The translations under genes and the position numbers were made by a program. Positions 1 through 64,000 of a stretch of DNA of 64,000 bases are shown here, piece by piece. Numbering within the stretch: the stretch's first letter is position 1; each line of letters begins with the position of its first letter. This stretch comes from Octopus vulgaris (taxonomy: Eukaryota). The DNA lies in NCBI GenBank assembly GCA_951406725.2, contig OX597815.1, forward strand, positions 214,954,001 through 215,018,000, written 5' to 3'. The notes under the pieces were generated by a model. The model was not told where the DNA came from. It did not search any database and saw only the letters and a program-made list of their open reading frames with translations.

Positions 1-232
1 CCTAATAATACTGTTTTCTAGAGCTGTACTAAACCAGGTATTATGCCTATTTCCCCTATCCATCTGTTCAACTCTTTAGGGATAGTTCCTAATGTACCTA
101 TAATTACTGAGATACATTTTACCCACACTTTCTATAGTCTCTGTAATTCAATGGCTACTTTGCTATTTCTTTTCTATATCTCTCATTGACTTTTTTTCAT
201 CATTTGGGACTGTAAAGTCAATTATCTGGCAC
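1..232 (-). mobile_element. R4/Dong-type non-LTR retrotransposon remnant (restriction-like endonuclease C-terminus)
   Basis: Minus-strand translation gives CQIIDFTVPND...KCISVIIGTLGTIPKELNRWIGEIGIIPGLVQL*KTVLLG, matching the RLE C-terminal motif of R4/Dong-like LINEs; disrupted by stops and frameshifts. Confidence 0.75.
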
Positions 233-320
233 TTTCTATTCACTGATCATTATTATTATTCCTTCGTAACACAGTGTAGGTAAAAGTCTTTCGTCCTCTG
301 TCAAGTCACAACAAGGACCT

Positions 321-620
321 CAGACAGATAATACTTTCCTTAAGATGTGTGCTGTGCCCAATAAGGCTGCTTTTTGCAAGACATCAATCTTGCATGGGAT
401 GTCCTGCTGCCTTAAGAAGACTTGAAGTTTCAATGTGATTCAGCCCAATGCTCCAATCACCACTGCTATCACTTTTACATTACCCTCTCACATTCCATAC
501 AGTCTTGCCATTTCCACTTCCAATTCGGAGTTCTTGGTGATTTTTTTTCAACCTCGTTACTCGCAACATTCATGTCATTTGGTATGGCTACATCAATGAT
601 CTGACAGTATTTGCCTCTCT
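321..620 (-). mobile_element. Second R4/Dong-type RLE remnant reaching the ORF end
   Basis: Minus-strand translation CQIIDVAIPNDMNV...VKVIAVVIGALG...LQKAALLGTAHILRKVLSV*; flanked by (TTA)n on the plus strand. Confidence 0.8.
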
Positions 621-647
621 TATTCAATTATTATTATTGTTATCATC

Positions 648-1115
648 ATGAATGAGAGAGCAGTGCATGCCATCAAAGTGACACTGGGGTAAAATATACG
701 AAGCCCAGTATACCCATCATACCTGTCTGATGAGGGTACACTAGGCACATGCATCACAACCATCATGATCTCATATCAAGATAAACAGTGCATGACCTTG
801 CAGGTGGGTTAGAATTTTCATCAGATTGAGTAGCCCATCCCGCTCAAAAGGTCCCTGAATAAGGGTTGTTTAAGGATGTTGAATGAAACACCCATGTTTC
901 CAGAAGTGAATTATTCAAACCCCAAAGGATCCCTCTCGACACATTGCTATGATGTTCCCCCACTACTTCTGCTCATGATCAGAGATGCACATATCGTCAG
1001 CCACTAAGGGACATGCTCAACTGGTTAAGGTCAGACAACTGACAAGCAAATCTATAGTATTAAGCAGGATATTTGCTGTAGCCCATCTTTTGTACTAAGA
1101 CAAAACAATGTACAT
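648..1115. repeat. Unclassified interspersed repeat (recalled as a common Octopus repeat)
   Basis: GC-richer block between microsatellite tracts; recognised from memory only; no ORF. Confidence 0.45.
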
Positions 1116-1205
1116 AGAAACTGGGAAACCGGGCCCATGAGCCTGGCTAGGCTTTAAAAGGGCGCATTTATTATTATTTTATTATTATTATCATTATTAT
1201 TATTA

Positions 1206-1730
1206 AGGTGGTAAGCTGAACAAAATGCTTAGTAACATTTCATCCAGCTTTATGTCCTGAGTTCAAATTCTCATCTATTTTGAGTAGATGAAATAGGTAC
1301 CAGTTAAGCATTGGGGTCAATGTAATCAACTAGCCCCTCCCCCATATTTTAGACCTTGTACCTATAGTAGAAAGGATTATTATTATTAAGGTGTTGAACT
1401 GGCAGAATTGTTAGTATACTGGGCAAAATGTTTAGCGGTACTTCATCTGTCTTCATACTCTGAGTTCAAATTCCAAGATCAACTTTGCCTTTCATCTTGT
1501 TGGGGTCAATTAATTAAGTACCAGTGAAACACTGGAGTCGATGTATGCCAGGTGAAACGCTTAGTGGTATTTCACCCATCGCTATTTTCTGAGTTCAAAT
1601 TCTGCTGAGCTCATCTTTGCCTTTCGTCCTTTCGGGGTTGATTAAATAAATACCAGTTATGCACTGGTGTCGATGTAATTGACTTAATCCCTTCCCCCAA
1701 ATTTGAGGCCTTGTGCTTCCAGTAGAAAGG

Positions 1731-1765
<35 letters not shown>

Positions 1766-1976
1766 GGTGGCAAGCTGGCAGAAACGTTAGCATGCCTGGC
1801 AAAAGGCATTGCAGCGTTTTGTCTGTCTTTACATTCTGAGTTCAAATTCTATCAAGGTTGACTTTGCCTTTCATCCTTCCAGGGTCACTTAAATAAGTAC
1901 CAGTTGAACACTGGAGTCAATGCAATCAATTTTCCCCTCCCCCTAAAATGGCTACCCTTGTGGCAAAATTTGAAAC

Positions 1977-2012
<36 letters not shown>

Positions 2013-2220
2013 GGTGATGAGCCAGTCAAATCATTAGCACATTGGACAAAATACTCAGGTGCATTTCTTCTGGCTCTTTACATTCCAGGTTCAAATCTCA
2101 CCAAGGTCAACTTTAACATTCATATTTTTGGGATTGATGAAATAAAGTATCAGTCAAGTACTGGGTGTCAATGTAATCAACTTACCCCCTCCCCTCAAAA
2201 TTGCTAACCTTGTACTAAAA

Positions 2221-2225
<5 letters not shown>
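1206..2225 (+). mobile_element. Head-to-tail cluster of about 5-6 SINE copies (family C)
   Basis: Repeated unit aaggtggcaagctggcagaa...ctgagttcaaattc...ctttgcctttcatcc...ggggtcaa...agtaccagt; most units end in (ATT)n; B-box-like GAGTTCAAATTC. Confidence 0.85.
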
Positions 2226-2272
<47 letters not shown>

Positions 2273-2297
2273 CATTATTATCATCATCATCAATAGG

Positions 2298-2620
2298 GAA
2301 GATGCATAACTTTGTGATTAGGTATTTAGCTCACAATCGTAAGGTCATGAGTTCAATTCCCAGTAGTGCATTGTGACTTTGAGCCCTTGAGTAAGACACT
2401 ATTTCACATTGCTCCAGTCTACTCAGCTGGCAAAAATGAGTAGTACCTGTAATTTAAAGGGCCAGCCTTTTCACATTCTGTGTCACGGTGAATCTGCCTG
2501 AGAACTACATTGAGGGTATGTGTGTCTGTGGAGCGCTCAGCCACTTGCACATTAATTTCACAAGGCTGTTCCGTTGATCGGATCAACTAGAACACTCTTC
2601 ATAGTAACCAATGGAGTGTC
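2298..2620 (+). mobile_element. tRNA-derived SINE (family B), degenerate
   Basis: Shares head (gagttcaattcc) and core (agacactatttcacattgctccagtctactcagctggcaaaaatgagta) with the 14823 copy. Confidence 0.75.
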
Positions 2621-2798
2621 AGGCAATCATCAATAATCATTATTGTTGGATCATCTCTATTAGCTATAATTAATTAAAACTTGTGTAAACTGAGAAACTA
2701 ATTAATATTTTTCCATAACTACATTAGATGAGATTGGTTTATTCAGTTACATTTGGTATTCAAGATTATATTGTTTATCATATGTAGTATCAATCTTA

Positions 2799-4039
2799 TC
2801 TCTTATTATAAAAGGCAGATTTTATCTGCCTCCCTTTGTCACTTATAGAAATCTACAATATAGGATTTCTTCAATTACAATTTACCTAGCATTTTTAAGA
2901 GTAGAATGCATCGGGTCATGCCAGGTCCAGTTTTTAAAATTTAAACTCCAATTAAGCAAAATTTACAGAAAACTCACATTCAGGTGTGTATGTCAAATGC
3001 TTTTCTTAGTCTGGTTTACAGCACACGCAAACGCACACACACAGTGTGCAACGAATAAACTAAAACTAATTCACTGTGTGTGTGTTGACAGGTAGACAAT
3101 AGAATGCGATGGCGATGTAATATTTGTTTCTGTCTATCACGCTGATAGATACATGAGTAAAATGTATGGCAAGCTAAGAGATAAGAGTGAGTGAAAATGT
3201 TCTTGGAAGAGAGTAAATAGCGACAGAGTGATTTGAGGAAGACTAAACTGAAAGTATGAAACAGTGTTTATGTATAAACAGACGACACTTATATATAGTT
3301 ATGTATGCATCCGTTTAACCCTTTCGTTACCAAACCGCCCGAATTTACCTATTCATATTTAAATGAGAATATCAGAGTAAATCTCTTTAGTACATTCGTG
3401 AAAACACGTATTATACTTCGTAAACACTTCAAATACAGTTTTGTACAAAAATCGAAGTGTAATTTTAATTCCGTGAATTATGGGAGATTTTTTTCCGAAA
3501 TTTGTTCCTATTGTGTTTTCAAAATTTGTAATTCTGACAAAAAATGGATACGAATTTCATTATATCAAGCAGCGAGTCAGAATTCGAAGGATTTTCTACT
3601 GAAGACCTTCATAAATCTAACTCTATGACTGAAAAAAAAAAGCATCTTTATATAAGAGTGAAGTTGTGTGTCTGTCTACTACGATTTAGATTCGTAACTA
3701 CTCCCACATTTTGCGGTGCAGTTTAACCAAAAGCGGGTATCTTATAGTCGTGATTCATATCGAGCCCTTCTGGGTATTAGCGCGCATCTATGATGAGTCT
3801 ACGATTTAAAAAAATTTACCATCATATTTTTCCATTTTAATGCATTTTTTTCGCTTTTATATAAGGGAAGTAACTCTCTAAAAATATCTACGATGTGTCA
3901 ACGATTTAAAAAAAAAATTTACCTTAATTTCTTTTCAATTTTTAATGCATTTTTTGGCTATTTTTTGGCTATAACTCTCTAAAAATGCTTATATAATTAT
4001 TTCCCTTACAACCCGAGCAATGCCGGGCGATACTGCTAG
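2799..4039 (+). mobile_element. Non-autonomous, probably composite Helitron (5' TC starts at 2799 and 3645; 3' hairpin and CTAG at 4036-4039)
   Basis: A|TCTCTTATTATAAAA at 2799 and A|TCTTTATATAAGAG at 3645; subterminal hairpin CCCG-agcaatgc-CGGG (4012-4027) then CTAG|T; internal direct repeat at about 3790-3985. Confidence 0.75.
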
Positions 4040-4069
4040 TATTTCATATTAGTAATAATTTTGTCTACA

Positions 4070-4408
4070 AGGCACATGGTTCAGTGGTTATAGCGTCAAG
4101 CTTATGATCGTGAGGTTGTGAGTTCAATTCCCAGACCGGGCTGTGTGTTGTGTTTTTGAGCAAGACACTTTATTTCACGTTGCTCCAGTTCACTCAGCTG
4201 TAGAAATGAGCTGTGACATCACAGGTGCCAAGCTGTATCGACCTTTGTCTTTCCCTTGGACAACATTGGTGGCGTGGGGAGGGGAGGCTGGTATGCATGG
4301 GTGACTGCTGGTCTTCCATAAACAACCTTGCCCGGACTTGTGCCTGGGAGGGGAACTTTCTAGGTGCAATCCCATGTTCATTCATGACCAAAGGGGGTCT
4401 CAACAACA
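4070..4408 (+). mobile_element. tRNA-derived SINE (family B, variant tail)
   Basis: A-box-like tggttcagtgg, B-box gagttcaattcc, shared core ttgagcaagacactttatttcacgttgctccag. Confidence 0.8.
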
Positions 4409-4610
4409 ATAGGGTTGTAGGAAAATTCTGATCCAAAACATTGTACAGTATATAACTGAATTTACTATCAGAAAAACTTGAAAGGTTAATAAATCTTGAA
4501 TTAGTCATAAATATTAGAGTTAAAGTAAGAGGTTTAAGGCTGATCACTCTTACCTATACAGCAAACGTTTTAAAAAGAATAGTGACAAAACATACTTCCA
4601 TTTCATTTAA

Positions 4611-4832
4611 CCCTTTTGATGCCAACCTGCTCGAAACCACCTCTGGCTCTGTAGTGCAAATGTTTTGTTTTCAAAAGTTCTGTGTTAAAATCTTCCACCA
4701 AACTTTCGTCGCAATTTACATTCCTTACACTAGCTTAATGATAACTAAATTATTTTACTAAATTATTTGTTATATTTAAAATTAATTGAAAGAAATACAG
4801 AGCATCTCAACAGAAATATGGTAACAAAAGGG
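4611..4832. mobile_element. piggyBac-type MITE (TTAA TSD), family 1
   Basis: TTAA|CCCTTTTGATGCC ... GGTAACAAAAGGG|TTAA; near-identical copies at 48850-49105 and 62980-63190. Confidence 0.85.
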
Positions 4833-5357
4833 TTAAAGTAACTTTTTTGTAAGATTAACAGAAGGTGTGGGCATTGCTATGTGGTTAAGACAGAGTGCTT
4901 CATAATCATATGGTTCTAGGTTTGATTCCACTGCATAGCACCTTTAGCAAATGTGCTCTACTATAGACTAATAGTTTTTTAGTAACATTTAGTAAATAGA
5001 AACTGAAAATCCATTGTGTGTGTGTATATGTGGTTACACTGATCTAAAGACCAGTGTTGTTGTTTGTGTTTTGTCCCATTATATCCTATAACTTAGCAAT
5101 GCAACAAATAGAGATGGATAAAATAAATGATACTGAAATAAATACTGGAGGACAATATGATCAATTAAAAAGCAGCCCTTAAAAATAGTGCCTCAACATG
5201 GCCTCAGGCCATTGACTAAAGCCAGTAAAAATCAAATAATTAAATATAAAAAATAAAAAAAGAATTATTAACTGCTAACTTTGATAATCTAATTTCAAAT
5301 GTTTATTTGGTAGTTTCATATTAGAAATATAATTCTTTGAAATAATAAAAAGTTTAA

Positions 5358-5548
5358 CCTTTTAGCATTCAGTTTACTCTATTTTCGGTTAATCATGCAT
5401 TATCCCGTAGCTTTAAGATTTCAATGATGTAACTGTATATTTTTAGATTCACATTGTAGGGTAAGTGTGAGGGGCTAGACCTGGTCAGTTTGAACATAAA
5501 ACAGGTAGAATATTCAGGCTTCGTGTGGCCAGTTTGAATGCTAAAAAG
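5358..5548. mobile_element. piggyBac-type MITE (TTAA TSD), family 2
   Basis: TTAA|CCTTTTAGCATTCA ... TGAATGCTAAAAAG|TTAA; related copies at about 22428-22646 and 54135-54270. Confidence 0.8.
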
Positions 5549-5980
5549 TTAATACTTTTGTTACAGTTTTTTTTTATGAAAATACTAAAGAAGATAGTAA
5601 ATTTTCTTTGTCATTATGTAAATATAGCTTTCATTTTCTTTCATATCATTGTTTCTCTACAGTCTTCATTCATATAGATCAATAGGTAGATAGATAGACA
5701 GACAGACAGATGTGTATATATATGTATGTATGTATGTTCAATGTTAACTACTGGCTCCATTACTGCTCTGTGTGCATACTTGTTCAGGTGACAATATTAT
5801 GCAGTCTTTGTTGCCTGAATGAATGCACTCAAGCAAGAAACAAAAAAATAGCCATAGACTGCATCAACATTGCCTTCAAGCACAAAGTTTAATACATAAA
5901 ATGTATTCAAAATGCATAAAATGTGTTCCTATTCTTTTCACCTATTATATCTATATCTATCTATCTATCTACCTGTCTGT

Positions 5981-6024
<44 letters not shown>

Positions 6025-6384
6025 CTTATTCATTCTCATCATTCTTTAAATTACTCAAGAATTCTTTTCTTCCAATTTTTATTATTACAAGACCCAGAAT
6101 GCAATTTGCATGCTCTCAATCATAAAGAAACAGCCTAGTCTAACTAACAATGCTTGATTACTAAAATGAATTACTGACATTAGAACTTACATTTTGTTTG
6201 ATTGGATGAATTGACTCCCTAAGTGCTGACTTGTCAGGCCAAATGCTATTCTTGTTTTGTTTTACATGCATGCATACATACATGCATGTGTTTTTTTGCA
6301 TATGCTTGGATGAAATTTTAACTTCACCAAAATATAATAGCATATACCTGAAGAATCTTGGGAAAAAAATCATTCAAACTTTTA

Positions 6385-6386
<2 letters not shown>

Positions 6387-6478
<92 letters not shown>
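6387..6478. repeat. (TTA)n microsatellite, about 30 units
   Basis: Directly visible perfect repeat. Confidence 0.98.
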
Positions 6479-8597
6479 TGCAGCAGCAAAACTGGGTGTT
6501 GGGATTTGTTTGGGTGATATTCCCAGTAATTAATAAAATGATAATTTTTTTGGATGATTAACTGCATCTTTAGTAATGAAGAATTCTTTTTTTATACTTT
6601 TTGCATCTACTCTATGATTCTCTCTTTTTGATTTTCAGTCCTTATCATCAGGTGTCTTAATTCTTAAATGGATAGCTAGTTTAGCAACTGTATGCATATT
6701 CTTTTACTTATTTCAATCATTGACTCATGACCGTGCTCTCCCCACCCCACAGCTGAAAGAGTTTTAGGCAGTCATATCCAACCTAGTTTTTATTTTTAAG
6801 TTCTGTACTTAACTTTGAGATCTGTGTTTGTTGCACCACTTAGTTGTGGGATATTGACACATGATACTGTTTTTTCAGACAGTCTCTTTGTAGTCTGAAT
6901 AAATGCACTCAAGCAAGAAACTTGAAATATCAGTTGAGTGCATCATCATCTTCAAACACATAAAATCTGCTACATGAATCATGTACTTTTCCTCTCATCA
7001 CCTGCCCCAAACATTGTATATATAAAACTTGTATATATAAAACTTTTTGCTTTACAAGCTGCAGGGCAACCTCATTAGTGCTGGTGGCATGAAAGAAAGT
7101 ACCCAGTACATGTTATGAAGTTGTTAGCATTAGGAAGGGTATCCAGCCATAGAAACCACGCCAAAACAGATATAGTAGCTTGATGCGGTTCTTAGGCTCA
7201 TCAGATTCAATCTATGCCAGCATGAAACAGGGATGTCAAACGATGATGATGATGATGATGTCAACGTAAAGACAAATACAGAGACAGGCACACACAAACA
7301 CACACTCACACATGAGTGTGCGTGTGTTTTTATGTGCTTGTCTTTCCCCCCAGTTTCCATCTCCCAGTTTCACTCACATGGCATCAATTAGCCTGGTGCT
7401 ATAGGAAAAGTCATCCACAATGAGACCAGTTCAAGCATAGTTGTTTTAACCAAGCAATGCCTGAAATTAGGTTAATAAATTCTCAATAAGTTTGGTAGAA
7501 GGCCCACAATTTTGTGGGGAGAGGTGAATCAGCTACATCAAGTCCAGTACTTGATTTGTACTTATTTTATTGACCTCAAGAGGATGAAAGGCGAAATTAA
7601 CCTCGATAGAATTTGTACTGAGAAGTTAAAGAGCCAGGAAAAACACTGCTAAGCATTTTCTCAGACCTGCTAATGATTCTACTGGGTCACTGTCTTCTCT
7701 TAGAATAAATAAATGGAATATGTAAAGGTCACTAGTTTGAATCCAGCCTGAAACTATATGCCCATCCCAAGAATAAGATAACTTATGCTGATTGCAGGTC
7801 AAACTTACCAAAATATAATGTAGATGTAAATATTGTTAAAAAATGTTTTATCTTTAAAAATGAGATTAATAGATAGTCAAATAATAAAATTCATATTAAC
7901 AACCCATTTGAGACATATAGACATTTACATTCTATTAAATTCACCAAAGTCTTTTTTAGCTGGTTTTTAAATCATCTAAGGTAAAACAGAAATTTTCTAG
8001 TTGTTAACTAGGGCATCTCTAGGCAGCTGGTTAATCTGCTAGAAATAGCAACCAAATTTCCCTCAAATTAAGTTATACCATACCCTCTTATAAAAAAAAA
8101 AAAAATGGCAGATTTGATAACGTAGTCCTAGAAATATTATACCCGAAATTAAGATGGGATGGTCATGGAAAGGATGCTTTTAATCATAGATTTGTTCAGT
8201 TAGAGCTGACCCGGGTCTAAACAGCACCTGGAGCTTTTCCATTTCTGCTTTTTTAACTTTTTTTTAGAGTACAAAAAGCAGTATCAACCACCTCAGTTGC
8301 TCAAATAAAATATTTAACCAAATAAAAATAATCTGATCAAATCTTAATTTAGCTTAACTTGTATCGTTTGCTATGTCCAAAGGGCTGTGGTTGTTGAGTT
8401 GACTGAAATAGTAGTACAGTGCACATCCTTCTGCATTCAAGTCCTTGTGAATGAGAATAGGAATGCTATGATAACTATTAGTAGTAATGGTGGAACTGTA
8501 GCTCCTACTCCTTAAAAATCTTGCTCTTGGCGCCAAAATAAAGATCAATAATTAATAAGATAGTATCCTAAATATACATACATATATATATATATAT

Positions 8598-8827
8598 TGA
8601 TAAAAATGGTAAGACACCAAAAGAATGAAAGAGACCTCGATATTATGCAAATAGAGGAATTTGTTTATAAATGTAATATGTGACAATTATTCAATAGCCA
8701 AGATAAAACTCCGAGTTTCAGATGCCAAGGATGGCCGGATAACTGAAGAGATGGCGGCATGGATTTCCACCTCGGCATCCGAAACTCAGAGTTTTATCAT
8801 GGCTACCAAATAATTGTCACATATTAC

Positions 8828-8834
<7 letters not shown>
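8598..8834. mobile_element. Fold-back element (Penelope-like terminus) in a (TA)n tract
   Basis: Inverted arms 8666-8730 and 8770-8834 plus an unpaired tail at about 8598-8665; (TA)n on both sides; contains a hammerhead motif. Confidence 0.75.
8738..8798 (+). ncRNA. Type I hammerhead ribozyme motif
   Basis: GAUAA-CUGAAGA(8743-8749)-stem II GAUG..CAUC-GAAA(8781-8784)-CUC.A.GAG-UU-UUAUC; stem I GAUAA/UUAUC pairs perfectly; predicted cleavage after U8793 (GUU). Confidence 0.75.
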
Positions 8835-8882
<48 letters not shown>

Positions 8883-9258
8883 AGAAATTAATATGTTCAG
8901 TGCACGACAATTTTTCTGTTCAGGTTTCAGCTGTTATTGATGATCATATTATGTATGTATGCACACACACACACGTGTGTGTGTGTATATGTGAAGTACA
9001 TGACTTAGTGGTTAGGGTACTGCACTCATGATCATAAGATTGTGGTTTCAGTTCCTGGATTGGACAATGTGGTGTGTTCTTGAACAACAACACTTAATTT
9101 CTTATTGCTCCTGTGCTAGAAATGAGTATTCCTGCAACAGGACAGTGTCCTGTCCAGGTAGGCAATACATACACCACAGAATCTGAGAAACCAGCCTTAT
9201 AAGTATATGGCCCTAGAAGGATCTTTTATCCTTTTGTCATATGATATATATATATATA

Positions 9259-9713
9259 TTATATTAAATTAGAGATAAAACCACTATTAGGCAAATCAAA
9301 CAATGAAAAACTTAAGCCAATACATAAAATTAATTAATTTATATTATTTTAAATATATATCAAAATTATTAAAAGTTTAATAAAAGATAATGGGTAAAAC
9401 ACTAAACCTCGCTAAGATAAATATTTCAATCACCTGAAGATTGACTGTAACCATAACTCGAATTAATACGAATTGGACAGCCATGAAACGATCGTAGTGT
9501 TTTACTCATTATCTTTTATTAAACTTTTAATAATTTTGATATATATTTAAAATAATATAAATTAATTAATTTTATGTATTGGCTTAAGTTTTTCATTGTT
9601 TGATTTGCCTAATAGTGGTTTTATCTCTAATTTAATATAATATAATATTTTACTATAAAATTGAATTCAATCCTAAATCTGATTTTTCCCTGTAAGTTTG
9701 GATTTATTCCCTA

Positions 9714-9720
<7 letters not shown>
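9259..9720 (+). mobile_element. Fold-back element (Penelope-like terminus) with hammerhead in the loop
   Basis: Near-perfect 146-bp arms at 9259-9404 and 9495-9640, about 80-nt 3' tail, (TA)n on both sides; same family at 59901-60603. Confidence 0.85.
9431..9499 (+). ncRNA. Minimal type I hammerhead ribozyme motif
   Basis: CAC-CUGAAGA(9434-9440)-UUGACUGU..ACAGCCAU-GAAA(9485-9488)-CGAUCG-UA-GUG; palindromic stem III ACGAUCGU; predicted cleavage after A9496 (GUA). Confidence 0.75.
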
Positions 9721-9767
<47 letters not shown>

Positions 9768-9837
9768 CACACACATGTATGTATATTTGTGTATGTATGT
9801 GTGTGTGTGTGTATACACACGCATATATATATATATA

Positions 9838-10175
9838 TATTTGAAAGAGGAAAAGAATGACTTCACTGATAGTTCTATCGATTTAATTTTTTAATAATAT
9901 AATTCTACAGTTTGGTTTGTAGATCTGCTAAGTTCTTAGTTAACTTTGGTGGGGAGATTTTTTAAAGATTCTTCGATAACTTTTCTGGAAAACTTTTTGC
10001 ATTCATTGGTGGTGATTGTTGATCCAACGGAAGTTAACAAAGAACTAAGCAGATCTACAAACCAAACTGTAAAATTATATTATTAAAAAATTAAATTGAT
10101 AGAACTACTAGTGAAGCCATTCTTTTCCTCTTTCAAATATACGTAACTGTACCAAGGATCTCACACATTTTCCAA
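9838..10175. repeat. Fold-back element, about 105-bp arms plus short 3' tail
   Basis: Arms at about 9838-9946 and 10031-10140; tail acgtaactgtaccaaggatctcacacattttcca; (TA)n flanks; no hammerhead core seen. Confidence 0.8.
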
Positions 10176-10213
10176 TATATATATATATATCATCATCGTC
10201 ATATATATATATA

Positions 10214-10372
10214 GGTGTAGGAGTGGCTGTGTGGTAAGTAGCTTGCTTACCAACCACATGGTTCCGGTTCAGTCCCACTGCATGGCACCTTGAGCAGGTG
10301 TCTTCTACTATAGCCTCGGGTTGACCAAAGCCTTGTGAGTGGATTTGGTAGACGGAAACTGAAAGAAGCCCG

Positions 10373-10460
<88 letters not shown>

Positions 10461-10718
10461 CCAACCGTCCAACCCATGCTAGCATGGAGAACGGACGTTA
10501 AACGACGATGATGATGTGTGTGTTTGTCCCCCCAACATCTGTTGACAACCAGTGCTGGTGTGTTTACAACCCCATAACTTAGTGGTTCAGCAAAAGAGAC
10601 CAATAGAATATGTACTATGTTTCCAAAGAATAAGTCCTGGGGTTGATTTGCTCGACTAAAGGCAGTGCTCCAGCATGGCCACAGTCAAATGACTGAAACA
10701 AATAAAAGAGTAAAAGAG
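10214..10718 (+). mobile_element. tRNA-derived SINE (family A) with internal (AT)n and an inserted RTE 3' tip
   Basis: Head ggtgtaggagtggctgtgtggtaag...ggttcagtccc (A/B boxes); tail gactgaaacaaataaaagagtaaaagag; RTE 3'-end fragment with (GAT)n at about 10458-10514. Confidence 0.9.
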
Positions 10719-10730
10719 TATATATATATA

Positions 10731-10768
<38 letters not shown>

Positions 10769-11139
10769 CGATGGACATCTTTCAGTTCCCATCTACTAAA
10801 TCCACTCATAAGGCTTTAGGTCAGTCTGGAGTTATAGTAGAAGTTACCCAATATACCACACAGTGGAATTGAACACAAGATCGTGTGGTTCAGAAGCAAA
10901 CTTCTTACAGTCATGACTGCACCTACATATATATATATATATACATATACATATCCTGCCCATACCCAGCTAACAAATATAAGAACTACATACAGGATCA
11001 TAGATCATACATGGTTTCAATGAATTCCAGCTATTTTTCTTTTCTTTGGCCTTATAATTACATAACCTTATTTTATTATCTAGTTATGCTAATTCAGCAG
11101 TACAATAAAATATATACATTACATGACTATATGTAGATT

Positions 11140-11183
<44 letters not shown>

Positions 11184-11759
11184 TATGTACATACACATGG
11201 GTTTTTTTAATGTGTGTGTGTGTGATATATATATATATATGTATGTGTATGCATATGTATAATATTTGTATATAATTTAGAGAAAAACCTCTATTAAACA
11301 ATTCAATAAAGAAAGATGTTATTCACACCATATAGAAAACACTATATAAAACCTTATTCTAAAAATCCTAACACTCACATATGCACACATACACACACAC
11401 ATATTACCTATGTATATATATTTCTACAAATGTGCATATTCTCATACAGGGATATGCATCTACATGCATTTATGGACATTTACACCTCTACATACATTTG
11501 TCTTTTCTTTTAATTTAACTACACTGCAGTTGAACTTCCAGAGGTCATAAGCTTATTATTTTGTAAATATTATATGAAAAAGTAAAACTACTTTTGAAAT
11601 AACCCTTTTTGGAATTTTGGGTGTTAAATATCTTCTTTTTAGCGTTATCCTTTTTCTGGGCACTGCACTAAGGCACTGTGCTTCTTTCCTGCTGATGCAT
11701 GCTAAATTTGCTTCATAAAACCATCAGAGCTCTTCTGTTCAATGTTGTACTTATAAATA

Positions 11760-11887
<128 letters not shown>

Positions 11888-12653
11888 CATATATACATAT
11901 ATACATATATATATACACACACTCAAACACATGTATATATAATATATATATATATATCACAATTTTGTTATCTCTGTGCACATTTTGTTTCTGATAAATT
12001 GACACTTCATGTTTTTGTTGTTTCATTGTCTCTGTGTCTGTTTGTCTCATGCTAAAAAAAAAAAAATAATGTTTATTTATAATGATGTCTTTAAAAAAAA
12101 AAGATTGAAATAAATTGAAAAAAATATTAAACTTTTAATTTTTTTCATGTGTGACTCTTAATTTTTGCTTGGAAAGAAACGATACAATCAACAAAATTAA
12201 AACTATATTTGCTTTATATAAGGAATATATATATGTATGTATGTATGTATATATATCTATATATATATATGCCTGTATAGACTATATTATATTATATGAT
12301 ATTTTGCTTTTCTCTTGGTCTTCAATATCTTACCATCTTATCATATCTAATGGGTGTATTGTTTTGCAGGATTCTTCATTAGTATCCTGAAACATTCAAT
12401 ATTTCATTTATACCAAAATGTTATTCTGTATTCTATATCTCTGGGATTTATACATTTTTCTTTATCTATTTCTGTAATGAGACTTCAATTTATCTTGCTT
12501 TCCATCATTTTTTTAAAAACTTTTTCTCTTCATTTATATTACTATGCATTACCATACATCATATATAAGATTTCTAATTCTATAAACCTAATCCATTTCT
12601 GAATCATATGATTCTATAAATCTGGTGTGTATCTCCAGTTGCAATAGCATTAA

Positions 12654-12868
12654 CCCATTCTACACGAACCTTCTTGGCACCATCACTCATAAAACGTTGA
12701 AATTTCAATTCAAGTATGGACCTGAAATATCATAATTAGATGGAAAATGATGAGATTTCAGTGGGTAATAAATTGCTTCTTATTAAATCTCTTATACTTC
12801 TTGATTAATTTTGAAAATTAAAACACAGGAGCAGAATATATTCCTATTTGAAATAGGTTACAAAAGGG
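12654..12868. mobile_element. Degenerate TTAA-type MITE
   Basis: ttaa-cccattctacac ... ggttacaaaaggg-ttga termini resemble the family-1 MITE. Confidence 0.55.
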
Positions 12869-14104
12869 TTGATTGGTTGATAGCAAAATCTCCCTACAAA
12901 TAAAATGTTAGTCTATCGCACGTAGTTTTTCACCTGCCAATAGAATTAACTTTGACATTGCAATACAGTAAAATGCTCATCAGTAATTGAAACCGGTGTG
13001 AACTATAACCCCTAACAGTTCTTAGAGCTTGTTGGATTCAGAGCTGTAAAGAGTTATGTCTTGGCCACAAACAACATAGTATTGGAAACAATATACATTT
13101 TAGCTGGTTGTCATGTAAGTCTTTGAGTCAACCTTTCTCCCACATCTATAATTTTTACGTGAATTTTTCTCCATGCAAGCCTAAGGTGGATGTGGTTAGT
13201 TATTTAAAATTTTATACAGGTATGTTGTTGGAGTGATTTATTTTTACAGTTAGATACCCTTCTTACTGTCAATCTCTCTTGTTAGTTGCACTGACTGATT
13301 GGAAATCTTCTGTAGCAAAGGTTGTAGAGTTTCAAGGTTTGGAGAGTAAATATAATAATGCAGTTAAAAAGATATCACTTTAACCTCACAATTTGTAATG
13401 TATATACATGCATATATTTATTTGTGTGTGTGTTTTCATTATCATCATCATCATCATCATTTGATGTTTGTTTTTCATGCTGGTGTGGATTGGACAGTTC
13501 AACAAACTGAAACTACAGAAGCCTGCATCAGGCCCTGCTCTCTGTTTTGGCATGGTTTCTGTGGCTGGCTGCCTTACCTAACATCAACCACTTTACAGAG
13601 TATACTTACTACTTTTTACTTGGCACCAGCAGCAATGGGTTTACCAAGTTCTCTACAAGACAAGTATTGAGGGACAGAAACTTTAAGACTTTAAGCAGTG
13701 GTTGCATAGTTAAGGTGCTTGATTATTGGCCTAAAGATCAAATAAGAAAGATACCAAACGTTTTTGTAAAACATCAGGTAGTGTTTTTAGGTCAGTCGCA
13801 TTGCTCTTCTTGTCCCAGTTGTTTGTTTTGAAACTTAAACAGACACACCACTCCCATTTCATTGTTGAATAACTTTTGTTATGAAAATCTTTCCAGCTAT
13901 AAAAAGAAAGTACTTGCTTTAGTAAATCATACTTGACGGCTCATGACCTTGTGGTTAGGATATTCAGGTCACAGTTATGATGTCATGTATTCAACTCCTA
14001 TACTGAGGGGATTACTTTTGTGTCCTTAAGTAAGGCACTTCATTTTAATTTGCTCTAATTTAATCAGCTGTAAACCAGTACCAGCTGGGTACTGGTGCTG
14101 ATCT

Positions 14105-14138
<34 letters not shown>

Positions 14139-14771
14139 ACTCCCTCCTCTCTCTCCTTCCCTCTCTTTCTCCTTCCTTCTCTCTCACTCTCTCTCTAGCA
14201 ATCACATCCTAATATCCAGTTGGATTAAAGGTTCCTATGTCTGCTTGTGATCTTGTGAGCACCCATAACAATTAATAAAGCATGATACATGTCACAAAGC
14301 TATACTCATGAGTGACTGTCAGCTGTAAATATACCTGAAATGATTTTTAAGAAAAGACAAATTCCAACTATGGCATTCTTAGAAATTGAGCATAAATAGT
14401 GCTTAAGATATGTAATATGTAAATAGGTATTAGTTAATTAATAGCATCTGAATACAATTGCATTGTGTATTCAATGTGTCTCTTTAGAAATCTGAGCTAG
14501 CTAATTGTCCAAATGTAAAAATTAGTTCCATTATATTTGGAATACAGGAAATGGTGTGGAATTATACAGAGGGAAAATATGTGCCTTAAGATATAAAATT
14601 CTGTACCTTATTTTGTACCACTTTGTTTTAAGTCGAAACCCTGCAGGGAGCAACTTTACCCTCCATTTTCCAAAATTCAGTTTAAGTGCCAATAAGATCT
14701 TCACTACACTACATTTAAAAATTCATTTTACTTATTTTATTTCATTTTCTTAAAGAACTTAGATATCAGGA

Positions 14772-14813
<42 letters not shown>

Positions 14814-14822
14814 ACTCCATGT

Positions 14823-15070
14823 GGAGGCGCATGGCTTAGTGGTTAAGGTGTCAGCACCATGATCATAAGATTGTGGTTTCGATTCCTGGACCGGGTGATG
14901 CATTGTGTTCTTGAGCAAAACACTTTATTTCACGTTGCTCCAGTCCACTCAGCTGGAAAAAATGAGTAACGCTGCAATGGACTGGCGTCCCGTCCAGCTG
15001 GGGAACACATACGCCATAGAAAGTGGGAAACCAGACCCATGAGCCTTGATAGGCTTTAAAAGGGTGCATT
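14823..15070 (+). mobile_element. tRNA-derived SINE (family B), well preserved
   Basis: ggaggcgcatggcttagtggttaag (A box) ... ggtttcgattcc (B box), then a core and tail also seen at 1117-1170, 8992-9225 and 29545-29700. Confidence 0.88.
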
Positions 15071-16331
15071 TATTTTATTTTTATTGTACCCCATACATTC
15101 TTTTCTATACTACACTCCAAGCAATATTGGTTTCAAATTCTGGCAGAAAGCCAGCAATTTCTGTGGGGTAGACTATTCAGGCATCTCTTCTATAGGGTAC
15201 TATCAGAAGTAACCAGCTGGATTCCCAAGAGTGTACCAACTGAGACTATGGATATTATCCAACCATTTTGTTCATTGTCCACCCCTAGATCTCCTGCTAC
15301 TTGGCTTGGCTTGAGGAATCCATCTTGCAATTTTTTCCTGTAGGATTCTAATTATATGTCAATAGTACCAGAGCTGTAACCTCTCAATTGAGAGAAGTGG
15401 AAGCTTGACTTGAAGAGACTTATATTATTATAATGCCTAGCATGGCAGAAATGTATGTCTTTTTCCAGCAATAAATGGCGGTGTCCCAGCATGGCCACAG
15501 CTCTCAAGTTGAAACTAGTTAATGTGTTAATATATAATGCATCAATATACAAAATGAATTGACGGATCTATCAGAAATTGTGGCTTTTAATCTAGCTATC
15601 AATCCCAAAGTAGATACTTGGTCATTCTCAGAGCAGTTTACTACAGTTAAGTAGTGATGTGTGTGTTTGTGTGTGTGTGTGTATCCAGAATATAAGGCAA
15701 ATTACTCAATAAGAGAATGGGGCTACTTGATTATTTAGATGATGGCATTTACAAGACCAGTCATGCTTCATTCAGATGAATTCTAAAATGAATAAAACAG
15801 TCAGTAAGTGCCATTGCTTAAAAAAACATTTAATCATTTTACAGGTGTGTGTGTAGTTTAGTGATGATATACAATATCAATAAATGTGGAGCTATATTTT
15901 CATTTTTGCTAATCCTGATACAACAAACCCAACCTTTGATATACTATCTGTGCAGAATGTTGATCTACAAAGGTGTTGTCCTCTGTCATGTCTGTTGCTT
16001 TGGCTGTTTTGTTGTTGTTTTTTTGCTCTTATTATTCATCATTATATGTTTAAGAAGTTCATGTTATAATTGTTACCAATGCTATTTCCTGTGACACTAA
16101 TACAAGTCAATACAAAAATATTAATATTTATTGTAATTTGTTGTGAAATCATTAACATACAGTAATGCCTTGTTAAGTGTTTTGTTTATATCTCCAAAAT
16201 GAAATACCATGATAAGCAAAAAGAAAAGACATTCTTCCAGAATTCTTATAATATAGTCTATATAGGGGTGGAATCTTAAGAGATAATATTATGTGTAATA
16301 TAAAGATAGTAAAACTTGTAAATTACAATTA

Positions 16332-16510
16332 CCGCATTTTCTGGCATACAAGTTAACATAACATGTAGTATGAACATGTTGTATAAACTAAAATACCATC
16401 ACTATCTTTCCAAATTTTCCTGCATTTCACATGAAATTATTTATCTTCCAAAATTGTCTTAATGTATAAGCCAACTTTTTTGTTGTTGTTAATTATGCAA
16501 GAAAATGCGG
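16332..16510. mobile_element. Tc1/mariner-superfamily (pogo/Tc2-like) MITE
   Basis: TA|CCGCATTTTCT ... AGAAAATGCGG|TA terminal inverted repeats with TA duplication. Confidence 0.7.
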
Positions 16511-16838
16511 TAATAAAAGTCTAATATTATTATAAATACATTCTTTCAAAAGTAGACTGTAGGATGAAACTCTAAAACTCTTGTATACCATGCTGAATCA
16601 AAAGGATTAAATGTACCACTTATCAGGGTTTTACTGTAATACTAATATTTCATTGGTCACTAATATTATGTTATATGATTTGAATTCATTAATACATTAT
16701 GTGTGTGTATAGCATATATATATATATATACGCTATATTTCTTTCTAATATTTGTTATCACACTATTTTAAAATGCATTACAATATATATATCTGATTAA
16801 ATTTTGAATGAAAAACAACTCTAATAATGTAAATATAC

Positions 16839-17023
16839 CAGTTGCACGTACACAGTGTACGAGATTCGTTTATACAACAATTTGCTGTGGCGTAGCATCC
16901 CGGGAAAACTCTCTACGTGACACCAAGTTTAACACTCAGCGTCATGTAGGGAGCTTTCCCAGGAGCTTATCCCACAGCAAATTGTCATATAAACAAAACA
17001 CATACATTGTGTATGTACAACTG
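16839..17023. repeat. Fold-back element, about 83-bp arms, 19-nt loop
   Basis: 16839-16921 is the reverse complement of 16941-17023 with scattered substitutions; unpaired tail to the left; (TA)-rich flanks. Confidence 0.8.
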
Positions 17024-17066
17024 ATAATATATATACATATGTATGTATATGTATGTATATGTATAC

Positions 17067-17097
<31 letters not shown>

Positions 17098-17145
17098 TGC
17101 ATGTATATATGTGTATATATGTATGTATGTATGTATATGTGCATA

Positions 17146-17187
<42 letters not shown>

Positions 17188-17335
17188 GTATATATATGTA
17201 TATATATATGTGTGTATATATGTTTATATTTGTATGTATGTGTATATATATATATATATATATATGTTCATATACATATATATATGTATGTGTGATGTAT
17301 GTATGTATATGTTTATATATATATATATATATATA

Positions 17336-17733
17336 GGCACAGGAGTGGCTGTGTGGTAAGTAGCTTGTTTACCAACCACATGGTTCCAGGTTCAGTCCCA
17401 CTGCGTGGCACCTTGGGCAAGTGTCATCTACTATAGCCTCGGGCCAACCAAAGCCTTGTGAGTGGATTTGGTAGACAGAAACTGAAAGAAGCCCGTTGTA
17501 TGTACATATATATATATATATATATATATGTTTGTGTGTCTGTGTTTGTCCCCCTAGTATTGCTTGACAACCGATGCTGGTGTGTTTATGTCCCCGTTAC
17601 TGAGCGGTTCTGCAAAAGAGACCCGTAGAATAAGTACTGGACTTACAAAAGAATAAGTCCCGGGGTCGAGTTGCTCAATTAAAGGCGGTGCTCCAGCATG
17701 GCCACAGTCAAATGACTGAAACAAGTAAAAGAG
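17336..17733 (+). mobile_element. tRNA-derived SINE (family A)
   Basis: Full head, internal microsatellite and tail matching the 10214 copy. Confidence 0.9.
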
Positions 17734-17740
17734 TATATAT

Positions 17741-19542
17741 CATCATCATCATCATCATCGTTTAACATCCACCTTCCATGCTAGCATGGGTTGGACGGTT
17801 CGACCGGGGTTCTGGGAAGCCAGAAGGCTGCACCAGGCTCCAGTCTAAATTTGGCAATGTTTCTACAGCTGGATGCCCTTCCTAACGCCAACCACTCCGT
17901 GAGTGTAGTGGGTGCTTTTTACGTGCCACCTGCACAGGTGCCAGGCGGGGCTGGCAACGGCCACGGTCAGATTGGTGTATTTTATGTGCCACCGGCACGG
18001 AAGCCAGTCGAGGCGGTGCTGGCATCGGCCACGAGTCGGATAGTGCTTTTTACGTACCACCAGACCAGGGATCCTGGCTGGTTCAATTCGATTTCGATTT
18101 CGCTTGCCCCAACATGTCTTCACAAGTAAAGGGGGTTGGCAAGGGTGCCTGTCGTACGGTCGCATTGGAGTATTTTACGTGCCACGGCCACGAGTCGGAT
18201 AGTGCTTTTTACGTACCACCAGGCCAGGGATCCTGGCTGGTTCAATTCGGTTTCGATTTCGATTTCACAAGCAAAGGGGTTGCATGGGTGCCTGTCAACA
18301 TCGCATTGGAGTATTTTCGTGCAAGCATGGGGATAGGTTGGCAGGGATCCTGGCTGGTCGTCGGATGAGATTTTCATGTCTTATCGATGGGTGTCTGTCG
18401 TCGGATGAGGTTCTATATCGACTTCGCTTGCCTCAACCGGTCTTTGTGTCCAAGGGAGGAAAGGCATTCATAAGTGGGCTGGGCTCACTTGTCCTGCCTG
18501 GTCTTCTCACGTACAGAATATTTCCAAAGGTCTCGGTCTCTGGTCATTTCCTCAGTGAGGCCTAAAGTTCGAAGGTCGTGCTTCACCACCTCGTCCCAGG
18601 TTTTCCTGGGTCTACCTCTTCCACGGGTTCCCTCAACTGCTAGGGATTGGCACTTTCTCACACACCTATCTTCATCCATTCTCGCCACATGACCATACCA
18701 GCGCAATCGTCTCTCTTGCACACCACAACTGATGCTTCTTAGGTACAACATTTCTCTCAAGGTGCTAACGCTCTGTCGAGTATGTACACTGACATTACAC
18801 ATCCATCGGAGCATACTGGCTTCATTCCTCACGAGCTTACGCATGTCCTCAGCAGTCACGGCCCATGTTTCGCTGCCATGTAGCATGGCTGTTCGTACAC
18901 ACGCATCATACAGTCTGCCTTTTACTCTGAGCGAGAGGCCTTTAGTCACCAGCAGAGGTAAGAGCTCCCTAAACTTTGCCCAGGCTATTCTTATTCTAGC
19001 AGTTACACTTTCAGCGCACCCACCCCCACTACTGACTTGGTCACCTAGATAACGGAAGCTATCAACTACTTCTAGTTTTTCCCCCTGGAAAGTGACGGAA
19101 GTTGTTTTCTGCAGATTTTCGGAGGTTAATGCTCCCGAGCATCTGCCACATACAAAAACTATCTTCCCAGTTAGCCTACCTTTCACATTGCTGCACCTCT
19201 TATGTGTCCATAGCTTACACTGGGTACATCTTATAGAGTTTCTACCTACACCTTTTCTACAGATCGAGCAGGGCCATCTTCCTGAAGATATTTGTGGATT
19301 GTCTACCTTTCTACTTATTAGTACTTTGGTTTTAGCTAGGTTGACTCTAAGGCCCCTTGATTCTAAACCCTCCTTCCACACCTGGAACTTCTCCTCCAGT
19401 TCTGATAGTGACTCAGCAATAAGAGCAAGGTCGTCAGCGTAGAGGAGCTCCCAGGGACAGCCTGTCTTGAATTCCTCCGTAATTGCCTGGAGTACTATGA
19501 TAAATAGGAGGGGGCTGAGTACTGAACCCTGGTGGACCCCAA

Positions 19543-19543
<1 letters not shown>
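17741..19543 (-). mobile_element. 5'-truncated RTE-clade LINE with about 740-bp 3' UTR and (GAT)n tail
   Basis: RT C-terminal ORF followed by a 3' UTR shared with many short copies in the window; (CAT)n at 17741-17760 on the plus strand. Confidence 0.92.
18485..19543 (-). CDS. RTE LINE ORF fragment: reverse transcriptase C-terminal half with inserted PHD-type zinc finger
   Basis: Frame is open upstream of the listed start, to 19543: VGVHQGSVLSPLLF...ELLYADDLAL; then CSIC-x10-CTQC-x4-H-x2-C-x14-CGRC; then RTE motifs FRYLG, LHGSETW, RLRWYGHV, RGRGRPRKTW. Confidence 0.92.
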
Positions 19544-19578
<35 letters not shown>

Positions 19579-19603
19579 TATATATATATGTATGTGTGAT
19601 GTA

Positions 19604-19640
<37 letters not shown>

Positions 19641-19668
19641 TCATATATATATATGTATGTGTGATGTA

Positions 19669-19705
<37 letters not shown>

Positions 19706-19710
<5 letters not shown>

Positions 19711-20239
19711 GTTTTGCAAGATTCCTGATGTAAAATCGAGTATTGAAACAGATATTGTTGTATTTTGGGATGGTCATTTTACTTATTTATTTATCTCTTT
19801 TTTGCCGAATAAACACATACTATGTATATTTTTTCCTTCACTCTTTTATTACTGTTCCTATTTTATTATTTTAACTCATGTCCATTGTCCGGAAATCTTT
19901 CATCACACATCTGTGACCTCTTCAGTGTCACTTTTTGTTTCTGTGTGTATTCTTGCTCCACTTACTCCATTTTGTTCTTCTAAGATGCATGCACACATAA
20001 GGATACACATTTTAGAAGAACAGAATGGAGTAGGTGGAGCAAGAACACACACAGAAACGAAAAGTGTCACTGAAGAAGTCACAGATGTGTGACAAAAGAT
20101 TTCCAGACAATGGACATGAGTTAAAATAATAAAATAGGAACAGTAATAAGCGAGTGAAGAAAAAAATATATATATAGCATGTGTGTTTATTTGGCAAAAA
20201 AATAATAAATAAAATGACCATCCCGAAATACAATAATAT
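19706..20239. mobile_element. Fold-back element, about 235-bp arms, hammerhead-like motif in each arm
   Basis: Arms 19752-19987 and 20008-20239, left tail 19706-19751, (TA)n flanks; CUGAAGA-GUCACA-gaug-UGUGAC-GAAA reconstructable at 19886-19930(-) and 20065-20109(+). Confidence 0.8.
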
Positions 20240-20879
20240 ATATATATATATATATATTTATAATAAGATTAGCTCGTATACGAGTGGGTATATATTTGTA
20301 AAAAATGAAGTTTGAAAATGCTGCTATATTAGACAAATTTTAATTTTTATATATACATTATTTATTTAACATGTTTCGGTTCTTGAAATGACGAACCTTA
20401 TAAAAAAAAATATATATAAAAAAGATAGTTCATGCTATCAAATATAAAAAATTCATATATAATATTCAATAGAGTCAAACATAAAAAACTCATATATAGT
20501 AAAGCGAGTCCATGCTATATGTTTAAAGAGTATGATGTAGTAGTTCATAGTGGTGATATGCATTCAATAGAGTCAAATATAAAAAATTCATGTTCTTGAA
20601 AAAGCGAGGAATTCATTTTAGATTTTACCTTGTGTTCCAATGGGAGCAACTGTAATGATTTTTGGTTGGTGTCTGTTCGTATAGTTTTGGTGAATTTTGT
20701 GAATTGTTTGGGTTTATATCAGCTCAGCTTAGCTGTCTCACTTGCATTTTTCACTGACGTCATATAGTTCCCAACCAATCAAAACTCAGTCTCAACGAAT
20801 ATATCCTGTTAGGAAACCAACCAAGCAGAACGACAGTTTGGTCACGGAAGAAATACGTCATCCTTGATTTTGACGGATT

Positions 20880-21178
20880 GAAATTAGATCTGATCCATGA
20901 CTGTATCCTGTTAGGTGGCTAGTCCAGCGGAACGAGACATCAATGTTTTGACCGATCATCTCGTTAGGTGGCTAGTCCAGCAGAACGGGACGTCATCAAT
21001 GTTTTGACCAATCATCCCGTTAGGTGGCTAGTCGAGCAGAACGAGACGTCATCAATGTTTTGACCAATCAGAATCGGGTCTGACCTATAGCTGTATTAGA
21101 TCTGACCCATGACTGTATCCTGTTAGGTGGCTAGTCCAGCGGAACGAGACGTCATCAATGTTTTGACCAATCATCCCA
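20880..21178. repeat. About 56-bp minisatellite (4 units with higher-order duplication)
   Basis: Unit gttaggtggctagtccagcagaacgggacgtcatcaatgttttgaccaatcatccc at about 20910, 20963, 21019 and 21122. Confidence 0.9.
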
Positions 21179-21189
21179 AGTTGAAGCAC

Positions 21190-21570
21190 CATGTCAGTCT
21201 GATATTATCTGCACACCTTGAATAAGGTGAATAAAATCAAAATAAGCATCAGGATATCAAGTGGTGATGCAGTACGACCGTTTCAAGTGGCTCCATTCAA
21301 TTGAACAATGTAATCATTACATCAATTCAAATGCAGTGCCATCTTCAGATGCACAAATAAATAAATGGAATTCTAACAAGTGGGACACTTTAATATAATT
21401 TTTATCAGATAATATGTCCTACTTGTTATAATTCCATTTATTTATTTGTGCAGCTGGAGATGCCTCTGTATTTAAATTGATGTAATGATTGCATTGTTCA
21501 ATTAAATGGAACTGCTTGGAACAGTTGTACTGCATCACTTCTTGATATCCTGTTGCTTATTTTGATTATA
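21190..21570. mobile_element. Fold-back element, about 155-bp arms, hammerhead motif in each arm
   Basis: Arms 21232-21388 and 21415-21570; minus strand of the left arm reads UGCAU-CUGAAGA-UGGC...GCCA-CUU-GAAA-CGGUCG-UA-CUGCA. Confidence 0.8.
21268..21353 (-). ncRNA. Type I hammerhead-like motif with long stem II
   Basis: CUGAAGA and GAAAC-GGUCG-UA present; stem I UGCAG/CUGCA when the two arms are combined; 3 extra nt before GAAA. Confidence 0.6.
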
Positions 21571-22774
21571 TATATGTATGTGTATAGGTGTGCATGTGTG
21601 TGGATATATATATGTATATATATATCACTAAATCATTTTTATGTTTAGAATCTATTGCTATGTTGCTGATTTTTCTTCTCTGTTATGTCTCTACTATTTC
21701 TAACATTACATTTGATATAAACTTTTTACAATGTTACTAATATTTATTAACACTTGATGACTAGCCATCTCCAATATTTTACTCCATTGAAACATGCAAT
21801 GAAATCAATTTGCATGTCTTTATATATATATATATATATTTATATACATCCTTGTAGATACACACTTCCATTCATCCACCAACATACACACAACACACAT
21901 ACTCACATTCATACACACACATAAATATACAAATGAGAAAGATAAAAAACTAACTCAATACATTCATTTGAAGCTAAAATTTCAGTCTGTTCAAACTCCA
22001 TGAATTTCATGCCTGGTATTTTACATTACTAGAAACAAGAAATGCAAATGAAATGTTTTGCCACCATCTAGTTGGTGTTGCTGATCCGACGTTGATTTTT
22101 TTGCATATCAGATATTTTAACCTTACTCTCTCTTACTCTTCCTCTTCCACTCTTCCTCTTCCTCTCTGTCTCTCTCCCTCTCTTTAAGTGTGTGAGCAAA
22201 CAGTTACATTCGCATGTATGTGTAATGCCTCTCTTTCATTCTTATTCTCTTTATTTATTTGTGATGTGAGTGTGTTTGCCACCAGTGCTAAAACACACTG
22301 TCACCAAAACTGGTTGAATATCCATTCAGCCATGCCGAAACGTCTGTGTCCAAACAGCTGCACTCAATCAACTCAGTTTGGCAAAAGACTCAATATAGCA
22401 ATGGGAAGACTGTCTTCTAATGTTTAGCTCTTTAGCATTCAGATCAGTCTCTCAAATACAATGCTTATTTATTCACATTATTTTGAATTAATCATTCATT
22501 TTCTCATAGCTTCAAGATCTTGATGATGTGACTGTTTATTTTTAGAACAACATTATAGGGCAGGTGTGAGAAGCCAGATCTGGCCAGTTTAAACATAAAA
22601 ACGGAGAATATATCAGCTAGATATGGCCAGTTTGAATGTCAAAGGGTTCTATTTTAAAACATTGGTATTTTGCTTAGCAACAGTTTTTAGTTGGTTGAGA
22701 GTAATTTAATCATTATATTGTACAGTGATTCCAATTATATAGAAACTCCTTCATTTATTTGTTCCATAACTGGC

Positions 22775-23098
22775 ACTCTGTCCATTACAACAAGGGTTGC
22801 AGCTGATCTGATCAACGGAACAGACTGCTCATGAAATTAATGAAATTAATGTACATGTGGTTGAGTGCTCCACAAACACATGTACTTTTAACATTGTTCT
22901 CATGGAGATTCAGCATAACACAGGGTGTAACAAGGTTGGCCCTTTGAAATAAAGGTACTACTCACTTTTGCCAGTTGAGTGGACTGGGGTAGCATGAAAT
23001 AAAGTGTCTTGCACAAGGATACAATGCATCGCTGGTTATTGAACTCCCAACTTTACAATCATGAGCTGAATGCTCTAACCACTAAGCCACATACCTTC
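22775..23098 (-). mobile_element. SINE (family B), degenerate
   Basis: Reverse complement of the 2298-2620 type. Confidence 0.75.
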
Positions 23099-23413
23099 AT
23101 ATTTGTTCCAATAACCATTCTATAATTTCCCTAGGCAAGTTATGTTACTTAACTTGTTGGCGTCTGTCAGCTTCAATAAAAATTAGTGCTTTCAATGGTG
23201 AATATTTTATGATGGGAAAGATAAGTGTCTACTATTAAAAGAAATATAGAAGCACAATAATATTAATAAAAAAAGAAACAGAATGGTTATTCCTATGATA
23301 CATAAATGTCAGTATTTCAAAAAAAAATCAAACAAGCCAGCTTGGGAAAATTGATATAACAAATTTTTTTTTTTTTAATTAGTTTTCAAAGTACATTCAT
23401 GAAGCTATAAACA

Positions 23414-23519
23414 ATAGCATGTACATATTGGGTCGAAAACCCTTTTCGATAGAAAATATTGAAGGCCTTCAGCTTTTTCATGTCCAAAAGGATTTTTCAA
23501 CTCAATAGTTATATGCTAT
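23414..23519. repeat. Imperfect loopless palindrome centred on gaagg|ccttc
   Basis: atagcatgtacatattgggtcgaaaaccctttt...gaagg mirrors ccttc...aaaaggatttttcaactcaatagttatatgctat. Confidence 0.7.
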
Positions 23520-23609
23520 CTTTATATATGAACTTTGATATCCAAGTACAAAAATAAAATTATTCAACATCCTCTCGAAAATATATAAATTGTTATGATA
23601 TCAACAATA

Positions 23610-23862
23610 TCATCATCATCATCATCATCATCATTGTTTAACGTCCGTTTTCCATGCTAGCATGGGTTGGACGGTTCAACCGGGGTCTGGGAAGCCAGGA
23701 GGTTGCGCCAGGCTCCAGTCTGAACTGGTAGTGTTTCTACAGCTGGATGCCCTTCCAACCATCAACCACTCCGTGAGTGTAGTGGATGCTTTTTACGTGC
23801 CCCCGGCACAGGGGCCAGAGAAGGCTGGCAAATGGCCACGATCAGTTGGTACTTTTTAGGTG
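23610..23862 (-). mobile_element. RTE 3'-end fragment with (GAT)n tail
   Basis: Matches 17741-17990; similar copies at 13441-13670, 59587-59848, 63808-63905 (-) and 7065-7260, 40175-40378, 48198-48398, 52875-53208 (+). Confidence 0.88.
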
Positions 23863-23954
23863 TCATAAATTATAAATAGATAATATATTTATCTTACAAA
23901 TAGTCCATTAGTAATTTTATGCATCACATAAGTAATACTAATATTTACATACAT

Positions 23955-24170
23955 AAGGCAGTGAGCTGACAGGATTGTTAGCACGCTGGGCAAAATGCTT
24001 AGCGGCATTTCGTCCATCTTTACGTTCTGAGTTCAAATTTTGCCAAGGTTGACTTTGCCTTTCATCCTTTCAGGGGTCAATAAATGAGTACTAAATGAAC
24101 ACTTGAGTTGATGTAATCGACTTAGCCTCTCCTGTGAATTTACTGGCCTTGTGCTAAAATTTTAAATCAA
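23955..24170 (+). mobile_element. SINE (family C)
   Basis: Matches the units of the 1206-2225 cluster. Confidence 0.85.
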
Positions 24171-25056
24171 TATCTACATGCATATGAGAGAGGTTCTTTA
24201 AAATCACATGGCCTGCTAGAAATACGAACCAAAATCACCCTCAAATTGTGCCCTGCCATCTTATAAACAGAAGAATGAGCCAATGAAAGTGCCTCAACAG
24301 GGTTTCATGACCTACTAGAAATAGATGCTAAATTTGTTTCAACTCAAATCCCACTATCTTGAAAACAGAGAGGACACATAGGATAATGAACCCTAACCCT
24401 AACCTCCATGAAAATAGAAATTGTCGATGGAATCAAAGCTGACTTAGTCTGAACAACAACAACAAAAGAAGGAAACATTGAGCAATATCACCATCATCAT
24501 CATCATTTTGATGTCCTTTTTAACAAAAGAGCCATGCCTACACCTAATATAGATATATTAACTGATAAGACGTTCATGGCTGCAACATGACTGGTTGACA
24601 TGATCAGAGCTACCCTGGGATAACAGTCGCTTCAGTATCTAAATACAGCATAGTATCATAGTCATTTGATTCATCAGGTTGATAAAGTGGAAAACTGTGG
24701 AAGAAAATTTTATGGGTTTCTTGTTGTTTTAAACTTCAAGTCAATTCTGATTGAAGAGACACCTATCAGCAGTATTCCAGCTATGACCATCCCATTTTTT
24801 GCTTAGACTACATTACCTAATGTGTCCTTCCTTTTCCTTATGGTACAGAGTGGTTTGAGGGAGTTACACAGGTATTTCTTGCCAGCTCTGCAACTGAATA
24901 GAACAGTTGCTTGTAATTCTTTCACTGTCAAGAGCCTCTTTTATTTAGATGTATTTTCCCAAGAGGTCTCAGTCTTTTGAATGGTCTGACTATTCCACAA
25001 GTTGTAACTCTGCTCACCAACCTCTTTGTGGTCCTCTCCCCAACAAGTTTTCTGAT

Positions 25057-25368
25057 CCTCAGTGTTGTTTGTTCCTTCTTGAGCCACGCCTGGCTCATAA
25101 GGGCCGGTTTCCCAGTTTCCTTGGCATATAGGTTCCCCACCTGGACAGGATGCCAGTCCATCGCAGGTGAGCTGCAAGATGCAGGAGGAAAGAATGAGAG
25201 AAAGTTGTGGCAAAAGACTCAGCAGAAGTTCGCCATTACCTTCTGCCGGGGCTGCATGGAGCTTAGGTGTTTCATTCATAAGCACACACATCGCCCAGTC
25301 TGAGATTTGAACCCATGATCCCTGGACCGTGAGTCCACTGCTCTAACCACTAGGCCATGTGTCTCCAC
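25057..25368 (-). mobile_element. tRNA-derived SINE (family B-related)
   Basis: Minus-strand head ggagacacatggcctagtggttagagc...gggttcaaatctc; tail gaaactgggaaaccggccc shared with family B. Confidence 0.8.
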
Positions 25369-26212
25369 TGACCCTCAGTGTGGGAACTTCTGACAGATGG
25401 ATGCTTCTTTGTTGCTTCATGTTGATGGTTTGTATTCATCACTGGTACTATACTGTCTCCATCAATAATATACTTAACTATCATAAGTTCATCCACCAAG
25501 TCTCCTAGTAAAAAGTAGGTATCAGAGATAAATAGTGGGCAAATAGTAGAACTAGTAAAACATCAGACAAAATTTTTTCCAGTATTTGATTCCATCTCTT
25601 TACATTTTGAGTTCAAATCCCATCCAGGTCTGCTTTCATCATTCTGCAAACAATAACAATATTGATGCTGAAATAATTCACTCTACCCTACTGGATGGTA
25701 CCCTGGCATGGCCATCATTCAGTGTGAAACCAGTTAAAAAATTATATTGGTTACTGTTGTAAGCAACAGTAGCTTCTTCTTAGTAGTTTGATCTGCTTGA
25801 AATGACAGCCAAATACCCTCCAAATCATATGCTACTGTTTAAAACAAGAAGGATACAGGAGGCAGCCAATTGACAAAATCATTAGAGCATCAGACCACTG
25901 GTTCACAATCATTTTTTACCTATGGACCCCCTTTGATTCCTATTTTACTCAGGATGACCCTCATAGCCATTCAATGTTTAAAAGAAACCCTATTGTATAT
26001 TTATAATTAAATTTTAATAGGAATTGTGTAAAAAAATTTTAATATTTTGTGTATTTCAGAAGTATAACCAATTTATTGTGCATCAATTTTAAGGACAAAG
26101 TATTATATAGACCCCAGTTACATTACAGCAATATTTCAACTCATTTTTATTTCTTCCAATTCGCTGACAGTCAGACTAGGTTTAGTAAGATGTGGTTCTT
26201 TCTCAATATATA

Positions 26213-26382
26213 GGCATAGGAGTGGCTGTGTGGTACGTAGCTTGCTTACCAACCACATGGTTCCAGGTTCAGTCCCACTGCATGGCACCTTGAGCAAGTG
26301 TTCTCTACTATAGCCTCGGGCTGACCAAAACCTTGCGAGTGGATTTGGTAGACGGAAACTGAAAGAAGCCTGTCGTATATAT

Positions 26383-26437
<55 letters not shown>

Positions 26438-26602
26438 TGTATGTATGTGTGTATATGTTTGCGTGTCTGTGTTTGTCACTGCAACATTGCTTAACAACCG
26501 ATGCTGGTGTGTTTTCGTCCCCGTAACTTAGCGGTTCTGCAAAAGAGACCAATAGAATAAGTCCTAGGCATACAAAGAATAAGTCCTGGGGTTGATTTGC
26601 AA
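26213..26602 (+). mobile_element. SINE (family A), 3'-clipped
   Basis: Matches the 10214 and 17336 copies. Confidence 0.9.
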
Positions 26603-26644
26603 GACATTATAAAGAGGGGTACATTATAAAGAGTACATGTCATA

Positions 26645-27050
26645 CTCTCTTTACTCTTTACTCTTTTACTTGTTTCAGTCATTTGACTGCGGCCATGCTG
26701 GAGCACCGCCTTTAATCAAGCAACTCGACCACGGGACTTATTCTTTTTGTAAGCCCAGTACTTATTCTATCGGTCTCTTTTGCCGAACTGCTCAGTAACG
26801 GGGACATAAACACACCAGCATTGGCTGTCAAGTAATGCTAGGGGGACAAACACACACGCGCATATATATATATATATACATATATACGACGGACTTCTTT
26901 TCAGTTTCTGTCTACCAAATCCACTCACAAGGCTTTGGTCGGCCCGAGGCTATAGTAGAAGACACTTGCCCAAGGTGCCACACAGTGGGACTGAACCCGG
27001 AACAGTGCGGTTGGTAAACAAACTACTTACCACACAACCATTCCTGCGTC
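26645..27050 (-). mobile_element. SINE (family A), inverted relative to its neighbour
   Basis: Reverse complement of the full family A sequence. Confidence 0.9.
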
Positions 27051-27909
27051 ATGAATAAATTCTTTTTTTTTTTTTTAACCATGAAATAAGCCTGTGGATT
27101 ATAAGAATGAAATCAGAAACTTATAGAAGAATGTCTGTATCTGTGGAAGTATTTACATTTGTATTTCCTTACACATATAATACCGTGCAGATTTTCCAAT
27201 ACCTATTTTGGAACCAAAGCTAAAACGACAAAGAAAATGACTTCTTTTTAAGAAAACAACTTTTGTACTGCTAAAGCTAAATAACAATTAACTCCTGGAA
27301 TGTTTTTGGCAACTTCTAATTGCATGATCTAAAATTTCTTTCTCTTAAATTTTCTCTCTATTTACCCGTTCTATAGTACTTCCTCTCTTTTATTACAACT
27401 GATAAATATAAATATGGAAGCTGCTTTCCTCTGCTTTCTCAGTTTAAGGAATCGACTTTCTCTCTAATTACAAGCATCTCAGTTTTCCATTCTCCAATTA
27501 ATATAATAACTATGGAAATATTTTGAGCAATATTTCAAGTTTTCATTTAATCCACATGCACTATTATTTCTCAACATTTTTTTCTACTTTATCAGTTAGC
27601 TGTTGTCTGCTGCTCTCGTACCAGTGTGCCATCCATAACACTCTTCCTTCTATAACTGGTCAAATATAAATAGAGTGAAATAGAGTAGAAAGGATAGCAA
27701 TATGGGTTGACTCGAGCATTGTTAAGGAAATTAAATACAGTATGTTTAATTTATCTTTGCAAACAGTATAGAATATGTAAAACATAGGATTACAGTATAA
27801 ATTTATTATCAGCTCTCCTGGTATATACACCTTTGGTGCTACTTCAGTATAATATCCTCCCTCTCACTTCCTCTCTCTCTCCCTCTCTCTCTCTCTCTTG
27901 CTCTCTCTT

Positions 27910-27976
<67 letters not shown>

Positions 27977-28004
27977 GGATATATATATATATGTGTGTGT
28001 GTGT

Positions 28005-28304
28005 GGAGGCACAATGGCCAGTGGACTGGGCAGCGGACTCACAGTTGTAGGATCACGGTTTCGATTCCCAGACCGGGCGTTGTGAGTGCTTATTGAGTGA
28101 AAACACCTAAAGCTCCACGCAGCCCGAGTAGGGAGTGGTGGTGATCCCTGCTGTACTCTTTTGCCACAACTTTCTCTCACTCTTTCTTTTGTTGGCCTGC
28201 TCGCTTAGCCAGCGGAGTGGCATCATTTGAAGGCTAAAACAATGCAAAGTGCATTGTGACCAGTGATGTGTAGCAACATCTGATAACCTGGTCGGTCACA
28301 GTGA
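28005..28304 (+). mobile_element. tRNA-derived SINE (family B-related)
   Basis: ggaggcacaatggccagtgg...ggtttcgattccc head; distinct tail. Confidence 0.78.
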
Positions 28305-28699
28305 TATATATATATATATATTTGTAGGTATATTATATATAGGCATTGGTTATTGCCCATCAAAAAATTACCATTGGTTTCACGTCCATGATTGCTTTTA
28401 ACAATATCTGTGACTCATCCAACCTGCTGACTTGAGGCACATCTGCCTTGATAATAATAACAATAATTCTTTCCATTATAGGCACAAAGCCTGAATTTTG
28501 GGTGGTGGGAACCAGTTAATTACACCGTCCCGAATGTTCAGCTGATACTTAATTTATTAACCCCCAAAAGGATGAAAGATAAAGTCAACCTCAGCAGAAT
28601 TTGAACTAAAGACATAGAGTTAGAAGAAATGCCAAGTATTTTGTCTGGTGTGCCAATGATTCTGCTAGCTCACTGCCTTAGTAATAATAAGAATAATAA

Positions 28700-29220
28700 T
28701 AACTCAAGAAGTTTGGAATAATCTACCTAAAAAGGGGCAAGATACAATCCCTAGCAGAGATAGAATTACCAAATAGAGACTTGATTAAGCAAATTGAAAT
28801 GGAAGGATACAAATACCTTGGTGTTCTAGAGGCCAATGAGATAATGGAAACGGAAATGAAAGAGCAACTGAGGATGGAGTAGTTCCAAAAACTGAGGTTG
28901 ATGCTGTGTTCAAAACTGACTGGCCAGAATAAATTCCAAGCAGTTGATACATGGGTGATATCATCACTTTGGTATGGTTCGGGGATTATAAAATGGCAAA
29001 AGAGAGAAATGAAGAAAATGGATACCAAGACCAGAAAAATGTTGACAGTACACAGAGCTTCCACCCTAAGAGTGACACTGATAGGTTGTACTTGTCTAGA
29101 AGAAAGGGTAGGAAAGGCTTGATCAGTTGCCAGGACTGCATCAAAGCAGAGGAAAACAGCCTAGTGTAGTATATAAAAAAAAGGCTGGCATCATCAAAAC
29201 TGAAAATTGTGTAACTAATT
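28700..29220 (+). mobile_element. R4/Dong-type LINE remnant (post-RT region)
   Basis: Frameshifted translation EGYKYLGVLEANEI...SKLTGQNKFQAVDTW...YGSGIIKW...MDTKTRKMLT...FHPKSDTDRLYLSRRKGRKGL; follows a (TAA)n tract. Confidence 0.82.
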
Positions 29221-30331
29221 GTGTGCAGTTTGTGAAAATTAAAGCTAAGACAAACATTATATTAATTTAAGGCTGGTTCTCACTGCAACCATGCTCTAAG
29301 ACACGCCAGTTTCATTGATCGATAGATACTATATAAGTCATGCAGATTCTATTAAAAGACAAAAAAGCTTCTAGTAAATTTATCTGAATATAAAAGATCT
29401 CAAAAAAAGAGATTATTAAAAATGTGAGAATTGAAAATTGAAGCAATTTCCATTTAATAAGAGCAATAGGATTGGTAAAAAGAGAGAGAGCATTGTGTAA
29501 CAGAAATCTTAGGAACTAGTCATAAAGTCAATGATGCTACATGAAGGCACATGACCTAGTGGTTAGGGTGTCGCACTCATAATCATATGATTATGGTTTC
29601 AATTCACAGACCATGCAGTGAATTGTGTTCTTGAGCAAAACACTTCATTTCTCATTGCTCCTGTCTACACAGCTGGGACATTATCCCTACAATACTACCT
29701 TCCCATTCAGGGCAAGTGTTGTAATATCAGTCACTTACACACTAAGGAATCTAGGTTCTTTCGATGGTCATGTGAATTGTACAGCTTATAACAGACTCTG
29801 ATGAAGGGCAATACAAGAGACTGTGCATATATAACTTATGTGGAGTATTTTCATTAGTACAATGGTGTGGACATGTTTGCATTTACATTAACATTGCATA
29901 TACCCAAGGAATGATGAACTGTATTCATCTATGCTGTGAGAAAAAGAAACTACTCCTTGAATGATAATTATAATTAAGTAGAATTTACATAGATTCTGAG
30001 GAATTTTTCATATGCAAATCTAAAATTAAAGTTGGTTACTTTTAAGTCCTTTCCACTTGGTCCAATCACTCCACTCAAAATATTCATCATCATCATCATC
30101 ATTGCTTTTTGACATCCACTTTTTCATGCTTGCATTGGTCAGATGGAATTTGTGGAAGTAGATTTTCTATGGCTGGATACTCTTCCTGTCACTAGGCTTC
30201 ACCTGTTTCTAAGCAAGGTCATATTTCCCCATTACCAAGCATGTTTTCATGAAAGATTTGAAATGAAGAACACTGCTAACATGTTGAAAACACTTGCTTA
30301 AAACTGTCACATAATGTCCAGGCAAGGAGAC

Positions 30332-30391
<60 letters not shown>

Positions 30392-32331
30392 TGGAAAATT
30401 AAAATACAGGGGTATAAAATATTAGTTTCTATGTATGTTTCATGTTTGCAGTTATCTGGAATTCAGCATTAGATGTTCCAAGTGCATTTGGATACTTAAA
30501 CACAATGGATCATCTGGGGAACACACAAGATATATATATATATATATATGTACAGGTGTGTGCAAACACACACACACACACACACACACAAAATATGCTT
30601 CTGTCAGTTTCCATCTATCAAATCCATTCATAAGGCTTTGGTCTGCCTGGGGCTATAGTAAAAGACACTTGGCCAAAGTGCCACACAGTGGGACTGAACC
30701 CGGAACCATGTGGTAAGAAAGCAAATTTTTTACCATGCAGCCACACCTGCACCTATTCCCTATTTCAAACCCAAATAGGATAATGTCAGTTAATAATAAT
30801 AGCAATGTTTCTGTTTATAAAATAAGAATGAATTTCTAAAACTTCAGTATACTCTTAATATATAGTAATTTCAAGCAAGAGAGAGATGGAAGGCTGTGTT
30901 CATACACCCTAACATGTTAACATCTAACACATTATGAAGCCAATTTCAGTGACATGACAAAATTAATACATGACTCGAGGAATGTCAGGAAATTTCCATC
31001 TTCTCATTGAAGAAGCATCAAAGGATCCAACCCAACATGGTAGTTAGGAACCGTCTTTGAATTTGCTACTAATTTTCCACCATTTCCACTTTTGATTTAC
31101 TACAGAAATAATTAGATGTAAAAATAGATAATTACTATGGACTTTAAAATCATCCCCCACTTAAATGGGTGGGAAAAAAAATTATATAGCTTTACATTTG
31201 GTTATCAAGGAACAGTGTTCAAATGAGACGTGTTCAGTCAATGATTGTCACTTGGCTACATAGAATGAAAGAAACACTTGCTTCTGTCTGTCTGTGTAGC
31301 CAACTTTGCCTGCATATCAGATCAATATGTTCCAACACCATATCATCTCACTCTATCACACCATCAAAGAGATTTAAATGTAGGACATGTTGCACTTTAT
31401 GAAACATAGTCTTCCCTTTTCTATTAAATATAATTGCATATTTCAGACAATAGATTTCATCATTATCATCAATTTATCATTCATTATTGAACAGAGGCTG
31501 TGTGTGGGAGAAGTAGAGAGAGAGAAAGAGTGCATTTGTTTGTGTGTGTGAAATTTTATCAGTATATGTTTTGTAAAGGCTCCAAGGAAAACATTAACCA
31601 GAAAATATCTGATCCAAATAGAATATATATACATACATATATATATTTGTGTGTGTATGCACTTGAGAATGCGTATATGTTGTGTATATAAATAGACAAA
31701 TAACTGTCTGTATAATGACATGTAGGTTTACATAAGTCGCTGCAGCCTTAATTTCACAGTGAGACCCCATGCATGCATGTGTGTGTGTGTAATTACTCAT
31801 AGCCCTTATGATATTGGTATTCTTGTAAAGAGACACACAGATGCACAAATATATACATGTTGAAGGATTTGTAGTTCTAGTGGTGGTTTAAAATGATAAT
31901 GCTATACATCAGTACATTTCTGCATGTACACAGCTTTGCTTGCAAGGTCTACCAAAAGACAACTAAGAACCACTGTTGAAAGCCCAATTCTTTTAATAGT
32001 CAGTGGTGGTCATCATTGGACAAGAATGTACAGTCATCTCACACACACACACACACATGCAGGTTATATGTATACACATACACCATAAAAGTAATCAATA
32101 CTACTTTGTACTGAAAGTGTGCAGTGTTTTATATTATGTTAATCTATGAAGGATAAACAGGAATACTAGATTATCCAGAAGCATGGCTTTGTTCAGCAAG
32201 TCTCTCAGTTGACCCTGTGCATCAGCAGGTTGGAAAGTAATAAGTTATTACTTTTCAACTCAAATGCTTAAAGTGAGGGCCAACTAAACCTACCACTCAC
32301 AAACACACACACACACATACACACATGTATG

Positions 32332-32332
<1 letters not shown>

Positions 32333-32362
<30 letters not shown>

Positions 32363-32382
32363 GTAGAAAGATAGATATAGAG

Positions 32383-32416
<34 letters not shown>

Positions 32417-32455
32417 GTACATAGTTAGACAGACAGACAGACAGATAGATAGATA
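32333..32455. repeat. (GATA)n/(GACA)n microsatellite
   Basis: Directly visible. Confidence 0.95.
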
Positions 32456-32849
32456 GCTATGTGTCTATGTTTTGTCAAGAAAATCAACAAGCCTGTGTAA
32501 ACAAGGGGAAAGGAAAGTGCTCAAGATAAAACTTTATTAGACTTACTAGAAGTTGGAAATTTCACTAATTGTTATGCTGAATTATTTGCTGAATTACAGA
32601 TGAGTGAAGAATGAGAATAGGTATCTCCCCAACTACACGTAAAGTTCTCTCTCTCTCTACACACACACACTCACATGTGTGTATATTCACACTCACAAAT
32701 ATGTACACACACAACTGGTTAAATAAGTTATCGGTCGAAACTTGAAATTCACATCAAAATAAATTTTATGATAAATTTGACTCCCTCCCATCAATGTAAT
32801 TGTCTTTGTTGTTACTCTTTAACTTTGAAATGCTAAACTTCATTTATTG

Positions 32850-33646
32850 TTCATCATCATTATCATCATCATTTAATGTCCATTGTCCATGCTGGCATGA
32901 GTTGGACGGTTTGACTGGGCTGGCATGCTGGAAGGCTGCACCAGAGTCCCATTTGATTTGGCAAGGTTTTCTATGGTTGAATACCCTTCCTAACACCAAC
33001 CACTCTGAGAGTGTAATGGGTGCTTATATGTGCCACTGGCATGGGTGCCATTTGTGTGACACTGGATTGCATTTATGTGACACCAGTATGTGTGCCAATT
33101 TGCATGATGCTGGTATCTGCCACAACTGCGATTTTGCTCTGCTTGTTGGGTCCTCTTCTCAAGCACGACATAATGCCAAAGGTCTTGATCATTACCTTTG
33201 TGAAACCCAACACACAAAAGGAACTCAACTACCTTGCTTCTGTGAGGCCCAGCACTCGACAGGAACTTAACCACTTTGCTTCCATGAGGCCCAACACTCA
33301 AAAGGAGCTCAGCCACTTTGACTCTGTGAGGTCCAACATTCAAAAGATGTTCTTTACATGCCACCAGCATGGGTGAACTTGGCTTGATGAGTCCTCTCAA
33401 GCATAGCTTATCACCAAAGGTCTCAGACATCAATCATTGCCTCTGTGAGGCTAAAAGTTCAAAGATTATGCTTCACCACATCCCATGTCTTCCTGTGTCT
33501 ACAGGTTCCCACCACAGTTAGAGATCAGCACTTCTTTAGACAGCTGTCCTCATCCATATGCATCACATGACCATACCAGCGCAGTCGTCTCTCTTGCACA
33601 CCACATCTGATTCCTCTTATGCCTAACTTTTCTCTCAAGATGCTTG
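32850..33646 (-). mobile_element. Older RTE LINE 3' fragment (ORF end plus 3' UTR with about 39-bp tandem repeat)
   Basis: 33430-33640 aligns with 18545-18760; 3' end matches the RTE tail. Confidence 0.85.
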
Positions 33647-33662
33647 ATCATATATCATATAT

Positions 33663-33709
<47 letters not shown>

Positions 33710-34699
33710 CAAAACTGCTCAGGAAAAATGGAATAGTCTTTGACATTTCAAACCTATGTTCTTATACAGAAAGGAATAAAGAGCAAAAACAGATTGAGAG
33801 ATGAGAGAAAAAAAAACAAGAGAAACAAAAAAAAAGCTATCTTGATTAGCAGTTACACACATTTCCTGCTCAGATAGTGCAGTCATTGGATGGGCTTGTA
33901 TAGCATACTGTGCATGATCCAGCAATCATTCAAGCTCAAATGATATGGCTATTCCATAAAGAAATACAATTTAAAAAATAGGAAAAAAACTACGACAAGA
34001 ATAAAATCTCAATGAAAAGAGCATAACGGTTCTGTTTCTTTAATCCATTAAATGAAGAATATTGTTAATCTAAAAATAAAATTATGCCTAGTGATAGTAG
34101 TTAAATGAGAAAAGACTAAAGTGTGTTAAACTGTGTGTCTAATCTCGGGAGGAGGGTGTCTTCCAGTTCAATAACAGAAACTTGTTGAGAGGCAAACATT
34201 TTGTAAATATTTCTGATCTCAAGCTTAGAAGAATGGTGCAGTTCTTTAACTTAATAAGGATGTGTGTTCTTTCTGCTATACATAACTTGCATTTTGACTC
34301 ATTAATGTATGGCCTAGAACTCTCTATAATGTTCCACTTGATGGTATGTGGTATATAGCTGCCCTTCAGGCTCCAGATTTGGCTTACTACTTCTGTGCTT
34401 TCCTTTTTCTCTACATGATTAAAAGAATATTGGTGGGTGATATATCTCTTAAGATGTAAACACTAAACTTTAAGAATATTTTTCATTTAACAAGTTGAAG
34501 GGACATAACAAGTGTCCTGCTCTTCAACATTTTCTTCTCATTTATTCTCTTTTTTTTTTATTTTTTGTCATTTGAGCCTCAACAGTTGCCAGATTGTGCA
34601 CAGTATCCAATGGAGCTGCAGATGCAAATTAGAAATTAGTCCTAGAGTGCACAATGTTTCTGAAGGTTAGCAATGGTCTTCCTCGGTCACGAGTGGACA

Positions 34700-34751
<52 letters not shown>

Positions 34752-35668
34752 GTGTTAGAATAAGAATAGGCAGAGTAAAGTTCAGAGAGCTTCTACCTTT
34801 GTTGGCAACAAAGGGCCTCTACCTCAGAGTGAAAGGCAGATTTTAGGATGTCTATGCGTGAATAGCCATGTTACACAGCAGAGAAACATGAGTTATGAAT
34901 GCATAGGACATGCAAAGGATTGAAAGAAAGGAATTTAATATACTCAACTGGATGTGCAAAGTCAGTTTGCATGTACAACAGAGTGTAAGTGTCTTAAGAG
35001 AAAAATTGGGCATAAGAGGCATCAGATAGGGTGTGCAAAAGAGGTAACTGTACTGGTATGGTCATGTGATGCATATGGATGAAGACAGTTGCATAAAGAT
35101 GTGCCAATCTCTAACTGTGGAGGGAACCTGCGGAAGAGGTAAACCCAGGAAGACATGGGATGAGGTGGTGAAGCATGATCTATGAATGTTGGGTCTCATG
35201 CAAGTGATGACAAGTGACCAAGGCTTTTGGTGATATACCGTGCTTGAGAAAACTCATCAAGCCAAGTGAAATTGTAGTTGTGGCCAATGTCAGTGTCACT
35301 CTTGGATTTTGAGTCTCACAGAGGCATTGAAAAGTGATTGTGACCTTTGGTAATTTGCTCTACTGGAGAAAGTATGTCAAACCAAGTGAAACCATAGTTG
35401 TGGCCGGTGCCAGTGACACATAAAAAACACCCAAGCCAGTGACGTGTAACAGAACCCATGCTGGTGACATGTAAATGCACCCATGCCAGTAACATGTAAA
35501 AGGTACCCACTACACTCTCAGAGTGGTTGGCATTAGGAAGGTCATCTAGCCATAGAAAGCAAGCCAAAATCAGACCGGAACCTGGTGCAATTCTCTGACT
35601 TATGAGTTCCAGTCAAACCATCTAACCCATGCCAGCATGGAAAGTGGGCACTAAATCATGATGATGAT
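34752..35668 (+). mobile_element. Older RTE LINE 3' fragment, with stops
   Basis: Degraded RIRIGRVKFRELLPLLATKGLYLRVKGR...GRGKPRKTWDEVVKHDL plus 3' UTR and (GAT)n. Confidence 0.88.
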
Positions 35669-35670
35669 AT

Positions 35671-35706
<36 letters not shown>

Positions 35707-36145
35707 GTGTTAATTTATTCTTACATGGCCTTACCACAATTACTTTAGTCTAGTGTATCTCTGTTTAGTCTACCATACTTTTGGGATTTATTCTGTCATA
35801 CTATCAAAGCTAATATGATGAAATCTGAAGTCACACTTGCTCTGTATACAATATACATATATATACACATTTACATACATACATATATAAATATATACAT
35901 GACTGTGAGCACCTGTGTTTGTATATGAGTATGTGCAGGGAAATATGTGTGCATTTACATAATACATTATGTATGTATAAAATGTAGTTGTATGTATATG
36001 TATATGAATATATGCTGGAACTGTGTATCTGCATATGTCTGTATACCAGTATATGTGTGTATACACATGTACAAACATTTTAACAAACCGACAACAGTAA
36101 AATTTCGTCACTTACAGTTTCATATCCAAAAATAGTGAATATGTA

Positions 36146-36660
36146 TGTGCCGGTGACACGTAAAAGCACCATCCGTTCGTGGCCGTTTGCCAGCTCTGTC
36201 TGGCCCCCATGTCGGTGGTCGTGACATGTAAAAGCACCATCCGTTCGTGCCCGTTGCCAGCCTCTGTTCTGGCCTTTGCCCCCGTGCCGGTGACATGTAA
36301 AAGCACCATCCGTCCTTTCGTGGCCGTTTGCCAGCTCTGTCTGGCCCCCGTGTTGGTGGCACGTAAAAGCACCATCCGTTCATGTCCGTTGCCAGCCTCG
36401 CCTGGCCCCATGCCGGTGACACGTAAAAGCACCATCCATTCGTGGCCGTTTGCCAGCTCTGTCTGGCACCTGTGCAGGTGGCACGTAAAAAGCACCCACT
36501 ACACTCACGGAGTGGTTGGTGTTAGGAAGGGCATCCAGCCGTAGAAACACTGCCAGATCTGACTGGGCCTGATGAAGCCTTCCAGCTTCACAGACCCCAG
36601 TTGAACCGTCCAACCCATGCTAGCATGGAGAACGGACGCTAAATGATGATGATGATGATG
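36146..36660 (+). mobile_element. RTE 3' UTR fragment with expanded internal tandem repeat
   Basis: About 6 units of gccggtgacacgtaaaagcaccatccgttcgtggccgtttgccagc..., then the standard RTE end and (GAT)n. Confidence 0.88.
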
Positions 36661-36667
36661 ATATATA

Positions 36668-37228
36668 TATAAGAAAAATAAAAAAAAGGTAGAAAATGCT
36701 AAAATAATTTTATCATGAAGAACATTTTAGTACCAGTTTCAGTCTTTGCGACTTTTTCAACTTGGAGTAAAACATGAAAAACAATTAAATTGTGGAAAAA
36801 TTAAATGAAACACTTTAAAAAAAATATTTCCATAGTTTTCAAATGTAAGGGACATTTTCCTTTTTTCCTGTCTGTCTCTGTCTCTCTTTTTAACTCTTGT
36901 GGGTTCTCGGTAGTTAGTAAGCAAACTGCTGCTTAAACAATCAAAAGACAAGAATTCATATCAAACTAGTTGCTGCTAACTACCGAGAACCCACAAGAGT
37001 TAAAAAGAGAGACAGAGACAGACAGGAAAAAGGAAAATGTCCCTTGCATTTGAAAACTATGGAAATATCTTTTTAAAAAGCGTTTTTCATGCTTTACTCT
37101 AAGTTGAAAAAGTCGCAAAGACTGAAACTGGTACTAAAATGTTCTTCATGATAAAATTATTTTAACATTTTCTACCTTTTTTATATTTTCCTTATACATA
37201 TCAACTCGTGTGTTCCTTTTCAACCTTC

Positions 37229-37229
<1 letters not shown>
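36668..37229 (+). mobile_element. Fold-back element, about 220-250-bp arms, variant hammerhead-like motif, 33-nt tail
   Basis: Arms 36668-36918 and 36975-37196; both carry AG-UUGAAAA-AGUC-gcaaa-GACU-GAAA-CUGG-UA-CU; (TA)n flanks. Confidence 0.8.
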
Positions 37230-37260
<31 letters not shown>

Positions 37261-37405
37261 TTTATGTATGTGTATGTGTGTATGCATACACGTACTTATG
37301 TGTATGTATAGAGGCTGCTTTGTTGCTGTTTATGTATGAATATGTGTGTAAATGCAGTAATAACTATTTGTTATATCTAGAATATATGTCATTCTCTGCC
37401 TCTGC

Positions 37406-37464
<59 letters not shown>

Positions 37465-37517
37465 TGCACATGTGTGTTAATAACTCCAGCATTCAGTTTG
37501 TGCTTTTATTTGTTTAG

Positions 37518-37574
37518 TAGCCATACAGAGATTACAAACCTTATTACAATACATAGAAAATTTCTTACTAACAG
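37518..37574 (+). CDS. Candidate 57-nt symmetric (phase 1/1) exon, unidentified
   Basis: Pyrimidine-rich acceptor ...ttttatttgtttag, open frame AIQRLQTLLQYIENFLLT, donor CAG|gtaaac; no homology recognised. Confidence 0.25.
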
Positions 37575-38162
37575 GTAAACAAGTTTGTTGTTCTTTTTAA
37601 CTATGAGTTTCTTATATATTTAAAAGTAATAAAAAAATCTTCAAATTCTTATCATAAAAGCTTTTATTTTATTTATGTCAGTAAAAGAGGACAGGAGCCT
37701 GATAGAGTTATAGTAGATTTTCTTTCTCTTTAGTTATTATTTAAATAACAACTGTAGATGCTGTCATATTTACACGTATCCATCATAGTAATATGTTTTA
37801 TTGATGAGAAGTTATATGACCCAAAAATTCAACCAACTGTAAACTGTATTAGTTATTACTTATGTCCATTTATATTCTCCACCCCAAAAAATTTGTCCTG
37901 GCTCAAGCTTTGATTTTCATTTTTTTTCGTAATTGATAAACTAGATACCTCCATTATGTGCTTGGAGAGTTAATCAGCAAATTAACCCTTAACACAAGAA
38001 GCCATCATCATCAATGTTGCAATCAGATATTTAGTGTCAAATACGTTTTTGTTAGTATCTGTTGTATTAAGAAATATTTGTTATATAACACACAAAGTAA
38101 TTTTGGGAATGCATCTAAAGTATTAAATTCTCTTACATAATCACTCATATATCATCACTTAC

Positions 38163-38195
<33 letters not shown>

Positions 38196-38239
38196 TGTAT
38201 GTATGTATGTATGAGGTGTGTGTGTATATGTGTGCCTGA

Positions 38240-38740
38240 AAAACACTCTCAGCTGCTCAGAAGGCTCACTAGAAGTAACTAATTGTTTTCGTTACCTGGG
38301 TGACCTAACCAGTAGTTCTGTAAGTGTAGGTGCCTGGGTAAGAGAGGAAAAAGTCAGGGAGCTACTCCCTCTGCTGCAATTAAAGACCCAGTCACCTGGG
38401 CCCTGAATTCAAACTATCTGCAAAGGCTAGAAATTAACAAGGCCACAAGGTTACTCTGTTTTACCTGAGGTGTATTATCAGTGTGCATGGATGATGCAGT
38501 GTGAATGACCTGAGAAAGGAGCATTGCATAAGAGGAATCAGATGTAGTTTGCAAGAGAAAATACTGTGTTGTAATGCATAGAACTATACTGAGTGTTCCT
38601 GTAGAAGACCTTGAGAGACATGGGAACAAGTGGTGAAAATTGATCTCAAGATGCTGAATCTTACAAGGGAGATCACAAGTGACCATAACAACTGGTGGCA
38701 TGCTGTCCTAAAGAAAACACACTCTCTCAAGCAAGCATGC
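38240..38740 (+). mobile_element. Highly degenerate RTE ORF remnant
   Basis: SLEVTNCFRYLGD...EKVRELLPLL resembles KLEVVDSFRYLGD...AKFRELLPLL of the 18485 ORF. Confidence 0.7.
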
Positions 38741-39746
38741 GTAAAAGAACACTAATGAGAAGAGTACTAATGGTAGAGATACTCTTGCTGCATTTCAGCC
38801 ACTGCTCCTCTCCATTCCCCAAAACTGCAACATTCTGGAATTCTTTACATTTTCCTTACAAGCATCAAACTGTAAAAGAGTTCAAACCAAACATGAACTA
38901 TGTTGCCAGTTACCAGTCAAGTATGGTGTTCAAAGTCTATGGACACACCTTAACCCTATTGGGATACCCAGACCAATTGATTGGCCCAAGTGATACAAGC
39001 TGAAAGGGCTTTGAGGCTGATCCATCAGCCTGATGGAACAAACATTGTGAATGGTTGGTTTTGAAGAGTAATAGCCAATCAGAGATCGTCTTTCAGTACA
39101 TGTTTTCTTGTTTTTTTCACAGAAACATTTATGCTTATTATTTTCTTTATTTACATATATTGTGTTGTTTTAGGTTTTCTTATTGTGACAGATATATTGT
39201 ACTGTTTATCAGTAGTTTTAGGCATGTTATCCTTTATTTTCTACATGAACCATTAATTTCAATCTCAACAGAAAAAAAATTTGGGTCTTTTTTGGCTACA
39301 CATACCAAAACACTGTGTGTCTCAAAAGGGTTAAATATTAAAAGTTAAAATTTGACTTTAGCCAAAAGTCTCATTTGCCCAAAGCCTGCATTGGTTGCCA
39401 AGGCTCATAGCAACTGAGAGTACAAAATTCCTTCCTGGATGGAGTACTGTCCTTCATAATTTTAACCTCCCTCTGTAGCTGGTATTCATTTCAACTGAGT
39501 AGACTGGAACCATGCGAAATGAGGGACCTTACTCAAATACCCAATAAAACTGAGTCAAGACCTAAGACCTTACAATAATGACTGAATACCCTAAGAAGAG
39601 GGTACATGCTTTCACCCTTAAATATTGCATATGCATGTTTGTGTGTATAGAATCCCCTCCATTTATCACATCTTATATTTATTGTGCAAGAAAAAAAGAA
39701 AAAAAAAACAATTACCATTGAGAATCTTCACAGGCGAATCTTCATA

Positions 39747-40163
39747 GGCGTAGGAGTGGCTGTGTGGTAAGTAGCTTGCTTACAAACCACATGGTTCCGG
39801 GTTCAGTCCCTCTCCATGGCATCTTGGGCCATGGAGTCTTCTATAGCCTCGGGTCAACCAAAGCCTTGTGAGTGGATTTAGTAGACAGAAACTGAAAGAA
39901 GCCCGTCGTATATATGAATATATGTGTATGTACATGTATGTGTATATGTTTGTGTGTCTGTGTTTGTCCCCCCCCCCAACATCGCTTGACAACCGATGCT
40001 GGTTTGTTTACATCCCCCGTAACTTAGCAGTTCAGTAAAAAGAGACCAATAGAATAAGTACTAGGCTTCCAAAGAATAAGTCCTGGGGTTGATTTGCTCA
40101 ACTAAAGGCGGTGCTCCAGCATAGCCACAGTCAAATGACTGAGACAAGTAAAAGAGTAAAGAG
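39747..40163 (+). mobile_element. SINE (family A)
   Basis: Full-length match to family A. Confidence 0.9.
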
Positions 40164-40903
40164 TTTTAAAAAGGTACCTGTGAAGGTGACAGTGACATGT
40201 AAAAGACATCCACTACACTCTTGGAGTGATTGGCATTAGGAAGGGCATCCAGCTGTAGAAGCCAAGCCAGAATCAGATTGGAGCCTGATACAGGTCTCTG
40301 GCTTACCAGTTCCAGTCAAACTGTCTAACCCGTGCCAGCATGGAAAATGGATGCTAAATAATGCTGATGGTGATGATGTGACAGGAAGAAGTACTCTTAG
40401 GATTTAGCTACAACACAGTGTATTGGTGTGCCTAACATACCATTATGAAGAACATCAGTAAATGTACAGATGTGTATGAAGTAAATCTTATCTGCCAAAT
40501 GACTCTAATATTCTAAACGCAGTGCTTTTTCTATTCATATCTGTTCACACCTAAAACAATTAAGGGCGTGGCCTATAAACAATTAAGGGCGTAGCCTATG
40601 TTGAATATTAACATCTGCTTTTATCAGTTGTTATCTCACTGGTGACAGTCATCAGAGTTCAATAGTTTAACATTTATGGACATTATAAGTAGATTCACAA
40701 ATGACTGAATCTGTTGGGTGCCAGCTTATCACTGAATGTTCGTTAATTCACACAGGGCCCACCTTGCAGTCTTCCTGTCTAACATTATTTTTATTCTGTA
40801 AATAACGATGTATAATGGGAATTTTTTTATTTAATAACTACTGTTGGCATCAGTGCTGGAGAACAATAAGTAATTGTTGCATTGTGTGTTAAGTTGGTGA
40901 AGC

Positions 40904-41252
40904 ACTGCCTTGAGGAATTTTTAGTTGAATGAATCAACCCCAGTAGTTATTTATTAAAGCCTGGTATTTATTTTATTGGTCTCTCTCTTACCAAACCACT
41001 AAGTTACACAGATATAAACAGACCAACACAAGTTTTCAAGCAGTGATAAGAGACAAACACACACATGCACACACACACACATATATATATGATAGGTTTC
41101 TTGCAGTTTCCATCTACCAAATCCACTCACAAAGCTTTGGTTAGCCTGGGGCTATAGTAGAAGACACTTTCCCAATGTGCCAACTAATGGAACAGAACCC
41201 AGAACCATATGGTTGGAAAGAAAACTCCTTACCATACAGCCATGTCTGTACC
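40904..41252 (-). mobile_element. SINE (family A), degenerate
   Basis: Reverse complement of family A; further minus-strand pieces at 10770-10925, 30596-30753, 50808-51320 and 58340-58497. Confidence 0.8.
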
Positions 41253-41955
41253 TATAAAATTTTCAGAACAGAAAGACATTGGCTATTGTGGTTTTATCAA
41301 TAGCAAAGCAAAAATATTGGTGTTTTGTGATTAGGAACACAGTTAGGTACATTCTGTGGATCTGTTCGTGTCTGTGTGTGTGTGTAAGAGACAGATTTCC
41401 AACACTAGCACACAGCATAATGTATATAACATTATGAAATATTGCTGCTTTTTACACACAGCTCTTATCATATTGGAGACAATCTTGTCAATATAGATAA
41501 CCTGGTCTAGTGTACTTAAACATGACCTTCATACCACGTTCGTTGATTTTTACTATTTCTGTAAAAGGTCATTAAATCTTACCATTTAATGTTCATGTAT
41601 TTTGTCTTCTAATCGTCCAAGGATGGTAACCAATTAGGTATTTCCAAAGTGGATTATATGTAATTCTAGATTTCCAACTGGTTCTTTTATATCTTAATGT
41701 AAAGGTACTATCTGTTGATTATGATTTTTTTTTTCCTTTTCACAATACTTTTTCTCTGCAATATTGGTTATTTCTTGGCTGTATACTTTTGGAAGACTTT
41801 CTGACATTAGCATATTTTATATTACCAACTTTTGGAAGCATTCTTGCTAGTTTGCTCAGCTGCAGTCACAAGATACATATTCAGTTTAAATAACCTATAT
41901 TTATGTATACAATACATTCATATGCATATATATAGTGAGATCTATATATATATGT

Positions 41956-41999
<44 letters not shown>

Positions 42000-42058
42000 C
42001 ACCATATATATATATATTTATGTATGTATATATATGTATATAAATATATTTATGTATG

Positions 42059-42089
<31 letters not shown>

Positions 42090-42436
42090 ATATATATAAT
42101 TTGTAAAATATACTCTTTTAATAAACATTCTCACTGCTAAAAGTAAACACATTGGTTACCCCATAGAGTGTAACCACTGCAATTATTTTACACAGTGAGG
42201 CTAAAATAGTATGTTTATTAAAATGGGTATATTAACTTACACTCCAGATTATCTGAAATCACTAAGTTGTGCACAATGAATTTATTAAATAAGATTATCA
42301 CGATATTGTATATATGCAAATGTGTGTGTGTGTGTGAAGATATGTGACTTAGTGATTTGGGAGTTGAGCTCACAATCCCCAAGATCATGATTTTAATTCC
42401 CAGACTGAGAGGTGTGTTGTGTTCTTGAGAAAAATA

Positions 42437-42843
42437 GGCATAGGAGTGGCTGAGTGGTAAGTAGCTTGCTTACCAACCACATGGTTCTGGATTCAGTCCC
42501 ACTGCGTGGCACCTTGGGCAAGTGACATCTACTATAGCCTCGGGCCGACCAAAACCTTGTGAGTGGATTTGGTAAGAAGCCCATCATATATATATGTATA
42601 TATATATATGTTGTGTGTGTGTGTAATTCGCTTTGTGTATTTGTGTTTGTTCCCCCCAACATCGCTTGACAACCGATGCTGGTTTGTTTATGTCCCTGTA
42701 ACTTAGCGGTTTGGCAAAAGAGCAAAAGAGACCGATAGAATAAGTACTAGGCTTACAAAGAATAAGTTCTGGGTTCGATTTGCTCGACTGAAGGCGGTGC
42801 TCCAGCATGGCCGCAGTCAAATGACTGGAACAAGTAAAAGAGT
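42437..42843 (+). mobile_element. SINE (family A) nested in a family B SINE, 7-bp TSD
   Basis: AAAAATA at 42430-42436 and 42844-42850; family B sequence before (42340-42430) resumes after (cttcattccatgttgctc...). Confidence 0.88.
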
Positions 42844-43111
42844 AAAAATACTTCATTCCATGTTGCTCAAGTCCACTCAGCAGTAAACAGGTAACCCTGC
42901 AATGGATTGGTGTCTCATTCAAGGGTACTGTTGCAATCTCCATTACTTATATTGGCATAGACTTGCCTGCCTAACCAGCAGACCAACAGCATTTGACAGT
43001 TATAACAATATGTAGAAGCACATTGTGACCAGCCATATATAATATCATCCAATAATATGGTCAGCGGAGTGATACAGTGATTGATTGATATATATATATA
43101 TATATATATAT

Positions 43112-43220
43112 AGGGAGAGTTTATGAAAAAAACAAAAGATGAAGACAGGTGGAGTACAAAACAAACAGATGTATTAATATAATGCTCAGGAATAGAAAAA
43201 GTCTTTTACGTTTCGAGCCT
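43112..43220 (-). mobile_element. Penelope-like terminal fragment truncated inside a hammerhead
   Basis: Minus strand begins GGCUC-GAAA-CG-UA-AAAGAC; second copy at 43950-44062; set in (TA)n. Confidence 0.55.
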
Positions 43221-43227
43221 ATATATG

Positions 43228-43271
<44 letters not shown>

Positions 43272-43295
43272 TTCACAGTATAAATATATAAAATA

Positions 43296-43470
43296 TAAAT
43301 TAGAGAAAAGAACCACTATTATGCAATTCAAACAATGGTAGACATAAACCAAATCATAAATAAAAGAATAAAATATATTTTATAACACATAACTAGATCA
43401 CAAATAGTATAAAAATGAATAATCAATATATAATAATTTTAAAAAACTATGTACGTTTCATGGCTATAAT
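43296..43470 (-). mobile_element. Diverged relative of the 9259 fold-back family (single arm)
   Basis: aaattagagaaaagaaccactattatgcaattcaaacaatg resembles 9266-9305; minus strand agccatgaaacgtacatagt resembles 9479-9498. Confidence 0.65.
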
Positions 43471-43525
43471 TAAATTTGAATAACGATTAAATTTAAATTT
43501 AATCAAAAATCAGTTCAATTAAAAA

Positions 43526-43708
43526 AATATGAGACTTATACATCCACAAAATTTTTTTTATAGTTATATACAGGGTATTATAATAACCTACACGTGTTTC
43601 TGCCACATTTGCAACAGTGAGTAGTCCTGCAGTGGAAACACGTTTAGGTCATTATAATATGTTGTATATAACTATAAAATAAATTTTGTGGACATATGTC
43701 TCCATATT
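43526..43708. repeat. Fold-back element with hammerhead 3' half (GAAA-CACGUG-UA)
   Basis: Arms at about 43526-43603 and 43632-43708; the left arm reads gaaacacgtgtaggt on the minus strand. Confidence 0.7.
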
Positions 43709-44063
43709 CTTTGTTATTAATATTAATATACACTCCAGACAATTTTTACTGTCCAGCAAAGAGAACACGAATTTACCCATCAGAAGAATTCACTGAGCAA
43801 CTAACAATGAAATGTGGTCACAGATGTTAGATACTGATCGTTGTGGTTAGCCATTAACTGGAACATAACTGAGATCTAATATGGTATCTGCCTGGATAAT
43901 AGATCCATCCAAATTCGCTTTTATATACACACACACACTTATTTATATATGGTTCAAAATAATACAAAACCAAAAGACAAAGATAGGTGAGGGAACAACA
44001 AGCAGGGGTATATTAGTTTGACGCTAAAAAAAAAATGGAAGAAGTCTTTGATGTTTCAAGCCA

Positions 44064-44140
<77 letters not shown>

Positions 44141-46080
44141 TTTAAGGTAAGAGAAATCATTACTGGGCATTTCTCGCAAATCTTTGGACTTGCTTCTTTT
44201 GGGGTCTATTTTGTCAAATAAATAAAGTCTCTGCCAAGATGTTGTAATAAAAGTTACAAGCATTTACACTAGTCCTCACTCAATAATTACATACACATAC
44301 ATATATAACATAAATATGTACATATATATATTGGACTGAAATAACCTCTTGGTCTTGCAATCATTTATAATATAATTATTTAAGGTAAAAGTAATTTTGA
44401 AGTTCACAATCTGTCAGCATAGTCATTTCATTTAATATTTCTTTTTTAAAGATGGCTTCTATTACATTCTGTAATATTCTCTGTAAGAATCTGGATCAAA
44501 TCTAGTTCATAGACTTCATAGCTGTTTTGTAATTCATATATGCAGCAACCTATTCTGAATTTTAGTAAACTATACTGTTTGATGATTCAATTTTGTCAAA
44601 TTATTTCTTTCCCATTGCAATTTCCTCTTTCCTGCACTTGTGTTACCTGTAGCAGTTACCAATTCTTTCTTCATGCAATGTAGTCATTACTTTGAATTAC
44701 ATAATCCATTTAATAGCTTAAGTTTAGTTAAACACAATGACTCCATTAGAATCAGTCTGAAGGATAATTTATTAATGTATTTTATACAACCAAATAGAAA
44801 ACACGTTGAAATTTTTGGCGTCCATACTAAATTATTCTCTGAACATATTTTTCACAATTCTTGAATTAACAAAAATAAAAATTTAAAAAATGAAATTCAA
44901 ATTTATAAAAGTTGAAATTTGACACAGTTTTATGGGGAATGTCTTGTCAATACAAAAAAAAAATGTACAAAAATGAATCCTTGACAAATCATTGGCATCC
45001 AATGACTTAGCAGTTACCAAGGCACACAGCAGTCCCTAATAGCTTTCGGTGAGTACATCTTTTTATAATTCCTTTCTGCACCATTTCTAACCATTCCTCC
45101 AACCAACTGCTTTTCCTTTTTCTGATTGATTCCTCTTGCTGTGCATTTCATACTTTAAGCCATTAACGGCTGACTAGGATTAACAGAAGGAAATAACTTT
45201 AATTGTTAAGTTATATAGAGTCAGCATAAGACATTAACAGCATCTAACCAACCTCCTCTACGTTGGCTTCGAAGACAGAAACAAACATTCTTCCTATTGC
45301 ACCTTGTTTTGCCAAAACTAGTCCCTTTCAGCATCATTCATTCAAATCAGCTGCTATTCACTTTAGTAAATAGTTTTTCATGAATACTCTTCAGCAAGCT
45401 TTTTAATGAATATTTCCTGCATGCACAGTTTAGAGCATCTTTGAGGACCAAAGCCCAAATTCTTCTGTTTTCTTTACCTGGAGATGTTTGAAATCTCAAC
45501 ATCTTTAGTAATTCTTCAGTGCCAGAGAAATATATATTTTTTAAAAATTATTATAAGAAAAAGGCAGAGGGATTTAATTTGGTTCAAAGTTTAGCCTCAA
45601 AATTCTATCATTGCTGTTTTTAATCTGTTGTCATTGAACCTATTGGGATTAGCTTCTTCTTTAATCTCTAACCAAACTATTAACTTGGACATTGTTTAAC
45701 TGTTTCATACCATTATATAAAACTCAGAGTGAACAACTACATGACTTATTGCATCCTGTTTTTAATATTAAATAACCACTTTTCGTGCATGTTGCCAGAG
45801 TTTTTCTAAGAAAACTTGATCTAACTACATTGTTTACCTATCCTTATTTGCTGCTTCCTTGAAATCTGTTAGTTCTTTCCCACTTTCCCACACTTCATCA
45901 TTTCAGTTTCCTTTCTCTCTTGGTTCTGTTTTCTTCTCTCTGTTTTGGTTCAATTTCTTTTTCTCACTTGATTGTGTTTTTCTCTTATTTCTGTTTTTGC
46001 TCATTTTACTCTTTTCTGTTTTTCTTGTTCTCCCTCCTCTCTCCCCTGTCTCTCTCTCTCTCTCTATCTCTATCTATCTG

Positions 46081-46127
<47 letters not shown>

Positions 46128-46401
46128 CTGTCTATCTTTTCCAAAACTACCAACTTTTCTAAAGTCTCACTCAGAAATAATTCCTCAGATATACCTTACG
46201 AGCACTCTGATAAAATCCAAATTTGGCTAATCACATCAAATGATAGGAAATATTTAGAACTGCTTAAAATACACAAAGCTATTATATCAAAGACGCTTAT
46301 TCAGCAGAAACACATGTCAGAATGTAATATGAAGAAAATGTATTTTTATTAAATAAACTTTCAAGGTGTGTATAACTCTTCATTTTTCATTGTTATGTCT
46401 T

Positions 46402-46436
<35 letters not shown>

Positions 46437-46439
<3 letters not shown>

Positions 46440-47074
46440 ACATTCTTTCACTGCTCTAGGGATAAAATCTGTAGGTTTTTACTCCACTCTAAACGCTTTG
46501 CAACGTTTGTTTTGAAAATAGAGGTTTTCTGATTGCAACCCTCCCATGAAATCCAGCTTTGTACAGCTCCCGATGAACAGTTTTTGTGAAAACTGGGTTC
46601 TCAAGGTAGTCATTAAGCTCTGCAGTAATTTTGGGAGCTGTACTTTTGTGATCCTTTCTAACAATTCGCGTAAGAGTCCAAGGGTCCCTATCTGAAAGAT
46701 TTGGTTTTCTTCCAAAGTTTTGTTTTGATGAGGTGGGTTTTCTTGCTTTCTCAAAGGCTGTCATTGCTTTCGAGACAGTACTTCTTGATACAACAAACAT
46801 TTTGGCTGTTTTCATTACATTACCACCTGCCATACGAGCACCAACAATTTGACCTCTTTGAAAGTCCGATAGATCTGTCATTTTAATGAATTTTAATTAC
46901 CTTTTTCTGATGATATCTGAAAAGAAACAAACAGCAATTTTTGTAAAACATATTAAGCAACACAAATAATAAATCAAAACACATAAAAATAAATAAGCTT
47001 TTGATGGTTTTATAGATATTTTATAATTATGATGCTTTGATGCTGGGTGTTACCATTATTTTGTCCAACCCCTG
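46437..47074 (-). mobile_element. Tc1-family DNA transposon, 5' portion with transposase N-terminus
   Basis: Minus-strand terminus TA|CAGGGGTTGGACAAAATAATGG at 47074; ORF 46489-46881 MTDLSDFQRGQIVGARMAG...VSRSTVSK...GRKPNLSDRD...TVHRELYKAGFHGRVAIRKPL (paired-like HTH); truncated before the DDE domain. Confidence 0.9.
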
Positions 47075-47353
47075 TATATATATAAATTTGTGTGTGTCTG
47101 TGTGTTTTCATTTAACTTATGTTTCCCTTGCTAGCATGGGCTGGACAGTAATTTATTTGTGGCAGAATTTTACAACTTGTTGCTCTTCCTGTTGTCAAGC
47201 CTTACCTGTTTTCCAAGTAAGGGATTTTTATTCCACAGATAATCAGAATAGCAGACCAGCTCATTGTGATGCCAACATGGGATGAAAACATCATCATTTT
47301 GCTCAGCTGGCAACAAACGTTACCATGTAATATCATCATCAGGCACATACATG

Positions 47354-47386
<33 letters not shown>

Positions 47387-47852
47387 TTTCTCACATGTAT
47401 GCATGTATATACATACATGCACAACAAGTTTGACAAGTCACCTATACAGCTAAGAGCATATATACTGCATACGTATGTACCTGTGTGTGTGTCCACCACC
47501 ACTTGACAACCTATATTGGCTTGTTTATGTCTTATAACTCAGCAATGTAGCAATAGAGACTGACAGAATAAGTACTGGGGTCAATTTGTTTAACTAAAAC
47601 TCTTTAAAGTGAACCCCCTGCATGGCCACAATCCAATGACTGAAGCATGTAAAAGATGAAAGATAATGAAGAAATATCATTAATTGTATGTAAAAATACC
47701 ATATCTTCATTTATTTCCTTGGTTTCTATACTAACAGCCAAATACCATTTCAATATACATAAAATCAAAAGTCACAGAATCATGATTATTGTTGCCTCAA
47801 TATATAACTTTGTGTGTCACATATAAAGCACTCATGCTGGAACAACATTAAA

Positions 47853-48197
47853 AGGTACTTTACCTTTTCAAGTACAGATTTAATGAATAATTTTTTGTAA
47901 CTAAACACTTTCAAATTTCGGACACTAGTAGAATGTGTCCTATAAAACACCACCGATAGTTATTGTTGACAAACAACGGCAGTAATTTTATTCAGCTGAA
48001 TACGCATTATTGATTGGTTGAAATTACCAAAATAGGCCTACTTTAACATGAAATAACTTCGAAAATATAAGTTTTTCATAAAAATGCTAAGAGTAAAACA
48101 TGTTTTATATGACACATTCTACCAGTGTCCAGAGTTTGAAAGTGTTTAGTTGCAAAGAATTAGTTTTTAAATCTGTACGTCAAAGGGTAAAGATCCC
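47853..48197. mobile_element. MITE with about 95-bp terminal inverted repeats
   Basis: 47853-47948 mirrors 48101-48197; apparent ATTAAA duplication on both sides; interrupts an RTE 3' fragment. Confidence 0.8.
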
Positions 48198-48786
48198 ATT
48201 AAAAGCACTGGTGCTGGTACCACATAAAAAGCACCCAGTATGCTCTGTGGAGTGGCTGGTGTTAGGAAGGGCATCCAGCCATAGAAACCATGCCTGAATA
48301 ATGGCACCTGGTGCAAACACTGGCCTTACCAGCTCTGATCAAACTATACAGCCATGCCAGCATAGAAAGCAGACATTAAATGATAATGATGATGATGATA
48401 TATACTTTAGAAAGTTTTCATGTGTTATTATTTTCATTGTTCAGTCTTTGATCAACTGTTACTGACTCATAGCTGAAGTATTGAGATTGCTCTTTGCTGC
48501 ATTTGACAGGGTCCAGTTTTATAGTATTCCCACTGTATTGCTATAATAATATTAATATCATCATTATTATCATTATTATATTATCATTTACATCTGATTC
48601 TCCATACTGGCAAGGGTTGGGTAATTTTTCTGCAACAGTGTTTTATGATTGAATGCACTTCCTGTTATCTTTTATGATACAATGTACCTATTCTAAAAAA
48701 CTGGCATACAAACAGTAATATTATATGTGTGTGTGTATATATGTATATGTGTGTGTATATATGTATATATGTGTGTGTAAATACAT

Positions 48787-48820
<34 letters not shown>

Positions 48821-48849
48821 TAATAGTAATATTTTATTATTATTATTAA

Positions 48850-49105
48850 CCCTTTTGTTACCAACCCGACTGAAACCAGCTCTGGCCCTGTAGTACAAAT
48901 GTCTTGTTTTCATAAGATTTGAATTAAAATCTTCCCCCAAACCTTAGTCACAATTTATGTTCCTAACACTAGCTTAATGATAGCTAAGTTATTTTACTAA
49001 AGGCCTTGCTAATTGCTTTTGAGCCAAATTAACTAACTAACTAACATATTTAAAATAATCGAAAGAAACACAGAGCAACTCAAAATAAATCCAGTAACGA
49101 AAGGG
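48850..49105. mobile_element. piggyBac-type MITE, family 1
   Basis: TTAA|CCCTTTTGTTACC ... GTAACGAAAGGG|TTAA. Confidence 0.87.
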
Positions 49106-49111
49106 TTAAAA

Positions 49112-49535
49112 TGATAAGCTAGCAGAATGATTAGCATGCTGGACATTGCTATGTTCTGAGTTCAAATTTTGCTATGGTCGACTTTTCCTTTCATCCCTTC
49201 AGGTTTGATAAATTAAGTACCAATGAAACACTGGATTCAATGTAATCGACAAGTCCCCTCCCCCAAAATTTCAGGCCTTGTGCCTTTAGTAGTAAGGATT
49301 ATTATTATAATTAAGGTAGTGATCTGGCTGACTCCTTAAAATGTCAGAATATATCTACCTGCAGCATGTCTTCTAGCCTTTTGTGTTCTGAGTTCAAATT
49401 TTGCCAAAGTCAACTTTGTCTTTTATTCCTTTGGGAATTAGTAAAATAAGTACCAGGCGAGCACTGAATCCAATGTAATCCACTTACTGCCTCCCACTAA
49501 AATTTCAGGCCTTGTGCCAAAATTTGAAACCTTTA
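49112..49535 (+). mobile_element. Two tandem SINE copies (family C)
   Basis: Two units separated by attattatt. Confidence 0.8.
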
Positions 49536-50410
49536 TTAACTTTAATATTCTTGCTGTCTGTACATGTTGTCATTGGCTATTTTTCATGCCCAAGAATTTC
49601 AATTTCTTCCTCATTGATTGGTTCAATCATGTTTATGGCATTGATGACCAAGAAAGCCAGTCCTTATCTAAAATAAGTGGAAGCAAAGATTGCAAAAAAG
49701 AAATAGTGGCAGTTGTTGTTGCATTATCTTTTCTGTACATTTTCCAACTTATCTGGGGTTTTTTGAGTTCTAAAATATCAGTTCTGGTAATGATAGTATG
49801 AAGACAGTTGGAGCAGTTTCCCACGTTTTGGTCTCAATTTCAGCCATTTTGAAGCTTAGTTTTGTTGTTGTTGTTGTTGTTTTTGCTTTTTTTTTAGCTG
49901 ATTTTGATAAGAGTATGAAGGACATCATCCTCATCTTTTTTTTTTTTTTTACCAGTGGTTAATATACTGAGGGAATATTTGACAAGCAAATCTCACTTCT
50001 TTCATTCTAGCCTCATGTCCCAACTATCTTAGCCAGTATTCTATCATAGTTGATTTTATGCTTTGACTATAAACTTTTCCCAAGACACCATTGGATGGCT
50101 AGCATGAAGTAAGCTTTTGTTGTTAGAGATGCTCCAGCTTTTTGATGCCCCAAAAATATATATATGTTAGCACAGGCATGGTTGTATGGTTAAGACCTTT
50201 GCTTCTCAACCACATGTCTTTTGTTGTCAGTCCTATTGTGCAGCACTCCAGCCAAATGGCTTCTACAAGCTCCAGGGTGACCAATGCTTATTTTTCTTTG
50301 TGGTAACTTTGTCCAAAACTGTAGATGTATTCATTCCTTAAGGTAACCAAACTTACCTATTTCCAATGTTTCTTATGTGGTTCATAATGTTTATCTTATT
50401 TCTTATTTCT

Positions 50411-50628
50411 TTATTGCCCGCACGGGGCTAAACATAGAGGGGACAAACAAGGACAGACAAAGGGGTTAAGTCGATTACATTGACCCGACTGGTACTTATT
50501 TAATCGACCCCGAAATGATGAAAGGCAAAGTCGACCTCGGCGGAATTTGAACTCAGAACATAACGGCAGACAAAATACCGCTAAGCATTCCACCCGGAGT
50601 GCTAACCACTCTGCCAGCTCGCTGCCTT
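50411..50628 (-). mobile_element. SINE (family C), young CpG-retaining copy
   Basis: Reverse complement aaggcagcgagctggcagag...ctgagttcaaattccgccgaggtcgactttgcc... Confidence 0.88.
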
Positions 50629-51034
50629 GATATTTATCTTCTCTTCATAAACTCAAATCAAAACAAATGAAGTATTGTTTCTATCATGGAAATGCTAAAG
50701 GGTCTCCACATCTAAGACAGCAACTTTGTATGTTAAAAATGGAAAACCCATTACTACACCCAGCAGAATAAGGCCCATAAGTAATTACACCTACAGGTGA
50801 TTATTTCTTATTTGTTTCAGTCATTGGAATGTTAGCCATGCTGGAGCAGTTCGTTGCAGGGTTTAGTCAGACAAGTCAATCCCAGCTCTTCTTATTTTTA
50901 AGTCTGGTACTTATTCTATCACTCTTTTACCAAACTTCTAAGTTACATGGACATAAATAAACCAACACCAGCTGTCAAATAGTGGAGGTAAAGACAAACA
51001 CAAAGGCATACACACATACATACATACATATATA

Positions 51035-51106
51035 TTATTTTTATACAAGAATGTTGTTGACAGTGACTTTGAAGTTATTGTCAACAACATTCTTGAATAA
51101 GAATAA
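51035..51106 (+). repeat. 72-nt hairpin (35-bp stem)
   Basis: ttatttttatacaagaatgttgttgacagtgactt-tg-aagttattgtcaacaacattcttgaataagaataa. Confidence 0.85.
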
Positions 51107-52344
51107 CAAATTTGTACTCTATAAAAATGCAGAGTAATCCATCAGATAAGTGTAATGTTCAACTCATGCCAGCGTGGAGACCAGTGTGTTAAAGGATGAT
51201 GATGATCATCATATATACAATGGGCTTCCACACAGTTTCCATCTGCCAAATTTACTCATAAGATATTGGTAAACCTGGGTCTATAATGGAAGACACTTGC
51301 CTAAAGTGCTACACAGTGGATGGATGTTTATATGTTTGAATGGATGGATGTTTGTGTATGTATATGTAAACCAAATGCCAGTTAAGCATAACCAGATAAC
51401 ATGCTCTTATTTTATTGGTTCTCATTGTTTATGCATACTCTGCACTTTATTAATTACTAGCCATCATGTTAAGAAAACCTTTATCTTCTAAATGTCCATA
51501 ACATATCCAGTAAGTCATATCTATCAGTTTTCTCAAATTCTTTGTAATTATTTCCATTGTTAACACTTGGAATACTATCAAACTGCTTACCTTTTGCATG
51601 TTGAGATTTCAAAAAACAATAATAGCCTGATGCAGTCTTTCTCTAAAATCTATTTACTTATTTTAAAATTGCCATAAATCAAAGAACTTTTACCATAAAT
51701 AACTCCATTTCTAGTCCCAAGTATTTGATTGAATTGACAAACCCTTTCTTGGCTGCTACTCTCCTCACCCCCACCTTGCAAGATGCTTAATTTTACAATA
51801 AGCCTTGGCAGTGCTTGAAATGGGAGTTTTCTATCAGATTAGTCTCAGTGATACTGGTTTCTCTGTGTCCTCTGTTGGTTGCTTTGTACACACACTGCCA
51901 ACTTTTTATTTGGCTTTTTATCATATATTGTATTAAATCACCTTCATGTTTTCTATTTTGTTATCCAAATTTTTGTCGAAAATGAACATCTTATCTAATT
52001 TTTTTTACAATTTTATACAACGGTAAAAGTTTAGAATATTCATTAATTAGAGATATTTTTTCCTATGAATGAAACCACTTCTAAATGTCCTTATTTTGCT
52101 GTCTGTTCAGATCAGTCCTGTTTGAAATACGGGATATGTTATCAGCTTATCACCAATTCATTCTGCGGGTTCTGTTTTTTGTTTTTTGTTTTTGTTTTCG
52201 TTTTTTGATGGTGGGATTCATAACTGAACATAGTTAATTATAGAATTTAATATGACAGATCACATGCAATACTGTAAATATCTAAAATGCTCTTGTATAC
52301 AAGAAGAAGGCATACAGAATAGACTTTATGCTGGATATAGTTAA

Positions 52345-52743
52345 CAAGCAGCTAAGCCCGGTTTCACCCGATCTGTTTGGGTGATGTGGCTGTGATCGTT
52401 TTTGGTCAGGCATAATCTATAACAGCTTTTCTCAACATTATCATATCGGGTCCCTGTTTCGATTGGAGCCTCCAGCTGTATGAAAATTTCATGACCCCAC
52501 CATGTCAGAAAACAGCAACTGGTTGTTTTAATGGCAGAAGCAAAAGGAATTCCATTAGAAAAAAATTTAATTGATTTTCTCAGTAAGTATGGGTGCTAGG
52601 AAAAAAATACAAACCACATTCCAATCTATGCACCCGTCTCCTCATATTTTTCATTTTTCACGCGAATCCACCCAGCCGTTTGGCTGTGAACCACAAGACA
52701 AGAAAGAAGACAACGATCGCTCATATCCAATTTATATTATAGA
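52345..52743 (-). mobile_element. Non-autonomous Helitron
   Basis: Minus strand starts A|TCTATAATATAAATT and ends cgggtgaaaccgggc-ttagctg-CTTG|T (GC hairpin plus variant CTRR end). Confidence 0.65.
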
Positions 52744-53750
52744 TTAGACAGGATATACACTAAATTCAACCTAGTATTTAAATTTTGTGAGTGCTTATGT
52801 GAAAAACAGAAGTTTTAAATGTTGTTTTACAAGAATGGATGAATATATGTTCTTTGGTTTTCTTGTATAATTGTATGACTGAGGCAATGACAAGTGACTG
52901 AGATCTTCATGACTTGCTGTGCTTGAGAAAACTCATCCAGCCAAGTGAAACCATTTACATGACTATTGCCAGTGTCATGTAAATGGCACATGTGATGGTG
53001 GCACATGAAAAGAAAGCACCCATTACACTCTTGTAGTGGTTGACATTAAGAAGGGCATCCAGCCATAGAAAACCATGCCAAATCAGACTGGAATCTAGTG
53101 CAGTTCTCCAGCTTACTAGTTCCAGTCAAACCATCTAACCCATGCCAGCATAGAAAAGCAGACATTAAATAATGATGGTGCTGGCGGTGGCGGTGATGAT
53201 GATGATGAAGAAGCAATTAGTTGATAGACTGTACTGGCTATACAAAGATTGGTGAGTAGAGAATTTCAGCAGAAAGGTTTAGGAACAAAAGGTTTGAGTG
53301 CAATGTAGGGGGTTAACTTATAGTAGAATCAATAGAGGAAACCAAAGGTCAGACATAAAATAGAAGAAACCAGTTATGGAGATTAGACATGAAATGTGGA
53401 GTAGCTTAGAGTATGAAGATAGGGAAAAGCTTTAAGAAATCTTCTGCTAATGTTGCTTTCTCCCCTACTAGACTAAAGAGTCCTCATTTCTCTACTTTGC
53501 TTTCAGTCATTCAGTACTAATTTGTAATATCATACTAAGAACAAATACATATCCATGTAATTGTCTTCATGTAAATTTTCAGACTCATCCTGATCATATA
53601 CAATGTATAAATCTCTATGTTATACAGATACGATTCTTGTGTAATCAATGTTTTATTTATTTTCTGCATCAAATAGATAACATATATATACTGTCAGTAA
53701 ATCATAAATCCAAAAGAGAAGTACACACTAAATTATAGAACAGTAGAGTA

Positions 53751-53861
53751 ATTAGATAAAGATAGTTATGGCTGGTCCATGGGGTCTGAAGGAACGCTGT
53801 AAAGCTAAGCTCTTTATGGATGTGAAACCCCACAAACCAGCCATAACTATCTTTATGTAAT
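53751..53861. repeat. Short fold-back, 35-bp arms
   Basis: attagataaagatagttatggctggtccatggggt / accccacaaaccagccataactatctttatgtaat; tail to the left; (TA)n to the right. Confidence 0.8.
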
Positions 53862-54274
53862 CATTCATATATATATATATATATATCGTGGCACTCCATT
53901 GGTTATGACGATTAGGGTTCCATTTGATCCAATCAATGGAACAGCCTCTCATGAAATTAATGTGCAAGTGGCTGAGCACTCCACAGATACATGTTCCCTT
54001 AATGCAGTTCTCGGGGAGATTCAGCATGACACACAGTGTGACAAGGCTGGCCCTTTGAAATACAGGTACAACAGAAACAAGAAGAAAGAGTGAGAGAAAG
54101 TTGTAGTGAAAGAGTACAGCAGGGTTCGCCACTTATTCATTCACATTGTTTCAAATTAATCAGGCGTAATCTTGTAGCTTTGAGATATTGTTAAATTGAT
54201 TATTTATGTTTTCAATAACACCATCAGGTTTGTGTGAGGGGCCAGATATGGCCAGTTTAAATGCTGAAGGCTCA

Positions 54275-55270
54275 CGGTGTTGAGCTGGAGGAAACATTAG
54301 AGTACTTGACAAAAATGTTTTGTAGTATTTCTTCCAGCTCTTTATATAGTGAGTTCAAATTCCACAAGGGTCAACTTTGCCTTTCAACCTTTTGGAGTCA
54401 ATAAATAAGTACCAGCCAAACACCAGGGGTTGATATAGTTGACTTCCCCACCCTTCAATATTGCTGTCTTTGTGCCAAGAATAGAACATTTTATCACCCT
54501 ATTTTCGAACATTGTTTTTGTTTGTGGCTATGGTATATTATTTAAGGGAGTGATATTATTGTCTTAATTATAGAATAAAATAATCTATATCTGCATTGCA
54601 CCGCTACCACCAATCTACTAATTTCACTGGTTTATCATTCCGTTTATATTTTTATTGTTGGATTGATAGAGTCATTAGAACATTATTTATCCTGGATATT
54701 TACATTCTGTGTTCAAATCCCACTGAAGCCAACTTTACTTTTTATCCCTCTGGGGTTGGTAATATAAATCATTAGTCAAGTCCTGAGATCAATTTAATCA
54801 GCTAACCCTTGACCTTCAAATTTCAGGCTTTATGGCTATATTGAAATTTTATTTTTCATTTTTTTTCTAAGGGTAGTGGATTGGCAGAATCATTAGAGCA
54901 CCTGAAAAAATACTTTGTAGTATTTGTTCCAGCTCTTTTCATTCTGAGTTCTTATCCTACCAAAGTTAACTTTGGCTGTCATTCTTCCAGGGTTGATACA
55001 CTAAAGTATCTGTCAAGTACAGGGGTCTATTCAATCCCTAAAACCATCCCAACAAACTTTGCCTTGTACCTATACTAGAACATTTATTAATATCATTTTA
55101 TCAATATAAGGCAGTGAATTAGCAGAACCATTAGCACACCAAGCAAAATGCCAAGTGGCATTTCTGAGTTCAAATTCCACTGAGGTCATACCAGTTGAAC
55201 ACTGGGGCCAGTACAATTGACATACCCCCTCTTCTAAACTTGCTGGCCTTGATCCAAAATTTGAAACCAA
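54275..55270 (+). mobile_element. Cluster of about 4 degenerate family C SINE copies
   Basis: Recurring gagttcaaattcc...aactttgcctttc...ggggtt units. Confidence 0.75.
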
Positions 55271-55775
55271 TATTATTCTATTATTGTGTATCAGACACAT
55301 CTTTCAAATATAATAAAATCTTAATAATCACTTTTCACAGGAATATTATGGCCATTAAGGTTTATACCCACATCTGCTCTTAAGGTGAAATCATCTCTAG
55401 GAAAATTCACCTGTATCAATTGATTAAATGAATCCCCCACCACTCTTTTTTTTTTTTGCAATAGATGTTTTTGATTTAATGGCAAACCTTAATCATTGTC
55501 ATCATCAGCTTCATCATCATCATCATCATCATATCATCATCATTGTTTTAATAGCCATCTTTCCATGTTTGGGTTGGATGGAGTTTATTAAGCCAGATGG
55601 TCTGTGGCCAGCTGATCTTCCTGTCATTATTTGTCTCCTGTTTCCAAGTAAGGTAATATTTTCTCATGACCAGAATATTGGAACCAATGACATTACTTGT
55701 ATGACAATAACACTCATTTACAACTATTACATGATATCGAAACAAGGAATCACAAACATACACACATTCACACGC

Positions 55776-55814
<39 letters not shown>

Positions 55815-56460
55815 GGTTTGGAGATGATGTACAGGTTTTATATATTAGAAGAAATGAGGTACTCAAAAATTTGGATGGTTTTATATCTACAGATATTTAT
55901 TAGTATGTTACATGTTTTTATAAATCATATATCATATATTAGCGCTTTTGTCCACTCTAGTGGAGTCTTCAAATTGAACTAAATTCTACTGCTAAGTTTG
56001 TTCATGGAGTTTTAGTTTCCTTTATATATCTAGCATTATGTTAGAATTGATTCTTTTAGAAATTGGAAATTTGAATTGAGAGGTTCTTGGTGGTGTGGGG
56101 AGGCTTGTTGTTTTTTTTTTAAAGTTTGAAATTTCAAAATAAAGTTAGTGGAATATTTTATGTTTTACTTGTTTCACTTATTGAACTGCAGCCATTGCTG
56201 AGGCCCCACGGAAGGGTTTTAATCAGATAAATCATTACCAATACTTTTTCTGGGATTTTAAAGTCAGTTACTTATTCTTCTGGATCAGTCTCTTTTTTTA
56301 AACTGCTATGTTACAGGGACATAAACAAAGCAACACCCGTTGCCAAGCAGTGGTGGTGTGACAAAGGCAAATACAAAGACACACGCACACATATACATAT
56401 AAAGCCTTGTGAGTGGATTTGGTAGGCAGAAACTGAAAGAAGCCCATCGTGTATATTTAC

Positions 56461-56491
<31 letters not shown>

Positions 56492-56525
<34 letters not shown>

Positions 56526-58068
56526 TGTGTACAGTGCTCAGGTGCACTACAACTCATCTAAAGTGTATATATAATCAGGTGTAGTTTTGGCGGATTTCGG
56601 AAAGCACGAGGGCCTTAAAGGATGCAGTGTCATAGCAGTCAACAACTGACGCAGGCAGTTTATTCCATGCTTCAGCAACTCTGAGCGTGAAAAAATGTTT
56701 CCGAAAGTCATGGGAGCTGTGTTGTTTTCTGACTTTGTAGGCATGTCCACGTGTGTTAGACACATGAAGATCAAAAAGGTGTTCAGTGCTGTTGTTGGTG
56801 AGGTGGTTGATAACTTTGTGGGTGTTTACCAAGTCCGTCGCCAGACGCCGGAGCTTCAGTGAATCCATGCCCAGGGAAACAAGGCGCTCAGAATATGGTA
56901 GGTGTCTGATGGAGGGTATGCGTTTGGTTGCACGTCTCTGGACAGATTCCAGGAGGTCAATGTTCTGAGCAAGATAGGGGTTCCAAACTGATGATGCAAA
57001 TTCCAAGTGTGGTCGTACCATAGCTGTATACAGTTTTAAATAGATGGCTGGAGAGCGGCTAACAAAAGTCTTGCTGAGTGATGCCAAGACACCCTCGGCC
57101 TTCTTGACAATTTTAGAGATATGCTTTGTCCAACGCAAATCACTGCTGACAGTGATGCCTAGGTCACGCTCACAAGAGGATTTCTTGATATGTGGAGGGA
57201 GTATGTGGACGCAGGGTTTTTTCTCCCAAAATGCATGGTGGTACACTTGTCCACAGCCAGTTTCAGTTGCCAGTCTGTGATCCATTGCTGCATTGTGTCT
57301 AGGTCTGATTGCAGGAAAGAGTTGTAGACATCAGGATCTGTCCTCTTGATTTCAAGGTACAGCTTGATGTCGTCTGCATATTTCAATACTGTGGCATTCT
57401 TTAAGTTGGCATCTATGTCATTAATGTATGCCACAAACAAGAGGGGACCAAGGATAGATCCCTGTGATACACCCGATGACATCTCATATGGTGTAGAGTG
57501 CTGTCCTAGAACTGTGACTACCTCCTTTCAGCTGAGGATGAAGGATTTCAACCAGTTAAAAAGGTCATCCCTCACACCCATTGCAGAGAGTTTCACCATA
57601 AGCCTTTTGTGTGGCGCAGAGTTGAAAGCCTTAGCAAAGTCAAGGTAGACAACATCCACCCATGAGCTACTGTCAGTGATCTGAGTAATGTCCTCAAGGA
57701 ACTCGACAAGCTGATCACTGCAGTTGGAGTTAGGGACAAATCCATATTGTGAGGGTCGGATGAGACTGCGAGAGCTCCAGAAGTTCCAGAGTGTTTCTCT
57801 GACACACGATTCCATCAGTTTTGCAATACAGCTAGTGAGACTGACTGGGCGATAGTTGACAGCTGATGTGCGGTCGCCCTTTTTGAACAGAGGAATGACA
57901 CTGGCAGTTTTCCACTGCTCCGGAGTAGCACCATTGTTGAGACAGTACTGGAAGAAAATAGAAAGCTGGTGTAAAAGGAAGTACCTGCCACGTTTGAGAA
58001 GCAGGTATGTAACTCCATCGAGACCAGGGGAGGCATAGTTGCGCTTATTTTGAAGGTGACGTCGCAGC
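56492..58068 (-). mobile_element. 5'-truncated CR1-clade LINE with (ATT)n tail, inserted in a family A SINE
   Basis: RT motifs PGLDGV, NYRPVSLTS, YLDFAKAF, GVSQGSILGPLLF, KYADD, ERDLG, RPHLEFASSVWNP, NTRGH, FFTLRV..WNKLP; SINE A halves at 56401-56455 and 58069-58304. Confidence 0.92.
56575..58068 (-). pseudogene. CR1 ORF2 reverse transcriptase, disrupted
   Basis: Three track ORFs join into one RT: in-frame stop at 57528-57530 and a frameshift near 57200. Confidence 0.88.
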
Positions 58069-58302
58069 ATGTATGTATGTATGTATGTATGTATGTATGT
58101 ATGTATGTATGTATGTGTGTGTATATATTTGTGTGTCTGTGTTTGTCTCCCCAACATCGCTTGACAACTGATGCTGGTGCGTTTATGTCTCTGTAACTTA
58201 CCAGTTCGGCAAAAGAGACTGATAGAAAGAATAAGTCATAGGGTCGATTTGCTCGACTTAAGGCGGTGCTCCAGTATGGCCACAGTCACATGACTGAAAC
58301 AA

Positions 58303-58338
<36 letters not shown>

Positions 58339-59900
58339 GTAACAGGCTTTCACACAGTTTCTTTTTATCAAATTCACTCGCAAAGCATTGGTCAGTCCAG
58401 TCAGTAGAAGACACTTACCCAAGTCCCCTCACTGTAGGACTGAATCCAAAACTATACGATTGCAAAGTGAGCTTCTTGATCCCACAGCCATGCCTGTATC
58501 TGTTAGTGAATATTTCAATATATTAAAACTTGAAAAGTGATGGGGAACAAAAAGAGAATCAAATTAAAAATAATTTTATTAAGTCAAAATTCAAACTCTA
58601 ATTGAAATTCAGTGTTGTAATAAATTAACTTTGAATTCATAAAAGTATTTTTTTTTGTATTCAATTTGTTTTTGATTTGAAATCTTTTAATTTTCAACAT
58701 GTTTTTGTTTCTATTTTCAATTCAAAACAATTCTTTTAAAACTTGAATCCAGCTTCATTTCTTTTATTTAACCCTTTGCTTGTCCAAATCATTTTCATGA
58801 GTTTGTCCTAAATGTCCATGCTTGTTTTCAGACTTTCAGTAAGCCCTTGCTTCATACCTTCTGAGTAATAAAGAGCTTTCCTTTCATAAGTCTCTGTTAA
58901 CTCTGATAAATGAAAACAATTGGGAATATACATGGTATATGATGCATGGACTCCAGAGAAATATGTCCTGTTTAACACGTGATACAAAGCACAAGCAAAG
59001 GATTAAGAATCAACTAAAGTATATTATTAGAAAATACAGCTAATTATGATTGTATATAATCATAAAATATTAGTAAACCAATTAAGTAATTGAATGATAT
59101 TCTCTATTATGTTTAATAACATTTGAAATTTTAGTTGGGTAGCAAACTACATTGCTCTTATAGCCTCGTACACAACAATTTTATACATTTTATACATGGT
59201 TGCCAGTTTTGTGTTCTCTCTGGGCAAGGCACATAATTCTATTTGATACACTCTCTTGTCAGAAAATATATTTTTGTGCTTCTCTGCTATAGAGTGGTTA
59301 ATACTAAGAAAATTTAATAATAATAATAATTATAATGATAATAATGATAATAATAATAATAACAATAATAATAACAATAATACTGATGACGGTGATGATG
59401 GTTTTTGATTTAGGCACAAAGCCAACAGTTTTGAAGAAAAACTATACACGTATAATATATAAGGGTCCAAATGTCTCTTAGACATGTTTGGACTGGTCTT
59501 AAGTTTGTTAAAATTGCTCACATATATGTATGTATAAATATCTGCATGTATACACACACATAAATACATGCATATACATATATACATCATCATCATCATC
59601 GTTTAACGTCCGTTTTCCGCGCTAGCACGGGTTGGACGGTTCGACCGGGGTCTGGGAAGTCAGGGGCAGCACCAGGCTCCAGTCTGATCTGGCAGTGTTT
59701 CTACGGCTGGGTGCCCTTCCTAACGCCAACCACTCCGCGAGTGTAGTGGGTGCTTTTTACGTGCCACCTGCACAGGTGCCAGGGGGTGTCTGGCATCGGC
59801 TACGATCGGTTGGTGCTTTTAACGTGCCACCGGCACGGAAGCCAGCCAATATATTTATATATATAATAATAATAATAAAACATTGTGTACAGTGCTATAT

Positions 59901-60088
59901 ATATATTAAATTAGAGATAAAACCACTATTAGGCAAATCAAACAGTGAAAATCATAAACCAATACATAGAAATAAAATTAATTAATAAAAAATATATAAA
60001 ATATAAAATTCAAAATTTTAAATATTTAAATTGAAGTTAAAATTTTAAAAATTATTTAAATTAATGATTTATACTTATTAATTTTTAA

Positions 60089-60120
<32 letters not shown>

Positions 60121-60315
60121 TTTTTTTTAAATATATATATATAACTATCAAAAAGTATTAAAAGTTTAATATAAGATAAAGAATAAAACTCTTTATCTTA
60201 TATTAAACTTTTAATACTTTTTGATAGTTATATATATATTTAAAAAAAATTTTTTTAATTTAAAAAATAAAATAAAATAAAAATAAAAAAATAAATAATA
60301 ATAATAATAATAATA

Positions 60316-60349
<34 letters not shown>

Positions 60350-60603
60350 TTAAAAATTTATAAGTGTAAATTATTAATTTAAATAATATTTTAAATTTTA
60401 ACTTTAATTTAAATATTTTAAATTTTGAATTTTATTTTTTATTAATTAATTTTATTTCTATGTATTGATTTATGATTTTCACTGTTTGATTTGCCTAATT
60501 GTGGTTTTATCTCTAATTTAATATATATATATTTATACTATAAAATTAGATTTAATCCTAAATCTAATTTTTCTCTGTAAGTTTGGATTTACTCCCTAAT
60601 ATT
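59901..60603 (+). mobile_element. Fold-back element of the 9259 family, nearly loopless
   Basis: Arms at about 59901-60189 and 60190-60530; same outer arm boundary and same 3' tail (actataaaatt...ctgtaagtttggattt..ccctaat) as the 9259 copy. Confidence 0.85.
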
Positions 60604-60703
60604 ATTATTATATATATACATATATATACTTACACAGATTCATATATATATACACACATATATATTTCTATATACATATATCTATTTTTCTATTTCTCTC
60701 TCC

Positions 60704-60754
<51 letters not shown>

Positions 60755-61867
60755 TATATTGTGTGTGTGTATGTGTATTTATGCATGCATAGTTATAATT
60801 GCACATGTATATGTGTATATATATTTATGTTTGTATATATATTTATGTTTATATATATATATTTCATATATATAATATTCAGAAGCCGTACATCTCCCAT
60901 GGTGTGTGTGCGTGTGTATGCACTTGTGCATGTGAGTGCAGTTGTATGTGTGTATGCGTATACATCAACCAGTAAAAGAAGTTCTGGAAATCAGAGTATA
61001 AATATTTCTAGTCTTTATTCAGCTTCTTGAAGGATTTAATACTAATTTTCACAAAGTTTTTCATCCTTAAAATTTCTTCAGCCCATGTTAGTTCAGGTTT
61101 GTTAATAATTAGTTACTTCATACTGATTAAAATCAACATTTAAAAGCAAGATTATCTTTGACCTGAAGAAATGAAGATTGAAAAAAAATCTTTGGTTGAA
61201 AAACAAAAAAAAGAAACTTACAAAGTGTGATCTTTAGATGAAATTATATAAATTCATAGTTTTCGTATATTGTTGATGTTTTTGTCAGTGAACTAGTGAA
61301 TCTCCTCCCTTGACTTATACAACATATGATGTTTGATGGAAAGCATTAGCTATTATCCAAAACCATTCATTCATACTTCTGAATACTTCACTTTCTTTAA
61401 GATTTTAATGCATTCACTTCAATTCTACTTCATTTATACTGATCATAATTTTATTATATATATATGTGTGTGTGTATGTATATATATATGGTTTTTTTTA
61501 AAATCCAAAATAGACACAAACTCCAATTTTCCTATATGATTGGGTTGAATAATTGTTGAGAATTTTCTTAAGATGAAACCAATGGTAACCTTAAATCACA
61601 AATAAAGAATCTTTATCCACTAGTGCAGTGTTGAACACTCATTTTCATTGTTTGATATTTCTGTACACATACATACATATATATATATATACATATATAC
61701 ATACATACATACATACATACATACATACATACATACATACATACATACATACATACATACATACATGTATATATTTATAAGTAAAAATATGATAAACACA
61801 ACATGCAGTTTATACTGTTTGTTCCTAATGCACATTTCACCATTGTATCTATTTGCATACTCTGCAG

Positions 61868-61920
61868 TGAGTGAAGCCCACAGTGGTTCTTCCGGGGAAT
61901 ACTTTGTAACATTATGTTAA
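61868..61920 (+). CDS. Candidate small phase-1 (possibly terminal) exon, unidentified
   Basis: ctaat branch-like site and acceptor ...tttgcatactctgcag, then a GC-richer open frame (V)SEAHSGSSGEYFVTLC*. Confidence 0.18.
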
Positions 61921-62594
61921 CACATAGCAAATGCTTAGATCTAAAATCACACACAACATAATCCTTTTTTTTATATATATAAATCTGATGTGCTGCTCTA
62001 TTGTAAAAGAGCACAAATATTCAATAACTTTTTGCCTGAAATATTTACACACAATGGCATTAAAAATGGATTGAAATTGAAATAATAGTAACTGGTAATT
62101 AAAGATATGCTGAAATCTTACTTCATCTTCTTCTTCTGTGGATTCATAAGACTTACAAGTGAAAGACCTGGATTTTCTATACCAGTGAGATTTAAATCTT
62201 CATAAATTCAAGAGTATAAACAGCTTCATACTCAAGTTGAGTGTTGCATTGAAAATACTCTGTTTTTCTACCCTGTCAGTATCTTAATATGCATATATAT
62301 ATACACACACAAGCATGTATATACATGTGTATGTGTGTATATTAGTACTAGATGCCTTATGGTACTTAACAATGGCTAATTAAATTCATTCCCAACAATA
62401 CAAAGTACTGTGTTGTACTATAACATTTGAAGATATATAATATATATATATATATACAAAAATTCTATAATTGTAAGCATAATTAGAATTAGGGTTCAGC
62501 AAAAATTGCTTCACCACATACAGTAACTTAGAAATAGCAGTTGAATACTATTCTACTACCATAAGATATCTCCCAGATTTTTATTATTATTATC

Positions 62595-62631
<37 letters not shown>

Positions 62632-62979
62632 CAATAGCACTGAAATATCACTACTGATATAGTAGTTTTTATTACTATTGATGATATTAATAACTTGGTT
62701 GTTGTTACTATGGTAGTCTTTATCAATACATGACACTGAACAGTATAACAAAATGTTGCTTCTATAATATATATCAATGTAAGACTATTTCTAGAGTAAG
62801 ACAAATTATCAATTCTAGATCATACTATTTGACAGGGCATGCTCTAGTTGTCACAATAAGCTATATTATGAATAATAAACAATTGGCTGAGCATAGATTC
62901 ATCTTAATAGTATGTTGTATTTAATGAGGATGCTTTCAATCAATATATGTATTTATTAATTATATTAACTAAACTTTAA

Positions 62980-63190
62980 CCCTTTTGATACCTACATGCC
63001 TGAGAACACTCTGGTTTGATGATGCAAATTTTCTGTTTTAAAGTTAAAACCTGCTGTCAAAATTTCATCGTAATTTATGTTCCAAACATTTGATTAATAA
63101 TGACAAAAGCTATTTTACTAAATTGTTCATATTTTTCAAAATTAATTAAAACAAAAGCTGTGTGTTTCAACATATATCGTAACAAAAGGG
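62980..63190. mobile_element. piggyBac-type MITE, family 1, older copy
   Basis: TTAA|CCCTTTTGATACC ... GTAACAAAAGGG|TTGA. Confidence 0.8.
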
Positions 63191-63929
63191 TTGAGGAGGC
63201 TTGTGGCTAGCAGCATTGTGCATGGATTCTAGAAAAAGATTATAAATGTGCTGTAATAAAATAAAAATAGTATCTCAAATGATATTTTAGAGCTGTTGCA
63301 AAAAGGGAAATTTGATTTTTAGAGTTCCAGAACAGAGTTCTTTTAAAAGAAAAATATATATACAGAAGTAGGCGAGATGAGCAACATAAGAATATTAATG
63401 GTATTTTTGCATGTGGAGAATTATTTACTATGATGAGACACATTTTGTTTCGCAGTGCTGTGTGTGTGTGTGTCTGTGTGTCTGTGGGTGTGTGTGTGTG
63501 TCTGTGTGTCTGTGTGTGTGTGTGTGTGTGTGTTTCATTTTCATTTTATATTTTCCATACTATCATGAGTTGGACAGGTCAACTGCAACACATTGTCTTG
63601 CCTCTTGTTGCAGTCTTTCATTATTTTCTTCATAAGATCAGGCTCTAAATCTTTGATATATATATAGGCGGTGCCCCAGCATGGCCACAGTCAAATGACT
63701 GAAACAAATAAAAGAATATATCTCAAAGATATATTTTTATAACTGGACATATATTTAACTGCATATAAATATGCATATATGTGTGTGTGTATATAGATAT
63801 ATATATATCATCATCATCATCATTCATTTAGCGTCCGTTTTCCATGCTAGCATGGGTTGGACGGTTCAACTGGAGTCTGGGGAGCCCGAAGGCTGCACCA
63901 GGCCATATATATATATATATATGTATGTA

Positions 63930-63969
<40 letters not shown>

Positions 63970-64000
63970 CATATATATATGTATATATGTATATATATAT

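What the first reader, a model, noticed from the sequence alone, without database searches (positions are those of the whole stretch)
9404..9499. Inverted arm ends at the predicted ribozyme cleavage site
Seen: the hammerhead CAC-CUGAAGA...GAAA-CGAUCG-UA|GUG predicts cleavage after 9496. The mirror arm (9259-9404) matches the plus-strand arm only from 9495 onward, within 2 nt of that site. Inference: the inverted copy was reverse-transcribed from an RNA whose 5' end was made by self-cleavage, which would be a fossil record of in vivo ribozyme activity.
Basis: partly seen in the sequence, partly recalled or inferred. Interest (0 to 1): 0.8.

Follow-up and report, generated by a model that had tools for sequence, protein, structure and literature searches.

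The report
Penelope copies starting at ribozyme cut
This is a two-armed insertion of a Penelope-like jumping gene, and across the genome copies of its family start at exactly the predicted cut of its hammerhead ribozyme far more often than nearby, which likely records ribozyme self-cleavage in living germline cells, something not yet shown for these animal elements in the papers I could search.

Summary
In detail: arms 9255-9404 and 9495-9644 are 99% complementary, and a type I hammerhead is predicted to cut after 9496. The locus is a short head-to-head insertion of a spliced Hydra-clade Penelope-like element into (TA)n. This copy alone is ambiguous, because a 3-nt microhomology puts the arm end anywhere in 9495-9498. 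Copy 5' ends number 75 at the cut ±2 nt against 11 in the four bases upstream, in three subfamilies. A wall-plus-spike model fits best at exactly the first base after the cut (log-likelihood 148, next position 136, uniform about 115), and this survives a microhomology term. The spike is not specific to inverted arms and is a minority: 64 of 907 segments. Most copies carry an uncut ribozyme and end near the likely transcription start. A second hammerhead family in the genome showed no wall (1 of 20 at its cut). Best reading (0.7): part of the template RNA was self-cleaved in vivo. Main rival: reverse transcriptase stalling at the folded ribozyme. The scan noted a similar excess in one other genome and no pile-up in another.

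The parts
9245..9259 (.). (TA)n target, left side
   Evidence: sequence; the family inserts into (TA)n
9255..9404 (-). Inverted arm with the short 3' end (no tail); its inner end lies at the ribozyme cut ±2 nt (equivalent to 9495-9498)
9402..9404 (.). 3-nt microhomology (CTA) joining the two arms
   Evidence: shared with exon 1 of longer copies
9402..9718 (+). Forward arm: spliced 5' leader of the element, ribozyme uncut, long 3' end with tail
9420..9421 (+). Exon 1/exon 2 junction; an 898-nt GT-AG intron lies here in copy L046
9431..9499 (+). Type I hammerhead with palindromic stem III; predicted cut 9496|9497
   Evidence: a compensatory stem II change between subfamilies; two copies pair through the palindrome in a co-fold
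9649..9718 (+). About 70-nt optional tail between the family's two fixed 3' ends
   Evidence: 82 of 89 head-to-head pairs have one short and one tailed arm
9719..9757 (.). (TA)n target, right side

Best explanation
The locus is a head-to-head insertion of two cDNAs of a Hydra-clade Penelope-like element, and the family-wide spike of 5' ends at the hammerhead cut likely arose because part of the template RNA had self-cleaved before it was reverse-transcribed. Shown: the element structure (RT and GIY-YIG-type ORF, leader with intron and ribozyme, ATG 283 nt past the cut), two fixed 3' ends paired one per arm, and a spike with a drop upstream at the first base after the cut. Inferred: the protein nicks both strands of a (TA)n target and primes one cDNA at each of two internal RNA sites, as shown in vitro for the Anolis element (PMC11167929). 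Each cDNA runs to the RNA 5' end, which is either the transcription start (uncut, most copies) or the ribozyme cut (a minority). The two cDNA ends then join to each other or to the target by chance microhomology, often losing up to about 35 nt. For this one copy I put the chance that the short arm came from cut RNA at about 0.6.
For: Positions are window coordinate minus 9404, so the cut product starts at 93. Subfamilies A1+A2 (105 curated of 117 hits): 87:3, 88:1, 89:0, 90:4, 91:18, 92:6, 93:22, 94:18, 95:2, 96:8, 97:7, 98:16. Subfamily B has a different downstream sequence (16 of 17 hits): 6 at 93, 4 at 91, 1 at 94, 3 at 87-90. Null built from real flanks: 64 against 8 where 51% was expected, p 1e-11 (B alone p 0.04). 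Wall position by likelihood: 93 = 148, 91 = 136, 92 = 132, 95-96 = 115. With a fitted microhomology term: 150 against 136; after dropping 7 (TG)n-flanked ends: 129 against 122. End rate is 1.76%/nt at 91-94, against 0.25 at 87-90, 0.39 at 29-90 and at most 0.36 at 179-190. 73 of 76 ends at 91-94 have no upstream ribozyme half on the same strand, so they are not split older copies. No junction in these sets used stem I complementarity. Predicted monomer folds show no helix edge at 92/93 shared by the subfamilies. Spliced copies show an RNA template. In 26 of 82 pairs the short arm reaches further 5' than the tailed arm, which fold-back of one cDNA cannot give.
Against: There is no direct RNA end and no assay. 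A second hammerhead family in the same genome showed no wall: of 30 fetched hits (296 found), 20 were real ends by eye, 1 at the predicted cut and 10 in the four bases 3-6 nt upstream. The window 104-114 just downstream has more ends than the cut itself (308 hits), and a hairpin at 106-137 or TA microhomology could cause these. The dimer duplex ends at 91, so a stall 1-2 nt short would look much the same. Most copies pass the ribozyme uncut (92 of 100). In Anolis the ribozyme was not needed in vitro and no RNA-seq reads began or ended at the cut (PMC11167929). The final sorting of real ends from indel variants was by eye.
Confidence: 0.7

Rival explanations
1. Reverse transcriptase stalls at the folded, dimerised or protein-bound ribozyme of uncut RNA, and the stop happens to fall at position 93.
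For: Two copies co-fold through the palindrome at 84-91 (-25.6 kcal/mol). The centroid fold of the window copy has its last pair at 92. A small excess of ends lies at 79, the base of stem II (11 of 29).
Against: The fit is much worse for a wall at 92 or at 95-97, the edges of the duplex and of stem I. Typical A copies are predicted paired to about 99, and B folds differ. The second family also has a palindromic stem III and shows no wall.
Confidence: 0.18
2. Junctions simply prefer the TA, GT and TGT words at 91-95 because they match (TA)n, (TG)n and AT-rich partner arms.
For: 7 of 22 A ends at 93 sit next to (TG)n, and ends at 91 and 94 fit TA microhomology. AT-rich 104-114 is heavily used.
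Against: A uniform model with a microhomology term expects about 20 ends at 87 and 5 at 93; observed are 3 and 22 (log-likelihood 115 against 150). In B the ends at 93 are preceded by T or G, not TA. The even more TA-like stretch 127-165 has few ends (4 of 51 at risk).
Confidence: 0.08
3. The family peak is real but this arm is a DNA fold-back or chance truncation that used the 3-nt CTA match.
For: Use of all three shared bases needs two bases that a cut RNA cannot supply. In 36 of 82 pairs the tailed arm is the longer one, as here, which fold-back allows.
Against: True ends at 93 appear at 91 in about a fifth of simulated joins, and background ends upstream of the cut are rare.
Confidence: 0.35

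Closest known systems
Hydra clade of C-terminal EN+ Penelope-like elements (Craig et al. 2021, PMC8557442; passages, section 11 and a supplement search seen)
   Same: DKT motif, CxCX5C linker, no CCHH, CxxC and CxH near the C-terminus, hammerhead in the pLTR, (TA)n target, adjacent inverted 5'-truncated copy, optional tail
   Different: The tail here is about 70 nt, against the 30-40 bp that paper gives for PLEs. The paper calls HHR function unclear, and the passages I read report no mapping of copy ends to the cut.
Poseidon element of Anolis, PAc (Frangieh et al. 2024, PMC11167929; parts 1-2 of 4 read)
   Same: Two RT start sites define the tail, both strands are primed, AT-rich target, hammerhead in the leader region
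   Different: There uncut RNA was the dominant substrate and no RNA ends were found at the cut; the ORF starts inside the ribozyme. Here a minority of genomic ends map to the cut and the ATG lies 283 nt past it.
Minimal hammerheads of metazoan PLEs (Cervera and de la Pena 2014, PMC4209133, passages; review PMC6765202, passages)
   Same: Type I core with a very short palindromic stem III, proposed to act as a dimer
   Different: Those papers state low in vitro activity and no in vivo evidence. Stem II here is long (44 nt).
R2 retrotransposon HDV-like ribozyme (Eickbush et al. 2013, PMC3774820; abstract only)
   Same: A ribozyme cut defines the template 5' end, and 5' junctions vary through chance microhomology
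   Different: Different ribozyme and element class. In R2 the cut releases the RNA from an rRNA co-transcript; here it lies inside the element's own leader and marks only a minority of copies.

Membership tests
Penelope-like element, EN+ | Single ORF with RT and C-terminal GIY-YIG endonuclease | tested here: met
   A 745-codon open frame in L407 holds YRDD and a VVY...YIG endonuclease motif, upstream of the same leader. 41 homologues at E<=1e-10, 40 of them 32-39% identical. Pfam and PDB sequence searches gave no hit, so this rests on motifs read from alignment.
Penelope-like element, EN+ | pLTR, partial tandem or inverted arrangement, optional tail | tested here: met
Penelope-like element, EN+ | Leader intron, retained in some copies | tested here: met
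   898-nt GT-AG intron in L046; spliced out in the window copy
Hydra clade | DKT motif, CxCX5C linker, CCHH absent, CxxC and CxH | tested here: met
   one search compared with the text
Hydra clade | N-terminal RWK motif | tested here: inconclusive
   Present or near-present in the six homologues aligned; the natural copies held are truncated or deleted there
Hydra clade | Placement in the RT phylogeny | not tested
   no reference Hydra sequences were fetched
Neptune/Nematis clades | CX2-5CxxC linker and CCHH motif | tested here: not met
Hammerhead ribozyme type I | CUGANGA / GAAA / UH core with three stems | tested here: met
   covariation in stem II; no Rfam hit at gathering score
Hammerhead ribozyme type I | Self-cleavage activity | not testable with these tools
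   needs an assay or RNA end mapping
Non-LTR retrozyme | Head-to-tail tandem units each with a ribozyme | tested here: not met
   Copies are single or head-to-head and belong to an ORF-bearing element

The most novel reading that the evidence does not exclude
The hammerhead of this animal Penelope-like element cleaves in the germline and supplies a second, uncapped class of template. If the broad pile-up of ends up to 35 nt downstream of the cut counts too (21 of 47 segments at risk), up to about 40% of copies came from cut RNA. Breakpoint spectra of genomic copies would then be a genome-only readout of which PLE ribozymes are active in vivo.
Probability: 0.4. Interest if true: 0.75.

Novelty: new variant of a known kind. 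Interest (0 to 1): 0.6.

Why it matters
Whether the minimal hammerheads of animal Penelope-like elements cut in vivo, and what for, is stated as open in three papers read here (PMC4209133, PMC8557442, PMC11167929). A nucleotide-precise excess of copy ends at the cut points to in vivo cleavage feeding retrotransposition, like the R2 ribozyme. It gives a test that needs only genome assemblies. The strict one-short, one-tailed pairing of arms also supports two-site priming within a single insertion event. I found no paper reporting such a mapping; subscription journals are mostly not covered, and the bioRxiv supplements could not be seen.

Tried and rejected
Rfam gave no hit. Pfam and PDB sequence searches gave no hit for the long ORF, and only a sub-threshold CpXC match for one C-terminal piece. 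No RNA holder was listed for the stretch; contigs of four runs guessed to be RNA showed no pile of starts or ends and cannot show them, so this counts neither way. The upstream control 75-84 gave 29 hits with a 23/6 strand skew and may be incomplete; I used the 100-segment sample for upstream rates instead. Split older copies were rejected. Fold-back of one cDNA was rejected as the general source of inverted arms. Neptune membership was rejected on motifs. Correlation between the two arm ends of one insertion was looked at but not used, because the samples were selected differently and hold some false pairs. Replication in the second hammerhead family failed. Its triplet is GUU, recalled as a weak one, and it is more diverged, but I did not test that explanation.

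Full report
Observation. The two arms are real: 9255-9404 and 9495-9644, 150 nt, 99% complementary. Between them lies a type I hammerhead with the core, a 44-nt stem II, a palindromic stem III and a predicted cut at 9496|9497. Rfam does not score it. Positions below are window coordinate minus 9404, so the cut product starts at 93. The three bases 9402-9404 match both the mirror arm and the first exon seen in longer copies, so this arm ends somewhere at 91-94.

What it is. The window lies in a 2.8-Gb genome with 1497 first-look candidates for this stretch and 2220 exact matches to a 22-nt piece further 3'. [quoted passage not shown] In L409 the sequence runs on from the tail into an ATG 283 nt past the cut, so the ribozyme lies in the leader. 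The protein motifs match the Hydra clade as defined in PMC8557442; I did not build a tree. The window copy lacks the intron, so its template was spliced RNA. Of 89 head-to-head pairs in the loci held, 82 have one short and one tailed arm (a few pairs are chance neighbours). In 26 of these 82 the short arm reaches further 5', in 36 the tailed arm does, and 20 are alike or run past the reference. This fits two separately primed cDNAs, matching the two RT start sites and two-strand priming shown in vitro for the Anolis element (PMC11167929).

The family test. I searched the genome for a conserved core just downstream of the cut, preceded by bases that exclude intact copies. Subfamily A1 gave 42 hits, all fetched, 41 kept. 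A2 gave 75 hits, 71 fetched, 64 kept; I dropped 7 T-run indels (4 judged from the printed match only), 3 internal rearrangements and 1 unclear. B gave 17 hits, all fetched, 16 kept. The script's automatic 'internal' label was too loose, so the final sorting was by eye. Apparent ends in A: 87:3, 88:1, 89:0, 90:4, 91:18, 92:6, 93:22, 94:18, 95:2, 96:8, 97:7, 98:16. In B: 6 at 93, 4 at 91, and one each at 87, 89, 90, 94, 95 and 96. Chance matches shift apparent ends, so I simulated joins with real flanks. A uniform process puts 51% of the 87-94 ends at 91-94; observed are 64 of 72 in A (p 1e-11) and 11 of 14 in B (p 0.04). A model with a step and a spike fits best at 93: log-likelihood 148, against 136 at 91, 132 at 92 and 115 at 95-96. 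A microhomology term leaves this unchanged (150 against 136), and so does dropping 7 ends next to (TG)n (129 against 122). The double peak at 91 and 93 with a dip at 92 is what a true end at 93 gives next to TA repeats. Junctions labelled as inverted-arm joins show it alone: 27 against 6, p 3e-4. 73 of 76 ends at 91-94 have no upstream ribozyme half in the fetched flank.

Size of the effect. The core occurs 907 times in A, so about 7% of segments that reach it end at 91-94, before correcting for the filter. The fitted spike is about 34-39 ends. Rates per base: 1.76% at 91-94, 0.25% at 87-90, 0.39% at 29-90, and at most 0.36% at 179-190. Most segments pass the ribozyme. In the first 100 of 300 matches to a longer core, 92 pass position 90, 51 end within 40 nt of a sharp 5' limit at -11, and 18 run into the intron or another upstream sequence. 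The -11 limit fits an initiator consensus (recalled) and is the likely transcription start. In a second sample (94 of the first 100 of 2220 matches), A segments ended at 91-126 in 21 of 47 at risk, against 4 of 51 at 127-165 and 3 of 26 at 32-90. This trailing pile has the same width as the one behind the start site. But 104-114 alone gave 308 hits, and a hairpin at 106-137 offers another cause, so I treat the broad pile as suggestive only.

Results against. A second hammerhead family, also present in the window, gave 296 hits, of which 100 were listed and 30 fetched. By eye 20 were real ends: 1 at the predicted cut, 2 one base upstream, 4 in the two bases downstream, 10 in the four bases 3-6 nt upstream and 3 folded at the palindrome. 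It shows no wall. This indicates the method does not make a wall at any palindromic ribozyme, and also that the effect is not general. No RNA evidence could be had. In Anolis no reads began or ended at the cut (PMC11167929). A stall at the dimer duplex, which ends at 91, is only 1-2 nt away and is disfavoured, not excluded.

Mechanism. Shown: the element anatomy, spliced templates, paired 3' ends, and the spike and drop at 93. Inferred: transcripts from the internal promoter are mostly used uncut. A fraction self-cleaves, probably as dimers or with protein help, leaving an uncapped RNA that still holds both RT start sites. Copying runs off its end at 93, and the cDNA ends are joined by chance microhomology, as proposed for R2 (PMC3774820, abstract). 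Here the tailed arm came from uncut RNA and the short arm probably from cut RNA (about 0.6), which would mean two RNA molecules in one insertion.

Comparison and novelty. The element, its ribozyme, the inverted arm and the tail are known PLE features. What I did not find in print is a mapping of genomic copy ends to the hammerhead cut. Papers seen: PMC11167929 (parts 1-2 of 4), PMC8557442 (passages, section 11, a supplement search), PMC4209133 and PMC6765202 (passages), bioRxiv 10.64898/2026.07.22.740005 (part 1 of 5 and passages) and PMC3774820 (abstract). Earlier notes of this scan report a similar excess in one other genome and none in another; I did not check them.

Verdict. Confidence in in vivo cleavage is 0.7, and interest is 0.6.

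Noticed in passing
window 8608-8830: Head-to-head insertion of a second hammerhead-bearing repeat family (core near 8743-8749, GUU triplet), also with a short and a tailed arm. Its copy ends show no wall at the predicted cut.
   Followed up: partly
window 59905-60608: Older two-armed copy of the same family; its arms end at about positions 95 and 100, just downstream of the cut.
   Followed up: partly
window 43270-43490: Diverged minus-strand relative (73% identity) that includes the 3' half of the ribozyme.
   Followed up: no
window 9836-10141: Another inverted pair, 118-nt arms, 92% complementary, 70 nt apart, next to (TA)n; family not identified.
   Followed up: no
L047 about 1400-1415: One segment whose 3' end lies at the cut and runs straight into (TA)n, as a copy of the 5' cleavage product would; 1 of 141 ribozyme halves seen.
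   Followed up: partly
L040, L055, L103: A third upstream sequence joins the same exon 2 start; possibly a different intron or template jump.
   Followed up: no
L360, L192, L307: Sequence resembling the ORF's 5' end is joined head-to-tail to leader positions 94, 169 and 82, suggesting template jumps from copies primed further downstream.
   Followed up: no
L167, L306, L312: A further family with the same palindromic stem III but a different stem I; a candidate for another replication test.
   Followed up: no
L117: Copy with the spliced junction plus sequence upstream of the likely transcription start, implying a read-through spliced transcript.
   Followed up: no

What the first reader, a model, noticed from the sequence alone, without database searches (positions are those of the whole stretch)
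36728..37135. Both arms carry the same non-canonical core UUGAAAA in a perfect hammerhead frame
Seen: AG-UUGAAAA-AGUC-gcaaa-GACU-GAAA-CUGG-UA-CU is identical in both arms. Relative to CUGAAGA the changes are C3>U and G8>A. Established: C3 and G8 form a Watson-Crick pair in the active hammerhead, and the U3-A8 swap preserves that pair. Inference: a natural compensatory U3A8 variant inherited from the parent element rather than decay, which standard CUGAnGA searches would miss.
Basis: partly seen in the sequence, partly recalled or inferred. Interest (0 to 1): 0.7.

Follow-up and report, generated by a model that had tools for sequence, protein, structure and literature searches.

The report
Penelope-type hammerhead with known U3-A8 swap
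Two head-to-head tail fragments of an abundant Penelope-like jumping gene each carry a tiny self-cutting RNA motif (hammerhead) with a swapped core base pair; the swap appears to be typical of this repeat family, but the same swap has already been described in such elements, so this is a real but ordinary example.

Summary
The motif is real and identical in both arms (37102-37135 +, 36729-36762 -). A matching descriptor finds only these 2 sites in the window and none in 150 shuffles. The arms are the outward-pointing 3' ends of a ~560-nt head-to-head insertion in (TA)n with a one-sided tail, the usual truncated Penelope-like (PLE) layout, probably Hydra-like. About 2,700-3,100 contigs per run were laid on the arm from three organisms. 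No alternative letter at U3 or A8 is among the 40 strongest of 154 differences, so UUGAAAA is very likely the family majority. Most copies also carry a perfect stem III palindrome (ACCGGU, 78-90%), which this copy has lost. But U3-A8 is published for natural hammerheads (PMC3088659) and for PLE minimal hammerheads, including the same UUGAAAAA (PMC4209133). The frame is not perfect: 2-bp stem I and A-U at 10.1-11.1. Identity between arms that are 95% alike is expected (P about 0.18). Here each sense ribozyme would be buried in a long hairpin, so this copy is probably inert. Cleavage is untested.

The parts
36663..37226 (.). Whole insertion: two 5'-truncated PLE-like 3' ends head to head (palindrome), 3' ends pointing outward, between (TA)n tracts
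   Evidence: Inverted repeats I1, I2 and I4; arm alignment; TA tracts at about 36661-36671 and 37229-37250
36663..36917 (-). Left arm (3' end without tail), sense on the minus strand
   Evidence: 215 of 226 aligned positions identical to the right arm, plus a 28-nt indel
36729..36762 (-). Left minimal type I hammerhead motif, U3-A8 core; predicted cut after GUA (between 36731 and 36730)
36918..36975 (+). Asymmetric centre (58 nt) between the arms; also repeat-family sequence, at lower depth
   Evidence: 58 nt between the I2 arms; contigs cover it in X1, X2 and X9
36976..37201 (+). Right arm, sense on the plus strand
37102..37135 (+). Right minimal type I hammerhead motif, U3-A8 core; predicted cut after GUA (37133/37134). 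37129 is T here but C in 78-90% of family depth
37083..37111 (+). Predicted upstream hairpin that pairs the A-rich core with a U-rich stretch (an off-fold, right arm)
   Evidence: RNAfold minimum-energy structure; prediction only
37128..37178 (+). Predicted downstream hairpin that sequesters the cleavage-site strand; U16.1 paired with P 0.99 (right) and 0.96 (left)
   Evidence: the 3' strand is also seen in family loose-end consensus; prediction only
37202..37226 (+). One-sided tail of about 25 nt, present only beyond the right arm, followed by (TA)n
   Evidence: Absent at the left arm. Family depth continues over 37189-37226, and loose ends at 37178 and 37224 run into TA/CA repeats

Best explanation
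This is a dead, 5'-truncated, inverted insertion of a high-copy Penelope-like retroelement family, most likely of or near the Hydra clade. Its 3' region carries a minimal type I hammerhead whose family form has a U3-A8 core pair, an A-U pair closing stem II and a palindromic ACCGGU stem III. In the parent element two such motifs, from tandem copies or two RNAs, would pair through the palindrome to form a dimeric ribozyme and cut after GUA about 70-90 nt from the 3' end, probably slowly or with protein help (inferred from other PLE hammerheads). One insertion event laid down two copies of the 3' end head to head, which is why both arms carry the same motif and the same non-family letter at 37129. 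At this locus a read-through transcript from either side makes the antisense arm first and folds into a ~250-bp hairpin that buries the only sense ribozyme, so this copy is probably inactive. Shown: sequence, layout, family abundance, family palindrome. Inferred: U3A8 majority, clade, cleavage, mechanism.
For: Descriptor 2 hits against 0 of 150 shuffles. 2,839, 2,664 and 3,108 contigs laid in X1, X2 and X9, three organisms. 37129 T>C at 86%, 90% and 78% restores a perfect palindrome; the self-duplex goes from -3.2 to -8.3 kcal/mol. Of the 40 listed differences only 3 fall in the 34-nt motif: 2 at the ends of loop II and 1 in the palindrome; none in the core or stems. Inverted 5'-truncated copy, one-sided tail and (TA)n target are PLE hallmarks (PMC8557442 passages). 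Opposite-strand minimal hammerheads 100-700 bp apart and U3-A8 cores are described in PMC4209133. In File S2 of PMC8557442, 18 of 26 Hydra-clade rows have U just before GAA, 12 of 26 cut after A, and the octopus Hydra-1 row opens stem II with A-U as tabulated. The window holds a Hydra-type endonuclease tail at 34142-34462 (41% identical over 106 aa to P0006) and other hammerhead-bearing palindromes with C3G8. Whole-element hairpin -329 kcal/mol.
Against: No RT or endonuclease frame is linked to this element, so the PLE and Hydra assignment rests on layout and ribozyme style only. A 39-nt likeness to the 3' end of the 34-kb Hydra-type fragment was not above shuffles (score 38 against a mean of 35). 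Stem I is 2 bp, shorter than in all 26 Hydra rows (3 bp or more), and its predicted pairing probability is <=0.0002. The highly conserved G10.1-C11.1 pair is absent. All 26 Hydra rows have C3G8. No Rfam hit. The concentration of variation in loop II is weak evidence (2 of 3 sites). RNA run X23 shows no pile-up of read ends (89 reads, 65 under 90% alike), although fragmented cDNA is not expected to show one.
Confidence: 0.8

Rival explanations
1. The family's hammerhead is a fossil. An ancestral C3G8 ribozyme drifted to U3A8 (and lost stem I and G10.1-C11.1) under AT pressure in a master copy before amplification, so the swap is inherited but no longer under selection for cleavage.
For: 2-bp stem I with negligible predicted pairing, and strong off-folds on both sides. 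AT-rich surroundings (GC about 0.37). PMC8557442 notes that Naiads spread without hammerheads, and PMC11167929 finds cleavage unnecessary for insertion in vitro.
Against: Both changes at 3 and 8 keep the pair, and every other core letter, four Watson-Crick pairs in stem II and a perfect palindrome are kept in the family majority. Stems I of 2 bp occur in Drosophila virilis Penelope.
Confidence: 0.25
2. The family consensus is canonical CUGAAGA, and this locus (or a small subfamily) decayed by two transitions that were then copied into both arms.
For: The arms do share one non-family letter (37129), which shows that shared decay happens. T>C and A>G differences occur at unlisted places in the laid contigs.
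Against: A majority C3 or G8 would be expected among the listed rows, as 37129 and 37165 are; neither position appears in any of four runs.
Confidence: 0.06
3. Chance resemblance to a hammerhead in an AT-rich foldback or MITE-like repeat unrelated to Penelope-like elements.
For: No Rfam hit; no linked ORF; A-rich cores are the ones that arise by chance in shuffles (all relaxed-shuffle hits were U3A8).
Against: 0 of 150 shuffles with the standard descriptor. The family majority improves the fit with a perfect palindrome. The tail is one-sided, and many family copies end directly in (TA)n, as for PLE 3' ends.
Confidence: 0.05

Closest known systems
Minimal hammerheads (min-HHR) of metazoan Penelope-like elements, U3-A8 families of Schistosoma mansoni (Cervera and De la Pena 2014, PMC4209133)
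   Same: Type I minimal architecture, palindromic stem III, U3-A8 core (2 of 56 motifs in Fig. S3 have U3A8, one of them UUGAAAAA; 1 has U3G8), pairs on opposite strands 100-700 bp apart, U-rich 5' and AU-rich 3' flanks
   Different: Here stem II is 4 bp and closes with A-U before GAAA, not G-C after an unpaired base; stem I is 2 bp; the stem III insert is 4 nt; the cut follows A; different host group
Hammerheads of Hydra-clade PLEs, including Hydra-1_Obim (Craig et al. 2021, PMC8557442, File S2)
   Same: (TA)n target, ribozyme about 100-200 nt from the 3' end, U before GAA (18 of 26 rows), frequent A17 (12 of 26), short stem III, an inverted 5'-truncated copy noted for Penelope-13_HM
   Different: All 26 rows have C3G8 and stems I of 3 bp or more; three short motifs of this element had no match in the held, cut part of the supplement; no ORF is linked here
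Natural U3-A8 hammerhead core variants (Perreault et al. 2011, PMC3088659)
   Same: Same compensatory change, reported in several natural examples and stated to be active in vitro
   Different: The section read does not tie those examples to PLE 3' ends or to dimer-type minimal motifs

Membership tests
Minimal type I hammerhead (PLE min-HHR) | Core U4 G5 A6 N7 A9, G12 A13 A14, A15.1-U16.1, H17 | tested here: met
Minimal type I hammerhead (PLE min-HHR) | Watson-Crick pair between positions 3 and 8 | tested here: met
   U3-A8 in both arms; no alternative among 40 of 154 listed family differences
Minimal type I hammerhead (PLE min-HHR) | Palindromic stem III region for dimer formation | tested here: met
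   Perfect in 78-90% of family depth; two G-U pairs in this copy
Minimal type I hammerhead (PLE min-HHR) | Stem II of 3 or more pairs | tested here: met
   4 Watson-Crick pairs; P(10.2-11.2) 0.97 in the left-arm context, 0.09 in the right
Minimal type I hammerhead (PLE min-HHR) | G10.1-C11.1 after an unpaired base (consensus trait, with known exceptions) | tested here: not met
   A-U here. U-U and other exceptions are in PMC3088659 and Hydra rows, so I treat it as typical rather than defining
Minimal type I hammerhead (PLE min-HHR) | Stem I closing the core | tested here: inconclusive
   Only 2 bp, pairing probability <=0.0002; an 8-bp distal helix is predicted in the left-arm fragment; 2-bp precedent in D. 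virilis
Minimal type I hammerhead (PLE min-HHR) | Self-cleavage after N-U-H (as dimer) | not testable with these tools
   No read-end pile-up in X23, uninformative
Rfam hammerhead families | Covariance-model match | tested here: not met
Endonuclease-positive Penelope-like element | Inverted 5'-truncated copy forming a palindrome | tested here: met
Endonuclease-positive Penelope-like element | 30-40 bp tail at one end only | tested here: inconclusive
   A one-sided family extension exists but is about 25 nt
Endonuclease-positive Penelope-like element | Dispersed high-copy family with hammerhead near the 3' end | tested here: met
   U3 lies 97 nt from the short end and 122 nt from the tail end
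Endonuclease-positive Penelope-like element | RT plus GIY-YIG ORF in the parent | not testable with these tools
   None at this truncated locus; no genome held
Hydra clade of PLEs | Insertion into (TA)n | tested here: met
   (also true of Naiad and Neptune)
Hydra clade of PLEs | Clade-specific RT and endonuclease motifs | not testable with these tools
   No linked ORF; the Hydra-type fragment at 34142-34462 could not be tied to this family

The most novel reading that the evidence does not exclude
A high-copy Hydra-like PLE family shared by three related animals has fixed a doubly atypical hammerhead (U3-A8 plus A10.1-U11.1, 2-bp stem I). It is flanked by two family-wide off-folds: an upstream U-rich strand that pairs the A-rich core and a downstream strand that pairs the cleavage site. 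Together they would form a switch that lets cleavage happen only co-transcriptionally, in dimers, or when the element's own protein remodels the RNA. The A at position 8 would then be selected both for the 3-8 pair and for the off-fold. It would be the first U3-A8 ribozyme in the Hydra clade as far as the tables I saw go, and a natural test case for protein-gated PLE ribozymes.
Probability: 0.12. Interest if true: 0.5.

Novelty: new member of a known kind. Interest (0 to 1): 0.2.

Why it matters
Modest. It adds a host lineage, and probably a PLE clade, to the list of natural U3-A8 hammerheads, and it is a reminder that CUGAnGA-only screens undercount PLE ribozymes (PMC8557442 screened cores with 'cuganga'; Rfam misses this motif). 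Since U3-A8 screens have been published since 2014, it does not change what is known. The open question it touches, whether and how PLE minimal hammerheads cut in vivo, is no easier to test with this copy than with described ones; the family-majority form, not this locus, would be the one to assay.

Tried and rejected
No whole genome is held, so copies could not be aligned directly. Pattern scans leaving positions 3, 7 and 8 free: metagenome contigs gave 2 hits, both GC-rich bacterial coding regions with no other likeness to the element, rejected as chance; viral contigs 0; prokaryote genomes 0. Rfam gave no hammerhead hit; the miRNA-precursor matches under E 1e-3 reflect the perfect hairpin and the TA/CA repeats and lie far below gathering scores. 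No second copy of this family lies in the window. A 29/39 likeness to 33719-33757 was not above shuffles. A 49-aa open frame across the centre includes microsatellite-derived residues and was not pursued. The word-index protein search for the 34-kb fragment found nothing, the full HMMER search found 1,577 relatives, and Pfam did not name it. A search with an RTE-like RT fragment did not name the host (best named hits 56%, a hydrozoan). Lunse et al. 2017 (PLE hammerhead variants cleaving as dimers) is not held; I saw it only as cited in PMC6765202, and it may already list this family or cephalopod U3-A8 motifs. Four of five look-ups among earlier scan notes returned nothing.

Full report
Observation. 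The window is AT-rich animal DNA full of microsatellites and retroelement fragments. No tool named the host. The neighbouring repeats look octopus-like to me, which is recalled and untested. It reads as a type I hammerhead: 2-bp stem I, UUGAAAA core, 4-bp stem II with a 5-nt loop, GAAA, a 4-nt insert, UA, and a predicted cut after GUA. A descriptor accepting C3G8 or U3A8 finds exactly these 2 sites in 64 kb on both strands and none in 150 block-wise dinucleotide shuffles; a looser version averages 0.047 hits per shuffle. The motif is therefore not chance. That it is the same in both arms adds nothing: the arms match at 215 of 226 aligned positions, which makes 34 identical letters unremarkable (P about 0.18). 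Rfam does not recognise it.

What the element is. The motifs sit in the arms of a palindrome of about 560 nt (36663-37226) with a 58-nt asymmetric centre, (TA)n on both sides, and an extension of about 25 nt beyond the right arm only. Both hammerheads point outward, 97 nt from the short end and 122 nt from the tail end. PMC8557442 (passages, section 11 and parts of the supplement seen) describes this layout for Penelope-like elements: 5'-truncated copies, an inverted copy beside them, a 30-40 bp tail at one end, and (TA)n targets for the Hydra, Naiad and Neptune clades. PMC4209133 (main text parts 1-3 of 4 and supplement parts 1-2 of 3 seen) describes minimal hammerheads 100-700 bp apart on opposite strands as remains of truncated PLEs. 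No ORF is linked to this insertion, so the assignment rests on layout and ribozyme style.

Is U3A8 the family form? No genome is held, so I laid three DNA runs from organisms A, B and C and one RNA run on the right arm plus centre, at 80% likeness. 2,839, 2,664 and 3,108 contigs were laid; all bins are covered, and summed depth over the core is 41,000-144,000 against about 18-79 for single listed contigs. The tool warns that this is no copy number, but the family is plainly abundant in all three organisms. Of 154 differences the tool lists 40. Three fall in the motif: 37115 and 37119, the first and last bases of loop II (6-29% in DNA; either change alone would add a pair to stem II), and 37129 T>C (86%, 90%, 78%). 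None is at U3, A8, 10.1, 11.1 or any other core or stem position. The weakest listed rows have a top share of 20-30% in some run, so I infer that C3 and G8 are each below roughly 30% and that UUGAAAA is the majority. The 37129 result is independent support for a ribozyme: the family letter turns the stem III region into the perfect palindrome ACCGGU, the hallmark of dimer-type PLE hammerheads (PMC6765202 passages), with a self-duplex energy of -8.3 against -3.2 kcal/mol for this copy. Both arms here carry the minority T, at a CpG, which fits one template copied twice, or later homogenisation. The RNA run gave 89 reads on both strands, 65 of them under 90% alike, and no pile-up of ends; fragmented cDNA cannot be expected to show a cut, so this counts neither way.

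How it most likely works. In the parent RNA, two motifs would pair through the palindrome to complete stem III and cut after GUA near the 3' end. This is inferred from PMC4209133, where a S. mansoni minimal hammerhead was inactive as a monomer and weakly active as a dimer or trimer, and from PMC11167929 (passages), where an anole PLE hammerhead cut only with the element's protein, needed the 3-8 pair, and was not required for insertion in vitro. U3-A8 keeps the 3-8 pair and is stated to be natural and active in PMC3088659 (passages and section 8 seen). Against efficient activity: stem I is 2 bp with pairing probability at most 0.0002, stem II closes with A-U instead of G-C, the cleavage-site strand is predicted to pair with a downstream stretch (P 0.96-0.99), and in the right arm the core pairs with an upstream U-rich stretch. 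In the isolated left-arm fragment, stem II and an 8-bp distal helix of stem I do form in the lowest-energy fold. At this locus the arms lie on opposite strands, so one transcript holds only one sense ribozyme, made after its own antisense, and the whole element folds into one hairpin (-329 kcal/mol). I expect this copy to be inert.

Clade. File S2 of PMC8557442 (part 2 of 59 of a cut supplement) lists 26 Hydra-clade hammerhead rows: 18 have U directly before GAA, 12 cut after A, and the octopus Hydra-1 row opens stem II with A-U as tabulated. This resembles the present motif more than the G-C-closed minimal consensus does. All 26 have C3G8, however, and stems I of at least 3 bp. The window also holds a Hydra-type endonuclease tail at 34142-34462 (-) (1,577 relatives at E<=0.001; 41% identical over 106 aa to the 713-aa P0006; resemblance to the Hydra alignment judged by eye) and at least four other hammerhead-like motifs with C3G8 cores in other palindromes (8743 +, 9434 +, 19925 -, 21348 -). 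I could not link the 34-kb fragment to this family. Hydra-like is a lead at perhaps 60%, not a membership.

Comparison with what is known. The U3-A8 swap in PLE minimal hammerheads was reported in 2014, with about 1,300 hits in S. mansoni from a dedicated descriptor. Fig. S3 lists 2 U3A8 motifs among 56, one with the same UUGAAAAA, and 1 U3G8 motif. Searches for this family in print were 'octopus' with 'hammerhead ribozyme' (5 papers, 4 listed, none on such a motif by title and abstract start), 'hammerhead' with 'U3-A8' (1 paper), 'hammerhead C3U G8A' (0). PMC13282606, an octopus repeat annotation, has no occurrence of 'ribozyme' or 'hammerhead' (passages). bioRxiv 10.64898/2026.07.22.740005 (part 1 of 5 seen) concerns tandem retrozymes, which this is not. 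Lunse et al. 2017 could not be read and may already cover this family; the cut supplement of PMC8557442 and the unseen third part of the PMC4209133 supplement may also bear on it.

Verdict. The variant, the host element type and the inverted arrangement are all described. This is a new member of a known kind; interest 0.2.

Noticed in passing
window 8644-8856: Palindrome with a well-formed type I hammerhead on the plus strand (C3 at 8743): C3G8 core, 5-bp stem I, long stem II, 3-bp stem III like Hydra-clade rows; next to (TA)n
   Followed up: partly
window 9255-9644 and 59896-60531: Two palindromes whose outer arms look alike by eye; the first has a central C3G8 hammerhead (C3 at 9434) with U-U at 10.1/11.1, a perfect 6-nt palindromic insert and a cut after A
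   Followed up: partly
window 19821-20174 and 21231-21571: Further palindromes with hammerhead-like C3G8 motifs (19925 -, 21348 -), the latter with a very long stem II; they look decayed
   Followed up: partly
window 34142-34462 (-) and 33700-34140: C-terminal tail of a Hydra-type PLE endonuclease frame, followed by a 3' region ending in (TA)n, with what looks by eye like a decayed hammerhead near 33930-33850
   Followed up: partly
window 36987-37068: This inner part of the arm is laid at higher depth than the core and many contigs continue 5'-ward into a different sequence, suggesting subfamilies or a second repeat sharing the segment (loose ends)
   Followed up: no
window 18485-19543 (-), 56575-58235 (-), 46489-46896 (-): RTE-like RT fragment (Pfam PF00078 relatives), a second broken LINE-type RT, and a Tc1-like transposase fragment; the last two named from recall of the translations
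   Followed up: no
window 9836-10141 and 47848-48202: Other long inverted repeats without an obvious hammerhead in my scans
   Followed up: no
window 36148-36660: SINE-like repeat with five tandem ~65-nt subunits ending in (ATG)n, directly left of the element
   Followed up: no
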